Positions 1 to 64,000 of a DNA stretch of 64,000 nucleotides are shown piece by piece. Position 1 is the first letter of the stretch. Every line of letters begins with the position of its first letter. Both the position numbers and the translations under genes were made by a program. The notes below the pieces were generated by a model, which ran no database searches, was not told the DNA's origin, and was given only the letters and a program-made list of their open reading frames with translations. This DNA is from an uncultured bacterium (GTDB taxonomy: Bacteria; Chlamydiota; Chlamydiia; Chlamydiales; SM23-39), in contig OY970323.1 in assembly GCA_963716985.1 (NCBI GenBank), positions 1,728,001-1,792,000 on the forward strand, given 5' to 3'.

Positions 1-2
1 TC

Positions 3-143
3 ACGGATGACGTGTCGCTCGTAGAATGCATGGGAAAGAGAGTAAAGGTCGTGCAGGGGTTTAGCGACAATATCAAAGTTACCTATCCAATTGACCTTCT
101 TCTGGCAGAAAAAATTTATGAAAAAAGAGAGAAAAAGATATAA
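3..143 (+). CDS. ispD: 2-C-methyl-D-erythritol 4-phosphate cytidylyltransferase, C-terminal part (5' end outside window)
   Basis: Manual translation TDDVSLVE...[10 protein letters not shown] matches the IspD TDD and NIKxT.P.D motifs; lies directly upstream of truA. Confidence 0.85.
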
Positions 144-882
144 ACTCACCATCAGCTATGATGGCACCCATTATTCCGGATGGCAAAAACAAACGGAGCG
201 GGTGGTTTCCATTCAATCGTTGATTCAAAAAGCGCTGGAAACTGTTTTAAGAGAAAAGATTTCCTTGCTTGGATCCGGAAGGACCGACGCGGGGGTTCAT
301 GCGCTGGCGCAAATTGCCCATTTCTCCACTGACGCCACTTTCCAAGAGGTGAAGTTGCGCCACAGTTTGAATTCGCTGCTGCCGAAAGATATCCGCATAC
401 ACAAAATCGAGAGCGTAGATGACCATTTTCATGCACGCTACTCTGCAATTGGAAAAACCTATCATTACCATTTGCAAACAAGTGCTGTGCAAAACCCCTT
501 TCGCAGGCTCTACGCCCTTCACGTTCCCTATCCGCTCGACATCCCTCTTCTCAAAGAAGCCGCCAACCATTTCGTCGGAACCCATGATTTTTCCTCTTTT
601 GCAAACGACGCCAAAAAAGGCGCGGCGGCAAAAAATGCCATTCGCACCATCAAAAAACTCGCTATCATCGAAGAAGAAAACAGCTTGCGGCTCGAATTTG
701 AAGGAAGTGGGTTTCTCTATAAGATGGTAAGAAATATCGTCGGCACGCTTCTGGAGATTGCAACCCACAAAATGCAGCTTAAAGATCTTCCCGCTCTCTT
801 TGCTGCCAAAGATCGAACACGCGCTCCCATGGCCGCTCCGGCCCACGGACTCTTCTTAGTAAAAGTCGATTATCCCAAGTGA
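118..882 (+). CDS. truA: tRNA pseudouridine(38-40) synthase
   Basis: [31 protein letters not shown] and APAHGLFL motifs; ATG at 118 chosen as start. Confidence 0.97.
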
Positions 883-1553
883 TCGTCGGGAATATCTTCT
901 AAAGAGGCATAGAGGATCACCTCTTTAGAAAAAGATCCGAGAATTTCCGGCGGCAAGGAAGAGATCATGACAATGGTAGCGGGCGTCTGCTGAAGCGCGG
1001 CAATTCCTCTCGGTGCATCTTCAAAACCAATGATGCGGCCCCCCTTTTTTCCGTAAAGAGAAATGGCGCGCAGATACCCTTCAGGGCTTGGCTTGGATTC
1101 CAGAAAATCTTCTCTCGTAATCCAATGGGGAATCGTCTTGAGAGGGGGAAGGGTATGCTTGATGAGATCGGTCTGGATTTTCGTGGAGTTGGTCACAACA
1201 CAGCGGGCAATGTTTGCCTTTTGCAGCTCTCTCAAAAGTCTTTCCACTCCGGGCATCAGCTCGATTTTCGATAAAGACAAAAGCTCTTCATAACGCCTTT
1301 TCTTTTCTGCATAAAGAACAGACCAGAGAAGCTCTTTTTCTTGCAGGCCCGGAAAAGTGTCCCAAAGGGCATCGCGAAGTGCTTCGGTATTGGGAGAGTG
1401 GGCGTAAGAGCAATAGGTCGAAAAGGACCAGTTCAAATCATATCCCCAGCGGCTGCACATATCTTTATATGCCTGAAATTGAATATTTTCCGTATTGACC
1501 AAAAGTCCATCAAAATCAAACAAGAACAACTGGTATTCATGAATCCATTGCAT
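870..1553 (-). CDS. HAD-superfamily phosphatase
   Basis: FDFDGLLVN motif I, VTNS, KPSPEGY, GFEDA; start moved to MQWIH. Confidence 0.9.
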   Translation of the reverse strand: MQWIHEYQLFLFDFDGLLVNTENIQFQAYKDMCSRWGYDLNWSFSTYCSYAHSPNTEALRDALWDTFPGLQEKELLWSVLYAEKKRRYEELLSLSKIELMPGVERLLRELQKANIARCVVTNSTKIQTDLIKHTLPPLKTIPHWITREDFLESKPSPEGYLRAISLYGKKGGRIIGFEDAPRGIAALQQTPATIVMISSLPPEILGSFSKEVILYASLEDIPDDHLG

Positions 1554-1652
1554 CGCTTTTCCTATCTGGAAAGAGTATAGGGCATTTGGTGAAATTGAAG
1601 AAGAGTTGACATGTTTTTCCTCGGAGGATAAACAAAAAAAGAAAGGGTCTTT

Positions 1653-3554
1653 GTGCAGCTCGATCGAAAAATTCACATCAATTATCCATTTTTTGCCACT
1701 TTTTTTGTTTTCCTTCTTTTTTCCAGTTTTTTAAACATCTCGCTCGTTGTCCATCCCTTTTCCGCATTAAAAGCCTTTTTTTTTATCAATTCTTTGGCTG
1801 AAGATGCCATCGAGATCGCCCTGCTGATCTTTCTCACCCACTTTCTTGAAAAACATCTCTTCCGCAAAGGATTCCTTTGCTATCTGGCGCTCCTCTTTTT
1901 CCTCTGGATCATTCACCTGGTGGATTTTTTGCTCGTCCGGATGATGGATCTGAGTTTTCCCGAAGCGCTCAATTTCATACTCGATGAAACGCTTACCTCA
2001 TTTTTAGAGCTTCTCAAAGCCGCCAACATTTCTCTCTCATTTTGGCTTCTCATAGGACTTGGCTCTCTCTTCCTTCCGTTTCTCGGCATACTTGTCTACC
2101 AGGGAACCGATTGGCTGGCGAAGAAAAAACCTCTTCTCGTGTCTCAGAGCTCTTTTTTTCTCGTCATTTTTCTTCTGCCCCTCTCTCTTTTCTTTTGGAA
2201 TTTTTCCCACTCCTGGGCCATCCATCCAAGTCTCTTTCAACCCCTGCAAAAAGCCATGCCCTGGAAAACCCCCCTCTTTCATTTTTCCTCCCCAACGTTT
2301 TCTTTCAAGGGAAGTTTGAAAAATCGTTTGAAAAACGATCTCCCAAGTCTTGCCACATCCTGCCCCTCCCTTCAGGAAAAGGCCAATATCTATCTCTTTA
2401 TCATAGAAAGTTTGAGAGAAGATTTTATTACCGAGCAGAACACTCCCCATATCTTCCAATTTAAAAAACAAGAGCTCTCCTTTGATCTGGCACTTTCAAG
2501 CTCTAACGCAACGCACAACTCCTGGTTTTCCATCTTGCATGGCAAATATCCCTTCTTCTGGGCAGAGTTCAAAAAAAACCCCGCAGAAAGGGGATCTTCT
2601 TTCCTGCGCATTCTGAAAAACGTTGGCTACAAAACCCATCTTTATGCAGCTGCCGAACTTGATTATTACGGAATGAAAGAGCTGCTTTTTGGCACGGACC
2701 TCTCCCTGCTCCACGCAGCAAATTTTTTCCCCCATCACCCCACCTCTTTCATCTATCAATGCGATCAAAGGGCGATCGATGGGCTGTGTAGGGATTTGGC
2801 GCAAAAAGAGAGGGCGGAAAAGAGCTGTTTTATCACTTTTCTCGACTCCACCCATTTTCCCTATAGCTGGCCTCATGAAAAGACCCATTTTTTTCCAATA
2901 GAGAGCGAGATGTCTTGTTTTTCCGCTTGTCCGTCTGCTTATCGATTAGAAATCATTAAAAATCGCTATCGAAATGCCCTGCATGGGGTCGATGAGCTCT
3001 TTGGAACATTCATCGAAACGCTCAAAGAAAAAAACCTCTACGAGGAGGCGATTATCGTAATTACGGCAGATCATGGAGAAGAGTTCTTTGAACAGGGCCA
3101 TCTTTTTCATGCCTCGCATCTTTCTAATGAACAAACCCATATCCCGCTCTACATGAAACTTGGAAAAGTGGAAAAGAAAGAGATTCCCCCCTCCAATCAA
3201 ACGATCATTTCCCATGTCGACATTCTTCCCACGCTCTACCACTATCTTTTTAAAGATCTTCCTCCAAAAAACTTATATGACGGCCAGTCCATCTTCGATC
3301 CTAACAAACACCACTTCGCGCTCTCTTCCAGATTCAACGCAAGTAGAGCTCCTTATGAATTTTTTCTTCACGACGGAGAGAAAAAGCTGCTCCTTCGATT
3401 CAAAGATCAAAAAGCAATCTTTGAGACGCCCAAGATCGAATTTCTTCTCCTCAAGGACCGCAAAGACGAAATCCAGCTTTCCACTCCGGAAGAGGTTAAG
3501 AGAGAGGTCAACGAAAGATTTCAAGAGGCCTTTCAAAAAATCTTCTCTCCTTAA
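1653..3554 (+). CDS. Membrane-anchored sulfatase-like/alkaline-phosphatase-fold protein (YejM/LtaS-like), paralog 1
   Basis: About 5 N-terminal TM helices; NIYLFIIESLR, DSTHFPY, TADHGEEF and SHVDILPT motifs. Confidence 0.85.
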   Translation: MQLDRKIHINYPFFATFFVFLLFSSFLNISLVVHPFSALKAFFFINSLAEDAIEIALLIFLTHFLEKHLFRKGFLCYLALLFFLWIIHLVDFLLVRMMDLSFPEALNFILDETLTSFLELLKAANISLSFWLLIGLGSLFLPFLGILVYQGTDWLAKKKPLLVSQSSFFLVIFLLPLSLFFWNFSHSWAIHPSLFQPLQKAMPWKTPLFHFSSPTFSFKGSLKNRLKNDLPSLATSCPSLQEKANIYLFIIESLREDFITEQNTPHIFQFKKQELSFDLALSSSNATHNSWFSILHGKYPFFWAEFKKNPAERGSSFLRILKNVGYKTHLYAAAELDYYGMKELLFGTDLSLLHAANFFPHHPTSFIYQCDQRAIDGLCRDLAQKERAEKSCFITFLDSTHFPYSWPHEKTHFFPIESEMSCFSACPSAYRLEIIKNRYRNALHGVDELFGTFIETLKEKNLYEEAIIVITADHGEEFFEQGHLFHASHLSNEQTHIPLYMKLGKVEKKEIPPSNQTIISHVDILPTLYHYLFKDLPPKNLYDGQSIFDPNKHHFALSSRFNASRAPYEFFLHDGEKKLLLRFKDQKAIFETPKIEFLLLKDRKDEIQLSTPEEVKREVNERFQEAFQKIFSP

Positions 3555-3656
3555 ATAGAGGCCTTATTAGCAGCGAACAGGAATAATTTCATAGAAAAAA
3601 ACCCCTCCGTTTGGCATAATTTTTTCCACTTTTTAAAAAAAAATAACAGGAGTTTT

Positions 3657-4073
3657 ATGTCGCAATTAGCCATCCCTGAACATAGATTTTTTCAAGGGGA
3701 AAATCCAAGAGAACCAACTTTTTTTTCCCGTTCAACTGGTTCTAGTCAAGTTCGAGTTCTCAAGGTCACACCTATTTCTCCCACTCCAGACTTTCCCATA
3801 CCCATGGATCCCCTTATGATTAAACCTATCGGAATCCTTATGTTCAGACTTTTGGATGCCGTTTTTAAAGGAAAAGCGCAACCATTCATCGAAAACAATG
3901 GACAACTCGTGTTCGTCAACACACCGCCTATGCCCAAATTGGTTCGTGATCTAGGGGGAGAAACAACTACTGTTGAGATCAATAATCCTAAAGTGCGTTC
4001 TATTGTCGATGAACTCTTTCGATTATATCCACCTCAGGTCAAACAAATTTGCATCGCATCGTCGTTAGAATAA
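3657..4073 (+). CDS. Hypothetical protein, tandem paralog A
   Basis: ACAGGAG RBS; N- and C-termini shared with 4279..4704. Confidence 0.8.
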   Translation: MSQLAIPEHRFFQGENPREPTFFSRSTGSSQVRVLKVTPISPTPDFPIPMDPLMIKPIGILMFRLLDAVFKGKAQPFIENNGQLVFVNTPPMPKLVRDLGGETTTVEINNPKVRSIVDELFRLYPPQVKQICIASSLE

Positions 4074-4278
4074 CCCGCAAAAAACTGGGGACGATTTTTT
4101 ATCGTATCGTCCCTGGATTCTTTTCAGAGAAAGCGGATTTTGCATCTTCCAGTGAAGCAATGTTCTTCAAAATATCCTTGCGGCCCGTCTTTGCAGAAAA
4201 AAGAGATTATTTCATAGAAAAAAACTTCTCCTTTTGGCATAATCTTTTCAATTTTTAAAAAAAAATAACAGGAGTTTT

Positions 4279-4704
4279 ATGTCGCAATTAGCCGTCCGTA
4301 AATATAGATTTTTTCAAGAAGAAAACCCAAAAGATGCAAGTTTTTTTTCCCTTTCAACAGGTTCTGCTCAAGTGCGAGTCCTCAAGGTCACACCTCTACC
4401 CTCCCCTAAATACACGAATCCATCCGATCTTAGGCGCATCGGAATCCTTGCGAGCAGAATTTTGAGTTTCTCGCTTCAAGGAAAAGTGAAACTTTTCATC
4501 GAAAAAAATGAACGACTTGTGCTCATCAGATCAACGGATGGGCAGCCTTTTAACAATTGTATTCATATTCAAGGAAAAGTAAGAATTTATGCTGCGATCG
4601 AAGATCCAATCCTTGCGAATAGAGTAAATTCCATTATCGACGAACTCTTTCGATTATATCCAGATCAAGTCACACAAATTTGCATCGCATCGTCGTTAGA
4701 ATAA
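4279..4704 (+). CDS. Hypothetical protein, tandem paralog B
   Basis: Same upstream region and RBS as paralog A; shared MSQLA...QVRVLKVTP and DELFRLYP.QV.QICIASSLE. Confidence 0.8.
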   Translation: MSQLAVRKYRFFQEENPKDASFFSLSTGSAQVRVLKVTPLPSPKYTNPSDLRRIGILASRILSFSLQGKVKLFIEKNERLVLIRSTDGQPFNNCIHIQGKVRIYAAIEDPILANRVNSIIDELFRLYPDQVTQICIASSLE

Positions 4705-4730
4705 CCCGCAAAAAACTGGGGACGATCTTT

Positions 4731-6143
4731 TTACCTTATCGTCCCTGGATTCTTTTCAGAGAAAGCAGATTGTGAACCTTCCAATGAAGCAATGTTCTCC
4801 AAAATATCCATAAGGCCCGCCTTTCTTCCGATGATCTTTTTTTGCGAATCAAAAATGAGAAGCGTCGGCATCTCTCGAACGCCATATTTTTCGGCAAGGG
4901 CCAACTGATCATCAACATCGATTTTCAACAACTTGACCCTTCCTTGAAACTCTTTGATTTTTTGATCCAAAAGAGGGGCAAGTCTTTTGCAAGGAGGGCA
5001 CCACTTGGCATAAAAATCGACCAGGACAATGCCTGAAAATTCCTTGAGCTCGTTTTGGAACTGCAATGCATCTGTAATTTCTACGACGAAGGAGGATCTC
5101 TTTTTTTCTTCTTGCATTGCTTTCATCTGTTGTTTTGGAGGAGAAAAAGCGGCAATGTACTGCTCCGCTTGTATAGCGGCAATCGCTCCCCCTGCGGCAG
5201 AAGTGATGGCCTGCTTGTACAACGGATCGGCGATGTCTCCTACTGCAAAAATGCCGCTTTGCGAAGTTTCTTGCCCTTTTTTGAGAAGGATATATCCTTC
5301 CGCATCGAGCTCTAACTGCCCTTTAAAAAGCTCCGTGTTGGGATGAGACCCAATACCTAAGAACACACCATCCACCGGAAGAGTCGTTTTTTTCTGAGAG
5401 GCCGTTTGAATCAAAAGGCGAGACACCCTCTGGTTTCCACCCTCGATGGCTAAGACCGTCGTATCAAAAAGGACATGAACGTTTTTTTTCTTCAAAACCG
5501 CCTCTTTTCTTTTCTCGTCTTTTACCTGAAAGCCGTTTTTTCGAACGATGAGGGTGACCTTTTCACATAGAGAAGAGAGATATTCCGCTTCTAAAATAGC
5601 CGCATCGCCCCCTCCAACGACGGCCACTTTTTTCCCCCGATAAAAAGCTCCATCGCAAAGTGCGCAGTGGGAAACACCCCTTCCCCAATACTCCTTCTCT
5701 CCGGGAACGGAAAGACGGTTGGGGGAAGCTCCCATTGCAATGACGCAGGAGGAGGCGTAAATCTCCCGCGTCTTTTGGTCCAATAATCCTCTCGCCACAA
5801 TTTTGAAAGGCTTTTGGGTAAAATCGACTTGCACGACCTCTTCAGGAAACATGCGCGCGCCAAAACCCTCAGCCTGTTTTTTTATTTTTTCGATCAAAGA
5901 TGCGCCGGAAATGTTCGTCTCTCCCGGCCAGTTTTCCACACAGTGTGCTTGCAGAAGAGCGCCTCCGGCGTCTTTCCCCTCGATCACATAGGGAGTGATG
6001 CCTCCTCTGCTTAAATAAAGCGCCGATGAAAGGCCTCCGACCCCTCCTCCTAAAACCACAACAGGCAACACTTCTTTCTCGGCAAAAGAGAAGCTAGAGA
6101 AAGACAAAAAGAAAAGAAAGAAAATCCAGCGATGTGAGCGCAT
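4731..6143 (-). CDS. trxB: Thioredoxin reductase fused to C-terminal thioredoxin, with N-terminal signal-peptide-like segment
   Basis: GGGVGG FAD site, CALCDG, VGGGD.A, FAVGDIAD..YKQAITSA; WCPPC thioredoxin domain. Confidence 0.9.
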   Translation of the reverse strand: MRSHRWIFFLFFLSFSSFSFAEKEVLPVVVLGGGVGGLSSALYLSRGGITPYVIEGKDAGGALLQAHCVENWPGETNISGASLIEKIKKQAEGFGARMFPEEVVQVDFTQKPFKIVARGLLDQKTREIYASSCVIAMGASPNRLSVPGEKEYWGRGVSHCALCDGAFYRGKKVAVVGGGDAAILEAEYLSSLCEKVTLIVRKNGFQVKDEKRKEAVLKKKNVHVLFDTTVLAIEGGNQRVSRLLIQTASQKKTTLPVDGVFLGIGSHPNTELFKGQLELDAEGYILLKKGQETSQSGIFAVGDIADPLYKQAITSAAGGAIAAIQAEQYIAAFSPPKQQMKAMQEEKKRSSFVVEITDALQFQNELKEFSGIVLVDFYAKWCPPCKRLAPLLDQKIKEFQGRVKLLKIDVDDQLALAEKYGVREMPTLLIFDSQKKIIGRKAGLMDILENIASLEGSQSAFSEKNPGTIR

Positions 6144-6244
6144 CTAATTCCCAGGGGCTTTGATAACGGATCCATTTTACTAAAAAAACATTTAAGATTT
6201 TAACAAATCTTGAGAAAAAAAAGAAAACTGCTACACTTCTACTT

Positions 6245-8083
6245 ATGTTTCAAAAATTCTCTTTTAATTATCTATATTTTGGTTTTCTTTTCACTCTCTT
6301 CTCCCTGCTGCATTTTCTCTCTCTTCCCATGACAAAAGAAGGGCTTTTATTTCTGGGCGAATCTCTCTGTCAGACAACGCTTAGCATTTTCGCTTTGATC
6401 GCAGCCACGCTCTTGATCGAAAAGAAATGCTCTTTTTTTTACAAGCCCTGGATTGCCCTTCTTTTTTTCCTGCCGCTTCTCTATCTCATTGATTTCTTTC
6501 TTCTCTCCCTTATGGATGCTCCTCTGTCTCATGGAATCAACATCTTTCTCGGACAAGGAATCGGAAAACTTTTCGTCTCTCTTCGGGCCGCCAACATCAA
6601 TACGCCTCTTCTTGTCTTTATTTCCATCACCCTTCTCTCTCTGCCGCTATTGGCTCTTTGGATCGACTATCGGACCAAAAAATACACGCAAAAAAGGCCC
6701 CTCTATCTCTCTTGTTCGCATCTATTGAAATTCTTCGTTTTTTTTTCTGCCTTGCTGATGGTGTTCGACTATTCGATTTGTAAAACACTCTCTCTTTCCC
6801 ATCTGAGCCGCTTGGAGCGCCGGCTGCCTTGGGGAACGACCCTTTTTTCTCCGCCGCCTCTTTCTCTGATCTCCTTCGCCGATGCCCTCAACCGCCCTCT
6901 AGAGGAAAAGATCCCGTCCTTGCAATCGAAAGAGAATCTGCCAAACATCTACCTTTTTATTGTGGAATCGTTAAGAAACGATGCCATCACGGAAAAAACG
7001 GCCGCCCGTCTTTTTTCCTTTCAAAAGCAGAACATTTCTCTGCCCATGACCTTTGCTTCTGCCAATTTTTCCCCGATCTCATGGTTTTCGATTTTTCATG
7101 GACGCTTTCCGATCTATTGGAGAGAAAGGTTAGAAAAAAAAGGAAGCCTTCCTCTTTCTCTTCTCAAACAATTGGGTTATAAAATACACCTTTTTTCTTC
7201 TGCCGAACTCGAATATTTCCACATGGATGAATCGATTTTTGGGCCCGATCATCAACTGGCCGACGAATATTGCGCTCTTCCCCAAGAGATGGAGGTTTGC
7301 GCAAGAGATGCACAAGCGATCTCTCTTTTGCAAAACGCTCTTTGCCAAAAAGAAAATGGGAATGGCAACTGCTTCATTATTTTTCTAGACTCTACCCATT
7401 CGGAATATAGCTGGCCGAAAAACTTTCCGCCGCTTTTCGCCCCCTTCTCCTCCACCATCCCCTACCTTTTCTTAAGCCAAAGCCGCTCGTTTCTCCCCTG
7501 CGTCAAGAATCGCTATTACAATGCCATCCATTATATCGATCATCTTTTCGGATCTTTTTTAGACACGCTCAAGGAAAACCACTTAAGCGATTCTTCGATC
7601 ATCGTTTTCACAGCAGATCACGGAGAAGAGTTTTTTGAAGAGGGCGCTCTTTTTCACGGCACGCATCTCAACAATCCCCAAACGCGCATTCCGATCTATT
7701 ATCAATTTCCCAAGTGCGACTTAAAAGTCCAAACGGAAATGACCTCTCATATTGACATTTTTCCAACGCTGCTCCACTTCGTCTCGCAAGATCCCTCCCT
7801 CTCCTCTCTCTTCGACGGAGCTTCTCTCTTTGCTTCCGCTCGATGGCCCTATATCCTCACCGTGCATCAAAACGGAGGAAAGACTCCCTACATCATTTCC
7901 CTGCTCCACGAAAAGGGGCGTTTGATCGGAAAGCTGAAAAAAAATATTTTTGAGTCCAAGCAGTTTGAAATCATCTCCCTGAAAAACTTAAAAGATGAAG
8001 AGATAGAAAAAAACGACCCCTCGTTTCAAGAGCTGACGGGGGAGTTTTCCGATGTTTTCGCTCCCTTCTTCCGAAAAAGATGA
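6245..8083 (+). CDS. Membrane-anchored sulfatase-like protein, paralog 2
   Basis: NIYLFIVESLR, DSTHSEY, TADHGEEF, SHIDIFPT; colinear with 1653..3554. Confidence 0.85.
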   Translation: MFQKFSFNYLYFGFLFTLFSLLHFLSLPMTKEGLLFLGESLCQTTLSIFALIAATLLIEKKCSFFYKPWIALLFFLPLLYLIDFFLLSLMDAPLSHGINIFLGQGIGKLFVSLRAANINTPLLVFISITLLSLPLLALWIDYRTKKYTQKRPLYLSCSHLLKFFVFFSALLMVFDYSICKTLSLSHLSRLERRLPWGTTLFSPPPLSLISFADALNRPLEEKIPSLQSKENLPNIYLFIVESLRNDAITEKTAARLFSFQKQNISLPMTFASANFSPISWFSIFHGRFPIYWRERLEKKGSLPLSLLKQLGYKIHLFSSAELEYFHMDESIFGPDHQLADEYCALPQEMEVCARDAQAISLLQNALCQKENGNGNCFIIFLDSTHSEYSWPKNFPPLFAPFSSTIPYLFLSQSRSFLPCVKNRYYNAIHYIDHLFGSFLDTLKENHLSDSSIIVFTADHGEEFFEEGALFHGTHLNNPQTRIPIYYQFPKCDLKVQTEMTSHIDIFPTLLHFVSQDPSLSSLFDGASLFASARWPYILTVHQNGGKTPYIISLLHEKGRLIGKLKKNIFESKQFEIISLKNLKDEEIEKNDPSFQELTGEFSDVFAPFFRKR

Positions 8084-8084
8084 C

Positions 8085-9146
8085 TCATTTTGACTTCGGA
8101 TTAAATTCCTTGAGAAGCCCATCCGCACTATCGGTAAAGGCCATCCATGTCTCCCTTGCTTCCGTGCCTTGCAAAGAATTGACATAACCCGCCAAATTTC
8201 TTGCCTCTTTCCAAAGAGTCACTTGAGGAGATTCTTGAAGAGGGAAAAAATAATCATAAATCTTCAGGTAGAGGGGAGATTCTCTATCAATGACAGGGCC
8301 GCAATCGTCGGGAATCTGTTCTAGTTCTCGCAGTAGGGAAAACCTTTCTTTTTCTCTTCGGGGAAGGTTGCGGAAATTTTTTTGCAGTCGTTGCATTTCT
8401 GCGATTTTCGGAAAAAAAATGCGAGGAAGATTTTTCCAGGTAGGTTTTGTGGAAGAGCGAAGAATACATTCGACCATCACCCGAAAGCATTCTTCTAGCG
8501 TAGCCGGTTCTGATCCGCTCACTTCTTGTAGATAACTTTGCTTCGTCACAATGGGTCTTTCCGTCTCTCGCGCAGGCGCAGGAGCTCTCCTTGAAAAAAA
8601 ATTCTTGAACACCGTCAAAAATTTCTCACCAGCTGTAGGAGGGGAAGGCTGAGAGGGCAAAGGACGGACGTGATTTCTTAGGACGGCTTGGCAGAAAAGC
8701 GCTCTCTGTTCGGCTGTTTCGATTCTTTTGCCCTCCGCCCAGCTATCAAACAGTGGAACGATTTTGTTATACACAAGGCACATTCCGCCCATCCCTAAGA
8801 GGATTTGCGCCCAAGTCTTCGATCCGATAGCAACACCTCCGAAAAGTCCGCAAAGAGGAAGGGCTACGTAGACTATTTTGCTGATTTTTTCCCCTCTCTT
8901 GCCCTCCGCCCATCTCCACAACCGCTGAACGATCTTAACACCAAGGTACATCCCGCCCATTCCTAAGGGGATATGCGCCCAACTCTTCGATCCGATACCG
9001 GCACCTCCAAATAGTCCAAAAAGAGGAATGACCATCCAGGCATAATTTCTGATTTTGTCAATCGTCGATGGACGTCTATTTTGTTCATAGAGTTGCATGG
9101 GATCTGCCACAACCGTTAATCCTCTGTCGACGACACTCTGAGCCAC
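8085..9146 (-). CDS. Hypothetical membrane protein with duplicated hydrophobic hairpin (Inc-like candidate)
   Basis: GGAGG RBS; two repeats PL.GLFGG..IGSK.WA.I.LGMGGM.L...WAEGKR. Confidence 0.7.
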   Translation of the reverse strand: MAQSVVDRGLTVVADPMQLYEQNRRPSTIDKIRNYAWMVIPLFGLFGGAGIGSKSWAHIPLGMGGMYLGVKIVQRLWRWAEGKRGEKISKIVYVALPLCGLFGGVAIGSKTWAQILLGMGGMCLVYNKIVPLFDSWAEGKRIETAEQRALFCQAVLRNHVRPLPSQPSPPTAGEKFLTVFKNFFSRRAPAPARETERPIVTKQSYLQEVSGSEPATLEECFRVMVECILRSSTKPTWKNLPRIFFPKIAEMQRLQKNFRNLPRREKERFSLLRELEQIPDDCGPVIDRESPLYLKIYDYFFPLQESPQVTLWKEARNLAGYVNSLQGTEARETWMAFTDSADGLLKEFNPKSK

Positions 9147-9307
9147 ACCCCCCTCCTTTTTTCAAATCAATTTTAGCTAGATAGATTACCAGCTCTCAAA
9201 AGAAAAATACAAGATTTTGCGAACAGAGCGAAGAATCGAAGTTTCTTCCCCTTATTCGATCTTTTTTATATCCGCAAACTACTAACGATTACTCACATAT
9301 ATAAATC

Positions 9308-9356
9308 AATCGATAGCTCGATTAATTTTGCGGTTTTTTTAATCGACTGATCGATT
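9308..9356. promoter_or_regulatory. Pair of 16-bp palindromes AATCGA-N4-TCGATT, putative operators
   Basis: 9308-9323 and 9341-9356, directly upstream of the ATPase ORF. Confidence 0.55.
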
Positions 9357-9367
9357 AAAATAAGGTT

Positions 9368-10618
9368 ATGGCGACACGAGGTGAATTAAAAAAAGCTTTA
9401 CAGGACTGGCAGCAGTGGCTGAACAAAAACAGCCATTTGATCGTCCCCAGAAGCTCCCTTCTTAGTCAACAAAAGGATCTCTGCCTAGCGCTTACTGGGG
9501 TGAGGCGTTCCGGAAAATCCTCCATGACAGTCCAGTTGGCGCTGGGACGATTGGAGGAGACCTTTTTTTTTAATTTTGAGGATCCGATTTTTTTCCCAGG
9601 GGCCAGCGTTGAAGTACTTGATCAACTTCTCTCACTCTATGAAGAAGAAACAGGAAAGATGCCCAAGCTAGTAATTTTGGATGAAATCCAAAATGTCCAG
9701 GGATGGGAGCGGTGGGCGCGAAAAGCAATCGACTTAGGGCATTACCAAATCGTTATAACCGGCTCTTCTTCTCATTTATTGAGTTCCGAGATTGCGACAG
9801 CTCTTTCCGGACGGGTTATCGAACAAACTATCTGGCCCCTTTCCCTTTCCGAATATTTAACATTTTTGGGTAAAACGCCATCTACGAAGGGAGCTTGGTT
9901 ACGCGCATTAGAAAATTATCTGCGTTGGGGAGGCTTTCCAAAAGTCATCTTAACACCGGACGAAAATGATCGGATCATTTTATTAAAACAGTACCTTAGT
10001 GATATTGTGCTACGAGATGTTGTTGCAAGACACTCCATTAAAAACCAACAAGCCTTGCATCAAATAGTTAGTTTCTATTTAACAGGTGTGAGTTGTTTAC
10101 ATTCCTACAATTCCCTACGAAAAGCTTTTGAAATTTCGATTGAACTAGCCTCAACATTGACAGGTTATTTAACACAAGCTTTCCTTGTCTTTGAAATGAG
10201 CCGTTACCATCCCAATCTCAAAGTACAAGCCCGCGACCCTAAAAAAATTTACGTGATTGACACGGGCCTGCGCACAGTATCCCTGCAATCCAATCGAGAG
10301 GATTGGGGCCGTTTGGCGGAAAACGCTGTCTACTTAGAATTAAGGCGCAGGGGCAAACAAGCGTTCTATTATAAACAAGTGCAAGAAGTCGACTTTGTAA
10401 TCACAGAATTGGGAAAACCTGTAGATGCGATACAAGTGTGCTACTCCGATCTTGAGGATCAAGAAACGCGTAACCGCGAGATCAATGCTCTGCTAGAATG
10501 TTTGCGGGCCTTAGAACTCCCCTCGGGAAAAATATTAACACTTTCTTTGGAAGATGTGCTCTTAAAGGAGGAGAAAGCGATTCATCTCATCCCGCTCTAT
10601 CAATGGCTGTCTAAATGA
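9368..10618 (+). CDS. AAA_14 ATPase with DUF4143 C-terminal domain
   Basis: GVRRSGKS Walker A, LDEIQ Walker B, TGSSS, GGFP, KIYVIDTGL, AEN, EVDFV. Confidence 0.9.
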   Translation: MATRGELKKALQDWQQWLNKNSHLIVPRSSLLSQQKDLCLALTGVRRSGKSSMTVQLALGRLEETFFFNFEDPIFFPGASVEVLDQLLSLYEEETGKMPKLVILDEIQNVQGWERWARKAIDLGHYQIVITGSSSHLLSSEIATALSGRVIEQTIWPLSLSEYLTFLGKTPSTKGAWLRALENYLRWGGFPKVILTPDENDRIILLKQYLSDIVLRDVVARHSIKNQQALHQIVSFYLTGVSCLHSYNSLRKAFEISIELASTLTGYLTQAFLVFEMSRYHPNLKVQARDPKKIYVIDTGLRTVSLQSNREDWGRLAENAVYLELRRRGKQAFYYKQVQEVDFVITELGKPVDAIQVCYSDLEDQETRNREINALLECLRALELPSGKILTLSLEDVLLKEEKAIHLIPLYQWLSK

Positions 10619-10646
10619 GAGGACCTTTCAGCCAGACATGTTCTGA

Positions 10647-10690
10647 TTTTGCGCCGGTTTCATCTGGTTTAGTGCGTAAAAACTGCGTAA
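10647..10690 (+). repeat. Inverted repeat arm L (contains TGCGTAA x2)
   Basis: 37/44 identical to the reverse complement of 12655-12698; weaker similarity continues toward the tmRNA fragment. Confidence 0.8.
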
Positions 10691-10745
10691 ATTGATGTCG
10701 ACTTAGCAGATTTTATCTATGAAATTCAAGTTTGAATTCCCCAGT

Positions 10746-10766
10746 GTTCGATTCTCTCCACCTCCA
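10746..10766 (+). repeat. tmRNA 3'-end fragment, copy 1 (att-like)
   Basis: GTTCGATTCTCTCCACCTCCA resembles the chlamydial ssrA T-loop/acceptor end as recalled. Confidence 0.75.
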
Positions 10767-10776
10767 AAAATACTAG

Positions 10777-10800
10777 GCCCGGGAAATACCCGGGTTTTTT
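10777..10800 (+). terminator. Intrinsic terminator
   Basis: GCCCGGG-AAATA-CCCGGGT followed by a T run. Confidence 0.8.
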
Positions 10801-10816
10801 ATTAGGAAAAGCTGCA

Positions 10817-11605
10817 ATGCCATTCTCACATTATGTTCCTCAATTTTACATAAGAAATTTTGGACTCAACGAAAAGCAAACCGCTAGATTTGATAAAAAA
10901 ACAGGTCAAAAAAAAGTAGTGCCTATTGAAAGCTTCTGCGGAGAGACTGACTACTTCGCATTCGATAAAGAAAGCCTAGACAATCTTCCCAAGCATCTCC
11001 AATGGATTCATCAAGACTCGATCGAAAATTTATTGGGCTCTGATATTGAAGGCCCTGTAAGCTCTATATTGAAAACTCTTATAGCTGAAAGAACGTTGCA
11101 AGCTATCTCAGAAAGCAATATCCGAATGCTTCTAGAATGGGGTGCATGGATGTTTATAGCCAACCCGCAATCCATAGCGCTAAGTTCAATTGAAACAATA
11201 ACGAATCACTACCTGGATATTGATCATACAAAACTCTCCAAAACAGAAAGACTGAAATTATTTATAGATCTTCATGAGCAGATAACTCCAATTTTCCAAA
11301 AACGAGGATGGATTCTCCAATTGATCGATCCAAATCATGGATATCTACTATCGAGTGATCGACCAGTCATGGTTGGAGGCAGGTCCCTGCAAGAGCTTCC
11401 ACAACTTTCAAATCAAACGATTATTTTCCCCCTATCTCCCCAATTAGTCCTCATAGGCAATAGCAATCCTATTTGGGGCTACGCCAGCAAACCCCTTGAA
11501 AGCACAAAAGAAGCTTCCCTCATGACAAATATTCTCACTCTAGCACAATCTTTTCGATTTATATTCGGGGCTGACATGAGTGACATAGACAATTTAGTGT
11601 CTTAA
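10817..11605 (+). CDS. DUF4238 domain protein
   Basis: N-terminal HYVPQFYIRNF, SSDRPV and FPLSP motifs. Confidence 0.75.
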   Translation: MPFSHYVPQFYIRNFGLNEKQTARFDKKTGQKKVVPIESFCGETDYFAFDKESLDNLPKHLQWIHQDSIENLLGSDIEGPVSSILKTLIAERTLQAISESNIRMLLEWGAWMFIANPQSIALSSIETITNHYLDIDHTKLSKTERLKLFIDLHEQITPIFQKRGWILQLIDPNHGYLLSSDRPVMVGGRSLQELPQLSNQTIIFPLSPQLVLIGNSNPIWGYASKPLESTKEASLMTNILTLAQSFRFIFGADMSDIDNLVS

Positions 11606-11625
11606 ACGACAAACCCAAGCTTTGA

Positions 11626-11654
11626 GAAATTTTAAATGCATTTATCCACCTCCA
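11626..11654 (+). repeat. tmRNA 3'-end fragment, copy 2 (degenerate)
   Basis: GAAATTTTAAATGCATTTATCCACCTCCA compared with GAAAGTTCTGAATGCATCTCTCCACCTCCA. Confidence 0.7.
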
Positions 11655-11755
11655 TTTCTCATTGACCTATGATTTTTCAAAAAGAGCTGGTAAACATTCT
11701 TCTGAACGTTGCCTAATTTTCTCTTTTTGAGTTATACAAAAATGTTAACGACAAC

Positions 11756-11828
11756 TATAATGTTTGTATTATCCCGCATGGAGACCCCATGCGAAAGCCA
11801 CGGGCTCCGGCCCGTGGTTTCTTTTTTC
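11756..11828 (+). promoter_or_regulatory. -10 box and structured leader ending in an intrinsic terminator, upstream of the NYN gene
   Basis: TATAAT 11756-61; hairpin CGCATGG/CCATGCG 11775-93; AAGCCACGGG/CCCGTGGTTT plus T run 11795-11828. Confidence 0.65.
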
Positions 11829-11841
11829 ACTTGGATCGAAT

Positions 11842-12498
11842 ATGCAACCAAAACGGGTCGTATCTTTCGTAGATGGTTTCAATCTCTATCACGCTATAGA
11901 TAATCTTCGACGTCCAGAACTGAAATGGGTCAATTTGACAACTCTTTCTCAAGTATTTCTCAAACCTATTTCTGAAAAACTTGTCAGAGTATTTTACTTT
12001 TCTGCTTATGCCGATCATATGCCCGAACCAGTTCAAAAACGACAAAAGGCTTATGTGCAAGCTTTATCACTACAAGGTGTTCAACCAATTCTTGGAAATT
12101 TCAAAAGGAAAGATAGAAAATGCCCTGAATGCCATCATAAATGGATTGGACATGAAGAAAAAGAAACAGATGTCAATATCGCTTTGTATCTTCTCGATCT
12201 CGCTTATCAAGATGCTTTTGATCGCGCGCTGATCATTTCCAATGATTCTGATCTTTCCCCAGCTATTAGAATGGTCAGAAAACGTTTTCCTGAAAAATGC
12301 ATTACCACGGTAGTTCCTCCTAATTGCTTACACAGTAACGAATTGATTAGAGCCTCTTCCGATAAGACAAAAATCCGCGTAGAACATCTTGAACGTTGTC
12401 TTTTGCCAGAAGTTGTAACTGATGCTTCTCGCTTGATTTCAATATCACGCCCGAAGGAGTATGCTCCAGCTGTTTTAGCTGTTTCTTCAAAACCATGA
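11842..12498 (+). CDS. NYN-domain (PIN-like) ribonuclease with CxxC insert
   Basis: FVDGFNLYH, EEKETDVNIA, ISNDSDLSP; CPEC. Confidence 0.9.
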   Translation: MQPKRVVSFVDGFNLYHAIDNLRRPELKWVNLTTLSQVFLKPISEKLVRVFYFSAYADHMPEPVQKRQKAYVQALSLQGVQPILGNFKRKDRKCPECHHKWIGHEEKETDVNIALYLLDLAYQDAFDRALIISNDSDLSPAIRMVRKRFPEKCITTVVPPNCLHSNELIRASSDKTKIRVEHLERCLLPEVVTDASRLISISRPKEYAPAVLAVSSKP

Positions 12499-12526
12499 TT
12501 ATTTTCATCGCCATTTGATCCCATCG

Positions 12527-12556
12527 GAAAGTTCTGAATGCATCTCTCCACCTCCA
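12527..12556 (+). repeat. tmRNA 3'-end fragment, copy 3
   Basis: AAAGTTCTGAATGCATCTCTCCACCTCCA identical to 14976-15004. Confidence 0.85.
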
Positions 12557-12565
12557 ATCCAAATT

Positions 12566-12600
12566 AAGGCTTCAGTTTCGCGACTGAAGCCTTTTGTTTT
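12566..12600 (+). terminator. Intrinsic terminator
   Basis: AAGGCTTCAGT-TTCGCG-ACTGAAGCCTT followed by a T-rich tail. Confidence 0.85.
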
Positions 12601-12654
12601 TAGTGACATACAACTAGAAATTCACACCTAAAAATTCAGCTGCGCAAAGCTCAA

Positions 12655-12698
12655 TTACGCAGTATTTACGCACTAGACTGGATGAAATCAGAGCAAAA
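12655..12698 (-). repeat. Inverted repeat arm R
   Basis: Reverse complement matches 10647-10690 at 37/44. Confidence 0.8.
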
Positions 12699-12711
12699 CG
12701 ACCACTTCTTT

Positions 12712-12843
12712 TCACTTTTTTCGCTGTGGAGAAAAGTACTTCATCAAGAACTCTGCATACCAATTTTCAAGCTCCTGTCGGATTTTTTCCATCACTTCAG
12801 GAATAAGAACAATTTCCTGTTCAGATATGAATCCAGTTATCAA
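12712..12843 (-). pseudogene. Orphan 43-aa C-terminal gene fragment cut by ISKra4
   Basis: Open frame LITGFISEQ...SPQRKK* runs from the IS end to a stop. Confidence 0.4.
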
Positions 12844-12845
12844 TT

Positions 12846-14537
12846 GAGTGTGTTCGATTTGACTTCAAAAACCGAATTTATGATGCATTGATGGTTCGAT
12901 ATAATCTTTGCCGCTCCATCTCGATATAATATTCAAAATATTTATCCCAATCCCCGTTCTGATTAACCGCACGTAAATTTAGAATCGCCTGTACTCCTTC
13001 ATGCGTCCACTTCATGCCAGACCGATCGGTTCTGTTTTTTACGAGACTGCCACAAGCGCCCTCAACAACACCTGTGCCGATCGGATATCCCTTTTTTAAG
13101 TACTCGTCATATTTCATCATGTGCTTGTGATTGCTTAAATATGTGATCACTTTTTGCAGCATCGACTTCTGGCTCTCTTTCAGACCACGCTTGTTTTTCT
13201 TAAGAATTTGTCTCATGGCCCCTACGACATACCCAACTTTTCCCTCTAAAATCGCAAGCAGCTTGTCAGCAACCCATTGCTGTCTTCTTTGATCTTTCTC
13301 CCCATATAAGGCGGTTCCGCTTTCCCACAAATACTCAGTAGCATGAAAAATATCTAAAATATAAGCGTCAACGCGATGCTTCCATTTTCTTTTTGCCATC
13401 TCTTCTTTAAAGCGATTCTCAAGTGCCGAGGCTCCATCGATCAACACGATCATTTTTTTATCCTGCGCGGGATTTCTGTGTAATATCTGATCGGCAAGTC
13501 TTTCAAAGGCTTTTTCTTTGCCATCCATCGCAGCATGAACTTCTTTGTTAATAGGCTCTCTTGGTTCCAATTTTCCTGCTTCCCGTCTTTCTTTCTTGTG
13601 ATCGGCATACTCCGCTTGTTCTCGATCTGTATGCCAATGCATAAGGCTTTTTTGCATCTCCTGGGGCGTACGAGATTCGGGGTGAAATGTAAAATGAGAA
13701 GTCACCACTGCATCTCTTCGTAGCCCTTTCCTTTTATCGCCCTTTTCTCTGCGTACTTTTTTCTGTTTTGGTTCTTTATTAGGAGATCTTTCTTCCGGAA
13801 CCATGGGAATGCCTTTGCAATCCATTGTCACTGCTATAACCGAACCTTCTGTATCTTCAAATTTTTTGATTCCTTTATAGAAGCTATGAACATAAGCTGC
13901 TGCTCTCATAACCATAGACTGGATTGCTTCTGGCCATAGACAGATTCCGAAAATTTTGTCGATTGTGGATAAAGCTTCACGATACGGCTGAGAAGCGATC
14001 AGCTTAAGGGTCATGTCTTGTAAAGCGTAAGAAAACTTTCCTTCCGGCAGATTCAGCTGATGATCCAAAGGACACAGTCCTTCTCCAGATCCTTTTTTCC
14101 AATAATAAGCGCGTTTGATCTTAACAGGGCCAAAAATTGACAAATACTCTCTTTCTGATTCCGCTTTAAATGGAAGTTGTGCTCCTTGGGTGTTATACGC
14201 ACAGTCATTTGGTGTGTCCTGGAGGGAATCTAAATGCTCCTGTAAGATCTTTTTACCCATTTCTAATATTGTTGCATAAATGGTGTTCTCGGTCTTATGC
14301 AAGGAATCCTCTCTGATTGTGCTCAAATGTTTTTTCAAAACGCACAACAAGTTACCAGAAGATCCAATTTTGGTCTCAATATGATGCAGTTCCAGGAAAA
14401 AATCTCCATAACATATGCAAGTTACGCAAATGTTATGCAAAATTTTAGCTTTAAAGTAAAATATTTTTTATAAGAAAGGAGAAATTTTCCCTATGATGGA
14501 TAACGGAATGGGGATAGAAGTCAAATCGAACACACTC
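12846..14537 (-). mobile_element. ISKra4-family insertion sequence
   Basis: Perfect 21-bp TIR GAGTGTGTTCGATTTGACTTC at both ends; no target duplication visible. Confidence 0.9.
12878..14440 (-). CDS. ISKra4-family transposase
   Basis: DCKG, LIDGA, LDIFHATEYLW, YL.KGYPIGTGVVEGAC, RSGMKW motifs. Confidence 0.9.
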   Translation of the reverse strand: MHNICVTCICYGDFFLELHHIETKIGSSGNLLCVLKKHLSTIREDSLHKTENTIYATILEMGKKILQEHLDSLQDTPNDCAYNTQGAQLPFKAESEREYLSIFGPVKIKRAYYWKKGSGEGLCPLDHQLNLPEGKFSYALQDMTLKLIASQPYREALSTIDKIFGICLWPEAIQSMVMRAAAYVHSFYKGIKKFEDTEGSVIAVTMDCKGIPMVPEERSPNKEPKQKKVRREKGDKRKGLRRDAVVTSHFTFHPESRTPQEMQKSLMHWHTDREQAEYADHKKERREAGKLEPREPINKEVHAAMDGKEKAFERLADQILHRNPAQDKKMIVLIDGASALENRFKEEMAKRKWKHRVDAYILDIFHATEYLWESGTALYGEKDQRRQQWVADKLLAILEGKVGYVVGAMRQILKKNKRGLKESQKSMLQKVITYLSNHKHMMKYDEYLKKGYPIGTGVVEGACGSLVKNRTDRSGMKWTHEGVQAILNLRAVNQNGDWDKYFEYYIEMERQRLYRTINAS

Positions 14538-14827
14538 AAAAGAAGAGTACGCAAATAAGGAACAATCAACGGACCGAGCGCAATATTTTCATGCGTCTCA
14601 ATAAAAATCGTTCGGTAGCCTTCACTTTTTGCCAAATGCTCAATTTCATTGAGTAGTACGGTTTTGCCCACTCCGCGGAGCCCCGTCAACAACATACTCT
14701 TTTCAGACCGCTTTTGCTTGATCCGACCTAAAAGAATTCGGGCTTGCTCAAGAGCAGGGCCCCTCCCGACCAGTTCAGGCGGTGGAGAGCCAGCTCCAGG
14801 TGAAAAAGGATTTTTGATTGGATCCAT
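14538..14827 (-). pseudogene. AAA_16-type ATPase, 3'-truncated by ISKra4
   Basis: NPFSPGAGSPPPELVGR and LTGLRGVGKT; the frame runs into the IS TIR. Confidence 0.85.
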
Positions 14828-14975
14828 GATGTCCTAGTTATATCAACTTATGCAAACTTATACCAGAAACCAGAAATAAGTAGGTATAAGAATGTATAGG
14901 TTTCTGCCAATGAAAGACTAAGATCCATGCGAAATTTTGAATAAATTGAATACTTTCATGATTTCAATCTGGTCA

Positions 14976-15004
14976 AAAGTTCTGAATGCATCTCTCCACC
15001 TCCA
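14976..15004 (+). repeat. tmRNA 3'-end fragment, copy 4
   Basis: 29-bp identity with copy 3. Confidence 0.85.
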
Positions 15005-15008
15005 TTTC

Positions 15009-15040
15009 GGCCGGGCTTACAAATTCGGCCTTTTTTCTTT
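15009..15040 (+). terminator. Intrinsic terminator
   Basis: GGCCGG...TCGGCC stem followed by a T run. Confidence 0.7.
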
Positions 15041-15260
15041 TTAATGACATTGTATTCAAAATATTTGAGAGACAACCCTTCCGATGGAAAGAAAAATTTC
15101 CTTTTCTATGATCCAAGAACAGGAAAAAAAAATCTTTATCAAAACTTTTTTCTAAAATCAACAAACCCGATTTTTTCAATGACAAGATCTTTGGCATCCA
15201 GGTAAGATAAATGCAAAAGCAAAGGATTACGAGTGATTCTAATGCTGACTCAGGAGATCT

Positions 15261-16844
15261 ATGGCCATAGACGACACGGGATTCAGTAGAATTCGGTCGT
15301 TTTTTTGGCCCATCCATCGGCACGAGCTTTTCAAATTTGTGCCTATGCTGGCTCTTTTTTTTCTCATTTCTATCAACTATCACTTGCTTCGTATATTCAA
15401 AGATCCCCTCATCGTTACAGCTCCTAATTCAGGGGCCGAAGTCATCCCCTTTCTGAAAGTCTGGGCCATGCTTCCCACCGCTATCATCATGACCTTTATT
15501 TTTACTAAGATGACAGGCCTGTTGAATCGTGAAAAATTATTTTACTGGGTCCTTGGCTTCTTTCTGGTCTTTTTCCTGTTTTTTACCATTTTCTTATATC
15601 CTTATCGAGAAGCTCTTTTCTGCGACAAATTCGCAGACTTTCTGCAAGGCATCCTTCCCGCCGGTTTTAAAGGATTGATTGCCATGATCCGCTATTGGAT
15701 GTTTTCCCTCTTCTATGTCATGGCAGAATCCTGGAGCAACATCATTCTTTCCGTGCTCCTTTGGGGCTTTGCCAATTCCGTCACTTCCCTCACCGAAGCT
15801 AAGCGTTTTTATGCTCTTTTCGGCATCGGAGTGAATGCATCCGGCATGATTGCGGGAGAATTCGGAGAATCCCTGGCAACTCATATGGAATCGGCCGCCA
15901 ATTTCCCAAGTTTTCTCTCCTTTCTTGGAGCAAAGACCTCCTGGGATCAAACCTTTTTTTTCTTCATGGGAATCGTCATTGTCTGCGGTCTTTTGAGCCT
16001 CTTTTTGTTCCGGTGGATCCATCATAAAATTTTTACGGATCTTAGACCCCTCTCTCCCAATTTCTCTGCCCCAAAAAAACCAAAAATGTCCTTTCGAGAA
16101 ACCTTGCGCTACGTTGCCAAGTCCAACTATTTGCTCTATGTCGCCATCATTGTTTTAGCCTATAACCTGGTCATTAATTTGACAGAAGTTGTCTGGAAGT
16201 CGCAAATGAAAGAACTCTATCCGGATCCGGGAAAATATACGGCAAATATGAGCAAAGTTACTTTCTACACAGGCCTTTTAGCAACTCTCGGCTCCTATTT
16301 TCTCACCGGAAACATCATTCGACGATTAGGGTGGCGATGGGCAGCCCTCGCAACTCCTGTCATCATGGGGCTTACGGGTATTGGATTTTTCCTCTTTCTT
16401 TTCCTGCGTCATTTTGATTTTGCCACCCAGCTGACCTACTCTCTTTTAGGGGCATCCCCTCTTCTGATTTGCGTCTTTTTCGGCTCGCTGCAAAACGTTT
16501 TGAGCAGATCTGCAAAATATACCGTTTTCGACAGCACAAAAGAGATGGCTTTTATCCCCTTGGCTCCGGATTCAAGGCTGAAGGGCAAATCCGCGATAGA
16601 CGGCATTGGTTCGCGCTTGGGCAAATCGGGAAGTTCACTGATCCTGCAAATTCTTCTCATGTTCTTTTCCACGCCCATTGCCTGCTCTCCCTTGATCTTC
16701 ATTTTAATGCTCGTCACCATCGGCGGATGGATCTTCTCGATCAGAATCCTGGATAGAAAGTTTCAAGATCTAACACAGCCCAAAAAAGAAGAAGAAGATT
16801 CGGCCCCAAAGGAGGACCTTTCTCTTTCAGAAGAGCGTTCTTAA
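15261..16844 (+). CDS. NTT/Tlc family nucleotide (ADP/ATP-type) transporter
   Basis: FWPIHRHELFKFVPM, GAEVIPFLKVW, LLWGFAN, EAKRFY, KYTVFDSTKEMAFIPL, KGKSAIDGIGSRLGKSG. Confidence 0.95.
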   Translation: MAIDDTGFSRIRSFFWPIHRHELFKFVPMLALFFLISINYHLLRIFKDPLIVTAPNSGAEVIPFLKVWAMLPTAIIMTFIFTKMTGLLNREKLFYWVLGFFLVFFLFFTIFLYPYREALFCDKFADFLQGILPAGFKGLIAMIRYWMFSLFYVMAESWSNIILSVLLWGFANSVTSLTEAKRFYALFGIGVNASGMIAGEFGESLATHMESAANFPSFLSFLGAKTSWDQTFFFFMGIVIVCGLLSLFLFRWIHHKIFTDLRPLSPNFSAPKKPKMSFRETLRYVAKSNYLLYVAIIVLAYNLVINLTEVVWKSQMKELYPDPGKYTANMSKVTFYTGLLATLGSYFLTGNIIRRLGWRWAALATPVIMGLTGIGFFLFLFLRHFDFATQLTYSLLGASPLLICVFFGSLQNVLSRSAKYTVFDSTKEMAFIPLAPDSRLKGKSAIDGIGSRLGKSGSSLILQILLMFFSTPIACSPLIFILMLVTIGGWIFSIRILDRKFQDLTQPKKEEEDSAPKEDLSLSEERS

Positions 16845-16868
16845 CTAGCGCAAAAACATTGAAATAAT

Positions 16869-18116
16869 ATGACACAGGCTGTTGGCTTTTTCAAAATATC
16901 TCCTCCCCTCTTTTCGATCAATTCCAAGGCCATCTCTTTTTTCACCGATGCAAAAATAAAAATCGTTGTTGCCAACATTCTGTTTCTGCTAGGGATTTTG
17001 GCCATCGGAATTGCTACAGGAGGCTTCGGCTTTCTTCCCCATATCCTTCCCCTATCAGAGGTCTCGGTAAAAATCCTATCCCTACTTGGCCTCTTGAGCC
17101 CAATCGTGGGAATTTACTTGTTTCAATCGCTAGATTCTAGCTTTTCCACTTGCGTAAATGAGCCGCCGATCGGAATTGAAAATGTCTCGAACAACTGCTG
17201 GGCCAACTCTCTTCTTCAGTTTTGTCAAGCGGTGCCCGTGCTGAAAAATTTCTGCAAAAGCCAATGGTTTTGGCAAACTCTTCACCCAATCGGATCCTTC
17301 CTCGCCGAGTACGAGTCCGATCAAAACCGAAAGTCAGCCGTTTCTGCGGCAAACAGCCAAGCGGTCCGCGCATGTTTGAGCGCTCAATCAGTCTCCTATA
17401 TCGCAGCAAATGGCACGCGGGAGCGCTCCATCAGCTCTGACATGCACGTGCAATGCGATGCTTCCGAAGCTTTGTCCATTATCCTAAATCAAATGTCCTG
17501 CCCGGTAAAAATGCAAACCATCCACCGGTGCAAAAATCACGAAAGAGAATGGGTTTCCTCCCCTCAAGAATATCAGGACATGCCTAAAATTGAGCTCCCT
17601 CTGGGCCGGTCGCGCTCCTTTGTTCGACTCTTCGAGTCTTTCTTAAAAAGCACTCCTCAAGAGCCGATTGAAGGGATGGAAGATCCCATCACAAAGAAAA
17701 GAGACGGCCACGTAGTTTCCGAGGAGCGGCTTTTTCAAAGCGCGCCGCCCGATCTTTTCGTGAGCTTGGGCCGTTTTGCCAATCAAAGAACAAGCTGGCT
17801 TGGAGCAAGCTGGCTTGGTCGGCTCTTTGGCGGGGCCGATGTGGAACTTCTGAAAGTCGATGATGCAATCGACATTCCCGACGTCATTCCTCTCAAAGAT
17901 GAGTTCGTTCACACCCACAAGGGAGCGAACTATCAGGTTGACGCCTTTATCCAGCATAGAGGTAGCAGCCTCGGCCAAGGCCACTATGTAGCCTATGTCA
18001 AATCTCCCGAAGGCGTCTGGTTTGAATGTAATGATGCCCTTGTTCGCCGCATCTCCCTCTCGACTGCCGAAAGAGAGAGAGCTCGTGCCTACCTTCTGCA
18101 TTTTCACAAAGTCTAA
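16869..18116 (+). CDS. Ubiquitin-specific protease (USP/C19)-like protein with N-terminal TM segments, paralog 1
   Basis: Cys box GIENVSNNCWANSLLQ, QCDASE, His box HRGSSLGQGHYVAY...WFECND. Confidence 0.85.
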   Translation: MTQAVGFFKISPPLFSINSKAISFFTDAKIKIVVANILFLLGILAIGIATGGFGFLPHILPLSEVSVKILSLLGLLSPIVGIYLFQSLDSSFSTCVNEPPIGIENVSNNCWANSLLQFCQAVPVLKNFCKSQWFWQTLHPIGSFLAEYESDQNRKSAVSAANSQAVRACLSAQSVSYIAANGTRERSISSDMHVQCDASEALSIILNQMSCPVKMQTIHRCKNHEREWVSSPQEYQDMPKIELPLGRSRSFVRLFESFLKSTPQEPIEGMEDPITKKRDGHVVSEERLFQSAPPDLFVSLGRFANQRTSWLGASWLGRLFGGADVELLKVDDAIDIPDVIPLKDEFVHTHKGANYQVDAFIQHRGSSLGQGHYVAYVKSPEGVWFECNDALVRRISLSTAERERARAYLLHFHKV

Positions 18117-18183
18117 ATAGAAGAGCTTTCCATCCATTTTTCAAAAAAATTTTATATACCATTAAAAAAAAATTATATATCTA

Positions 18184-19705
18184 CTCGACTTTGCAACTTT
18201 TAGCGGCTTAGCTCAGGCCGCCTGAAGCACTCGCCTTACTATATCATCCATCCAATCCACCATTTCCGGAGTAATATTTTCCACGGAAGGTGTGATTTTA
18301 GTCTTCCCGGAAATTAAATTATCCCTCCATATTACCATGCGCACAGCCCTCAACATATCGGAAAATGTGACTTGTTCTTTTTGGTGCCAAGCAGTTGCCT
18401 CTACTTTCAGCAACTTTACCTGTCCCAATCGATTTGCCATTAGGCATACACAACTATATAGCCCCATCAGTATGGGAGTCGATCGGGCTATTGCTCGATC
18501 CGACCATTGCCGCTGGGTCTCTACGCCAAGATGTTCACGTGTTTCCTCGAATGTGACCTCAAGTCCCCAGCGATCGATAAATAATTCTATCATACGTTCT
18601 GCCGTCATGAGTGGATCTGTGCTCATAAGAGGTAGAGGATCAAGTTTTCCTGTAGGATCCACCACCAAAGTCCATCGGATGGGAATAGGAGTCACTCCAT
18701 CGGCTCCCCACATACATGTGTTAGACAGCACGCGAGCTACCCGTTTCTCTCCGCCGTAACCGACTACTTCCATTTCTTTCCAGGGCAATCCCTTCAGAGA
18801 TAGCATCTCTTTAAAATTTTGCAATTTGACGCCTTTCTGTGCAGTACGTCCCCTTTGGCCGGGACGCTTTTCGGCCGGGAAATCGAACAGGGCTGCATTC
18901 ATTTTCAGTCGCGAAACAAGAGTCACCCCAGAACAGATACAGTTCAGAGCCAACTGTCCCGCAGCATATCCTCCATCGCCAACAAGAATTAGTGATCGCG
19001 CCTTACCTACCCATCGACGCACCTGTAAGACCATCTGACTCGCCCATTTTAATGAGGTTTTGTGCCGACGTTTCTTCGCTTCATCACATTTTTTAGAAGG
19101 CTCCAGTGCACTCAAAAAAGGCAATGCAAGTGCTCTCGACATAAACGGCAATTTCACAGAGAGCGCCATAACCTGCCACTTCAAACCCATGGCTTTGACC
19201 ACTCGAGACTGTGACGATCGAACCGCATCTCGATAATAGCCCTTTGCTTTTATCTTCTTGCCACGCCTGCGCTCCAATGTCTCGTCAATGAGCAGAACCA
19301 AAGGATGCTGATCGGAGACAAAGATAAGCAACATAAAGAATAGGATTTTCGCTGCCTTGAGTGACGACCATTCCGCCCGGTTTAAAAGGTGATGGTACTT
19401 TGAAAAACCCGACTGATGCTCAAGACCCATTGCGCGCAGAGCCGCACACACGGTTCTCTTGCCAGTGCATAAAAGCGTGCCAAGTAATAAGGTCAGGGCT
19501 TTTTTCCAAGAAGGATTTGAAAAAAGTACTGAAAAAGGGATGAGTACTGCTAAAATGTTTGACGATAGAGAGTCCATGAGAGCCTGCCATTTTGTTTTAC
19601 TGAACCAAATAGTATGCGCGAAGCGGCACTCTCTATCAACTTTTTATTTTACAGATTGAAGCAAATGACTTTGGGCTATCAGATCGAAAAATGTACAAAG
19701 TCGAG
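18184..19705 (-). mobile_element. IS701-like insertion sequence, copy 1
   Basis: TIR CTCGACTTTG...; 5-bp TSD ATCTA; 1522 bp. Confidence 0.9.
18213..19577 (-). CDS. DDE transposase (IS701-like)
   Basis: GKRTVCAALR, IDETLERR.G, VGDGGY, RWGLEVTFEE.REHLG. Confidence 0.88.
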   Translation of the reverse strand: MDSLSSNILAVLIPFSVLFSNPSWKKALTLLLGTLLCTGKRTVCAALRAMGLEHQSGFSKYHHLLNRAEWSSLKAAKILFFMLLIFVSDQHPLVLLIDETLERRRGKKIKAKGYYRDAVRSSQSRVVKAMGLKWQVMALSVKLPFMSRALALPFLSALEPSKKCDEAKKRRHKTSLKWASQMVLQVRRWVGKARSLILVGDGGYAAGQLALNCICSGVTLVSRLKMNAALFDFPAEKRPGQRGRTAQKGVKLQNFKEMLSLKGLPWKEMEVVGYGGEKRVARVLSNTCMWGADGVTPIPIRWTLVVDPTGKLDPLPLMSTDPLMTAERMIELFIDRWGLEVTFEETREHLGVETQRQWSDRAIARSTPILMGLYSCVCLMANRLGQVKLLKVEATAWHQKEQVTFSDMLRAVRMVIWRDNLISGKTKITPSVENITPEMVDWMDDIVRRVLQAA

Positions 19706-19733
19706 ATCTACGCTTATTTATTATATTTTTTAA

Positions 19734-21385
19734 TGTTAGCGTTTTATTGAAATGTCCTCTTTTTGCGTTTTATTGAAATGTCCGCATTTAGAGGAATAGC
19801 AACATTGTTACTTCTTTATAAGAATAATTTTAACATTTCTTTATTAAAAAATCCAGGTCTTTTCAAGGGGAGAGCGCGAGAGGGTTTCCCTCTCGCCTCC
19901 CTCTTTAAATGATTATCTAGAGCCCAACCGAAGGGCGGGAGCAAAGGTGCTCGGCAATTTCCCCTCCTCCCTTATTCAAACTGAGGGACTCTTTTAGCAA
20001 GCGAGCTTATGTTTATTTGAAAAGCCTCTGGGTCCTCGCTTCCAAGGATGTCGACGACTTGGGCGATAACGGCAGCGCTCTTTTCGTTCAGCCAACTTCA
20101 CTATCAATTCTTTTGCACTAACCACTTCTGTTTGTGCTTGCATTTTGTGGTGTGGTACTGCTGTGAGTTGTTTACCTCGATATTCGATGAAAACAACTCC
20201 GTCTTTTGTCTCCAAAACGGTAACCTCGGCATTTCTCAGAACGTATTCGTGACAAGGTGCTATCACTTGATAAATCACATTGTCGTATTGTAGAGTTAGA
20301 TTTTTGGACAATCTGCGATTGGCCTTGAGGCAAAATATCTTGTCTAGGTTGTATGAGGGTAATAAGGGTTTATGCGCGTTGCTCGGATCTTTCGGTGCTT
20401 TGGCGAATTTTTGATTAAACTTGAGTAGAAATGATGGTAAAAATGCATTTGCAGCCTCGATGTCGCAGATCTTGGCTATACGCATCGCTTTGATCAATCG
20501 ATTCTGAAAGTCCCGATTGCGCCTTTCAACGCGCCCTTTTGCCTGTGGTGAATTGGCGCAGATCAGTGTTATGTCCAGCTCTTCCATGGCTCTGCCGAAT
20601 TGAGTTCTTCCATCTCCAGTTAAAGCGCCTTCATGGTTCACTCGAAAAACACTATGTTTGTCCGGATAAAACGCCTCTGGTCTACCATGCTTTTCAATGT
20701 ATTCTCGGGTTGCCTGGAAGTAGTCAAATGTATTTTCAGATTTCACAAATTTCAAATGCATTGTCTTACTCGTTGCATCATCGATGAATACCAGGAGAGT
20801 GCATCGCGGTCCCCGGCCTTCGAACCAGTCGTGCTCCGAGCCGTCGAGCTGAATGAGCTCGCCCATTTTTGATCGTCTCTGTCTCAATGGATGTACTTTC
20901 AATTCCCGGATTTCATTTGGATGCCACAGGCCATTTTCGATCATCACTCTACGCACTGCGCTAACCGAAAATTTCGCCGCTCCGCTTTCAATCAAATACT
21001 CATGGGCCAGGGTGGGACCAAAATCGCGATGGTCTTCCTGCTTGAAGAACTCTAAAATTTGAGCCTTTTTTTCTTGAGAAAGCCGGCGATTGCCTGGAAC
21101 TCCCACTTTCCTGGAAACGATCCCTTTTGGGCCTTCAACCCTCAATCTCTTCAATAAACGCCTAAACTGCCTGGGACTTATTCCTAAACTCCGGGCGCCT
21201 TTTGATTGCTTTAACCGGCCTTCTTTGACAGCTGTAAAAACTTCTAATCTCGTTAATTCCCTGAAACTCATTGACATACGCTCCTCCATTTGATCGCCTC
21301 CTCATTGGTAATCAACAACTTGTGATTACCAGAAAGAGGACATTTCTAAAAAACGGAAAGCGGACATTTTAAAAAAACGCTAATA
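19734..21385 (-). mobile_element. IS1202-family (ISNCY) insertion sequence
   Basis: Ends TGTTAGCGTTTT.../...AAAACGCTAATA, repeated subterminal AAATGTCC boxes; 15-bp TSD TATTATATTTTTTAA (19719-33, 21386-400). Confidence 0.9.
19994..21289 (-). CDS. ISNCY/IS1202 transposase
   Basis: DFGPTLA, GELIQLDGSEHDWFEGR, IDDATS, Y.DKHSVF, SPQAKGRVER. Confidence 0.93.
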   Translation of the reverse strand: MEERMSMSFRELTRLEVFTAVKEGRLKQSKGARSLGISPRQFRRLLKRLRVEGPKGIVSRKVGVPGNRRLSQEKKAQILEFFKQEDHRDFGPTLAHEYLIESGAAKFSVSAVRRVMIENGLWHPNEIRELKVHPLRQRRSKMGELIQLDGSEHDWFEGRGPRCTLLVFIDDATSKTMHLKFVKSENTFDYFQATREYIEKHGRPEAFYPDKHSVFRVNHEGALTGDGRTQFGRAMEELDITLICANSPQAKGRVERRNRDFQNRLIKAMRIAKICDIEAANAFLPSFLLKFNQKFAKAPKDPSNAHKPLLPSYNLDKIFCLKANRRLSKNLTLQYDNVIYQVIAPCHEYVLRNAEVTVLETKDGVVFIEYRGKQLTAVPHHKMQAQTEVVSAKELIVKLAERKERCRYRPSRRHPWKRGPRGFSNKHKLAC

Positions 21386-21464
21386 TATTATATTTTTTAA
21401 TTGAACATATTAAACTATTATGTTATGATAATATCATATTAATCAAAATTTTATATAAAAGAGG

Positions 21465-22664
21465 TTGGATAAAATGTCACAAATAACTGATTTGCGTGCA
21501 ACAACATCAAGCGCCCCCGGAACAAGCCGCGAAGCGGCTTCACTTGCTACAGAGAAAAAAACATCACATGCTACAGCCTATATGTTTACAGCACTTAGCA
21601 TTGTAGCCCTCGGGGCTCTCGTAACAGGAGGCCTTGGCATCATTCCCACGGCAGGCTTCTTGGCAAAAACAACTCTTTCAGTTGGCGGAGTCGCGAGTTT
21701 CATCGCAGGAATGTTTTCAGTTCGATCAAACGAGCCTTCTCGCCCCTCCATTCAGTTTCCCATCGGAATTCCGAATGCTCAAATGAACTGCTGGGCCAAC
21801 TCTTTGCTTCAAATGTGCAGAGCCGTTCCCATGCTACAAGAGTTCTTGATCGGACAGAAAGAGAGAGAACTCTCTCCCATAGGATTGGTCCTCGCTCAAT
21901 ATGAAAATGATCAAGAAAGAGGACGAACGATTTCTCGGGCAGATAGTCAACAAGTTCGCCTCTGTCTCAGCCGGTTTTCGGACGGCATCAGCCGAGATGG
22001 GGCTGTGCAGTGCGATGCTTCGGAGGGCCTGTCCCTCATCCTCGAAAGAATGAACTCCCCAAAACTGCCCAAAATGCAAGCCATCTACCGATGCAAAAAT
22101 AAAGCACACGAATGGGTGACTTCCTCCGGTGTTTTTGACCCTATGCCAAAACTCGAACTAATCCTGGACGGCTCGCGCTCTTTTTTGCAAATCTTTGAAT
22201 CCTTCTTAAAGAAAAAGCCCAAAGAATCAGAGCATAATTACCAAGACCCCTCCACAGACACAAGAGATGGACATGTCGTTTCTGAAGAGCTGCTTTTTGA
22301 AAAAACTCCAGACGAGCTTTTTATTAGTTTGAAGCGTTTCGTCAATCAAAAAAAGGGATTTTTTACACGCCTCTTTTCAGACGCCTCCCACGAACTTATG
22401 AAAATCACAGACCCAATCGATGTTCCCGAAACCTTTCATCTAAAAGAGGAGTTCGTTCGGACACGCGAGGGTGCAGACTATCAAGTAGACGCTTTTATAC
22501 AGCACAAAGGACCCACTTGTAATGGTGGTCACTATATTGCCTATATCAAAGCGCCGGACGGAACCTGGTTTGCATGCGATGATTCCGATACACGCGCCAT
22601 GACAGCGGAAGAGGTAAAAGCCGCTCTATCCGACGCTTACATCTACCACTTCCATCGACTCTAA
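21465..22664 (+). CDS. USP/C19-like protein with N-terminal TM segments, paralog 2
   Basis: GIPNAQMNCWANSLLQ, QCDASE, HKGPTCNGGHYIAY...WFACDD. Confidence 0.85.
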   Translation: MDKMSQITDLRATTSSAPGTSREAASLATEKKTSHATAYMFTALSIVALGALVTGGLGIIPTAGFLAKTTLSVGGVASFIAGMFSVRSNEPSRPSIQFPIGIPNAQMNCWANSLLQMCRAVPMLQEFLIGQKERELSPIGLVLAQYENDQERGRTISRADSQQVRLCLSRFSDGISRDGAVQCDASEGLSLILERMNSPKLPKMQAIYRCKNKAHEWVTSSGVFDPMPKLELILDGSRSFLQIFESFLKKKPKESEHNYQDPSTDTRDGHVVSEELLFEKTPDELFISLKRFVNQKKGFFTRLFSDASHELMKITDPIDVPETFHLKEEFVRTREGADYQVDAFIQHKGPTCNGGHYIAYIKAPDGTWFACDDSDTRAMTAEEVKAALSDAYIYHFHRL

Positions 22665-25600
22665 AAAGAAGAGCTTTCCCGACTGAGCTTCTCAAAGAAC
22701 TCATACTTCTCTTTGAGATGGCTTTGCAGTTCGGTAAGCAGGCGTTTGGCCTCTTCCGGTTTTGTTTTTTGCAAATAGTTGTAGCGCACCTGTTCGGATA
22801 GAAAATCCTGCAAGGAAAGCGTGGGCTTTTTCGAGTCCATCTGGAAGGGATTTTTTCCTTCGCTCTTTCTTCTTGGATCGAATCGATAGTTGAACCAGTA
22901 GCCCGATTCTACCGCTTGCTTCATCTCATTTTGCGAGCGGCTCATTCCCCATTTATTTCCATGCGCAATGCAAGAAGCATAGGCAATGATGAGGGCAGGG
23001 CCCTTATAACTTTCTGCTTCTTGAAGGGCGCGAATGAGCTGCTGCTTATCTGCTCCCATCGAAACCGATGCTACGTAAATATATCCATAGCTCATCGCAA
23101 TCAGGCCGAGGTCCTTTTTGGCCGTCTTCTTTCCGGAAGCTGCAAATTTGGCCACGGCTCCCATCGGAGTTGCTTTCGAGGACTGCCCTCCCGTATTGGA
23201 ATAGACCTCCGTATCCAATACCAGAACTTTAACATCCTGATTCATCGCAAGCACATGATCAAGACCGCCATATCCGATATCATACGCCCAGCCATCTCCC
23301 CCGATCATCCAGATCGCAGGCTTGGTCAAAATATCTCTCCTCTCCCAGATTTTTTCTAAAAGAGCGCTTCTCTTCATTGGAGAGAGAAGAGCTTTGATCT
23401 TTTCTGCAACTTCCCGGCTTTTGTCTCCATCGTCTGTGAATTTCAGCCATTCTTCGAACAGCCGTTTTAAATCGGACGGAAGCGACGTTTTCATAGATTC
23501 TTGCACCAAATGGGCAAGTTCATTTCTTCGATAAGCAAACGCCATATACATGCCGAGTCCATATTCCGCATTATCCTCGAAGAGGGAGTTGGCCCAAGCA
23601 GGACCATATCCCTTCTCGTTGACAGCCCAAGGAACAGAAGGAGAAGAGCCGCCCCAGATCGAAGAACAGCCCGTTGCATTCGCCACTACCATGCGATCGC
23701 CGAAGAGCTGGGTCAACACCTTGACATAGGGAGTTTCTCCGCAACCCGCGCAGGCGCCGGAAAACTCAAACAGGGGTTTGAAGAATTGCGATCCCTTCAC
23801 AGTATATTTACTGATATCGACCTGAGGATTGATCTTTTTACCAAGGAAATCCCATTGCTCCTCATATTGGGGCCGCAAACTTTCTTGGGGTTTTAAAACA
23901 AGCGCTTTTCCCTTAGGAGCGGGACAGGTTTCCACACAGTTGCCGCAGCCCGTACAATCGTAAGGGGTGATTTGCACGCTGTATTGATATTTTTCAAGCC
24001 CCTTCCCGAGTGGCTTTAAGCTTTTATAACTCTTTGGAGCCTTCTTGGCCTCTTCTTCCGGAAGAAGGAAGGGGCGAATGCAAGCATGCGGACAAACAAG
24101 AGAGCACTGGTTGCACTGGATGCAGTTTCCCTCAATCCACTCGGGAAAATTCAGAGCGATGTTTCTCTTTTCAAATTGCGTGGTCGCAGGAGGCAAAACC
24201 CCGCCGGGCGTAAAAGCACTTACGGGAAGAGTGTCCCCTTTTTGGGCGATCATCACTTCGGCAACATTTTTGATAAACTCAGGCTTTTCTTCTTCTTTCT
24301 TCTTTTTTTGATCGACGGCATTTTTCCAAGAAGCGGGATAGTCGATTTTTTTCAAATTTTCTATCGCCAAATCGACAGCTTGTTGATTGCGTTTGATGAC
24401 GGCCTCCCCCTTTTTTAAATAGGTCTCTGCAATCGCCTCTTTTAATAAGCAAAGCGCCTGTTCGATCGGAAGGATGGAAGAGAGCTTGAAGAAGACGGCC
24501 TGCATCACCATATTGATTTTTTCTCCAAGTCCCGCAGCCTTGGCAATGGAGCTCGCATCGATAGTGAAAAACTGCACATGATTCAGTGCGATCGCTCGTT
24601 TTAAAGAAGCAGGTAAACGAGTCTCCATTTCTTGTAGCGTCCAGGGAGAATTCAGAACAAAGGTTCCTCCCTTTTTGATCCCTTCTAAAACATCATATTT
24701 CGAAACATAGGAAGGGTGATGGCAAGCAATATAATCAGCTACCTGAATCAGATAGGTAGACAAAATGGGGGCATCGCCAAATCGCAAGTGGGAAATGGTC
24801 ACACCGCTGGATTTTTTCGAATCATAAGCAAAATAGCCTTGCACATATTTATCGGTATGGTCTCCGATCATTTTGATGGCGTCCTTATTGGCTCCAATCG
24901 TCCCATCTCCGCCGATTCCCCAAAACTTGCAGCGAACAACTCCGGGATTTTCCGTATCGATGATTTCCGTGACGGGAAGGGAGGTGTGGGTCACATCATC
25001 GTTGATCCCAAGGGTAAAATGGTTTTTAAGGACAGGAAGCTTCATATGATCCAATAGCGCTTTGACCATGCTTGGAGTAAACTCTTTGCCTCCAAGTCCA
25101 TAGCGGCCGCCGATCACCTCTCTTTCGGGCAATATCCCTTTTAATGCAGCGCACACGTCTAAATACAGAGGCTCTGCGAAACTCGCAGACTCCTTCGTTC
25201 GATCTAAAACGGCCATTTTTTTCACACTTTGGGGAATTGCTTTTCTGAAATGTTCAACGGAGAAAGGTCGATATAAGCGAACTTTCAACACCCCGACCTT
25301 TTCGCCTCTTTTACTCATCCAATGGACGGTCTCTTCCGCCGCTTGCGCCCCGGATCCCATGAGAATGATGATCCGATCCGCTTCCGGGTGGCCGACGTAT
25401 TCAAAAAGGTGGTATCTTCGATGGGTGAGCTTGTAGAGTTTGTCCATCTCTTCTTCGACAACTTTTGCAACCGGTAAATAAAAAGGGTTCGCTCTCTCCG
25501 TTGCTTGAAAATAGACATCGGGATTCTGCGCGCTGCCGCGCAGATGGGGATGTTCCGGATTGAGCGCTCTTTGCCGATGAAGCCCAATTCCCTTCCAATC

Positions 25601-26185
25601 GACAAGCGGGCGAATCTCATCGTAATCGATCAGGTCCACTTTTTGGATCTCGTGCGACGTACGAAACCCATCAAAAAAATGCAAGAAAGGAAGCGACAAC
25701 CGAAGGGAAGAAAGGTGGGCCACTAAAGCCATGTCCTGCGCTTCCTGCACAGAGTGGGAAGAGAGCATGCAAAATCCTGTGCTGCGAGTGGCCATCACAT
25801 CTTGATGGTCCCCGAAAATCGAAAGTCCCTGTCCGGCAATGGCCCTTCCCGTTACGTGGAAAACGGTCGGCATGAGCTCGCCCGCAATCTTATACATATT
25901 CGGAATCATGAGCAAAAGTCCCTGCGATGCCGTGAAGGTCGTGGCAAAAGCTCCCGAAGACAAGACCCCGTGCAAAGCTCCGGCAGCGCCGGCTTCGGAT
26001 TGCATTTCAACAACCGAGACGACCTCTCCGAAAAGATTCTTTTTTCCATCAGAAGCCCATTCATCTACCAGTTCTCCCATTGCCGTTGAAGGAGTGATGG
26101 GGTAAAGAGCTACAACCTCAGAAAAAGCATACGCAATATGAGCAGCTGCACTATTGCCGTCCATCGACTTAACAGTTTTTTTCAT
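22661..26185 (-). CDS. nifJ: Pyruvate:ferredoxin (flavodoxin) oxidoreductase, single-chain
   Basis: YPITPS, EMQSEAGAAG, two CxxCxxCxxxCP motifs, FSGACAGCGE, GGDGWAYDIG; 1174 aa. Confidence 0.97.
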   Translation of the reverse strand: MKKTVKSMDGNSAAAHIAYAFSEVVALYPITPSTAMGELVDEWASDGKKNLFGEVVSVVEMQSEAGAAGALHGVLSSGAFATTFTASQGLLLMIPNMYKIAGELMPTVFHVTGRAIAGQGLSIFGDHQDVMATRSTGFCMLSSHSVQEAQDMALVAHLSSLRLSLPFLHFFDGFRTSHEIQKVDLIDYDEIRPLVDWKGIGLHRQRALNPEHPHLRGSAQNPDVYFQATERANPFYLPVAKVVEEEMDKLYKLTHRRYHLFEYVGHPEADRIIILMGSGAQAAEETVHWMSKRGEKVGVLKVRLYRPFSVEHFRKAIPQSVKKMAVLDRTKESASFAEPLYLDVCAALKGILPEREVIGGRYGLGGKEFTPSMVKALLDHMKLPVLKNHFTLGINDDVTHTSLPVTEIIDTENPGVVRCKFWGIGGDGTIGANKDAIKMIGDHTDKYVQGYFAYDSKKSSGVTISHLRFGDAPILSTYLIQVADYIACHHPSYVSKYDVLEGIKKGGTFVLNSPWTLQEMETRLPASLKRAIALNHVQFFTIDASSIAKAAGLGEKINMVMQAVFFKLSSILPIEQALCLLKEAIAETYLKKGEAVIKRNQQAVDLAIENLKKIDYPASWKNAVDQKKKKEEEKPEFIKNVAEVMIAQKGDTLPVSAFTPGGVLPPATTQFEKRNIALNFPEWIEGNCIQCNQCSLVCPHACIRPFLLPEEEAKKAPKSYKSLKPLGKGLEKYQYSVQITPYDCTGCGNCVETCPAPKGKALVLKPQESLRPQYEEQWDFLGKKINPQVDISKYTVKGSQFFKPLFEFSGACAGCGETPYVKVLTQLFGDRMVVANATGCSSIWGGSSPSVPWAVNEKGYGPAWANSLFEDNAEYGLGMYMAFAYRRNELAHLVQESMKTSLPSDLKRLFEEWLKFTDDGDKSREVAEKIKALLSPMKRSALLEKIWERRDILTKPAIWMIGGDGWAYDIGYGGLDHVLAMNQDVKVLVLDTEVYSNTGGQSSKATPMGAVAKFAASGKKTAKKDLGLIAMSYGYIYVASVSMGADKQQLIRALQEAESYKGPALIIAYASCIAHGNKWGMSRSQNEMKQAVESGYWFNYRFDPRRKSEGKNPFQMDSKKPTLSLQDFLSEQVRYNYLQKTKPEEAKRLLTELQSHLKEKYEFFEKLSRESSSF

Positions 26186-26384
26186 GCATTCCTCAAAGTT
26201 TATCTTTTAAAAAAACTATATGAAAAAGGTTCCTTTTTTTCTATATAGCAACGCATCTCCTATCCAACAAACAAATTATTTTTTTCACAAAAAAAACAGA
26301 GGAAATAAAAAAATTTTTATCTGAAATTCACACTCCTGAAATTTCAGAGGAACGGGTATACTTAAGAAAAAAAAAGAGCATGCC

Positions 26385-27602
26385 GTGAAAGATTCTTTCT
26401 TTAAAAAGACTCGTTTCGCCATTTTTTGGACGGCTTTCTTCAGCGAATCTTTCCTCGCTTTTTACAACGGGCTTTTGCCCTTTATCCTCATCAAAGACCT
26501 CGCAGCTTCTGCCTTCTGCCTCTCTCTGCTTATGACCCTCAAACCCGCCGTTTCCGTCTTCTCCTTTTATTGGAGCTCTTCGACTCATCGAAACTCGCAA
26601 AGTCTTAAAAAAAGCCTTCTTTTTTCCGGTCTATTTTCCTATCTGCCCTTTCTCTTCTATCCGCTCTTAGATCGTGTTTGGTATCTCATCTTTGCCTCTA
26701 CCCTGTTCATGCTCTTTTCCAAAGCCAGCTTTCCCGCCTGGATGGAGATTCTCAAGATTAATTTAGAAAAAGAATCGAGAGAAAAACTTTTTTCTTTAGG
26801 CGCCATCATCGGATATATAGAGGGAGCTCTTTTAGGAGTCTTTATCGGACCCCTTCTCGACTCCCATCCCTCCTATTGGAAACTCCTTCTTCTCTTAAGC
26901 GCTCTCTTAGGAATGAGTAGCGTTTGGATTCAGTGGAGAACACCCTTGCGAAGATTACCGGTAAATGAAAAAACAGTTCCTCCCTTTACCCTTTTGCGGC
27001 CTTGGAAAGAAGGTCTTGCCCTTCTTCGATCGCGAAAGGATTTTGCCCAGTACCAGCTCGGCTCGATGTGCAACGGTTTTGGAATCATGCTTGCGCTGCC
27101 GGCGCTCACCATCTTCTTTTCGGACCATTTACAGCTCACCCATTCCGAAATGACCATGGGCCGCTATATCTTTATGGCCATTGGCTATGTTCTTTTTTCC
27201 CCCCTTTGGGCAAGGGCATTTAGCCGCTTTTCGATCCATTTTTTGACGGCCATTGCCTGCATTGGCTTTGGACTCTATCCCCTATTCAGCATGCTCGGCC
27301 ACTTTCACCATTCCTGGATCTTTTTTGCCCTATTTCTCTATGGAATTACGCAAGCCGGCTCCCATTTGATCTGGAATCTTTCCGGGACCATTTTTGCAAA
27401 GGAGAAAGAGAGCGCGCCATTTTCTGCAATGAACATCCTTACCATTGGAATTCGCGGACTTGTTGCCCCCTTAATGGGAGGACTTCTTTGCCAGTATTTT
27501 TCTCCGATTCCCGTCCTCATTTTATCCGCCCTGATCTGTTTTGTCGGCAGCTGGCAAATGTTCAAAAAGCCCATGGAAATTTCGGAAGCAGAAAAAATCT
27601 AG
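26385..27602 (+). CDS. MFS transporter
   Basis: About 12 hydrophobic segments in a 6+6 layout; 405 aa. Confidence 0.8.
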   Translation: MKDSFFKKTRFAIFWTAFFSESFLAFYNGLLPFILIKDLAASAFCLSLLMTLKPAVSVFSFYWSSSTHRNSQSLKKSLLFSGLFSYLPFLFYPLLDRVWYLIFASTLFMLFSKASFPAWMEILKINLEKESREKLFSLGAIIGYIEGALLGVFIGPLLDSHPSYWKLLLLLSALLGMSSVWIQWRTPLRRLPVNEKTVPPFTLLRPWKEGLALLRSRKDFAQYQLGSMCNGFGIMLALPALTIFFSDHLQLTHSEMTMGRYIFMAIGYVLFSPLWARAFSRFSIHFLTAIACIGFGLYPLFSMLGHFHHSWIFFALFLYGITQAGSHLIWNLSGTIFAKEKESAPFSAMNILTIGIRGLVAPLMGGLLCQYFSPIPVLILSALICFVGSWQMFKKPMEISEAEKI

Positions 27603-27659
27603 GCGAAAAATTCCTTCTTCATATAATGTGAGGCCAAATAAAAATTTAGGAGGTTTGGC

Positions 27660-27821
27660 ATGAGAGGTGTTCCTCGTCAAAAGACAAAATTCTTAAAGGC
27701 TCCATCGAGAGACGATCTTCATGAAAAAGATCAAAAAGAGCTGATCGAAGTCGCGAAAGAAAAAGAAATGTCTGCTCCCAGCAGCCCAAAGCCCAAAGAA
27801 AAACCCAAATCCAAGTCATAA
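27660..27821 (+). CDS. Small basic protein, 53 aa (not in ORF track)
   Basis: AGGAGG RBS and upstream TATAAT; MRGVPRQKTKFLKAPSRDD...KPKSKS. Confidence 0.55.
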   Translation: MRGVPRQKTKFLKAPSRDDLHEKDQKELIEVAKEKEMSAPSSPKPKEKPKSKS

Positions 27822-28080
27822 CATCCTCGCAAAGCGAGGAGCTTGAATGTTTGTGAGCAGCCCAAGAGGCTGCCAGGTATCCAAACGCTTTCTTCTCCTC
27901 AGTCTATTGGCTTGACGGATTGGAGCGCCTCAAAGGTGCCGATTACTAAAACGATCCTTTTTCTTCACAATTTTCTCTATTGTCAAGTTGTTCTTGATTT
28001 CTGATGTAAACCCTGACCTGCTCCTCTTGAAAGCCAATCGTCGAAACTGCATATCCTCAAGCCCACAATCTTTCTCCATT
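27815..28080 (-). pseudogene. tnpA: IS200-type TnpA (Y1) 3' remnant with terminal hairpins
   Basis: 27946-28077 translates GERLWA*GYAVSTIGFQEEQVRVYIRNQEQLD; end hairpin CCTCGC-TTT-GCGAGG then ATGTTATGAC. Confidence 0.75.
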
Positions 28081-28774
28081 CGGAAACGTCATTGAAAAAA
28101 AGAGCATTCCCTGTTCCACCTATGGCAAAAGCACAAACGCTCGTCTTGCCATTATCGGAGATGCCAGTAAAGAGATCGTAGAATATGCCCTTCAAAAAGA
28201 AAAACCCCTTGTTCTGGAAGATCTGAACTTCCAAAAGAAAAAACAAACCCTGAGAGAATCCAATAACAAATATAGCCGGCTCCTCTCCTCTTTTTCCTAC
28301 AGCCAAATACTCAGCCACATAGAATCTAAAGCTTTTAGAGAGGGAATCGAAATCTACCATGTAAATCCCGCCTATACAACAATCATAGGAGAGGTAAAAT
28401 TCACAAAAAGATAGGGGCTGTCGAAACATCACGCGGCAGCTTTCGTCATCGCAAGACGAAAAGATGGTTTTTCAGAAAAGCCTCCTCGATATCTAGAAAT
28501 AGATACAGAAAACTCCAAGTCCGCTTTTTCCCAACCCGTGTGGAAGATGGAAAAACACGTTTGGTGTTTTTATAGGGCGCTAAGTAAGAAGAAAAAAGCG
28601 GCACATACAGTGCATTTACCGACGAAAAGATCCTCAAAACAATTGAGAGACAGCCGGAAAGCTTTGGTAGATTATGGGTGAAAAACCATACGCGAATCGT
28701 CAACAAAACTGCTTGGTTGGCGTATCAATGCAAATTTTTAAAATACCCGTATTTGCATAGATTTTTAGTAGCGG
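28079..28774 (+). pseudogene. tnpB: TnpB-related nuclease remnant (IS607/IS605 type) with putative right end
   Basis: 28079-28681 translates PLVLEDLNF...VNPAYTTIIG.VKF.KR*GLS.HHAAAFVIARR; internal TAG at 28412; 5' part missing. Confidence 0.75.
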
Positions 28775-28871
28775 CTAATCTTTCCTATGACGATGTTGTC
28801 ATAAATCAAAAAATGAGCCGATCCCAGAAATAGATGAGGCATTTTATCGCATGCTTACTTGAAGAAAATCC

Positions 28872-28902
28872 CCTTAACCACTAACGTTATTAGTAGTTAA
28901 GG
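28872..28902. promoter_or_regulatory. Inverted repeat, putative AbiEi operator
   Basis: CCTTAACCACTAA-N5-TTAGTAGTTAAGG (12/13) just upstream of abiEi. Confidence 0.6.
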
Positions 28903-28917
28903 AGAATATCTGCAAGT

Positions 28918-29724
28918 ATGGATATGGAAGCATTTCTGGCTAATAATCAGATCTTTACGATCGAAGAAGCGAGAACAGCTCTTGAAGTGGAAAAAAGCAG
29001 CAGTACTCTAGACAACTTGCTCTCCTACCATCTTCGACAAGGGCATATCATCCGGATTCGGAAGGGCCTTTATTATACAATTCCCAGAGGCGCTGATGCG
29101 AAAACTCACCCGATTGATCCTTATCTCATCGCCAGTAAAATGACCTCCGATGCTACTTTGGCATACCATACATCTTTGGGTTTTCATGGGAAGCTTCATT
29201 CTTTACGAACTGATTTTGTCTACGTTACGCAAAAAAAATTAAAGCCTCCTTTTATTTTTCGTAATACTTCCTTTAAAGGCATTTCTATTCCTAAAGGAAC
29301 TTTAGCTAATTCCGATTTCGGTATTGAAATAGTCGATTATCAGGGATGCAAGATTCGGGTTACAACTTTAGAACGTACTTTTGTGGATATTCTCGATAGG
29401 CCAACTCTGATCGACAACTGGGAGGAAATTTGGCGCTCCCTAGAATCTATTGAATATCTCAATCTTCAACAGGTATTGGCTTATGCAAGGCTTCTCAATA
29501 ACGCGACCACTTATGCTCGAGTAGCATTCTTTCTTGATCAACATCGTGAAACGCTCAGCCTTTCAGAAAAAGATCTAGTAGCTTTTGACGTTTTTAAATC
29601 TAAAAGCCCCCATTATTTAGATCGTCATAACAAAGAGCCAAACCAGCTTATTACCAGATGGAACCTTATCGTTCCAAAATCATTATTCCATAGAACTTGG
29701 GAAGAATCTCATGAAAATTTCTAA
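28918..29724 (+). CDS. abiEi: Type IV TA antitoxin / transcriptional regulator (AbiEi family)
   Basis: N-terminal wHTH RIRKGLY, AYHTSL.FHG, VTTLERTFVD; overlaps the toxin gene. Confidence 0.85.
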   Translation: MDMEAFLANNQIFTIEEARTALEVEKSSSTLDNLLSYHLRQGHIIRIRKGLYYTIPRGADAKTHPIDPYLIASKMTSDATLAYHTSLGFHGKLHSLRTDFVYVTQKKLKPPFIFRNTSFKGISIPKGTLANSDFGIEIVDYQGCKIRVTTLERTFVDILDRPTLIDNWEEIWRSLESIEYLNLQQVLAYARLLNNATTYARVAFFLDQHRETLSLSEKDLVAFDVFKSKSPHYLDRHNKEPNQLITRWNLIVPKSLFHRTWEESHENF

Positions 29725-30694
29725 AGAATTGCTCATTAGAGAATCAGGCTGCACGGGTTTTCGTGTGGAAATATTGGAAAAAGTTTGGCAGCTGATGAAT
29801 ATTCTTGAGGGAATTAATGCCCATCCTTTTTTGCAAGAGCGCCTAGTGTTAAAAGGTGGTACTGCTCTAAATCTTTTTGTCTTCGATCTTCCTCGGCTTT
29901 CAGTTGATATTGATTTAAATTATATAGGAATGCCGGATCGTGAAGGAATGATGAGCGAACGCCCCATAGTTGAGAAGGCCCTGGAAGCTGTTTTTCAACG
30001 AGAGAACCTTATGATACGTCGTATTCCTACCAAACATGCTGGCGGAAAATGGCAGCTGAGGTATCGAAGTGTCCTTGGTAATCAGAGTAATCTGGAAGTT
30101 GACCTGAATTTTATGTTCAGAATCCCACTTTGGGATGTTCAAAAATGCTCCTCTAAAGTCACTGGCCACCATCAAATACATGGAATTCGGATTCTTGATT
30201 TTCATGAGCTGGCAGCCGGAAAATTGACCGCTTTATTTGCTCGGAATGCATCACGCGATTTATTCGATGCTCATCACCTATTAACCAATACAAAGTTCAA
30301 CTTGCAGCGGTTACGATTAGCCTTTATTCTCTATATCGGCATGAGTTCAATTAAAAATCCCCAAGAAATCTCCCCTGAATCCCTTTTGTTCGATGAAGCC
30401 AATTTTCGACAACAGCTTCTGCCTGTTCTGCGTAATATCAAGAACGAGCAAGACCATCGATCTTGGAAAGAAATCAAACTTCAAGAATGCAAACAGGCTC
30501 TTGCAACACTGTTTCCTTTTACTGAACAAGAAAGAGAGTTTCTAAAAATCCTCATTGAAAAAGGAGAAATTCGCGCATCTCTGCTTACAAATGAACCTGC
30601 TATGCAATCCAAAATAGAAAAATTACCTTCCCTTCATTGGAGAGCATCGCTTGTTCAACCAGCAGCACTGCAAGGGACGAAAAACTTATCTTGA
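29711..30694 (+). CDS. abiEii: Type IV TA nucleotidyltransferase toxin (AbiEii family)
   Basis: LKGGTALN, RLSVDIDL, KL.AL..R...RDLFD. Confidence 0.9.
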   Translation: MKISKELLIRESGCTGFRVEILEKVWQLMNILEGINAHPFLQERLVLKGGTALNLFVFDLPRLSVDIDLNYIGMPDREGMMSERPIVEKALEAVFQRENLMIRRIPTKHAGGKWQLRYRSVLGNQSNLEVDLNFMFRIPLWDVQKCSSKVTGHHQIHGIRILDFHELAAGKLTALFARNASRDLFDAHHLLTNTKFNLQRLRLAFILYIGMSSIKNPQEISPESLLFDEANFRQQLLPVLRNIKNEQDHRSWKEIKLQECKQALATLFPFTEQEREFLKILIEKGEIRASLLTNEPAMQSKIEKLPSLHWRASLVQPAALQGTKNLS

Positions 30695-30716
30695 CAAGCT
30701 CAATAACCAAGTCCCT

Positions 30717-30985
30717 GATTTGGAAATCACTGATACGGCCTTCCAGAAGTATACTCGATATGGAGTGATCCTTTTGAAAGACTTGACTTGGTATTTTTCA
30801 GGAGGCTGGGTTAGAGGCTAAAAGGAAACTACTTGGCTCGATCTTTCCGGCAAAATTGGTTTTTCAGGATGGAAAATATCGAACCGATAGGTTAAATCCA
30901 ACGTTAGCGATTATCTTGCAGAAAACCAAAACTTAGAAAAAAAAATGTGGAGACATTGTCATTTTCGAGAATGTCTCCGGGGATG
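30717..30985 (+). pseudogene. Large serine recombinase C-terminal remnant (frameshifted)
   Basis: FQKYTRYGVILLKDLTWYF / QEAGLEAKRKLLGSIFPAKLVFQDGKYRT resembles tRNA-targeting recombinase tails. Confidence 0.55.
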
Positions 30986-31069
30986 TGCCGATGACTGGAA
31001 TCGAACCAGCACCTTGTTGCCAAGAACAGATTTTGAGTCTGCCGCGTCTACCAATTCCGCCACATCGGC
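30986..31069 (-). tRNA. tRNA-Leu(CAA)
   Basis: GCCGATGTGGCGGAATTGGTAGACGC...CT-CAA-AA...GGTTCGATTCC...CATCGGCA; long variable arm. Confidence 0.95.
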
Positions 31070-31205
31070 CCTAAGAAATAAGAATCAATCCTGCCATAAA
31101 GAAGATTTTCTTTAAAGAAGTGTATGGCGCTTGTCTATCCAAAAGAATGTGGGTTCGCAGACAAGACAACGACAATCTCAGGGAAATTGCTTCAGTCAAA
31201 TCATT

Positions 31206-32727
31206 CTCGACTTTGTACATTTTTCGATCTGATAGCCCAAAGTCATTTGCTTCAATCCATAAAATAAAAAGTTGATAGAGAGTGCCGCTTCGCGCATACT
31301 ATTTGGTTCAGTAAAACAAAATGGCAGGCTCTCATGGACTCTCTATCGTCAAACATTTTAGCAGTACTCACCCCTTTTTCAGTACTTTTTTCAAATCCTT
31401 CTTGGAAAAAAGCCCTGACCTTATTACTTGGCACGCTTTTATGCACTGGCAAGAGAACCGTGTGTGCGGCTCTGCGCGCAATGGGTCTTGAGCATCAGGC
31501 GGGTTTTTCAAAGTACCATCACCTTTTAAACCGGGCGGAATGGTCGTCACTCAAGGCAGCGAAAATCCTATTCTTTATGTTGCTTATCTTTGTCTCCGAT
31601 CAGCATCCTTTGGTTCTGCTCATTGACGAGACATTGGAGCGCAGGCGTGGCAAGAAGATAAAAGCAAAGGGCTATTATCGAGATGCGGTTCGATCGTCAC
31701 AGTCTCGAGTGGTCAAGGCCATGGGTTTGAAGTGGCAGGTTATGGCGCTCTCTGTGAAATTGCCGTTTATGTCGAGAGCACTTGCATTGCCTTTTTTGAG
31801 TGCATTGGAGCCTTCTAAAAAATGTGATGAAGCGAAGAAACGTCGCCACAAGACCTCATTAAAATGGGCAAGTCAGATGGTCTTGCAGGTGCGTCGATGG
31901 GTAGGTAAGGCGCGATCATTAATTCTTGTTGGCGATGGAGGATATGCTGCGGGACAATTGTCTTTGGACTGTATCTGTGCCGGTGTTACGCTCGTTTCGC
32001 GGCTGAAAATGAATGCAGCCCTGTTCGATTTCCCGGCCGAAAAGCGTCCTGGTCAAAGGGGACGTACTGCACAGAAAGGCGTCAAATTGCAAAATTTTAA
32101 ACAGATGCTATCTCTGAAGGGATTGCCCTGGAAAGAAATGGAAGTAGTCGGTTACGGCGGAGAGAAACGGGTAGCTCGCGTGCTGTCTAACACATGTATG
32201 TGGGGAGCCGATGGAGCGACTCCTATTCCCATCCGATGGACTTTGGTGGTGGATCCTACAGGAAAACTTGATCCTCTACCTCTTATGAGCACAGATCCAC
32301 TCATGACGGCAGAACGTATGATAGAATTATTTATCGATCGCTGGGGACTTGAGGTCACATTCGAAGAAACACGCGAACATCTTGGCGTAGAGACCCAGCG
32401 GCAATGGTCGGATCGAGCAATAGCCCGATCGACTCCCATATTGATGGGGCTATATAGTTGTGTATGCCTAATGGCAAATCGATTGGGACAGGTAAAGTTG
32501 CTGAAAGTAGAGGCAACTGCTTGGCACCAAAAAGAACAAGTCACATTTTCCGATATGTTGAGGGCTGTGCGCATGGTAATATGGAGGGATAATTTAATTT
32601 CCGGGAAGGCTAAAATCACCCCTTCCGTGGAAAATATTACTCCAGAAATGGTGGATTGGATGGATGATATAGTAAGACGAATGCTTCAGGCGGCCTGAGC
32701 TAAGCCGCTAAAAGTTGCAAAGTCGAG
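31206..32727 (+). mobile_element. IS701-like insertion sequence, copy 2
   Basis: Same TIRs and length (1522 bp) as copy 1; 6-bp TSD ATCATT. Confidence 0.9.
31334..32698 (+). CDS. DDE transposase (IS701-like)
   Basis: Near-identical to 18213..19577. Confidence 0.88.
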   Translation: MDSLSSNILAVLTPFSVLFSNPSWKKALTLLLGTLLCTGKRTVCAALRAMGLEHQAGFSKYHHLLNRAEWSSLKAAKILFFMLLIFVSDQHPLVLLIDETLERRRGKKIKAKGYYRDAVRSSQSRVVKAMGLKWQVMALSVKLPFMSRALALPFLSALEPSKKCDEAKKRRHKTSLKWASQMVLQVRRWVGKARSLILVGDGGYAAGQLSLDCICAGVTLVSRLKMNAALFDFPAEKRPGQRGRTAQKGVKLQNFKQMLSLKGLPWKEMEVVGYGGEKRVARVLSNTCMWGADGATPIPIRWTLVVDPTGKLDPLPLMSTDPLMTAERMIELFIDRWGLEVTFEETREHLGVETQRQWSDRAIARSTPILMGLYSCVCLMANRLGQVKLLKVEATAWHQKEQVTFSDMLRAVRMVIWRDNLISGKAKITPSVENITPEMVDWMDDIVRRMLQAA

Positions 32728-32891
32728 ATCATTCTATTTATAGCGCAGATATGCTAATGAATCATTACCCAAGCATCAGGAGGAGCACATTATAGTTTTT
32801 GAACTTATAATAATTTTTTTTAAAAATTGACAAAGTAAAATTTATTTATTAATTTTCTCTGCCTTCAAGTTTTTCACAAAGGAGGTCTAAA

Positions 32892-33296
32892 ATGAGTATT
32901 GATGCAATTGATTCAGCAACATTTATTCAAGACGCAGCCATTGGTGAAGAAATAGTAAAAGAATCCTTCGAGGACAAAGCTTCCGAGACTTCTTCTCTTG
33001 TTCAAAAATGCATGAAAAATAAAACCTTCTCCCATTGTGATTCATTAAAACCTGCAATCGTTTTATGCAGGGAGAAAGAGACCAATTCCTCAAGTGATAA
33101 CCAAAAGGGGGAATGGCATGGAGGTTATGGGGGCAATGCAAAAATGGATGAGCAAGGAAAGAAGTCTCTTAATTTCGATGCTCACCAGGAATATAAAGAC
33201 CAAAATTCAGGATCGAGCACTCGAGTTAGAGAATCCATATCCGTTGATGAAAAAGGAAAAGTATCTGGCCAGGTCGGTGTAGACCATACTTGGTAG
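32892..33296 (+). CDS. Hypothetical protein
   Basis: AAGGAGG RBS; followed by hairpin AGGGAGCG/CGCTCCCT. Confidence 0.7.
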   Translation: MSIDAIDSATFIQDAAIGEEIVKESFEDKASETSSLVQKCMKNKTFSHCDSLKPAIVLCREKETNSSSDNQKGEWHGGYGGNAKMDEQGKKSLNFDAHQEYKDQNSGSSTRVRESISVDEKGKVSGQVGVDHTW

Positions 33297-33378
33297 TTTT
33301 TCTATGCAAACATGCGAAATTTAGGGAGCGGGCTTGATCGCTCCCTAATATGTAGAAAAAGTTTTTTGCCAAGAGGCC

Positions 33379-34329
33379 TTGATGACAAAAAGAAAATATC
33401 TTGCATTCTTAACAATTTTGATTTTTTTGGGATGCGCGTCAGCCTTAATTTGGCGTTTTTCTCTTCCAAAAAATCACTGCGCAATTCCTATTCACTTTTT
33501 ACCCTGTTTCGATACTCCCTGTACGATTGCTGAAGTTGAGGGACGCGAATATTGTTTAATATTTGATTTGGGAATGGGACTTCCCTGCGCTCTTCACAAA
33601 AAAATCTTAGAAACTTTCAAGAAAGAATCTTATGGAACGGCTTCATGGAGTGACTTTAAGGGAAATAAATACAAATCCCCCATCTATACCATTCCAAAAT
33701 TCAAAATTGGGAAAGCAACATTTACACATATGCGGATTCATGAGGAAAGCCAGGATTTTGCAAGCAACGTTATTTCTTCTCTTCCGGGCAATATAAAAGA
33801 TAAAGAAGAGTATGACGATCAAATTGACGGATTTTTAGGATTGGGTTTGTTTCTTGAGACAAAATTACCTGCGCTTTTTTTGGACTTAAACCATTCTACA
33901 GTATTCATGATCGAGAATATCAACGACTTTGATGAGAATAGATATTCCATTAAGAATATGGTTAAAATCCCTTTGGAAAGAGCACACTCTTGCCTTGCGA
34001 TCGAGGTGGACACAGATTTCGGAAAAAAAAGATTCCTCCTAGACACGGGAGCTACTGAGAATTTGATCAATTCTTCTCTACTCTCTGATGCTTTTTCTGT
34101 CGAAAGCTCCCCGCAGGGAAAAGAGCTTCTGTTTACTTCTTTCAAATTTCAGATCGGGGGTAAGAATTTTGGAAACGAAAAATTCTCCCCTTCCTCGATC
34201 AGCCCTGCTTTTAACGATATCGATGGAATTTTAGGGATGTCCTTTTTTAGAAAATATGCAGTTTTTTTGGATTTTAATAACAACCTCGCCTATATCGGCC
34301 CGAGTCAGGCTAAAAATTCAAGAAACTGA
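33379..34329 (+). CDS. Retropepsin-like aspartic protease, two domains, N-terminal anchor
   Basis: IFDLG...DGFLG and LLDTGA...DGILGMSF. Confidence 0.8.
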   Translation: MMTKRKYLAFLTILIFLGCASALIWRFSLPKNHCAIPIHFLPCFDTPCTIAEVEGREYCLIFDLGMGLPCALHKKILETFKKESYGTASWSDFKGNKYKSPIYTIPKFKIGKATFTHMRIHEESQDFASNVISSLPGNIKDKEEYDDQIDGFLGLGLFLETKLPALFLDLNHSTVFMIENINDFDENRYSIKNMVKIPLERAHSCLAIEVDTDFGKKRFLLDTGATENLINSSLLSDAFSVESSPQGKELLFTSFKFQIGGKNFGNEKFSPSSISPAFNDIDGILGMSFFRKYAVFLDFNNNLAYIGPSQAKNSRN

Positions 34330-34600
34330 TCAAGAAAAATGAGAAAAGTAAATTTTTCTCTCGCGGTCAGTATGTCCATTTTCTCTGGACTTAATGGCTG
34401 TGCAATTCCTTGTTCTATTCGCTCCTTCACTCTCCCAAGTCTTTTTGCGGGAAAATGCATGCATTGCTTTTCAGAGAAAGGAAGGTTCGTGTCAAAGAAA
34501 AAGACTGGTATGATTTTGTTTGGGTTTTTTCTCCAAAAATACCACTGCATTTAGCTCATTTGGAAGCTCGGATACGGCAGACTTTGATTCCAAAGATTTC

Positions 34601-35821
34601 CTATTTTTGAGAGGCCATTGCATCTGCCGCAATCCACCCCGATGTCCAGCCGTGCTGCAGATTGAATCCCCCCGTCCTCCCGTCGACATCTAAAATTTCT
34701 CCCGCAAAGTAGAGGCGAGGAACATTGCGGCTCTCAAAGGTCTTGCAATCTACCTCTTTCAAACAAACGCCTCCGCAAAGAACAAATTCTCCCTTGTCCG
34801 ATCTCCTGTTTTTGATTCGGTAAAGGTCCTCGGTGAGTTTTTCTGCAAGAAGTTGCAGCGATTTGTCCGCAAGATGAGTCATCAAACAATCCTCCGAAAT
34901 GCGGCAAAGCTCCAAAAACTTTTTCCAAAGACGCTGCGATAAGCCAAACAGAGCAGTTTTTCCCATTCGTGTCAGAGGTTTTTCCCTTTTAAGTTTTTTT
35001 AATAGAGAAAAAGACTCTTCTTTTTTCATGCTGCCAAGCCAATCGACCAAAAGCTCTGCTTGATAGGATCTCTCAGACAAAAATCGCGCCGCCCAAGAGG
35101 AAAGATTCAAAATGCTAGGGCCGCTAAAGCCAAAATGGGTGATGAGAAGCGACCCCGTCTCTTTGAACGGTGTTTCCTTCATTGAAACAAGAGCGCTATC
35201 GACACTCACCCCGGATAAATCTTTTAAAGCAAACGAATCGATCTCAAAGGAAAAGAGCGAAGGAACAGTCGCCACAATCCGATGACCCAAAGATGCGGCA
35301 AGGGAATGCCCGTCTGAACTATTTCCCGAGGCCAAAAGAAGAAAATCAGAAAAGAGCAAATCCCCCGTCTTCAAGGAAAGTTCAAATCCTTCTTTTTTTC
35401 TTTCGATGGAAACAATCTCCTGTCCGAATCGAACATCCACTTGAAGGCGCTCTAGCTCTTGTGAAAGACAATCCACAATGGTTTTGGCTTTTCCGCTTTG
35501 GGGAAACACCCGCCCATTTTCTTCGACTTTGAGAAAAACGCCATGTGCTTCAAACCAGTCCATTGCATCTTTCGAAGAAAATCGTGAAAAACTGGAGAGC
35601 AGCTCTTTTCTCCCTCTTGGATAATTTTGCGCAAAAGAGTGCAAGTCAAACGTCGCATTAGTGAGATTGCATCTCCCTCCGCCTGTGAGAAGAACCTTGC
35701 TCAATAGAGCGTCTGTTTTTTCCAAAAGAATGACCGAAAGGCCTCTTTCAGCTGCCCGAATCGCGGCAAATACTCCAGCAGCACCTCCACCCACAATGAT
35801 CAGTTTTTTCGACTTATTCAT
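34601..35821 (-). CDS. HI0933/BaiN-family flavoprotein
   Basis: GGGAAG, TGGGRCNLTN, GRVFP, LITHFGFSGP, GEILDVDG.TGGFNLQ. Confidence 0.93.
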   Translation of the reverse strand: MNKSKKLIIVGGGAAGVFAAIRAAERGLSVILLEKTDALLSKVLLTGGGRCNLTNATFDLHSFAQNYPRGRKELLSSFSRFSSKDAMDWFEAHGVFLKVEENGRVFPQSGKAKTIVDCLSQELERLQVDVRFGQEIVSIERKKEGFELSLKTGDLLFSDFLLLASGNSSDGHSLAASLGHRIVATVPSLFSFEIDSFALKDLSGVSVDSALVSMKETPFKETGSLLITHFGFSGPSILNLSSWAARFLSERSYQAELLVDWLGSMKKEESFSLLKKLKREKPLTRMGKTALFGLSQRLWKKFLELCRISEDCLMTHLADKSLQLLAEKLTEDLYRIKNRRSDKGEFVLCGGVCLKEVDCKTFESRNVPRLYFAGEILDVDGRTGGFNLQHGWTSGWIAADAMASQK

Positions 35822-36276
35822 AACGTGTTTAAAAACATGTAAATGAAATACTTAAAGTTAGGAAACAATCATAACGGGCTTGATGGTTTGATTGCACCAA
35901 AGAGTTTTTAAAATACTTTTTTTTGAATTTTCCGGACATTGCTGAGATGCCGGCAAAATCAGCTGAATTATAGTGTAAATACTATAGATTTTTTATATTT
36001 ATATTCCCTATAAGCATAAAAAATATTGAATATTGGACTTTACGACTTAGGTATTAAAAAGGGTTGTTTTTCTCTATGGAAAATCGAGTATTACCCTAAT
36101 ATCGTGTTTTAAAATTTTGCATATGCCTTTAGACATATCTGTAGGGGCATTTACGCAAATCATTTCTTTGTTTTTTTACGCTAACCCGGAAAGTCCCGCT
36201 AAGCTATTTTCTTTTATGGTCTGCTGTCAAATATTGCCACTTTTGGGACCCAAGTGGGCCATAAGTGTGCCGATGC

Positions 36277-37140
36277 TTAAACTGGTGGCAAAAGAATATT
36301 TTGAGGAAGATCACTAGAATTTTGCAAAGCCTTTTCATCCTGGCTTTTGATTCTCCTTTCTAGTTTCTTGACATCTTCTTCCGGAGGCAATTCTTCAGGA
36401 TAGATGTTGCTCTTTGCTAACACTTGCCGAACGTCTTGATTATTTTTTTCATGCTCTTTCGTAATTTGAAGCTCTCCCTGCAAATTTTCTTTTTTTACAT
36501 TAAAGTGAGTTATTTCAGCTGCAAAATCTTTAGCCTTGATTGTGATGGTAGGCAAAAAATCAGCAAGGGGCCGGGTAGTAGGGACTCCCAGTTTTTTCTT
36601 CATTTGTATGGTAGTGCGCCCACCAAAAAGAGCTTGATCTCCTCTGCTGCGAACGCGCGCGAACCCTTGATCATCAATACCATGTTCATAAAGAGTTGTT
36701 GACAGCTCTTTTTCTGTGTGCATAAGCTTTCTTCGAGCTTCAAGACGTTCCCATTCACGAATACGCTTCTCTAAAATTTCTTGTTTTCTTGTCTGAATTG
36801 CAAAGTAAGTCTGAGCAAAAGCTATGCTTTCTTTACGCGAGTCCCCGTTTTGAGCAATCAAATAACAGGCATAACGAGAAAGAACTATATCCAAAACCTC
36901 TCGCACCCCTTCTGAGCCAATCATCACCATTCTGTTGACCTCAACAAAATGGTCATCAAGAGAGCGTCCAGAATTTTGGCAAGCAATTTTTGCTTTTTCA
37001 ATCACCTTACAGAAGTTTCGCCATTCTTCATACTCCAGTAGTTTTTGAAGATCTCTAGCCATCCAATATTCGATCTCTGCTTCTATGTGGACGCTTTCTT
37101 CAAAATTTTTCGTTAGTTTTACAAGAGTATCTTTCTTCAT
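36277..37140 (-). CDS. dinD: DNA damage-inducible protein D (Bro-N domain)
   Basis: W.ARDLQ.LL.Y..WRNF, LSRYACYLIAQNGDSRK, AQTYFAIQTR, RPLADFLPTITIKAK. Confidence 0.9.
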   Translation of the reverse strand: MKKDTLVKLTKNFEESVHIEAEIEYWMARDLQKLLEYEEWRNFCKVIEKAKIACQNSGRSLDDHFVEVNRMVMIGSEGVREVLDIVLSRYACYLIAQNGDSRKESIAFAQTYFAIQTRKQEILEKRIREWERLEARRKLMHTEKELSTTLYEHGIDDQGFARVRSRGDQALFGGRTTIQMKKKLGVPTTRPLADFLPTITIKAKDFAAEITHFNVKKENLQGELQITKEHEKNNQDVRQVLAKSNIYPEELPPEEDVKKLERRIKSQDEKALQNSSDLPQNILLPPV

Positions 37141-37258
37141 CGAGCACCTCAAATGCATAAAAATGCTGGAACAACTCACAAATTTACCAGAGAAAAGAAT
37201 ATATAATAAAATGAAAAAGGCAGCCAGGGTTTTCACTCTAACTGCCTCTTAATCAGAA

Positions 37259-37286
37259 CTCCGGATGTGAGATTCGAACCTACGAC
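37259..37286 (-). repeat. tRNA 3'-half fragment (Asn-like), att-like
   Basis: GTCGTAGGTTCGAATCTCACATCCGGAG; terminator 37214-37250 downstream. Confidence 0.55.
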
Positions 37287-37389
37287 GGGTTAGAGCAGGA
37301 ATGAGTTAAACTATGCCTACTCTAACCCTATGCAATATTATAAGCTCTACCGAGAATAACACGTCTGTCTGCCAAAAAAATCTTATGAC

Positions 37390-38199
37390 TTAATTAGATT
37401 TCAAAGGCCCGCTCACCTTCTCCCAGCTAAAAGTCACATTTTCTTTGCGTGTGCGGTCATAGCGCACTTGAACGCCGATGTAGGGATTGCCATGTTGATT
37501 ATCAAAATCTCTTCCTTCCTGTTTTTTATAAAGCTTGATGAATATTTCTTTGTTATACCAAGGAAGAGTCGAGACGTTCGTCTGCTTTTGAAAGCGTTGA
37601 AAATGGGTAAACTCCGGCTGTTTTTTCGTTAGAGGGTCTTGCTGATAATACTCTTGTAGAATACCCACGATCTTTTCCGGCTCATTCTCCATTCCGGCAA
37701 CGTAAAAATCCACCTCGGCTCCCATCATGTGCTTGGAGCTCATATTTTCTTTGGATGGATCTGCGTAGGTATTATGGCGCAAACACCTGTGGCCGCAAGT
37801 GATCACTACCCGTTTTTGCGTCTTTTTTTGCACATAGTTCAAAAGATCTGGAAGAATTGGATAAACCCCTTCTTTCCCCTGAATGAAGGGCAAAGGATGC
37901 CTTTTTCCCCCTTCGCAATCCACAACCACTTCTTGATTGTCTAAACGAATCGTTTGCGGACTTGCTGCGCTACCTTTGCAGCGAAAATATTCTTTTGTGA
38001 TTTTCGCAAAGGCTTGATCTTTTCCCTTTTCCCAAGGATAGGGCTCTCGCTTTCTCGAGCAAGGAGTGGTGAGAAAAAAATAAAAATCCTTCGATTTTCT
38101 TCGAATATCTTCCGGCTTTTCTAAAGCTGACTCTGCCCAGGTAAAATCTCCCTGTATGAAGAAGAGAAAAAAAAGAAAAAAGATCCCGTTCTTTTTCAT
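37390..38199 (-). CDS. Conserved chlamydial exported protein with peptidase M15-like motifs (CT465-like)
   Basis: Signal peptide; ITCGHRC..HN, SKHMMGAEVDF; divergent from ctcB. Confidence 0.65.
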   Translation of the reverse strand: MKKNGIFFLFFLFFIQGDFTWAESALEKPEDIRRKSKDFYFFLTTPCSRKREPYPWEKGKDQAFAKITKEYFRCKGSAASPQTIRLDNQEVVVDCEGGKRHPLPFIQGKEGVYPILPDLLNYVQKKTQKRVVITCGHRCLRHNTYADPSKENMSSKHMMGAEVDFYVAGMENEPEKIVGILQEYYQQDPLTKKQPEFTHFQRFQKQTNVSTLPWYNKEIFIKLYKKQEGRDFDNQHGNPYIGVQVRYDRTRKENVTFSWEKVSGPLKSN

Positions 38200-38225
38200 G
38201 GAAAATCTCGTTTTCGAATCAATAT

Positions 38226-39560
38226 TTGTGGAATATAGCACAATTTCTTATAGTTCAAAATAGAACACATTCTTCTTTTTTGGCGATGCATCATTCTCTT
38301 TTAAACCAGATCCAGCAGGCTGCGGATCTTGCCCTAAAAAGCGCAACACTCGACGAGGGCGTCCGCCATCTTGCCACCGCTTTTTCTCTTTTTTCCGAAG
38401 AGGCCAAACGCTTAGAAAGCGGATATGAAAGACTGCAAGAGCGATTCAAAGAGGTGCGCGCAGAGCTTGAAAAAACCAACCTTACGCTGCGTCAAAAAAA
38501 CCTCGAGCTCCACACTCTGTCCGGATACTTGAACAACATCTTAAAAAACATTTCGCAGGGCATTCTTTTCATTGATAGCGAAGGGAGCATCACGACCTTT
38601 AACGAAGCCGCAGAATCGATTTTAGAAAAAAAAAGCGCATCCATTCTTTTCACCAATTTTTGGGACCATTTTGCCGATGATTTCTTCGGATTTTCCATCC
38701 GCCACGCCCTTGCCTTTGGCTTGTCGCAAAACCTTACCTACATCAACCTCTCTCTTCTCGAGGGACAGAAGAAAGAGGTCGAGGTTTCTGCAAGCTACGT
38801 TTACGATGCTCCCAAAAAATATCAGGGCATCATCCTTCTTTTTCGCGACGTGACCAAATTGCAAAAACTGCAAGCGATTGCCAATCGCAACGACCGCATG
38901 AAGGAGCTTGGAGAAATGGCCGCCTCCGTTGCCCATGAGGTACGCAATCCGCTCGGAGGAATTCGAGGATATGCCTCCCTTCTCTACCGCGATCTGGAGG
39001 CCTCTCCTCATCTGCAAGAGATGGCAAGCTTCATCATCGAGGGGACAAAAACGCTGGAAAGGCTCGTAAATAACGTATTACAATTCTCTCGCCCGATCCA
39101 TTTGCAATCCACCCTGATCGATCTTGGAAAATTCTTAAAAGAGATCTGCAAATTCATTAAAGTCGACCCCTCCTTTCCCGAAAACGTCACTATGAATTTG
39201 CATCTTTCGCCGGAACCACTATATGCTCCGATCGATAAGGAACTTTTGCAATCGGCTCTTTTAAATCTCTTCGTCAACGCTCTGCAAGCCATGGAGGATA
39301 AGGGAGGATCTTTGACCGTTTCTCTTTGGAAAAACAACGACTCTTCCGTCATCACCGTGGCTGATACAGGCAAGGGAATCGAGGCCAAAGATCTAGAAAA
39401 AATCTTCTCTCCCTTTTTTACGACAAAACAGACGGGAACCGGCCTCGGCCTATCGGAAGCCTATAAAATCATCCAGGCGCATCTAGGCCAGATCGACGTT
39501 CGATCAAAAATCGGAGCCGGCTCCACCTTTACCATTACTCTACCCTTAAAGAGATCGTAG
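38226..39560 (+). CDS. ctcB: PAS sensor histidine kinase (CtcB/AtoS)
   Basis: [11 protein letters not shown] box, N box, DTGKGI, FFTTK, GTGLGL. Confidence 0.9.
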
Positions 39561-39568
39561 GAAAAACC

Positions 39569-40915
39569 ATGTACATTCAAAAGATTCTCGTTGCAGATGA
39601 TGAACCGCTCATGAGAAACTTCTTAAAAGAAGTTCTCTTAAGACAAAAATTTACGGTTTTTCTTGCCGAAAATGGAAAAGAGGCCATTTCTCTTCTCGAA
39701 AAAGAGAGTTTTGATCTTGTCCTCACCGATATCAAAATGCCCGAAAAAACAGGCATCGATGTATTAAAATTTGCCAAAAGCCATACGCCCAATATCCTCG
39801 TCATCCTGATGACCGCATTCGGAAGCGTCGAGAATGCCGTAGAAGCTATGAAACTCGGCGCTTTCAACTATCTCATCAAGCCCTTTTCCCCGGAATCGAT
39901 CGAGACTTTGATCCAAAAAGCAGAAGAACAGCTCTTGCTCGCCGCAGAAAATCGCTACCTCAAGGAAAATCGAACCACCTCTCTGATTGCCGTATCGAAT
40001 CTAATGAAACAGCTCCTTTGCGATATTGAAAAAATTGCGAAGAGCAATGCCAGCGTCTTTATCAGCGGGGAGTCGGGAACGGGCAAAGAGGTGATTGCAC
40101 AAGCCATTCACGAGCTTTCACTCAGAAGCAAAAAACCCTTCATCAAAGTCAATTGCGCAGCCATTCCCGAATCGCTTCTCGAATCGGAATTTTTCGGCCA
40201 TGAAAAGGGATCTTTTACCGGTGCCAACGTGAGAAAAGAGGGGCGGTTTGAACTGGCAGACAACGGGACTCTTTTATTAGACGAAGTGACGGAAATCCCC
40301 GTTTCTTTGCAACCCAAACTTTTACGAGCGATTCAAGAACAGGAGTTTGAACGCGTAGGGGGTACGCGGAGCCTATCTGTCGACATTCGTTTCATTTCGA
40401 CAAGCAACCGCATGATGAAGCAAGCGATTGCCTCCAACCTCTTCCGCGAAGATCTTTTTTACCGCTTGAGCGTCATGCCGATCCATGTGCCCCCTCTGCG
40501 GGAGCGCCCCGAGGACATTCTGGCGCTTTCCCGGTATTTTTTAGATCGTTTCTGTCTGGAAAACCACAAACCCAAAAAAACGCTATCTCCGGACGCAGAA
40601 CAAAAACTGCTGGCCTACTCTTGGCCGGGAAACGTTCGAGAGCTTGCCAATATCATCGAGCGCACCGTCGTCATGGATTTTGCCCCCATCATTGCAAGCG
40701 AGCATCTCTACCTGGACGCCTCGCCTGCACAAACGCCGACTGTTTCTTTTTCCGGCATCTCTTTGGCCGAAATGGAAAAACGCCTCATCTTAGAAACGCT
40801 CCAAAAAGAAAAACAGAATCGCTCTAAAACCGCCAAAATTTTAGGAATTACCGTACGAACGCTGAGAAACAAGATCAAGGAATATAACGACTCTTCGCAA
40901 GGAAAACTCTTTTAA
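39569..40915 (+). CDS. ctcC: Sigma54-dependent response regulator (CtcC/AtoC)
   Basis: Receiver domain, GESGTGKE, GSFTGA, WPGNVREL, C-terminal HTH. Confidence 0.93.
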   Translation: MYIQKILVADDEPLMRNFLKEVLLRQKFTVFLAENGKEAISLLEKESFDLVLTDIKMPEKTGIDVLKFAKSHTPNILVILMTAFGSVENAVEAMKLGAFNYLIKPFSPESIETLIQKAEEQLLLAAENRYLKENRTTSLIAVSNLMKQLLCDIEKIAKSNASVFISGESGTGKEVIAQAIHELSLRSKKPFIKVNCAAIPESLLESEFFGHEKGSFTGANVRKEGRFELADNGTLLLDEVTEIPVSLQPKLLRAIQEQEFERVGGTRSLSVDIRFISTSNRMMKQAIASNLFREDLFYRLSVMPIHVPPLRERPEDILALSRYFLDRFCLENHKPKKTLSPDAEQKLLAYSWPGNVRELANIIERTVVMDFAPIIASEHLYLDASPAQTPTVSFSGISLAEMEKRLILETLQKEKQNRSKTAKILGITVRTLRNKIKEYNDSSQGKLF

Positions 40916-41544
40916 CCGCTTCTTCTCAATCTCTTGGACTGATAATCGATGAGTATCTCTTCCATCGGTTCAATATCTCTTGTCGTTTCATATCCAAAAT
41001 AATAAAAGCCGTTATGCTCTACCCATCGAGTCTGCACGTTAGCGCACTGTCCAAGACCGTGAAAATCATTCACAAAGGTCAGCTCATTTGCGATCCTGCC
41101 CGAGTAGATATAGATCCAGACATGATTGAATAAAAGATGCCAACAATAGACCCCTGTCTGCTTGGAAACGGAGTGCTCGATCCCTTTTTTTGTTAAAAAA
41201 ACCTCTCCCACATATTCCCCAAGGAAGGTTTTTTTCAAAATACTTTCTTTCGCAAACACTCCATGTTGCGCATGCCCTTCAAAGACATCTTGTCCCGCAA
41301 GAGGATGGGGCAATGGCCCGTTATAAACAAACTCCCGCGTGATTTTTTGAATCAAGAGGGACGGATGCACGCTCTTTGTTTCTCTTTGAAAAGATGTCTT
41401 TGGAATCCTCTCAGAGTTTTTTGCCTTTAAATACTCCTGAAAAAACCGTTCATTCGCATCCCTGCAGATGCAAGTCTTAGAGTATTGAAATGCTTGTGGC
41501 CAATTTTCTGGCAACATAGGATGCAGAGTCCGTGGTTCTCCCAA
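40912..41544 (-). CDS. SET-domain protein
   Basis: GVFAKE.I...TFLGEYVGE, TFVND, TRDIEPMEEILIDY. Confidence 0.8.
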   Translation of the reverse strand: MGEPRTLHPMLPENWPQAFQYSKTCICRDANERFFQEYLKAKNSERIPKTSFQRETKSVHPSLLIQKITREFVYNGPLPHPLAGQDVFEGHAQHGVFAKESILKKTFLGEYVGEVFLTKKGIEHSVSKQTGVYCWHLLFNHVWIYIYSGRIANELTFVNDFHGLGQCANVQTRWVEHNGFYYFGYETTRDIEPMEEILIDYQSKRLRRSG

Positions 41545-41624
41545 TACATTTCTCTAATACCCCGGGCGGTTTTCATCAAATAAAATTTTATTGTGAAGCG
41601 AATGCGAACTCTCTCGTTGTGAAT

Positions 41625-41985
41625 CTAAGTCTTTTCATAACGAGCAATCCGACGTTGCATCAATCTAATTCCTGTCATGTAAATCATCGATTCACTGGTG
41701 ATCGCGCGATATCCATAATCTTTGCTTGCCTACGTATCGGTTAATCCTAAAAACGGCAGTTGAACCGCTCCGCATGACCTGAAAATTGTAAATTTCTCTC
41801 TCAGAAATAAATTCTATCTTGAACTTTCACGCCCACCCAATAGGTGAGTGGATAAATTTGAGCAATAACATTGATTTTTAGAGGAGAATCGCGAAAGTTT
41901 TGATTGTGCGGAGCGGTTCAACTGCCGTTTTTAGGTTAATCCAGGCAATTGAGCGTTCCACTACCCACTTTCGAGGAATCACTTC
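41625..41985 (-). pseudogene. IS5-family transposase C-terminal remnant interrupted by a MITE
   Basis: VIPRKWVVERSIAWI|NRY...KDY...TSESMIY...IRLMQRRIA. Confidence 0.75.
41746..41935. mobile_element. MITE, 190 bp
   Basis: Perfect 29-bp TIR CCTAAAAACGGCAGTTGAACCGCTCCGCA; TTAAT duplicated on both sides. Confidence 0.88.
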
Positions 41986-42231
41986 ACAATTTACAAGTCG
42001 ACAATTTACTGAGAGGCTATGGAGAAGCATAAATTTGTGTTGCAGAAATTGGTGGCGATACACAAAAATTTACATCCAGGTTTTGCTACGGGTTTTAATC
42101 AAAATAGATTTCAAAAGGCTGGTGTACATGACAACTTTAAATGCCACCGAGCTTGCCACCCAACTCTCAACGCTTGCTGACTTTAAAAAACTCAGAAAAG
42201 ATCAACCACTGGCAAACGGCAAAGGTCACAA

Positions 42232-44283
42232 ATGGTCCTTGGAGCTGCAGAAATTGTGCGATGGCTTGAAACAGCTGGAAAAAAAATTGCTGCCGGCGAT
42301 ATCGTTCCGCGCCCATTTCTCGAAAGAATAGAACAAAGGGTTGAGCGACTTACTCGCAAACAATGCTCTCGCGAGGATCTTAAAAAAATTGTCCAAGTGC
42401 AAGAGATTGCATCTGGACTTCTTTCTCCCAGTCTTCCTAGGTTATCTTTTCAAACCAACACCTCCCTTCCTCAAGAGCCACTATTTCCTACCTTTCGATC
42501 CGGATGGGTATCCTGGCTCGCGCAAGGACTCCTCTTTCAAGGGATGATCTCGAACAAACTCACATTGCTTCTTTCTCCACCCCCTTCCAATAAATCCACC
42601 AAAGCTATCGTGGCACCTAGGGTCACGCAAAGCACAGAAGGGTTTTTAATACCAACACAAACCAAACATTTTCTCCCACCTCTCTCAGCCAGCGCAAAAG
42701 CGACACTCTCAAGTCCATTGTCGTCAAAATCCACAGAGAAGCAACCAAAAGCTACCCCTGCAACGACTTCGCTTTTTCAGCCAGTATATGATTTCTTCAA
42801 CTGGATTCGAGGAGTTCCTGCTCTCAGGAACAGAAATCGTCTTGTCAATGATTGTCCCGACCTACACAGAAATCAACTTGATTTCATGGAAGAGGAGGCG
42901 CTTAAGCTCGATTCTTCGTGGAAGAGTGGGGGAGTAGATTTTTCGAGTGCTCAAGAATGGTTGCGATTTCGGGAAGATGATAGACGCAGCAAGTTGCTTT
43001 ATGTTGTCGCGAAATATGACCCGAGCAGGGGGTTATTCCCAGGAAACCAGAGTCAATTATTGCTACCCTTAAGCAAGGCTTACGATATAAAATATGTTGT
43101 TGTTCGAAAGTTCGGAGAAATTTGCAACGAAATCGACCCAGCAAGTCAAACCGGGAAAGTAGCTCATCTCATTATTGACGGACATGGTGACCAAAAGCAC
43201 ATTTATCTTGATTTTCACACAGGTTTTTTTACTCTCAACAACTGGGATCTCATTTCTCGGAAGTCAAGCTTTTCAGAATGTTTTTCTAGAATAGCCCCTG
43301 AAGGGAAAATACTTCTTCTTAGCTGCAATGCAGGCAAATCTCAAAACGGTGATCCTTATAACAACATTGCTTCCACGATTGCAATCAAAACGATGCGAAC
43401 TGTGATTGCTTCTACTGATTTGGTGTACGGAAGTCGGGTTAGTGTCTCATCCACTCAAGAACTAAACTTGGATCATGATAATTATAATCCTTTTTATTTT
43501 TGGGGAAATTATCCAGTAGTTACCGCATATGGACCGATGAATGCCCATTTCCGATCTTTTTATCCTCAATATCCTGGTTGTGACGATGTGTCTGAGAATC
43601 AGCTCCATCCACAGGAGCGCTTGGTTCTTAAGTCTGTCCAAGGCGAACTCGTTAGAAGAGGCTTTTTATGGGAATCTTCTTCTTTACGAGATGTGCAGGA
43701 TTATTTTCGCTTTTGCAATGCTGATCCCAAACGAAAATTGCTTTATCTTCATGCGCCTTTTGAGTTTAGCAAAAGACCTCAACCGAGCCATATCTCTTCT
43801 TTTTTGGTCCAGCTTGCTGACAAGTTTGATTTGAGATTTAAGTTAGTGCAGGAAGAGCGAGAAATTTGCGATGAAGTCAGACAAGCTGTAAAGACCCAAA
43901 ACTTAGCAGCAGTTTTGATTCATTCTCCCGGCAATCCTGACAAACTAAGTTTGCCAGAAAACCCTTTAAGTAGGTGGCGAAAAGCTTACGAAACCATCTT
44001 TGGCGGATCTGAAACTTTTCCTGATTGCCTTGCCGAAATTCCATCTTCTGCCTACATCATCCTTGTAGGTGGATCTACGGGAGCAGACCCAAGCGAAGAG
44101 TTTACAGAAAATCTAGCAACACAAATTGCCCGTAAAGTGCAAAGAACAGTCATTGCTCCCACATCTCTTACTGATGCAAGCAAGCTCACGCTAAGATCCC
44201 ACGACCCTATAGAAATTTATCATCCTTCTATAGGACATTTATTTGATTCGGATACAAACATCTTTAGAAGATTTGATCCCTAA
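42232..44283 (+). CDS. Hypothetical protein with two caspase/CHAT-like repeats; possible frameshifted N-terminus from ATG 42128
   Basis: Repeat 1 IIDGHG...LLSCNAG; repeat 2 LIHSPG...LVGGSTG; both end in N.A..IA....RTVIA. Confidence 0.65.
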   Translation: MVLGAAEIVRWLETAGKKIAAGDIVPRPFLERIEQRVERLTRKQCSREDLKKIVQVQEIASGLLSPSLPRLSFQTNTSLPQEPLFPTFRSGWVSWLAQGLLFQGMISNKLTLLLSPPPSNKSTKAIVAPRVTQSTEGFLIPTQTKHFLPPLSASAKATLSSPLSSKSTEKQPKATPATTSLFQPVYDFFNWIRGVPALRNRNRLVNDCPDLHRNQLDFMEEEALKLDSSWKSGGVDFSSAQEWLRFREDDRRSKLLYVVAKYDPSRGLFPGNQSQLLLPLSKAYDIKYVVVRKFGEICNEIDPASQTGKVAHLIIDGHGDQKHIYLDFHTGFFTLNNWDLISRKSSFSECFSRIAPEGKILLLSCNAGKSQNGDPYNNIASTIAIKTMRTVIASTDLVYGSRVSVSSTQELNLDHDNYNPFYFWGNYPVVTAYGPMNAHFRSFYPQYPGCDDVSENQLHPQERLVLKSVQGELVRRGFLWESSSLRDVQDYFRFCNADPKRKLLYLHAPFEFSKRPQPSHISSFLVQLADKFDLRFKLVQEEREICDEVRQAVKTQNLAAVLIHSPGNPDKLSLPENPLSRWRKAYETIFGGSETFPDCLAEIPSSAYIILVGGSTGADPSEEFTENLATQIARKVQRTVIAPTSLTDASKLTLRSHDPIEIYHPSIGHLFDSDTNIFRRFDP

Positions 44284-44346
44284 AGGAAAAGGAATGAACC
44301 CATGTCTCTCAAAAAAATTTTTCTTTCAGTAGAAAGATACAACTTC

Positions 44347-46314
44347 GGGCTATTCGTTTAATTTCGTCCAGTTGGTAGCTTAAGCCGCCTGCTTTTCCAT
44401 GCCATTTTTTGCCCGTCTCTTGTGATTTTTTCTGGGTCTCGGCAATTCCACCTTATCTAATAACCATGTGAACAGATCTCGAGGTTTTTGTTCGAAAAAC
44501 CTTTCTGCCGCAGTAGTGCCATCCGCTCGTCGTATAAAAAAATTGTGCAACACTGTTAAGACCGTGAGTGTATGTGCAGTCAATCGCCGAAATGCATGGA
44601 ATTTTAATGACAACTGGCCATTTCTACCCTCCACACATGAGCTCGATCGTTGAAAAATTTGGGCGCATTCCAAGGCTCTACGCCACCATTCTACCTGCAT
44701 AGAGCAATTTATTCCGCCCCATAACAGATTCTGTTTGAGGCCTTCTTCCAATTTGCGTAAAGTTGTCTTTATCGCTTCTTTTCGGACCTTCTTTTTAGTT
44801 CTTTGCAAACAGAGCTTTAAGTACTCTATCGCAACAAGCTTCTCGAATAACTGCCCATGCCACTCATCTAGTCCCATAGACTTGATTTGGACTGCAAGGA
44901 AGGAAAAGAAAAAACACAGCACGGCAATCATAGAGAGCAGCGATCCCTTGGATTTTTCCAGTTTTTTCTTTTGCTTGTCTGTGCAATCAGCCTCTTTGGC
45001 TACAGTTTCAAGCGTCTCGTAGGCAGTCTCAATCTTCGCTTTAACCTCCTCTGGAGCCTGCTTATCTCCTGTATCTAAACTGAAGGGATGATAAGCATGA
45101 GTGATGGCTCGTCTTGCTTCCTGAGCCATTCTATACTGCTTTTCGGTTGCCTCTATTTTCTTGCGATTCGCTTTTTCCTCTTTTTCTATTTCAAGAAGCC
45201 GATTTCCCACATTTATCCCTCTCTTAGATAGCTCTTCAACCCCACCTGCACGTTTCAACTGATCTCCAAATTTATTCAACGCTTCAAGTTTTTCTTTTTG
45301 CAAATCCTCTTGTTGCTTCTTCACTTGCTGGACAGTTCTTGCCAAGTGGCTTGTAAGTCCCTTGGTGATCTCTTGTTGGACATGAAAAAGATCCGAGCCC
45401 TTTATGACGTTCAGTGAATGGGTGGCAAGTTTTTTGAGTCCTGATGCCTCATCTCCCACTAACTGATATAAAGTGACATTCAATCCCTTGAGAGCAGATT
45501 GCGTGACCTTATGCCAGGTCTCAGCATCTCTTTGTTCTTCAAGCTGCTCTGCTAAAATATAGCCAGAGATCGGCTCCATCAAGATGAGAGTCATATCATC
45601 CATTATAAAGTTTTCATCAAGAGCTCCTGGGATGTTTTTATGTGGCATTTGTTTTGCAAGCCTTTCGAACTCTTCCTTCCCAAATACTGCCACCTGTTGG
45701 CCGAGCGTCTTGCAAACCTTCTGCAATGCAGACTCAGAGGTCCCTACAAATGTGTTTATATCAACTCTTTCAAAAAAATCATGGAGCTCTGGAATACCGC
45801 TATTTCCATTCAGATGGAAATGCATACAAGTGGCTAAAACCATATTATGCAACCAGGTTTGTCCGGAGGGAGATTCGAAAAAATGTACGACAGCCGGATC
45901 TCGCCTTCCATTAAGTGCTTTCTTCCGATCGATCCAGTGTTGCAAGGAAGTTCTGGGAATGTTATATTTTTTAGCTAGATTGCGCTGAGATAGGCCTCTT
46001 GCTTCATCTATAACCTTAGCCTGCGTGGATCGACCGATGATGCAATATTTTCTGGGCTTTTTTGCTTCCGTTTGACATGCTGTTTCCATAAGGCTTGCTC
46101 TTTCTTTATTTTTTTGTCCAAAAAAATTTTACTGAGCAAGTCCTTTTTATTTAAATATTTAAATGTCAGTTTCTGGAGAAATCAAGCTTGTGGGGAATCT
46201 CGGCAGAATCCTAGATAGCGTTCAACAGAAAAGAATCCCAAGAGACGGGCAAAAAATAGCATGGAAAAGCAAGCGGCTTAAGCTACCAACTGGACGAAAT
46301 TAAACGAATAGCCC
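44347..46314 (-). mobile_element. IS with long TIRs encoding a DUF6399-type transposase
   Basis: 76-bp TIR (74/76): 44347-44422 vs 46239-46314; TSD AACTTC (or CAACTTCG if the ends are 1 bp shorter). Confidence 0.9.
44380..46089 (-). CDS. Transposase (DUF6399 family)
   Basis: HTH; DENF, VGDEA, SDLFHVQ, FQRSSSCVEGRNGQLS, DGTTAAERFF. Confidence 0.82.
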   Translation of the reverse strand: METACQTEAKKPRKYCIIGRSTQAKVIDEARGLSQRNLAKKYNIPRTSLQHWIDRKKALNGRRDPAVVHFFESPSGQTWLHNMVLATCMHFHLNGNSGIPELHDFFERVDINTFVGTSESALQKVCKTLGQQVAVFGKEEFERLAKQMPHKNIPGALDENFIMDDMTLILMEPISGYILAEQLEEQRDAETWHKVTQSALKGLNVTLYQLVGDEASGLKKLATHSLNVIKGSDLFHVQQEITKGLTSHLARTVQQVKKQQEDLQKEKLEALNKFGDQLKRAGGVEELSKRGINVGNRLLEIEKEEKANRKKIEATEKQYRMAQEARRAITHAYHPFSLDTGDKQAPEEVKAKIETAYETLETVAKEADCTDKQKKKLEKSKGSLLSMIAVLCFFFSFLAVQIKSMGLDEWHGQLFEKLVAIEYLKLCLQRTKKKVRKEAIKTTLRKLEEGLKQNLLWGGINCSMQVEWWRRALECAQIFQRSSSCVEGRNGQLSLKFHAFRRLTAHTLTVLTVLHNFFIRRADGTTAAERFFEQKPRDLFTWLLDKVELPRPRKNHKRRAKNGMEKQAA

Positions 46315-46320
46315 AACTTC

Positions 46321-47022
46321 GTGGATCAAAATTTTTCTGAAAACAAAAAAGAAGTTTTGCTTCATGCGTTCATTGCAACCATCAGCATTGTAGCTCTAGG
46401 CATCTTAGTAAGCTATCCTATCACCCTCGCAACAGGCTTATCTATAGGATTGCTTTCTATTTGCGCTGTTTCTTCTAGTGTTTTCCTTGCGACCAAACTG
46501 TTGCAAAATCCTCCTTCGCCGAAAAGTTTTCTTTTCAAACCAGCTAGTAAGATAAAAGCTTGGATTAAAAACCATCCATATCTCTTCCTCTCCTCAGTAA
46601 TATTCTCTGCAGCAATTCTGGTCACAGTGACTTACCAAGTCTTCGGAAAAGATAGCCGGCCATTGCTAGACAATTGCTTTCCTGAAGGTAAGAGAGTAGC
46701 AGGGTTGAAAAAAGCAATCTTTGATCTCCACAGAATGATCAATTGGTTCGAAAGAAGAACTTGTATTTTATTCTTCGATCCACCTAGACCTCCTTTTGAA
46801 GAACAGATCGGACCAATTAATAACTCCTCTTCCTTAGCTCAAAATCAAAAGTTTTATGATAGTATAACTTATTCTAATGCCAAGACCATTGTCGATCACT
46901 TTCAGCAACAGATTGGCTGGCATACACAACGCACATGCATTCGCATTCTAAATCCTATAGGAGAAGATTTTAATTATATCGAGAAGTTAAAAGAAATCGC
47001 CAAAGTCACCTTCTGTAGGTAA
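46321..47022 (+). CDS. Inc-like membrane protein, 5' end (44302-44346) separated by the IS
   Basis: Bilobed hydrophobic stretch; MSLKKIFLSVERYNF joins in frame to VDQNF across the TSD. Confidence 0.65.
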   Translation: MDQNFSENKKEVLLHAFIATISIVALGILVSYPITLATGLSIGLLSICAVSSSVFLATKLLQNPPSPKSFLFKPASKIKAWIKNHPYLFLSSVIFSAAILVTVTYQVFGKDSRPLLDNCFPEGKRVAGLKKAIFDLHRMINWFERRTCILFFDPPRPPFEEQIGPINNSSSLAQNQKFYDSITYSNAKTIVDHFQQQIGWHTQRTCIRILNPIGEDFNYIEKLKEIAKVTFCR

Positions 47023-47373
47023 CAAGGAGGTAGCAAAGAAATGTTTCCTTCAATTTGAGATTTAACATCGAACACCCAGAGATATTAACATTTTTTACCA
47101 CAAACCACTGTAAATCAATCAACTGACAACCTGTCAGAAAACAGCTATTTTAACAATAACTCTTTCAGGAAATTAACTTTATGCAATTTTTTCTCTACGT
47201 TTGAGAGCATCAGAATTCCAGGGCGATTGCACGATAAATTTCTTGACTCGGTCTTCTCAAAGACGATTCGCCAAAAACCAGAGATGGTAAGCACTTACTT
47301 TCAGAACTGCTAAATCGGGGGAGTTCTCTATGAAAAGTCCTGTCAAGAAATTGATCATGAACTTTAATAAAAG

Positions 47374-48372
47374 TTAAATCATTTGACGCAATTTTAAAAC
47401 TGACACTGTATTGTTCACTAGATGAAGGGTCGTTGAAGCCCAAAGATCTCCGGTTGTTTCTTTTAGAATCGACATAATCATCCCCATAAGAGTAATGACC
47501 AGCATAACCGGTACATTTGTCCACGCCATCGCAGGAGATAAATGGACAACACCAAAAATCAATGAAACTTTCAAAATTGTTTTTATTTTTTCCCGACTCA
47601 AAGAACCTGGATGACCCGCTTTTATTTCTGCCAATGATTTTTGAGTTTTGAAGCACTTTTCATATAATCTACCTATAAAACCTTTCTTAAGACTTGCTTT
47701 TTCTTGCGCATGTTCTTGTGCTGTAACCTCAAAATAATTATGAAGACAACCTCTAAATATGTATTCTTCGATGATAGGAGCTCCAACTGCGCCATAGAGA
47801 CTCATAAGGAGGCCGATTATGCTATTATCTTTCATCAAAGTAACAACACTTTGTTCTTCAGTTATGGAAATGTTGAAATATTTTTTCAAGACAGAAGATA
47901 TCTCATTTTCTATTAGAGGCTCTAAGCGACCAAAAATTAAGAAAACGACAACTCCCATTAATATTTTAAAACTCACTTTAATTATGGAGTCTATAGGAAA
48001 GGTTTCGTTTCGACTTGGAAGGGCTTTTTTTTCGAGCAATTTTCTTACACCACTTTCCATGGCTTTCAGAAAAACAATACCTGCAAGAACTTGAAAAATT
48101 ATTTCAGAGATCCCGAATGAAAAAAATACCGCAGCAGAAAATAAGGTCATTATTGAGAGATTGATGAGATTTTTTTTGGAAAAAAAATCTTCAAAAACAC
48201 TGCTTATTAGATTTTTGGAAAAATTGGCTGTGCAAATAAAAGGAGCTATAACCGCTTCTTTAATTTTTTCAATAGTAGACAATTCCGCTTCCGGACGAGA
48301 AAATGGATTGATGCCGTGAATAAATTTTGAAATCGAAAATGTAATCATCATGTTCTTTTGCCTTTTTTTCAA
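47374..48372 (-). CDS. CPBP/CAAX (Abi) intramembrane metalloprotease
   Basis: APIIEEYIFRG, SLIFGVVH, LHLVNN. Confidence 0.88.
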   Translation of the reverse strand: MKKRQKNMMITFSISKFIHGINPFSRPEAELSTIEKIKEAVIAPFICTANFSKNLISSVFEDFFSKKNLINLSIMTLFSAAVFFSFGISEIIFQVLAGIVFLKAMESGVRKLLEKKALPSRNETFPIDSIIKVSFKILMGVVVFLIFGRLEPLIENEISSVLKKYFNISITEEQSVVTLMKDNSIIGLLMSLYGAVGAPIIEEYIFRGCLHNYFEVTAQEHAQEKASLKKGFIGRLYEKCFKTQKSLAEIKAGHPGSLSREKIKTILKVSLIFGVVHLSPAMAWTNVPVMLVITLMGMIMSILKETTGDLWASTTLHLVNNTVSVLKLRQMI

Positions 48373-48443
48373 ATGAAAAAATAATAAAAAATCAAATAGA
48401 AGTCCAGGTCAAAAGCCGCATTCCCGCCCCTATTGAATGATCT

Positions 48444-50219
48444 TCAGGTATTCGAGAAAACTGCCAAGTGATCTTTGACCGATAGGTGCATGCGTTGCCA
48501 TTTTTCTTTGCGCCTCTGAAATGAACAGTTGCTCAAAGGATCCTTGTGAGAATCCGGATATTTTCTCTCTAAAACGCGCTCGATCGCAGCGGGAAGATCG
48601 GAGAGAAAATAGAGAAAGGCATCCTCCTCTTTCAGGTCCATATCCGCAAGAATCATCGCGCTTGTCTCAAAAGAATCCCTCCCGTCGATTCCCTCTTTTT
48701 CGATCCCTTCCAACTCGGACAAAATTTTTGCAATCAGCTGTTCGCATCGTACAAAGCTTTTCTTTAACCGTTTTTTAAAACGATCCATTTTTTTGTCTGT
48801 TTCTCGTGCAAAACGCGTCCTTTCCATCTCAGCGTGAAGAAATGCTGTTATATCCATGCTTTGCAACAGCTCTTTTTGCAAAAGATCCGGCAAGGAAGCA
48901 TAGGGAATTCCGGCAATGGAGAGGCCTTTTGCCGATGTATTGAAAAAACGCGTCTTGGGAAACTCTTTGGCATAAGAAGAGATCGCATCGGTCTCCATGA
49001 GCCATTTGGTAGAGGTGTGGATTTGTTTTCCATCGAGGCTTCTTCTTTCAAAGATGCGATCGCTTACGATCTTTTTTCCCTCGACCTCTTCAATCCATGC
49101 GCGATTGTCCGCAACGATTCCTTCTGCATAGCGCTTCTGATCTCTATAGGAGAGGTCCACGCCGCACAAAAGGATCGGATCGCATCCCAAAAAACGGGCA
49201 AGGGCAATTGCAATGGTGGTCACGGAAAGAGCTTCTTGAGAGAGCTTTTCTCCGATAAGGTTTTCTTTCTGAATGCGCAGATTTTCATCCATCCAAAGCT
49301 CCTCAAGGCCACCGATTGCAGAGCGCATATATCCCAACGGGCCATTGAAAGTGGAAAAGGATCGAGAAAATAAACGCGTGGCAAAGAAAAAGGGTATTTC
49401 CCAAGCAAAGGAGGATTTCATGCGAAGATACTCTTCAAAATTGGGATCAAAAGCCATTGCGATATGGGGAAAAACGCCGTGCGAAGAGAGCGCCGCGATG
49501 GCCGATCCCCCGGCCATGACCAGTGCTCTATTTTTAACATCCGGAAGAAGTTCTAAAACATCCTGCAAAGAGGGGCCGGCGCCGCAGATGATGGCAGGAA
49601 TCCCCTTCCAGCGCCCCTGCATCCTGTTCACTAGGGACGAAGAGGCAATTTTCCGAGCGTTGGGGAAAAAGTTTGAGAAATGGCGATGGGAAAACAGAGC
49701 ATCGTAAAGAAAGGCCTCAGACAGCGTCGTTTTCCGAAAAAGCTGCAGTTTGATTTTGGCAGCCCTCTCTTCATCATAGGGAGGGACAAACATCAGCTCG
49801 AGATGATTCATGGGGAATTTTTTTGCCACCTCTTCCAAAACATCTTCCCGCACTTCCTTTGGCGTTAAAAATATGTGGACGCGCGGATGGGACAAGCACT
49901 CGTTTGCAATATTCGTTGTAAGAAATCGGCCCAAGCGGACGGGATTTTCTTCGAGGAAAACAAGCTGTCTGTCTGTCTTTTCTTCCAGCCACTTTTTAAA
50001 TAGAAGATAGGGTTGTCCAAGCGCCGTTCCATAAACATAGAGAAGATCGATTTTCTCTAAAGAAAGCAAAGAGGCTCTTTTTTTCATCCCTTCAAGATCG
50101 AAATCCTTCCGACCAGAAAAAGAGCGTCCTTTTTCAAGCTCGGAAAGATAAAAAAAACCTTCAGGAGTGCGGTTTAAAAAAATCTGTCGGTTTTTGTTAA
50201 AAATTTCCGATCTTCTCAT
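48444..50219 (-). CDS. Maf-family (DUF115) glycosyltransferase-like protein, paralog 1
   Basis: PAIICGAGPSL, FDP, FLGCDPILLCGVDLSY. Confidence 0.8.
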   Translation of the reverse strand: MRRSEIFNKNRQIFLNRTPEGFFYLSELEKGRSFSGRKDFDLEGMKKRASLLSLEKIDLLYVYGTALGQPYLLFKKWLEEKTDRQLVFLEENPVRLGRFLTTNIANECLSHPRVHIFLTPKEVREDVLEEVAKKFPMNHLELMFVPPYDEERAAKIKLQLFRKTTLSEAFLYDALFSHRHFSNFFPNARKIASSSLVNRMQGRWKGIPAIICGAGPSLQDVLELLPDVKNRALVMAGGSAIAALSSHGVFPHIAMAFDPNFEEYLRMKSSFAWEIPFFFATRLFSRSFSTFNGPLGYMRSAIGGLEELWMDENLRIQKENLIGEKLSQEALSVTTIAIALARFLGCDPILLCGVDLSYRDQKRYAEGIVADNRAWIEEVEGKKIVSDRIFERRSLDGKQIHTSTKWLMETDAISSYAKEFPKTRFFNTSAKGLSIAGIPYASLPDLLQKELLQSMDITAFLHAEMERTRFARETDKKMDRFKKRLKKSFVRCEQLIAKILSELEGIEKEGIDGRDSFETSAMILADMDLKEEDAFLYFLSDLPAAIERVLERKYPDSHKDPLSNCSFQRRKEKWQRMHLSVKDHLAVFSNT

Positions 50220-51058
50220 GAAAAGGCTCTCTTTTTCTCGCTCCAGTGCAGAACCTTTTCAATCCAATTTCCCTTTTCTTTCTTTTTTTCCACTACTTTT
50301 TCCCGATCGATAAAACGCCTTTCATAGAAGAGATTGCCCTCCTCATCATAGAGCCTCTTATCAAAACGCTCACCGGTATGATAGAAAAGCTCCTCTTGCA
50401 ACATTCCCATTTCATTCCATCTCCGATGCCATCCAATGGGAAGATTGTTCCTATAGGCGCCCTCATCGAGCAAAACTCCCTCTTCGCTCCAAATACGGTC
50501 CCGCCCTTCTCGTTTTCCCTTTAAAAAAAAGGTCTCTCTTTTCACGGTCCCGTTCGGCCAAAAAAGAAGACATTTCCCATGCAGCTTTCCCTCCTTAAAG
50601 GGAATCAACGACCGCTTCGTTTGATCCTCGTAATAATATGTCTGCTCTCCTTCCAACCGGTCCGACCGATAGATTTCCTCTGCATAAAGGCTCAAAGACG
50701 CGTAATATTTACAGCTTTTCCCCTCTCTTTTGCCGTGGCAAAACAAACCTTCGGCAAGAATCTTTCCCTCTTCAGAATAAAAGGTCGAGGGGCCATGCAA
50801 AACACCCTCTTCATAAAACATGCGCCCCTGGACATTTCCCGAGGTGTAAAAAATAAGACACTCTCCATGCATCTTTCCCTTTTTTTCCAAAAAAACTCGT
50901 CTCTTCTTTCCCTTTTCATCTCTTTCCATGCGAATGACCAACTCTCCTACCTGGAGGTTATCTCTGATCTCCTTCGGAAGATAGAGCAAAGAATCTTTCT
51001 CGTGTTTGCGCACCTGTTTTCCATCCATCTTTCGCTGTCTACTCTTACTTTTTTTCAT
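50216..51058 (-). CDS. MORN-variant repeat (YwqK-like) protein
   Basis: Repeated G.LHG....Y...G units. Confidence 0.8.
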   Translation of the reverse strand: MKKSKSRQRKMDGKQVRKHEKDSLLYLPKEIRDNLQVGELVIRMERDEKGKKRRVFLEKKGKMHGECLIFYTSGNVQGRMFYEEGVLHGPSTFYSEEGKILAEGLFCHGKREGKSCKYYASLSLYAEEIYRSDRLEGEQTYYYEDQTKRSLIPFKEGKLHGKCLLFWPNGTVKRETFFLKGKREGRDRIWSEEGVLLDEGAYRNNLPIGWHRRWNEMGMLQEELFYHTGERFDKRLYDEEGNLFYERRFIDREKVVEKKKEKGNWIEKVLHWSEKKRAFS

Positions 51059-52617
51059 AAGGTCCTCCCGAGCCTTTCGACCATCTTTTGGTAATCGGCT
51101 ACCACTCTTTTTAAAAAAAGGATCCGATGCAACGTAAGTTCTTGCACGGAGGCATTTTTTTCAAAAAGGGGAAGCCAGATCCTCCAAAGGGGCGCTACAA
51201 GCAGCTCGTAGCTTTTTTCTTTGAGAAGAGTCTCTTCGATTTCTTCAAAAGAAATGGTATTCCTCTCTTTGCCGCGAGCGATCTCTTTGTCTAAAACATC
51301 GGCTACGTTAGACAGGCTTTTCTGAAATCTCTTTACAAGCAAAACCACCCTCTTTTTGGAAAGGAGGGTAGAGGGTATATTTGTTAGTAGGGCATGTATT
51401 TTTCCCGATAGATCGCTAGAATCTGTCCATTGTTTCGAAAGACTCAAGAGAGATCGGTTTTCCACTCCCTGGAAGGAAAGCCCCCGGCTTGCATCGATCA
51501 GCAAAGACTCTCTTTTCCTGGCAAACTCCTCGATCCAGTTGCGTGCAAGCAGCCAGTCCTTTTGCGTCCACACCTTTTTTCCCCTCCGATCCTTAGTAGA
51601 AAGAAACTCTCTTTTTACACCTCTCTCAACGAGAACACCTCCTGCATAGGGCTTTTTCTCGAAAGAAAAATCCATTCCTACCATGATGATCGGATCGCAC
51701 CCCAGAAAGTCTGCCAAAGAGAGCAAAAAGGTCGCCACCGTCCAGCCTCCGTCGAAAAAGCCGGAGGCAATTGTTAAATTTTCATCGATCCACTTTTCAA
51801 AAGGCAGCTGGGAATATCCTCCCACTCGTATCAGCGGCGCATGCACGAGAGAAAGGTTTAGTGAAGAGATTTGATTTTGAAAGAAAAAAGGAGTTTCAAA
51901 GGAGGCCTGCATCAAAAACCTCTCATGGGGCGACTCCTTATCCACGCTAGCAGCAAAATGAAAGGGAACTGCATTGGCAGAAAGAACATTCAGCGCGCTC
52001 CCCCCCCCAAAAATAAGCGCATGATTTTTCAATTTTTTGAGAAGGGGCAAATTCTCCTTTAACGAAGGACTTGCCCCGCAAACAATGGCGGGAATCTTAG
52101 AAAAAGCTCCTCGCAAATGGGAAAAATCCTTGACCTCTTTTAAGTGCAAAAGATTGTGAAAAACATTGGAAAAAAAGCGCACTCCAAAATCACTAAATTC
52201 AGCTAAGGTGAGCTCCACGCCCATGGAAATCACTTCCAAAAGAGAGGAGATCTCTTCAAACCTTTTTTTCTTTTTCTCCGGCAGAAAAGAGATGAGCTCT
52301 TTTTGAGAAAAAAGAGAGTTCCAGCAAATTTTTTTCAGCAGCGGCTCTAGTTGCAGGGTTGATTCTAAAAAATGGATCTCCACTTGAGGATCTTCGAACA
52401 AAAGAGAGCCATTTGCAATTTTCAAAAAATCCTGTCTGACTTGCGGATCCTCTTCAATGAAAACACAAAGCCGCTCCCTTTTTTCTGCAACCCATTTTTT
52501 AGCCGCAAAGTAGGCCTCTTCGGAAAAACCATAGACGCACAGAAGGCCTCCCTCTTTCATTTCCTTTTTTTGAAAAAAAGAAGCGATCGGATTTTTTTGC
52601 TTATTGGGTTTTCGCAT
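51055..52617 (-). CDS. Maf-family (DUF115) glycosyltransferase-like protein, paralog 2
   Basis: PAIVCGASPSL, FLGCDPIIMVGMDFSF. Confidence 0.8.
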   Translation of the reverse strand: MRKPNKQKNPIASFFQKKEMKEGGLLCVYGFSEEAYFAAKKWVAEKRERLCVFIEEDPQVRQDFLKIANGSLLFEDPQVEIHFLESTLQLEPLLKKICWNSLFSQKELISFLPEKKKKRFEEISSLLEVISMGVELTLAEFSDFGVRFFSNVFHNLLHLKEVKDFSHLRGAFSKIPAIVCGASPSLKENLPLLKKLKNHALIFGGGSALNVLSANAVPFHFAASVDKESPHERFLMQASFETPFFFQNQISSLNLSLVHAPLIRVGGYSQLPFEKWIDENLTIASGFFDGGWTVATFLLSLADFLGCDPIIMVGMDFSFEKKPYAGGVLVERGVKREFLSTKDRRGKKVWTQKDWLLARNWIEEFARKRESLLIDASRGLSFQGVENRSLLSLSKQWTDSSDLSGKIHALLTNIPSTLLSKKRVVLLVKRFQKSLSNVADVLDKEIARGKERNTISFEEIEETLLKEKSYELLVAPLWRIWLPLFEKNASVQELTLHRILFLKRVVADYQKMVERLGRTL

Positions 52618-53065
52618 GAATGACGCCCTTGATCATCTGAGGATAAGAAAGCAAACGGGGAATAAACTGATAGTCCTTCTTTTTTTCGTCATACCAAAAG
52701 GTCTTGATTTCCTCTCGATTTGCAACCGCTAGAAAATACGCCCCAACATAATAATTATATCCCATGATCTGTTCAATAGCTTCTTGGAGAGAGGCCTCTG
52801 CTTTGCACTCGACCATCAACAAGGGGTACAAAGGATATTGTGGATGAATCCCTCGGCCAAAACAGAGAAGATCGACCCTTCTTTTGGCCAGAGGCAAAGC
52901 TCTTTTCGTTAAATGGGGCAGCTGTTCCAGCTCTTTTTCGACCACCATCAAGCTCTTGGGGAACCGAAGAGCAGAGACCATCTTGCAGATCAACTCCTGC
53001 CGCACCTGTTCCTCAGGAGTTTTTTCCACCCAACTCTTACGAATAGGATCGTAAAGCCTTTCCAA
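52601..53065 (-). CDS. HsdR N-terminal-like (PD-(D/E)xK) domain protein
   Basis: DPIRK.WV..TPEEQVRQ, R.D, VECKA, Q...YN. Confidence 0.8.
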   Translation of the reverse strand: MERLYDPIRKSWVEKTPEEQVRQELICKMVSALRFPKSLMVVEKELEQLPHLTKRALPLAKRRVDLLCFGRGIHPQYPLYPLLMVECKAEASLQEAIEQIMGYNYYVGAYFLAVANREEIKTFWYDEKKKDYQFIPRLLSYPQMIKGVIHAKTQ

Positions 53066-53073
53066 AATTCTCT

Positions 53074-53697
53074 CTATTCCAGCTGAATCACGCCGAAATT
53101 TTCATCTTCTCGACGATAGATCACTTTGAGTTTTTGATCTTCTTCCCCTCGATAGACAAAAAAATGATCCCCGGAGAGTTCGATCTTCATCACAGCTTCA
53201 TCTTGCGTCAAGGTTTTCAAAGGCATCGTTTCTGCATTCACTACCCTGTGAAATCGATACTGCGCGACCTCTTCTTGGAGCGTCTCTTTTTCGATCTCAT
53301 CATTCACTTCTGCGGCATCCATAGGCTCCGGACTCAGGACGTGGACGCGCATGTCGATTTCAGGCAGATGCTTGCCTTTGTGTTCTTGTAATCTCCCCTT
53401 ATATTTTTGGATCAATTTTTTGAGCTTATCAACGGCCTTGTCGATAGCAGAATACATATCTTCCGTTGCGGCCAGCACCTTAATCTTGAAATGCAAAAAC
53501 TTGATCAAAATAGAAACGGTATGGGTAAGTTTTTGTATATCCAAAGTCACTAAGACCTCCAGAATATGGGGAGCAAAACGTTCGACTTTTGAAAGCCTTT
53601 CCATGATATAAGATCGAATCGTTTCCGTTACAGGAACATTCTTTCCGGTGATATTAATCGTATATCCTTCGTCTTGAAATTTTGTTTTTGGGGTCAT
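53074..53697 (-). CDS. hpf: Ribosome hibernation promoting factor, long form
   Basis: ITGKN...T, DMYSAIDKAVDKL..., C-terminal EAVM...F.VY...VIYRR.D.NFG. Confidence 0.9.
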   Translation of the reverse strand: MTPKTKFQDEGYTINITGKNVPVTETIRSYIMERLSKVERFAPHILEVLVTLDIQKLTHTVSILIKFLHFKIKVLAATEDMYSAIDKAVDKLKKLIQKYKGRLQEHKGKHLPEIDMRVHVLSPEPMDAAEVNDEIEKETLQEEVAQYRFHRVVNAETMPLKTLTQDEAVMKIELSGDHFFVYRGEEDQKLKVIYRREDENFGVIQLE

Positions 53698-54028
53698 AAG
53701 CCTCTCCTTTCGAAGAAATTAAATGTGCTAGGAAACAAAGGATAAGTTATCTGGTTTTCGTCTCTATGACAAGAAAAAAATCGGACTACAGGGCAAAATA
53801 GAACTGCCATAGCCAGAAACAAGCGTAGGGTTCCCTTCAATCTTTGCATTTAGAGGCCCCCAGAATCAGCGATCGTATTCTAGATAGGGAGCATGTTGAG
53901 CCTGTTCTAAAGAAGATTTGAGGCATCCTGATCGATACCAGGGTTTTGGGTCTTTAGAATCAATATTTCTAAGAAGTCATTTGATTTTTTATCCCAGATA
54001 ATCTAAAATTAAGGAAATTGGATACTGT

Positions 54029-54265
54029 ATGGTTTTTAAGCCATTAGACGAAAATACGTATCTCAAATATCTAAAGTTGATAGGTTGGACGTTGGCTAAA
54101 GGAAGCATTGACCACAACCTATATGACGAAAATGGCGTGTTTGTGTGCTCAATCAAGATTGCCCATGGAAAAGGAAAGAAAAGAGAAGTGATAGCTTTCA
54201 GTGTTCATAAGACTGAGCAAAAACTTAAAGAAAGAGGGATGCAATGGCCTCCAAAAAAGAAATAG
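54029..54265 (+). CDS. HicA-like toxin (putative)
   Basis: 78 aa, GW...KGS.DH; overlaps the downstream gene. Confidence 0.5.
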   Translation: MVFKPLDENTYLKYLKLIGWTLAKGSIDHNLYDENGVFVCSIKIAHGKGKKREVIAFSVHKTEQKLKERGMQWPPKKK

Positions 54266-54654
54266 AAAAAAATCTAAAGATAGCCCTGAAAGAGATCGGT
54301 GAGATCAAACCTCATTTTGATAAGAGGTTTAATGCTTGGATCTTTAGCCATCCGCTTTATCCAGATGTTGAGTATGCGGGGGATTCTTCAGAAGAAGTTA
54401 TCAAAAACTACCCTCTTTATTTGCGTGAATTCATAAAGCAACGACTTGATCAGAATATTTCAGAGAAAGCTGAAAAGAAAACCAAAGGAAGAGGCGGAAG
54501 AAGATCCGGATCAGGAAGGCCTAAAGGCTCCAAGAAAATTCCGAAGAAACGAGTCTATGTTCCTAAGGTAGTTGCTGCTGAAGTCGTTAAATTTTTTGAG
54601 GATCAAGATTCGATTTCTGCTTTTAGACAATTAGTAGCTAAAAGTCATCATTAA
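54244..54654 (+). CDS. HicB-like antitoxin with AT-hook-like tail (putative)
   Basis: YPDV..AGDS.EEV..N motif; RGGRRSGSGRPKG. Confidence 0.55.
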   Translation: MASKKEIEKNLKIALKEIGEIKPHFDKRFNAWIFSHPLYPDVEYAGDSSEEVIKNYPLYLREFIKQRLDQNISEKAEKKTKGRGGRRSGSGRPKGSKKIPKKRVYVPKVVAAEVVKFFEDQDSISAFRQLVAKSHH

Positions 54655-54883
54655 GGCTTCATTCTTTTTTCTTTCTAGATTCTTCTCGGAGCTTTTCGAT
54701 CTGATCGAAGAGAGCTTTTGATTGTGGTCTCTTGCTCTGGAGCTCTATAGAAGGCTTGCTTCGCATCATCTCTGTCCCATCCAAGATCTCTGAACATATT
54801 TCTCATCAGATCCGAACAGCTCTTTCTCGTTTTCCCAAAATCCATAGAGAGGTCGAAAAAAAGCCATATTGCCAAATATCAGA

Positions 54884-55393
54884 TCACGCAAGACGCACGG
54901 ATGTAGAGACGGACGCGAAATCTTTCAGCACCTGCCTCAGATAGTCGAGCAAATCTTCTTCTTTCAGGCAGATCTTATCCAAAGCTTGAGAAATCATTGG
55001 ATTTAACATGGAGCTAGCAAAAGCCGTTCTGTGATCCGTTTTCAATCCCACTAACACCTTTTTTTGCTGCGTTAAAAATCGCTGCCCATAGGCGATGCCT
55101 AGCTCAACACATGCGCCTTCATCAGGCACTCTCCCATCAAGAACAAACAAAAAGATTTCTGCTGCCAAGATTTGGTCTAGATCCATAGTAAACATCGCAC
55201 GCCTGCGATCATCTTTTGACATTTCTTTGTAGGGCATCTTAGAGCTTTCAATGCCATCTCTTTGCGGCAAAAATACGCTACAACCTAGCTCTTCCAATTG
55301 TATGCAAAGTCGTTCATTGAACTGGCGTTCAGCCTGATTAAAAAGAGGACCTGCAAAATATAAACGCAACTGACTTTTTGAAATCACATTCAT
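54884..55393 (-). CDS. Nucleoside 2-deoxyribosyltransferase family protein
   Basis: YFAGPLF, FLPQ, D...I, DEGACVELG.AY, NPM. Confidence 0.88.
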   Translation of the reverse strand: MNVISKSQLRLYFAGPLFNQAERQFNERLCIQLEELGCSVFLPQRDGIESSKMPYKEMSKDDRRRAMFTMDLDQILAAEIFLFVLDGRVPDEGACVELGIAYGQRFLTQQKKVLVGLKTDHRTAFASSMLNPMISQALDKICLKEEDLLDYLRQVLKDFASVSTSVRLA

Positions 55394-55426
55394 ACGCTTC
55401 TATCCCGCTTTACCGATGAATACCGC

Positions 55427-56329
55427 TTATTCAGGGAAGCACTCATTGAGAATTTTTGCAAGACGGTATCCTGCCAAGGCTAATCGCCGACAGGCCACTT
55501 TTCGAGATTTTTGAATATACTCTTCTGAAGGCACCGTATTGATTTCTATACCAAGATATGCTTCTTTTCCAGCGAGGTGGCTTTCTTCAACCCACTTTTC
55601 GGGGGAGATGTTCTCTTTTTCGCTAAGGCTATTTGCCGGATATTCAGCTGTTATTCTATCAGCTAAATCTTCTATAAAATGCAGGGCATTGGCATCTAAG
55701 GGTCGGACATTTTGTGAAGTTGCACCTAGTAAAACGATGGAGTCCCATAAGCCATGCAAATGTTGAGCAGGTCCTTTAAGTTGAAATTTTACGCCACCTT
55801 TGTCGCCTTGAGGAAACTGTTTAGAGTAGACCTGCACACAATGCATGGGGCAGTGGATATCTCCTACAACATGAAGAAGAACCCGTAGCATAAAGGCTTT
55901 TTCCCATTTCCCAGCTTTAGGGTTGGTCAATGTTTCTATGCTTTTTTTAATGGCCGCCACACCATCGTTGCCGTTATATTTTAAAAACATCTTAGTAATC
56001 TCTCGATCAGAGCAAAAACCATCAGGGCAATACGGTCCAGCATGGCCATGCCAGGTACTCACCATAAGAACGCCTCTATTCCGTATGTCATCCAACCAGC
56101 AAGCCGCCTCAACAAAAGTAGCGCTATCAGGACAAGAATTTCCAATCACGTTGATCAGCTGAGTCACTTCCTGTTTGGCGTGAGGATTCAGCCTGTCCTC
56201 AGCTATCTTAGCTACAACCATGTGGCCAGAATCCCACCAGGAAAACACGGGTGATTGAAAGAATAATAAAAAAGCAAAAAGAAGGAGGGTTCTTATTTTA
56301 TTGAAGATCATATAATTCTGAAGAATCAT
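55427..56329 (-). CDS. S1/P1 nuclease, exported
   Basis: Signal peptide then W...GH, W.D, WH, H.VGDIHCPMH, LHGLWD, AGYRLA. Confidence 0.92.
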   Translation of the reverse strand: MILQNYMIFNKIRTLLLFAFLLFFQSPVFSWWDSGHMVVAKIAEDRLNPHAKQEVTQLINVIGNSCPDSATFVEAACWLDDIRNRGVLMVSTWHGHAGPYCPDGFCSDREITKMFLKYNGNDGVAAIKKSIETLTNPKAGKWEKAFMLRVLLHVVGDIHCPMHCVQVYSKQFPQGDKGGVKFQLKGPAQHLHGLWDSIVLLGATSQNVRPLDANALHFIEDLADRITAEYPANSLSEKENISPEKWVEESHLAGKEAYLGIEINTVPSEEYIQKSRKVACRRLALAGYRLAKILNECFPE

Positions 56330-56447
56330 CTTATTTTTAGGAACGTTATTTTATCATCTGAGGGAATTGCTGGCTATCTAGCTTTTTTGTGGCGGCTCAG
56401 GAATTAGTATAAACGATTCCATTTTTATTCCAAAAATTCCTTACCTG

Positions 56448-57164
56448 TTAGAAAGCAAGAATTGTTCCGGTGCCTATTTTGAAAAAATTCGAGCGATAAG
56501 CTTCTTGCAACTGGCGGACAAGAAGGTCTCCCGAGCAATGACAAGGAGCTACTTTTTGCACGCGAAGCGCTTGCAATTCCTTTACCACAAGTGCGCTATG
56601 TTCTGCCGAAGAAGAAAACAGATGAAATCCTCCCAATACGAAGGAGATATCCGTCTGCAGGTGCCGCTTTGCTGCTTTCAAAATTTCTACAATTCCCGGA
56701 TGGGCGCAACCGGTGATGACGCCAACTCCTTTTGAAGTTTTTAAGATGAGCGCTTGCTCATAGAGGAAAAACCCTCCTCGCAATACCAAAGAATAGATAT
56801 TGGGAGCAATGGTTTCAAAAGATCGTACGACAATCGTTTTTTTTAAGCGAGAAGAGGCATTTTTCAGCAGCAATCGCGGGAATGTCTTTGGTACATAGAG
56901 CGCGGTTTCCTTCCTGACTTTTCCTACAATCTCCTGAAAACCCGCAATGTGATCCGCATGTCGATGAGAAAAAAGGAGGTGGGTAACTTCATGGAAGGGA
57001 ATCCGGAGGATTTGGGCATTTGAAGAAAAAACCGAGGCATCTTCTCCTGCATCAAAAAGAATTTTGGCCCCTTCATGCTCGACAAGGGCAGAAAATCCCC
57101 ATCCTTCCTGCAGACGAGAATCATCACAACGATTGTCGTAGAGAATGGTGATTTTGACTGCCAT
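56448..57164 (-). CDS. MBL-fold metallo-hydrolase
   Basis: SHRHADHIAG, ITGCAHPG, GGFHL, PCHCSG. Confidence 0.9.
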   Translation of the reverse strand: MAVKITILYDNRCDDSRLQEGWGFSALVEHEGAKILFDAGEDASVFSSNAQILRIPFHEVTHLLFSHRHADHIAGFQEIVGKVRKETALYVPKTFPRLLLKNASSRLKKTIVVRSFETIAPNIYSLVLRGGFFLYEQALILKTSKGVGVITGCAHPGIVEILKAAKRHLQTDISFVLGGFHLFSSSAEHSALVVKELQALRVQKVAPCHCSGDLLVRQLQEAYRSNFFKIGTGTILAF

Positions 57165-57322
57165 AATAGTTCCTCAAAATCGGACTTGGATAATAGATTC
57201 TATCCGGAATCGAGATCAAGTTTTTTTCGCAAATTTCACCCGCTTGTCATAGGAAAAATCGGTTATTTAAAAAATTTCAAAGCTTTCGAGGCGCTGTTTT
57301 TTTACAAACCACCTTCTCACTC

Positions 57323-58810
57323 TTAAGCGCTACGGTCGCATGGGCGGGAAAGAAGCTCTTTTTCTCTTATACCAGCAGCTCCTTTCTGCAGATCCAGCGC
57401 TGTTGTAAAAAGAGCGCTTAGGACAAAGAAAGGAATCATGCCCCCTTGCAAAAAAAGAGGATAGAAGTCAAAAAGAGCAATGGCCAAAAAGCCCGCAAAA
57501 GAGGCAAGAAGCAAAGAGGCCTCGAGAGAAAGAGATTCTTTTTTGATCCTCAAAAACTGGGAAAAGAGAAAGCCGAAAAAGCAAAACAGGGCGACAAGAC
57601 CCATCTCCGCTGCGATCAGCAAGTAGCAATTATGGGCCATATGCGCCAATTTCCCTCCTGAAATCGCATTGGACGCCTTCATAAAATTCTCTAGTCCAAC
57701 ACCGAAAAAGGGATGGTTTTTGATCAATACTAAAGCAGCGTCTTGAGCGGCCCATCGAGTCGCATCGCTACTTTTTGCAAGTTCATTGTATTGAAATACT
57801 CCTCCTCGATGAAAAAACTGTTCCCCAAAAAAAACAAAAGAAACCAAAAGCGAGAGCAGAATCACGCCGATCAGTCCAACCCACGCTCTTTGAAGAGGGA
57901 CGCTTTTTTCTTTTTCTTGCCGGAAAAAAAGAAGAAGAAAAAAAAGTGCGCTTGCACCGATCCAAGAAAAAAGCGCCGCTCGAGAAAAAGTCACGCTCAA
58001 TGCAAGCACTTGTAGAAAAATGCCGCAGGCAACACTTCTTTGCACCCATCTCCTTTTTGCATGAAAAAAAAGCAGATAAGAGGCCAAAAGAGCGAAGACA
58101 AAATATCCTCCTAAGATATTGGGATGGTTGAACGTGCCGTAAGAGCGCAAGATCACCTCAGGTGCTCTTTTCCATCCGAGCACCCGATCGCCCAGCCACC
58201 GAAATCCGGAAGGGACATGCATACTGCATGGATTCGTCATTTCAGAAACGGGGATCCATCGAAAATGAAGCAGGTCCAGAGAACTTTGAATATAATAGCA
58301 ATAAAGAGCCACGATCGACTCGATCACGGCAATACTTGCAACAAGGTAGAAAATCCGGTGTAAAAATTTTTCCCCACCCTCGCGCAGGAGAAAAACCAGA
58401 GAAGAGAAAAGCAGTATTTTCGTAAAAAAGATAAGCAGTCGGAAGCTCTCTCTATGGTCGAATGGAAATTCACTTAAAATTAAAGAAACAACGCCCATCG
58501 CATAAAACAAGAGAAGCCATCGAGACGGACAGGTCCAAAAAGAGGAGATCCATTCTTTTTTCGAGCGGAAAAAAAAGAGAAAAAAAATGAAAAGGATGAT
58601 CAGGTCGGATAAATAAAAGCTCAATTTCAAATGAACAAAGGGCTCAAGCGCGTGGATGTGCCACTTGAAATGAGAGGGTTCTAAAGGAAAAACAAGCAAG
58701 AGGAGAAAGAAAAGCCCTCTTTGCATTTTTGCAATCGTCGAATCGATCATCCTATTGACGGCGCGGAGGAAGGAAGCACCGCTCCTTTTGTTGGTTTTAA
58801 GTTGTGCCAT
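57323..58810 (-). CDS. O-antigen ligase (Wzy_C) family membrane protein
   Basis: RSYGTFNHPN, TFSRAA, HPFFGVG, AHN.YL...AEMG. Confidence 0.88.
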   Translation of the reverse strand: MAQLKTNKRSGASFLRAVNRMIDSTIAKMQRGLFFLLLLVFPLEPSHFKWHIHALEPFVHLKLSFYLSDLIILFIFFLFFFRSKKEWISSFWTCPSRWLLLFYAMGVVSLILSEFPFDHRESFRLLIFFTKILLFSSLVFLLREGGEKFLHRIFYLVASIAVIESIVALYCYYIQSSLDLLHFRWIPVSEMTNPCSMHVPSGFRWLGDRVLGWKRAPEVILRSYGTFNHPNILGGYFVFALLASYLLFFHAKRRWVQRSVACGIFLQVLALSVTFSRAALFSWIGASALFFLLLFFRQEKEKSVPLQRAWVGLIGVILLSLLVSFVFFGEQFFHRGGVFQYNELAKSSDATRWAAQDAALVLIKNHPFFGVGLENFMKASNAISGGKLAHMAHNCYLLIAAEMGLVALFCFFGFLFSQFLRIKKESLSLEASLLLASFAGFLAIALFDFYPLFLQGGMIPFFVLSALFTTALDLQKGAAGIREKELLSRPCDRSA

Positions 58811-59008
58811 CTGCTAGCTGCACATTTTGGCAGCATCGATAATTAATGCCATCCATTTTTTCAAAGAGGGTTGGCCGACGATTTGGCTCTTCCTTAAGAT
58901 CCCTTTTTCAAAAATACAATGCGGAAAGTCTCTTATTCATTTTTTTTATGTTCATATGATGACAAAAAATTTAAAAAAAAATATACGTAGGTAAAGAAAC
59001 ACACAAAG

Positions 59009-61297
59009 TTGTTTATGCCCCAAAAGTTCCTAGGAATCCTTATTTTTTTTCTCCTTATCACGCGTCCATTCCCACTCAATGCGGATACAATCTGGACAGG
59101 AACAACATCATGTGACCTATATGATCCCACGAACTGGTCTCTAGGTCGTCCAAGCCCAGTGATCAGCGCCGATTTTGGCGCTTCCGGTTGTTTGAATCCC
59201 ATTACAAATGTGGCTTCTCGCGACATAAGCGCTTTTTCTTTGGTTTTTACAGGAAACAACAATTATACGTTCACCATTTCTAACGGTGCCAATCTAGATG
59301 TGTATGGTGAAGGTATTAGCCTTCCTCCCTCTCCTCCCAATATAATATTCAATGTGATTAGCTTGTCGAGTACGCTGAACTTTCACAATTGTTTTTTGGA
59401 TGCCGTCGTCATTAATGTCAATGGCGCCGGAACTCTTCAGGGAACGATGGACGGAAGTAATGCCGCAGTCAGTCTGGGGGTACCGACCCAGGGTAACATC
59501 ATACTTGATGGGAATTCATCCCTTGGCTTCTTATCGAGCAGTTCTGCCAATGACGCAATACAGCTACAGGGCCACGAGCTCAGCGTAGGAAACCTGGGGT
59601 TATCTTCAACAATTGTCGGACGAATTGTTGACAGCCTCGGATTTTCTGGAAGCCAATTGACCAAAACTGGCCTTGGAACCTTGGTTCTTTCCGGTTCGAA
59701 TAGCTATTCAGGCCCGACAACCATCTCGAACGGAAGGCTCAACGTGAATGGCACGATTAACTCTCCGGCAGCAGGTGTTGTGGTAAATTCCGGAGCAACT
59801 CTTGGAGGAACGGGCACCATCACGGCAAATATTGTCACTATAAATGGGACTCTGAATCCCGGCAACTCTATAGGAACTCTAAATGTTGTAGGTCCTGTTA
59901 CTTTTAACTCCTCATCCAACTATTTGGTAGAGTTTGATGCTGCCCATTGCGATCTTTTGAACGTTACAGGAAGCGTTACGATTGATCCCGGCGCCTCTGT
60001 TACACTGCAAGCCGATCAAATGATTGCCAATAACACCGTTTACCCGATTATTACAGTAACAAGCCCCCCCATTTCGGGCACATTTACGTCGCTCAATAAC
60101 CCCTATCTTTTTCTAACAGCCCAGCTTTCTTACGCCTCTGTCAACCAGGTACTTTTATTGTTAAGCAGAAACACCTTTGCATCTGTTCTTCCTAGTAATG
60201 CTCCATCGAATGCGATCGCTACAGGAGGTGCCTTAGATCAGGTAAATCCTTTAGGCGGCAGCGATCTTGACAATATCGTAGGTGATTTGATGCTGACGAC
60301 AAGTTTAGATGTGATCATCCACGATCTTTTGCAGATGCAGCCCTCCCAAATCAAAGCCCTTGGAGTTTCCGAGACCAATACCACAGTGCAACTACATTCT
60401 ATCATTGCCGAACATGCCGGCAGTTATATCAAGACTGCTTGCACTATAGAGAGTAGAAAAAAGTGGAGTGCCTGGGGCGATCTTTTTGGAGTCTTCTCTC
60501 ACCAATCCATGCTGCATGGCGAGCTTGGCTTCCATGACAAAACAGGCGGCGGTCTTATTGGTATCGACGCATCGCCCTGCAAAAACCTCTCAGTAGGAGG
60601 GGCTCTTTCCTATACATTTACCCATTTGGATTGGAACCACAACCCCTCCCATGCCACGGTCCAAAATGGTTATGGCATTTTCTATACAAGTTGGTACAGC
60701 AAACACTTTTTTGTCACATCTGCGGCCACTTGCGGCTACAACCACAACGATGTAGACCGCAACATTCTTTTGTTCACAAGCCCCATCAATACCACAGCGC
60801 ATAGCTCTTTTTCCGGCGTCGAGGGAAGCGGCTTTATGGAAATAGGCGCCATTGCAACTGATCAAAAAGCAGAGTTCAAACCCTTTGTATCTCTACATTA
60901 CTGCTATCTACACCACAACCATTTTAGAGAAAGGGGTGCCGACGGGCTCAATTTGAAAGTAGACGATGCCAATGCCAATCTATTGCGCAGTGAAGCAGGG
61001 CTCCAATTTTCTTCCTGCTACAAACGAAATGAGTATGAATGGATTCCACGCCTAACTGCTTCAGTAATTGAAGAGAATCGCTTCAAAGGAAAGCACTATC
61101 GAACTGAATTTGTGGAAAATCCCGGCGTCTTTTTCACTGTCAAAGGCCTACGGCCCCAGCACACGCTGTTTTCTCCAAAGGCAAGCATACAGCTCAAAAA
61201 GGGGGAAAATCTTTCTCTCTTTTTAGGATATGAGGGAGAGTTTGGCTCAAAATTTCATAACAACAGGGCCCATTTGTTTGTGAACCGCTCCTTTTAG
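59009..61297 (+). CDS. Autotransporter with passenger-associated repeat and C-terminal beta-barrel
   Basis: Signal peptide, LTKTGLGTLVLSGSNSYSGPTTISNGRL, LNPGNSIGTL, terminal Phe. Confidence 0.9.
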   Translation: MFMPQKFLGILIFFLLITRPFPLNADTIWTGTTSCDLYDPTNWSLGRPSPVISADFGASGCLNPITNVASRDISAFSLVFTGNNNYTFTISNGANLDVYGEGISLPPSPPNIIFNVISLSSTLNFHNCFLDAVVINVNGAGTLQGTMDGSNAAVSLGVPTQGNIILDGNSSLGFLSSSSANDAIQLQGHELSVGNLGLSSTIVGRIVDSLGFSGSQLTKTGLGTLVLSGSNSYSGPTTISNGRLNVNGTINSPAAGVVVNSGATLGGTGTITANIVTINGTLNPGNSIGTLNVVGPVTFNSSSNYLVEFDAAHCDLLNVTGSVTIDPGASVTLQADQMIANNTVYPIITVTSPPISGTFTSLNNPYLFLTAQLSYASVNQVLLLLSRNTFASVLPSNAPSNAIATGGALDQVNPLGGSDLDNIVGDLMLTTSLDVIIHDLLQMQPSQIKALGVSETNTTVQLHSIIAEHAGSYIKTACTIESRKKWSAWGDLFGVFSHQSMLHGELGFHDKTGGGLIGIDASPCKNLSVGGALSYTFTHLDWNHNPSHATVQNGYGIFYTSWYSKHFFVTSAATCGYNHNDVDRNILLFTSPINTTAHSSFSGVEGSGFMEIGAIATDQKAEFKPFVSLHYCYLHHNHFRERGADGLNLKVDDANANLLRSEAGLQFSSCYKRNEYEWIPRLTASVIEENRFKGKHYRTEFVENPGVFFTVKGLRPQHTLFSPKASIQLKKGENLSLFLGYEGEFGSKFHNNRAHLFVNRSF

Positions 61298-61543
61298 AAC
61301 CAGTTCTGATGTATGACTTTTGAGAAATGTTCGCATCAGATAAGGCAGGATGCAAACAGTATGGTTATTGGTGGTTGTCTTTTGAGCATCTGCGTCCTTG
61401 GCAAGCTAATTCACCTGCGGATTCCTGCATTTCGATGGAGTGAATTTGCGAAATTGGATCGAGGAAGGAATACGATATATAGGCAAAAATTAGGCATTTA
61501 ATTTTGAATGAAAACAAGATACCGCTCAATATTGGAGCCAAAA

Positions 61544-61969
61544 TCAAGCAAATGCATAATCAACCGAGAACTCTGGAAATAGTTTTTTTACTTTAGAGAT
61601 TGTCTCTATAGTGGCGTTGCCTTCTTTTTCTAATCTTTGATACTCATATACCCGATTGAACCCCATTTTTTTCGCGGCTTCTTGCTGTGTGAGATTGTCT
61701 TGAATTCTATGGTATCGCAGCATAAACGAAAAAGCGATTGTTGGACCTAGAGAAACTTCAACAACGTACTTTGAAGTCTTGATTTTTTTATTAGGAAAAG
61801 GTGCTAGTTCCTTGGAATCTTCCGGTTCTTGAATATAGAGATTGAGAGCCTCTTCCATATTTGCGATAAGATCTTCCATCGAATCGCCCTGTGTAAGGCA
61901 TCCCTTCAATTCAATGCATTGAGCAGAATATCCAGTTTTTTCCTTTTGGATTCTAAAATGGTACCTCAT
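61544..61969 (-). CDS. hicB: HicB antitoxin with XRE HTH
   Basis: L.GCLTQGDSMEDL..NMEEAL; LTQQEAA...YQRLE. Confidence 0.88.
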   Translation of the reverse strand: MRYHFRIQKEKTGYSAQCIELKGCLTQGDSMEDLIANMEEALNLYIQEPEDSKELAPFPNKKIKTSKYVVEVSLGPTIAFSFMLRYHRIQDNLTQQEAAKKMGFNRVYEYQRLEKEGNATIETISKVKKLFPEFSVDYAFA

Positions 61970-62166
61970 GACTCCTCCTTTTTGTTCTGTGATAGCAGCT
62001 TTCTTAACGAATGTTCGGTACCTGGCTTGAGTTCTTTGTGGTTTGGAATAATTACTGTAGGGCATCCCTTTTTCTTTAATTTCCAATGGCTTCCTTTGCC
62101 GCCCGGTACAATCTCGTAGCCAGCGTCTATGAAAAGCTTCCGCATTTCCTTGCTGCTTATTGGCAC
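61966..62166 (-). CDS. hicA: HicA toxin
   Basis: GGKGSHWKL.K.G...VIIPNHKELKPGT; ATGA overlap with hicB. Confidence 0.9.
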   Translation of the reverse strand: MPISSKEMRKLFIDAGYEIVPGGKGSHWKLKKKGCPTVIIPNHKELKPGTEHSLRKLLSQNKKEES

Positions 62167-62439
62167 AACCTCTCCTCTTAATGATTTGATCTTACCAATT
62201 ATAGTTGGTAAAGTCCAATTTTTTAACTTAACCGCTACATTCGCACAGGTTTTCAGCATCTTCTGCCTCAGACAAATCTCTATGGAAACAGTCGCTCAAT
62301 CAGCCAAAGCCTCTCGACCAACTGCATACAAGTGCATGAAAAAAGCTTTTTCTGCAAGCGTGGGAATAACCTTAAAAGAAAAAACATACCTCTGGTCGAA
62401 ACCAGCGACAATCACAGAAGAAGCAAAAGCTTGGACAAT

Positions 62440-62512
62440 CGCACCGAAAGGGACTCGAACCCCCAACCCCTTGGTCCGAAGCCAAGTGCTCTATCCATTG
62501 AGCTATCGGTGC
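62440..62512 (-). tRNA. tRNA-Arg(TCG)
   Basis: GCACCGATAGCTCAATGGATAGAGC...CT-TCG-GA...GGTTCGAGTCCC. Confidence 0.96.
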
Positions 62513-62606
62513 TAAAAAACATTATAAGATTATCAAACAGAGCGATTTTCCGCCACGAGAGTCCTTGTCGCCAACATGAATTCCATTGCTTTTTCCCATT
62601 TTCTAA

Positions 62607-63287
62607 ATGAAAATAAGCCCTATGGAAGAAAAAGTAGAAGCCATCGTTCTTAAGAGCATTCCGTTTCAGGAAAAAAATCGCATTCTTACCATTTTTTCGA
62701 AGGAAGAGGGACTGCTTTCGCTCATCGTCAAAAAGATCAGCTCCCCCCATTTGCTTGCTCTGACCACTCCTTTTTGCGTGGGAGAGTTTCTTTATAAAAA
62801 GGGACGAGGAGATCTCTTTTCCTTTCGCGACGGCACCATTTACGACAGCCTCTCTTTTTTACGCAACAACTTCGAATCGCTCCAAGCAGCCTCTTCCATG
62901 GCACGGGCCATCTTAAACTCCCATTTCCCCCAAAGCTACACCTCTCGCCTCTATCTGCTTTTTATTTCCTATCTCAAACAAATGCAGAGTTTTGAAAAAA
63001 AGGAAAACCTCGTCTCTAGTTTCCTGCTGAAAATTCTTTTGCACGAAGGTCTCCTACATCTCTCTTCTTTCTGCAATGTCTGCAAAGAAAAAGCCCCTTC
63101 CTATCTTTTTCGAGGAGAAAGTCAATGCTTTCTTCATCAAGAAAAGGGATCGGTTGCTTTTTCCGAAGAGGAGTGGAAAATTTTAAAACTCTTGACCTAT
63201 AGCAGATCCTTTCAGCTATTAAAAGAGGCGGATCTCACAGGGGAGTTAAAAACGAAAATATCTTCTGTTTTCCAAGAGCTCAGTTAA
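62607..63287 (+). CDS. recO: DNA repair protein RecO
   Basis: AIVLKS..F.E..RILT.FS.E.G; C-terminal CxxC; position next to tRNA-Arg. Confidence 0.88.
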   Translation: MKISPMEEKVEAIVLKSIPFQEKNRILTIFSKEEGLLSLIVKKISSPHLLALTTPFCVGEFLYKKGRGDLFSFRDGTIYDSLSFLRNNFESLQAASSMARAILNSHFPQSYTSRLYLLFISYLKQMQSFEKKENLVSSFLLKILLHEGLLHLSSFCNVCKEKAPSYLFRGESQCFLHQEKGSVAFSEEEWKILKLLTYSRSFQLLKEADLTGELKTKISSVFQELS

Positions 63288-63700
63288 AGCCTACTTTCGA
63301 TTGTGCCGTTTCGATAAAGCCAGCGGCCCTCTTGTCTGACGAAAAAGCTGTTTTCGATAAAAGTGGCCGAACCGCCCCCTTTTTTCAAGTAGGCAATGAA
63401 ACGAATGGTTGCCTCTTCTCTCTTATTTTCCATGTCCAATATTTCGACTCCTTCAAAAAAATGAGAGGAAGAAAAACTGGAAATCCTTTTCTCCCATTCC
63501 TGAAGGTCCCTCTGATATTCGGGATTGTCCGGGTGGGTCGTCTCGATGATAAAATGGGGAAGATTCATAGCATAAGCAGAAAATCTAGAAATCAAAAGCA
63601 AAGCAGCCGTTGGAACAGCCTTTCCCTTGTGATAAGGAGCGCAACAGAGCAGATAACCCTTCTTGCTCCCGCATGCACAATTTTTTTGATTCACGGCCAT
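63284..63700 (-). CDS. YchJ family (SEC-C motif) protein
   Basis: CACGS.K.Y..CC.PYH, SRFSAY, E.S.F....GRWLY. Confidence 0.88.
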   Translation of the reverse strand: MAVNQKNCACGSKKGYLLCCAPYHKGKAVPTAALLLISRFSAYAMNLPHFIIETTHPDNPEYQRDLQEWEKRISSFSSSHFFEGVEILDMENKREEATIRFIAYLKKGGGSATFIENSFFVRQEGRWLYRNGTIESRL

Positions 63701-63714
63701 TTCCTAAAAATCAA

Positions 63715-63798
63715 TGCGAGAAGGGGGACTCGAACCCCCACAAGATTTCTCCCACTACCACCTCAAAGTAGCGCGTCTACCAATTCCGCCATTCTCGC
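63715..63798 (-). tRNA. tRNA-Leu(GAG)
   Basis: GCGAGAATGGCGGAATTGGTAGACGC...TT-GAG-GT...GGTTCGAGTCCC. Confidence 0.96.
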
Positions 63799-63842
63799 GA
63801 GCAACTAAAGACAAAAAATATAGCTGCAAGATCCATATCGGC

Positions 63843-63998
63843 TCAAGAGTTTTTTTCGACAAACTCTTTCTGCCAATCTTCTTCCGAGAAGGGCCGTCCC
63901 AAAACCTTTTCGACCAGCTCCTGCCAAGGATAACTGTTGGCTGGAGAAAATAATTTTTCTTTTAACAATCTTCCCGATTGTGGAGTCCAAAGAACCTC
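63843..63998 (-). CDS. C-terminus of a probable M3/M2-type metallopeptidase (partial)
   Basis: GRLLKEKLFSPANSYPWQELVEKVLGRPF resembles the tail of these peptidases. Confidence 0.5.
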   Translation of the reverse strand, partial: EVLWTPQSGRLLKEKLFSPANSYPWQELVEKVLGRPFSEEDWQKEFVEKNS

Positions 63999-64000
63999 TT

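Follow-up and report, generated by a model that had tools for sequence, protein, structure and literature searches.

A block of small units between a sulfatase and a TLC gene

The stretch of DNA analysed here (64 kb, from an uncultured member of the Chlamydiota; henceforth the window) carries a block of small units in the interval between a sulfatase and a TLC gene. The features of the block are given in Table 1. A 14-nt core occurs four times, at positions 10753, 11641 (with two mismatches), 12543 and 14991; the chance expectation is 0.60 ± 0.74, and four or more copies appeared in none of 100 shuffles, so the four direct repeats reported in a first-pass annotation are real. Copies 3 and 4 agree at all 29 nt, and copy 2 has 79% identity. 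The genome contains a single intact tmRNA gene, found with ARAGORN at c[758382,758744]; none was found within the 64-kb window. As had been suspected, the repeats match the 3' end of this genome's own ssrA, which shares 21 contiguous nucleotides with copy 1 (10746-10766) and 14 with copies 3 and 4. Terminator-like hairpins follow copies 1, 3 and 4, again as first described, and the hairpin search found none downstream of copy 2. The hairpins at the repeats are terminators only, and differ from copy to copy.

Table 1. Features of the block, in window positions.
Feature	Position	Strand	Basis or remark
353-aa orphan ORF	8085..9146	-	Pfam: no match; no paralog in this genome
AAA_14-DUF4143 ATPase, PADLOC candidate PDC-S01	9368..10618	+	Pfam, PADLOC
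Arm-type site, predicted right end of tyrosine-integrase element	10647..10695	+	TGCGTAA direct repeat, 10673-10690; putative function
Copy 1	10715..10766	+	attR of class B; intact T-loop, ssrA end and conserved T(A/G)TCTAT box
Intrinsic terminator after copy 1	10775..10797	+	Hairpin search
DUF4238 gene, unit 1 cargo	10817..11605	+	Pfam
Copy 2	11626..11654	+	Degenerate class A attR; antisense reads WRWINAFKI
Two-hairpin leader, conserved, 5' of NYN gene	11766..11826	+	Behind sigma70-like promoter, 11733-11761
NYN-domain RNase, PADLOC candidate HEC-09, unit 2 cargo	11842..12498	+	Pfam, PADLOC
Copy 3	12528..12556	+	attR of class A: C-terminal LSR tail (antisense WRWRDAFRTFRW...) and 14-nt ssrA core
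Terminator (12566-93) and inverted arm site (12655-72)	12566..12698	+	Left end, tyrosine-integrase ssrA elements
Last 43 codons of deleted gene	12712..12843	-	Remnant beyond IS
IS, UPF0236 transposase, 23-nt inverted repeats	12846..14538	-	3 more genomic copies, 99%
AAA_16 ATPase, N-terminal fragment	14539..14827	-	~97 N-terminal codons left
Copy 4 and terminator (15009-15030)	14976..15030	+	Class A attR, antisense WRWRDAFRTFDQ...

The two middle units are 888 bp (unit 1) and 902 bp (unit 2) long and hold one gene each, in agreement with the initial estimate of 0.9 kb. Pfam bears out the cargo (AAA_14 with DUF4143, DUF4238, NYN, UPF0236 and AAA_16); however, the AAA-DUF4143 gene, at first counted among the delimited segments, has no left repeat within the window. 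Together with its arm this gene is 93% identical to DNA at L127 that lies 8-9 kb beyond the final site in an ssrA array, and it is the last gene of an element of the tyrosine-integrase type. Behind the genome's real ssrA come a terminator of related sequence and the 5' portion of a DUF4238 paralog (71-78% nucleotide identity), and all five of the other loci homologous to the DUF4238 gene lie directly behind ssrA, with differing left ends; no relative was confirmed among metagenome contigs. An att core lies near 3 of the 29 loci homologous to the NYN RNase, and for neither gene are the window's unit boundaries kept elsewhere. The two-hairpin leader of the NYN gene, which matched no Rfam family at gathering score, lies outside the att system.

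Unit 3 had been read as an AAA ATPase broken by an insertion sequence. The IS is present, but only the N-terminal part of the ATPase remains, and the codons on the other side are the end of a different gene. An intact 397-aa copy of the AAA_16 gene (94% nucleotide identity) lies at genome position 1996066-1997259; the 43-codon remnant is 62% identical to the C-terminal end of its counterpart in another genome (G039, L046). That counterpart lies in a unit of 8.6 kb, of which unit 3 is a truncated relative. The other three copies of the IS have 8-9 bp target duplications. The window copy has none, which suggests an adjacent deletion. In a congener (G001) the sulfatase gene adjoins the TLC gene without the 353-aa ORF between them, so this ORF is part of the inserted block or lies beside it; the empty site there shows neither a core nor a target duplication.

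Large serine recombinase and tyrosine-integrase elements

The left flank of copies 2-4 is shown by its codon pattern to encode the C-terminal tail (WRWR|DAFRTF) of a large serine recombinase (LSR). Across 157 sites the variable flank positions (-1 G/A, -4 T/C and -19 A/G) coincide with third codon positions of D-A-F-R-T-F-D-W; the antisense reading of 159 sites stays open for 28 aa in the median before a stop; and at seven natural junctions LSR coding sequence is joined in frame to the tail. The flank is conserved above 90% at most positions in sites that were themselves picked by that att pattern (at least 80 loci with flanks in each of two lists). Base by base, the window repeat is accounted for by LSR codons plus the ssrA 3' end.

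These comparisons show that the LSR attP lies inside the LSR gene and that copies 2-4 are attR scars (class A) of primase-bearing elements. They likewise show the integrated LSR gene crossing the attachment site, with its end in antisense tmRNA or tRNA codons, and an alternative LSR ending, DAFRTF(D/Q)W..., of ~28 codons that is kept at the far end of the element. In phage Mx8 and archaeal SSV1, too, the integrase has its C-terminus exchanged or split off on integration, and a piece of the gene stays behind at the distal end; those integrases, unlike the chlamydial LSR, are of the tyrosine type. Of 120 database homologs of the LSR, 4 carry natural ends of the W..DAFRTF type (or a close variant), 65 end in antisense-RNA peptides and 51 are unclassified. 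No solved structure was matched by the LSR sequence. The LSR occurs in 91 of 400 genomes of the phylum (with G045 unscored), in many as a C-terminal remnant, and at 30 loci it ends in tmRNA (13), tRNA-Tyr (10), tRNA-Met (3) or tRNA-Leu (1), or is cut (3).

Among the elements listed, LSR elements measure 6.6-16.5 kb, a range that leaves out 7 of 23: three spurious pattern matches taken as right ends (L226, L229, L234), three elements that extend past the fetched DNA, and L083, whose sites are internal. They have an LSR of ~496 aa beside their target RNA gene; a primase/helicase and a SpoVG-like gene often come next, with cargo after them. The backbone genes recurring in 14 representatives are AAA_25/DUF927/DUF3987 primase-helicases, SpoVG and unknown ORFs; no relaxase was found among the families scanned. 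The right half-site motif of these elements, ATTGGTTGG, mirrors the left arm.

Copy 1 is shown by similar comparisons to be the right end, and the DNA after copy 3 the left end, of a second, tyrosine-integrase type of element (class B). The first-pass annotation had overlooked a 44-nt inverted repeat (10647-90 and 12655-98), which we interpret as a pair of putative integrase arm sites. Most class B sites have the arm motif 5' of them, at a comparable distance, and it also occurs beside the integrase homolog at 15 of 15 loci. The region after copy 3 is 89% identical over 161 nt to L292, where the order is ssrA, terminator, arm and then integrase. The class B integrase matches PF00589, the class A enzyme being an LSR, and the family with TGCGTAA arm repeats is shown to use the same RNA ends as the LSR family.

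Three further candidates were set aside. A tyrosine integrase as the class A enzyme was rejected, since only 4 of 97 array loci have a match (the integrases of this genome supplied the profile, and three of its four positive controls were in the training set). A 313-aa PF00589 gene near a weak site at genome position 349620, which we take to be XerC, lies among housekeeping genes; it was dropped once the flank turned out to be LSR codons. For a phage helper, viral contigs gave no site matches and the LSR query returned one distant locus, at 35%.

Neither enzyme is encoded in this genome. The LSR search and the PF07508 profile gave no match, apart from a lone LSR remnant of 35 residues at tRNA-Tyr; among the 11 PF00589 matches, none of which is within the window, no close relative of the ssrA-type tyrosine integrase was found (best 47%, versus 71-93% in the ssrA-linked clade). 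The window thus holds neither a tmRNA gene nor an integrase, as first noted, and mobilisation in trans, which had been proposed, cannot operate here now; historically it is possible.

Units across genomes and the origin of the array

Among 282 related unit pairs, 97 share the left end only, 36 the right end only, 135 neither, 10 both ends with large indels, and four match whole; just one of the four (L385/L419, a one-gene unit of 1124 bp at 92% identity) has different neighbours on both sides, and its left cores differ too. No window unit was found whole elsewhere. To judge from these alignments, most units look like deletion or hybrid derivatives: one 2.3-kb unit is an internal deletion of an 8.4-kb LSR element (93% identity, both ends retained), and a true two-ended derivative is present at L417. 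Pointing the other way, related flanking sequence reaches past the core in 9 of 114 units, versus 1.5% of random pairs. Array content varies among genomes, as expected at the outset; the sample holds mostly one genome per species, and recent cassette moves are therefore hidden. Whether the units are eroded ends of larger islands has a divided answer: the 6.6-16.5 kb parents and an erosion gradient exist, yet so does cassette-sized variation.

Of note is the fact that 71 of 121 class A units begin with a core and terminator. Their median length is 1.3 kb, they do not carry ATTGGTTGG, and 68 of the 71 are without an LSR or backbone remnant, so that for most small units, among them window units 1 and 2, no parent is directly seen. 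The window units retain attR tails (copy 2 is damaged), with left ends that are terminator-led or of the tyrosine type.

We consider it probable (about 0.68) that the array arose by accretion of integration scars, and that it has been displaced from ssrA and is immobile today. Crossover would occur at the TC just 3' of the T-loop, and successive insertions would push older elements outward. Integrase modules of neighbouring elements, facing one another across a junction, may have been lost by deletion and recombination; this would leave one-gene hybrids, with the left end of one element and the right end of another, that could have been retained for their cargo. The block of ~6 kb would then have moved to the sulfatase-TLC interval by a rearrangement without identifiable trace. 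Given that neither enzyme is in the genome, the array would be a relic, mobile again solely with an incoming helper element.

The terminator-led one-gene units can also be viewed as mobile cassettes. A visiting LSR with relaxed directionality, of which Ccr is an example, would recombine tail, core and terminator with ssrA or another site; small circles would be moved in trans and accumulate into a store of cassettes. The number and small size of terminator-led units, nearly all without backbone, fit this view, as do the L385/L419 unit, a 657-bp unit flanked by copies of a 183-bp direct repeat starting at the core, tmRNA-type cores behind tRNA-Tyr (G040), chimeric cores behind ssrA (L317) and a mini-array at an ectopic site in G403. 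However, with the right half-site motif missing, the ends of such units are attB-like and attR-like, and we know of no recombination between such ends by canonical LSRs. Just one of the 282 pairs fits, no window unit occurs whole elsewhere and the enzyme is missing from this genome; we regard mobile cassettes as unlikely.

Doubtful, too, is the wider proposal of an integron-analogous gene store across the Chlamydiota, based on serine integrases, in which cassettes of less than 1 kb to 2 kb, bounded only by LSR C-terminal codons and an RNA-gene 3' end, would be shuffled in trans among ssrA, tRNA-Tyr and ectopic sites that mimic a T-loop, of which copy 1 is one, with direction set by the C-terminal tail of the LSR. 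If one-gene units do move in trans, they would constitute a serine-recombinase counterpart of integrons.

The location of the block bears on its displacement. The array lies ~980 kb from ssrA, on the opposite strand; a second array stands at ssrA itself, where all five sites are damaged, and the copy 4 region has 85% identity over 85 nt to a site there. Logan contigs from four runs (X1, X2, X4, X5) cover the block in short pieces at shallow coverage, with no joint. One account differs from the preferred reading in the displacement only: the window would hold an ectopic attP, made up of arm, T-loop core, terminator and inverted arm in that order and brought in by a circle that had opened at another point, with units 1 and 2 inserted into the intact T-loop and the array growing away from ssrA. 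The arms do face each other across copies 1-3; L127 has the same ends without the permutation, beginning with terminator and arm and finishing with AAA-DUF4143 and arm; and LSR elements sit inside class B sites at L134 and L106, which makes the class B core a usable target. Yet a class B site, units and a left end of terminator and arm also follow one another in an ordinary ssrA array (G016), other genomes too have displaced blocks with tmRNA-type cores (G159, with a duplicated 511-aa ORF as flank, and G223, inverted), and the congener's empty site has no core. An ectopic attP is possible, but the odds are against it.

Integrons and CALINs are arrays of short one-gene units with defence-like cargo, and the array had been called integron-like on similar grounds. 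That description is not supported: the junctions are LSR attR sites and tyrosine-integrase element ends at RNA genes, and there is no sign of IntI, attI or attC. A true cassette array without an integrase (CALIN type), with the repeats as attC sites, would account for one-gene units of ~0.9 kb with such cargo. It is nevertheless highly improbable, because LSR codons and the ssrA 3' end account for the repeat in full, the sole hairpins are terminators downstream of the repeats, the tyrosine integrases near arrays are arm-associated or fragments (4 of 97 loci), and the one pair of whole cassettes in different contexts includes no window unit.

Comparison with known systems

The stacking of elements is a known way to collect genes; here it is found far from ssrA and without enzymes. 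The array works like the Dehalococcoides ssrA islands and cis-mobilisable elements. What is new is the Chlamydiota host, the one-gene units, the two integrase systems and the displaced block. We found no published description of the chlamydial elements, and the TIGER/Islander database may already list intact ones.

The Dehalococcoides islands, as far as the relevant parts of that paper describe them, depend on the serine integrase DsiB, and 15 of 31 are without an integration module (McMurdie et al. 2011, PMC3146451). Shared with the chlamydial system are tandem units bounded by ssrA 3' direct repeats, a reverse-strand LSR gene of variable C-terminus overlapping attL, a conserved non-ssrA motif just 5' of the repeat, and T-loop insertion; the likeness to DsiB is one of organisation, and the LSR gene is that of parent elements in relatives (PMC3146451). 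In contrast, chlamydial units are often of one gene (median 1.6-1.8 kb), their LSR family also targets tRNA-Tyr, -Met and -Leu, and a tyrosine-integrase family is interleaved. The six-gene Dehalococcoides module (DsiA, RecF-like, ParB, Mom, large ORF) is unmatched by the primase/helicase and SpoVG backbone of the 14 representatives, and arrays there lie within 100 kb downstream of ssrA, unlike the distant, opposite-strand window array (PMC3146451).

CIMEs, in the account drawn on here, are decayed integrase-less elements of 1.2-13 kb (geneless microCIMEs, 130-220 bp) in tandem at one target, with recombination between tandem elements proposed (PMC7563491). Like them, the window units have no recombinase or mobilisation gene; unlike them, the ends come from two recombinase families, whereas CIMEs retain attL and attR and descend from ICEs or IMEs, no complete element adjoins the units, and the parents have no relaxase among families scanned (PMC7563491). 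SCC and the Enterococcus cassette chromosome are likewise LSR-based, with att sites of ~50 bp with dyad symmetry, remnants and variable cargo, and 16 of 32 have multiple attR sites; they differ in target (rlmH), in using two recombinases (CcrAB) and in size (21-78 kb), and the consulted part of the source does not mention an att within the recombinase gene (PMC6222049). Prochlorococcus tycheposons, as outlined in the portion used, are small elements with an integrase, primase/helicase and cargo, stacked at tRNA and tmRNA genes; newcomers displace older ones and leave partial tRNAs and fragmented integrases, but a tyrosine-recombinase clade of their own defines them (910 of 937 have a tyrosine recombinase), whereas the dominant chlamydial scar is that of an LSR (10.1101/2020.12.28.424599).

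The array in the window is a relic, and only a modest case of its kind. The two families of small integrative elements, with common ssrA and tRNA targets, are a main route by which environmental chlamydiae, obligate intracellular organisms, acquire accessory and defence-like genes. The 29-nt scar can be counted in any genome. Natural att sites now number in the hundreds and the LSR is available in its two C-terminal forms, so that a regulation of the integrase by the tail swap, a question left open in the work on Dehalococcoides, becomes directly testable (PMC3146451).

Origin of the repeats and of their left flank

Four repeats lie where the first-pass annotation had placed them, and their occurrence is not random: four matches were found, compared to 0.60 ± 0.74 in shuffled sequences. 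The supposed likeness to the 3' end of tmRNA is genuine, with alignment to the sole tmRNA gene of this genome (~980 kb from the window repeats, on the opposite strand) giving 21 nt for copy 1 and 14 nt for copies 3 and 4; copy 2 agrees with the ssrA core at 12 of 14 nt. The three terminator-like hairpins noted after repeats were also recovered, 3' of copies 1, 3 and 4. Domain searches returned the cargo families originally named, and PADLOC annotates the AAA-DUF4143 protein as candidate system PDC-S01 and the NYN protein as candidate HEC-09. The AAA ATPase described as IS-broken does adjoin an IS, but damage in unit 3 exceeds that description: ~97 codons of the AAA gene are left, across the IS lies the end of a different gene, and this IS, unlike its three other copies, has no 8-9 bp target duplication. 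The end of this second gene has a relative (62% over 42 aa) within an 8.6-kb unit of genome G039; the first 273 bp are common to that unit and unit 3 (82%).

The left flank is the coding tail of a large serine recombinase (LSR) of 496 aa, with Resolvase, Recombinase and zinc-ribbon domains, which a few units carry. The gene is oriented toward ssrA and runs across the core, such that the integrated protein ends in ...NWRWR-ESNSRP, with residues from antisense tmRNA. In the same frame the repeat reads WRWR-DAFRTF(D/Q)W, with a stop after a median of 28 residues (159 sites), and the bases that vary fall at the third place of codons. Among 120 database homologs the natural end is a DAFRTF-type tail or close variant in 4 and an antisense-RNA peptide in 65, with 51 unclassified by pattern. 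Seven natural junctions join LSR coding sequence and tail in frame, and carry TTG(A/G)TTGG motifs mirrored about TC, the symmetry being one base off. Together the tail codons and the in-frame junctions show that attP sits within the LSR gene and that copies 2-4 are attR scars. Because serine recombinases use a 2-bp overlap, crossover would fall at TC, the dinucleotide common to all four targets 3' of the T-loop.

LSR matches, many of them C-terminal remnants, occur in 91 of 400 genomes of the phylum. By end sequence, 30 LSR loci divide into tmRNA (13), tRNA-Tyr (10), tRNA-Met (3), tRNA-Leu (1) and cut off (3). For 16 of the 23 elements examined a convincing right end was found at 6.6-16.5 kb, and the interval frequently held a primase/helicase and a SpoVG gene. 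A PF07508 search of this genome gave no match; the genome does have one unrelated 205-aa resolvase and a 35-residue LSR remnant at tRNA-Tyr.

Copy 1 is a site of another class, with an intact T-loop and a TGCGTAA direct repeat ~60-80 nt upstream. The 15 loci that encode a tyrosine integrase family of 354 aa are all flanked by such repeats, and several sit at ssrA or at tRNA-Tyr, -Leu or -Met; the ssrA-linked integrases are 71-93% identical, and the closest integrase in this genome is 47% identical. At one locus (L292) ssrA is followed by the terminator seen after copy 3, an inverted arm and the integrase, with 89% identity to the window over 161 nt. In another ssrA array (L127), DNA ~8 kb beyond a left end of this kind matches the window AAA-DUF4143 gene plus arm at 93% identity. 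From these likenesses it follows that unit 3 begins as tyrosine-type and ends as LSR-type, a combination found in 14 of 121 units.

Related sites and displacement from ssrA

Behind the real ssrA of this genome are five further sites, every one damaged, and behind its tRNA-Tyr are three with the same left flank and a tRNA-Tyr core (Table). Of the 41 genomes searched for the 29-mer, 15 contain it, this genome being one of them, and none contains its reversed control; an exact-match scan of species genomes returned at least 130 stretches, mostly titled chlamydiae, from several families. Arrays usually start at ssrA. Units ending in a class A site (LSR tail plus ssrA core; n = 115) measure 1.6 kb at the median, and 52 of them are no longer than 1.5 kb; in a larger set of 189 units the median is 1.8 kb. 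Cargo is varied (334 ORFs in 241 clusters), recurring families including RhuM, AbiEii, Fic, AlbA-ATPase and GNAT.

Coordinates of features in this genome, the window and genome G403
Feature	Sequence	Position	Strand	Content
ssrA array (L001)	genome	739829-758382	-	HipA pair, AbiEii, nucleotidyltransferase, Hsp70 block, IS and group II intron insertions
tRNA-Tyr array (L002)	genome	665283-669487	+	same site type
Geneless repeat behind tRNA-Tyr	genome	654487-657790		
tRNA-Met (cat) stack	genome	858800-970107		six full or partial tRNA copies interleaved with six tyrosine integrases
Prophage-like locus (L008)	genome	801023-809745		terminase-, portal- and methylase-like genes
Mini-array (L346)	G403:C1	817228-817867		class A
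NYN leader	window	11766-11826	+	two hairpins
Orphan ORF	window	8085-9146	-	two hydrophobic stretches
UCH ORF	window	16869-18116		ubiquitin C-terminal hydrolase domain
Related-looking ORF	window	21465-22664		

For DISPLACEMENT, the congener G001 has the sulfatase gene adjoining TLC with no core between, and the block at the window is thus an insertion. One option is that a piece of an ssrA array was relocated to the sulfatase-TLC interval. Class B sites (tyrosine-integrase type) holding LSR elements (L134 and L106) would suit another, which we consider possible but somewhat unlikely: an ectopic tyrosine attP, comprising arm, T-loop core, terminator and inverted arm, acquired units 1 and 2 in place. 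Displacement is not unique to this genome, since G159, G403 and G040 likewise have tmRNA-core sites elsewhere than at ssrA, and G223 has an inverted block. The G403 mini-array lies 175 kb from ssrA in the opposite orientation, just after genes that we take to be an ATPase operon.

Relics or mobile cassettes

We put at roughly two in three the probability that the units are relics of larger elements. In 282 related unit pairs the shared part is the left end only in 97, the right only in 36 and neither end in 135; both ends with large indels are shared in 10, and the whole unit in 4, two of which have identical flanks. A 2.3-kb unit (L417) is an internal deletion of an 8.4-kb element (L217), at 93% identity and with both ends intact. 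The five other DUF4238 loci all lie directly behind ssrA and differ in their left ends, three being of tyrosine type. Of the 29 NYN loci only three lie near a core, and the nearest relative (82% nt) is not among them.

Cassette-wise movement of units we regard as unlikely, notwithstanding several observations in its favor. A core plus terminator opens 71 of 121 units, and 68 of these lack any backbone trace; a 1,124-bp one-gene unit is common whole to L385 and L419 at 92%, with different neighbors and left cores; and the related arrays L410 and L087 have proximal units in common and a different distal unit. Related flanking sequence extends past the core in 9 of 114 units, against 1.5% of random pairs, by up to 183 and 433 bp. 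Terminator-led units, however, lack the LSR right half-site motif, which leaves them with one attB-like and one attR-like end, and canonical LSRs are not known to recombine such a pair. Relaxed LSR enzymes might, and that terminator-led units are mobile in trans is a shade more doubtful still.

The left ends at six loci (L063, L074, L094, L112, L120 and L363) form a family that retains the LSR half-site (~12 nt beyond the core) before folding back on it as a hairpin; these are candidate true miniature non-autonomous LSR elements. Terminators directly behind ssrA at L074 and L126 hold the LSR tail sequence in reverse complement beside a piece of ssrA, and are possibly products of aberrant recombination.

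Known systems and neighboring features

McMurdie et al. (PMC3146451) report tandem ssrA islands in which the LSR gene overlaps attL and has a variable C-terminus, the repeat is preceded by a conserved motif that is not part of ssrA, and the integration module is absent from 15 of 31 islands. The chlamydial small units and 174-217 bp repeats match CIMEs (1.2-13 kb) and geneless microCIMEs (130-220 bp; PMC7563491); ECC/SCC (PMC6222049) and tycheposons (bioRxiv 2020.12.28.424599) show the same stacking as the chlamydial arrays. The window feature works like these systems and, whether judged by module or by position, falls outside the Dehalococcoides family. The integron-like interpretation proposed initially was not borne out; the feature is not an integron, and its junctions are attR sites of LSR elements together with ends of tyrosine-integrase elements. 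Our literature searches found no description of these chlamydial elements, which does not establish their absence from print. The principle is known; the lineage is new, and so is the combination of units holding a single gene, integrases of two families, four RNA targets and a block that has been displaced.

Geneless, microCIME-like repeats (174-217 bp, core to core) stand in tandem behind ssrA in genome G016 (L041 and L042), and a similar one lies behind tRNA-Tyr of this genome. The tRNA-Met (cat) copies form a conventional tandem island stack.

A conserved, RNA-like leader (L256-L284) separates a TATAAT box from the start codon of the NYN gene; it was recovered by pattern in 18 of 29 homolog loci, and inspection by eye shows a similar two-hairpin sequence in the remaining 11. 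Across 19 sequences, two-sided change occurs in 7 of 14 predicted pairs, a count that ignores kinship. An Rfam search returned no family at gathering score and a literature search on the leader found nothing; it might act as an attenuator, or as an RNA antitoxin to the NYN RNase.

The orphan ORF, not at the congener's locus, contains internal 118-nt repeats spaced at 168 nt. The UCH ORF, of a eukaryote-like family, could encode a host-directed effector; the ORF at 21465-22664 looks related to it. At L008 the prophage-like genes, named from translations, stand beside a 325-aa integrase that resembles chlamydial plasmid integrases.
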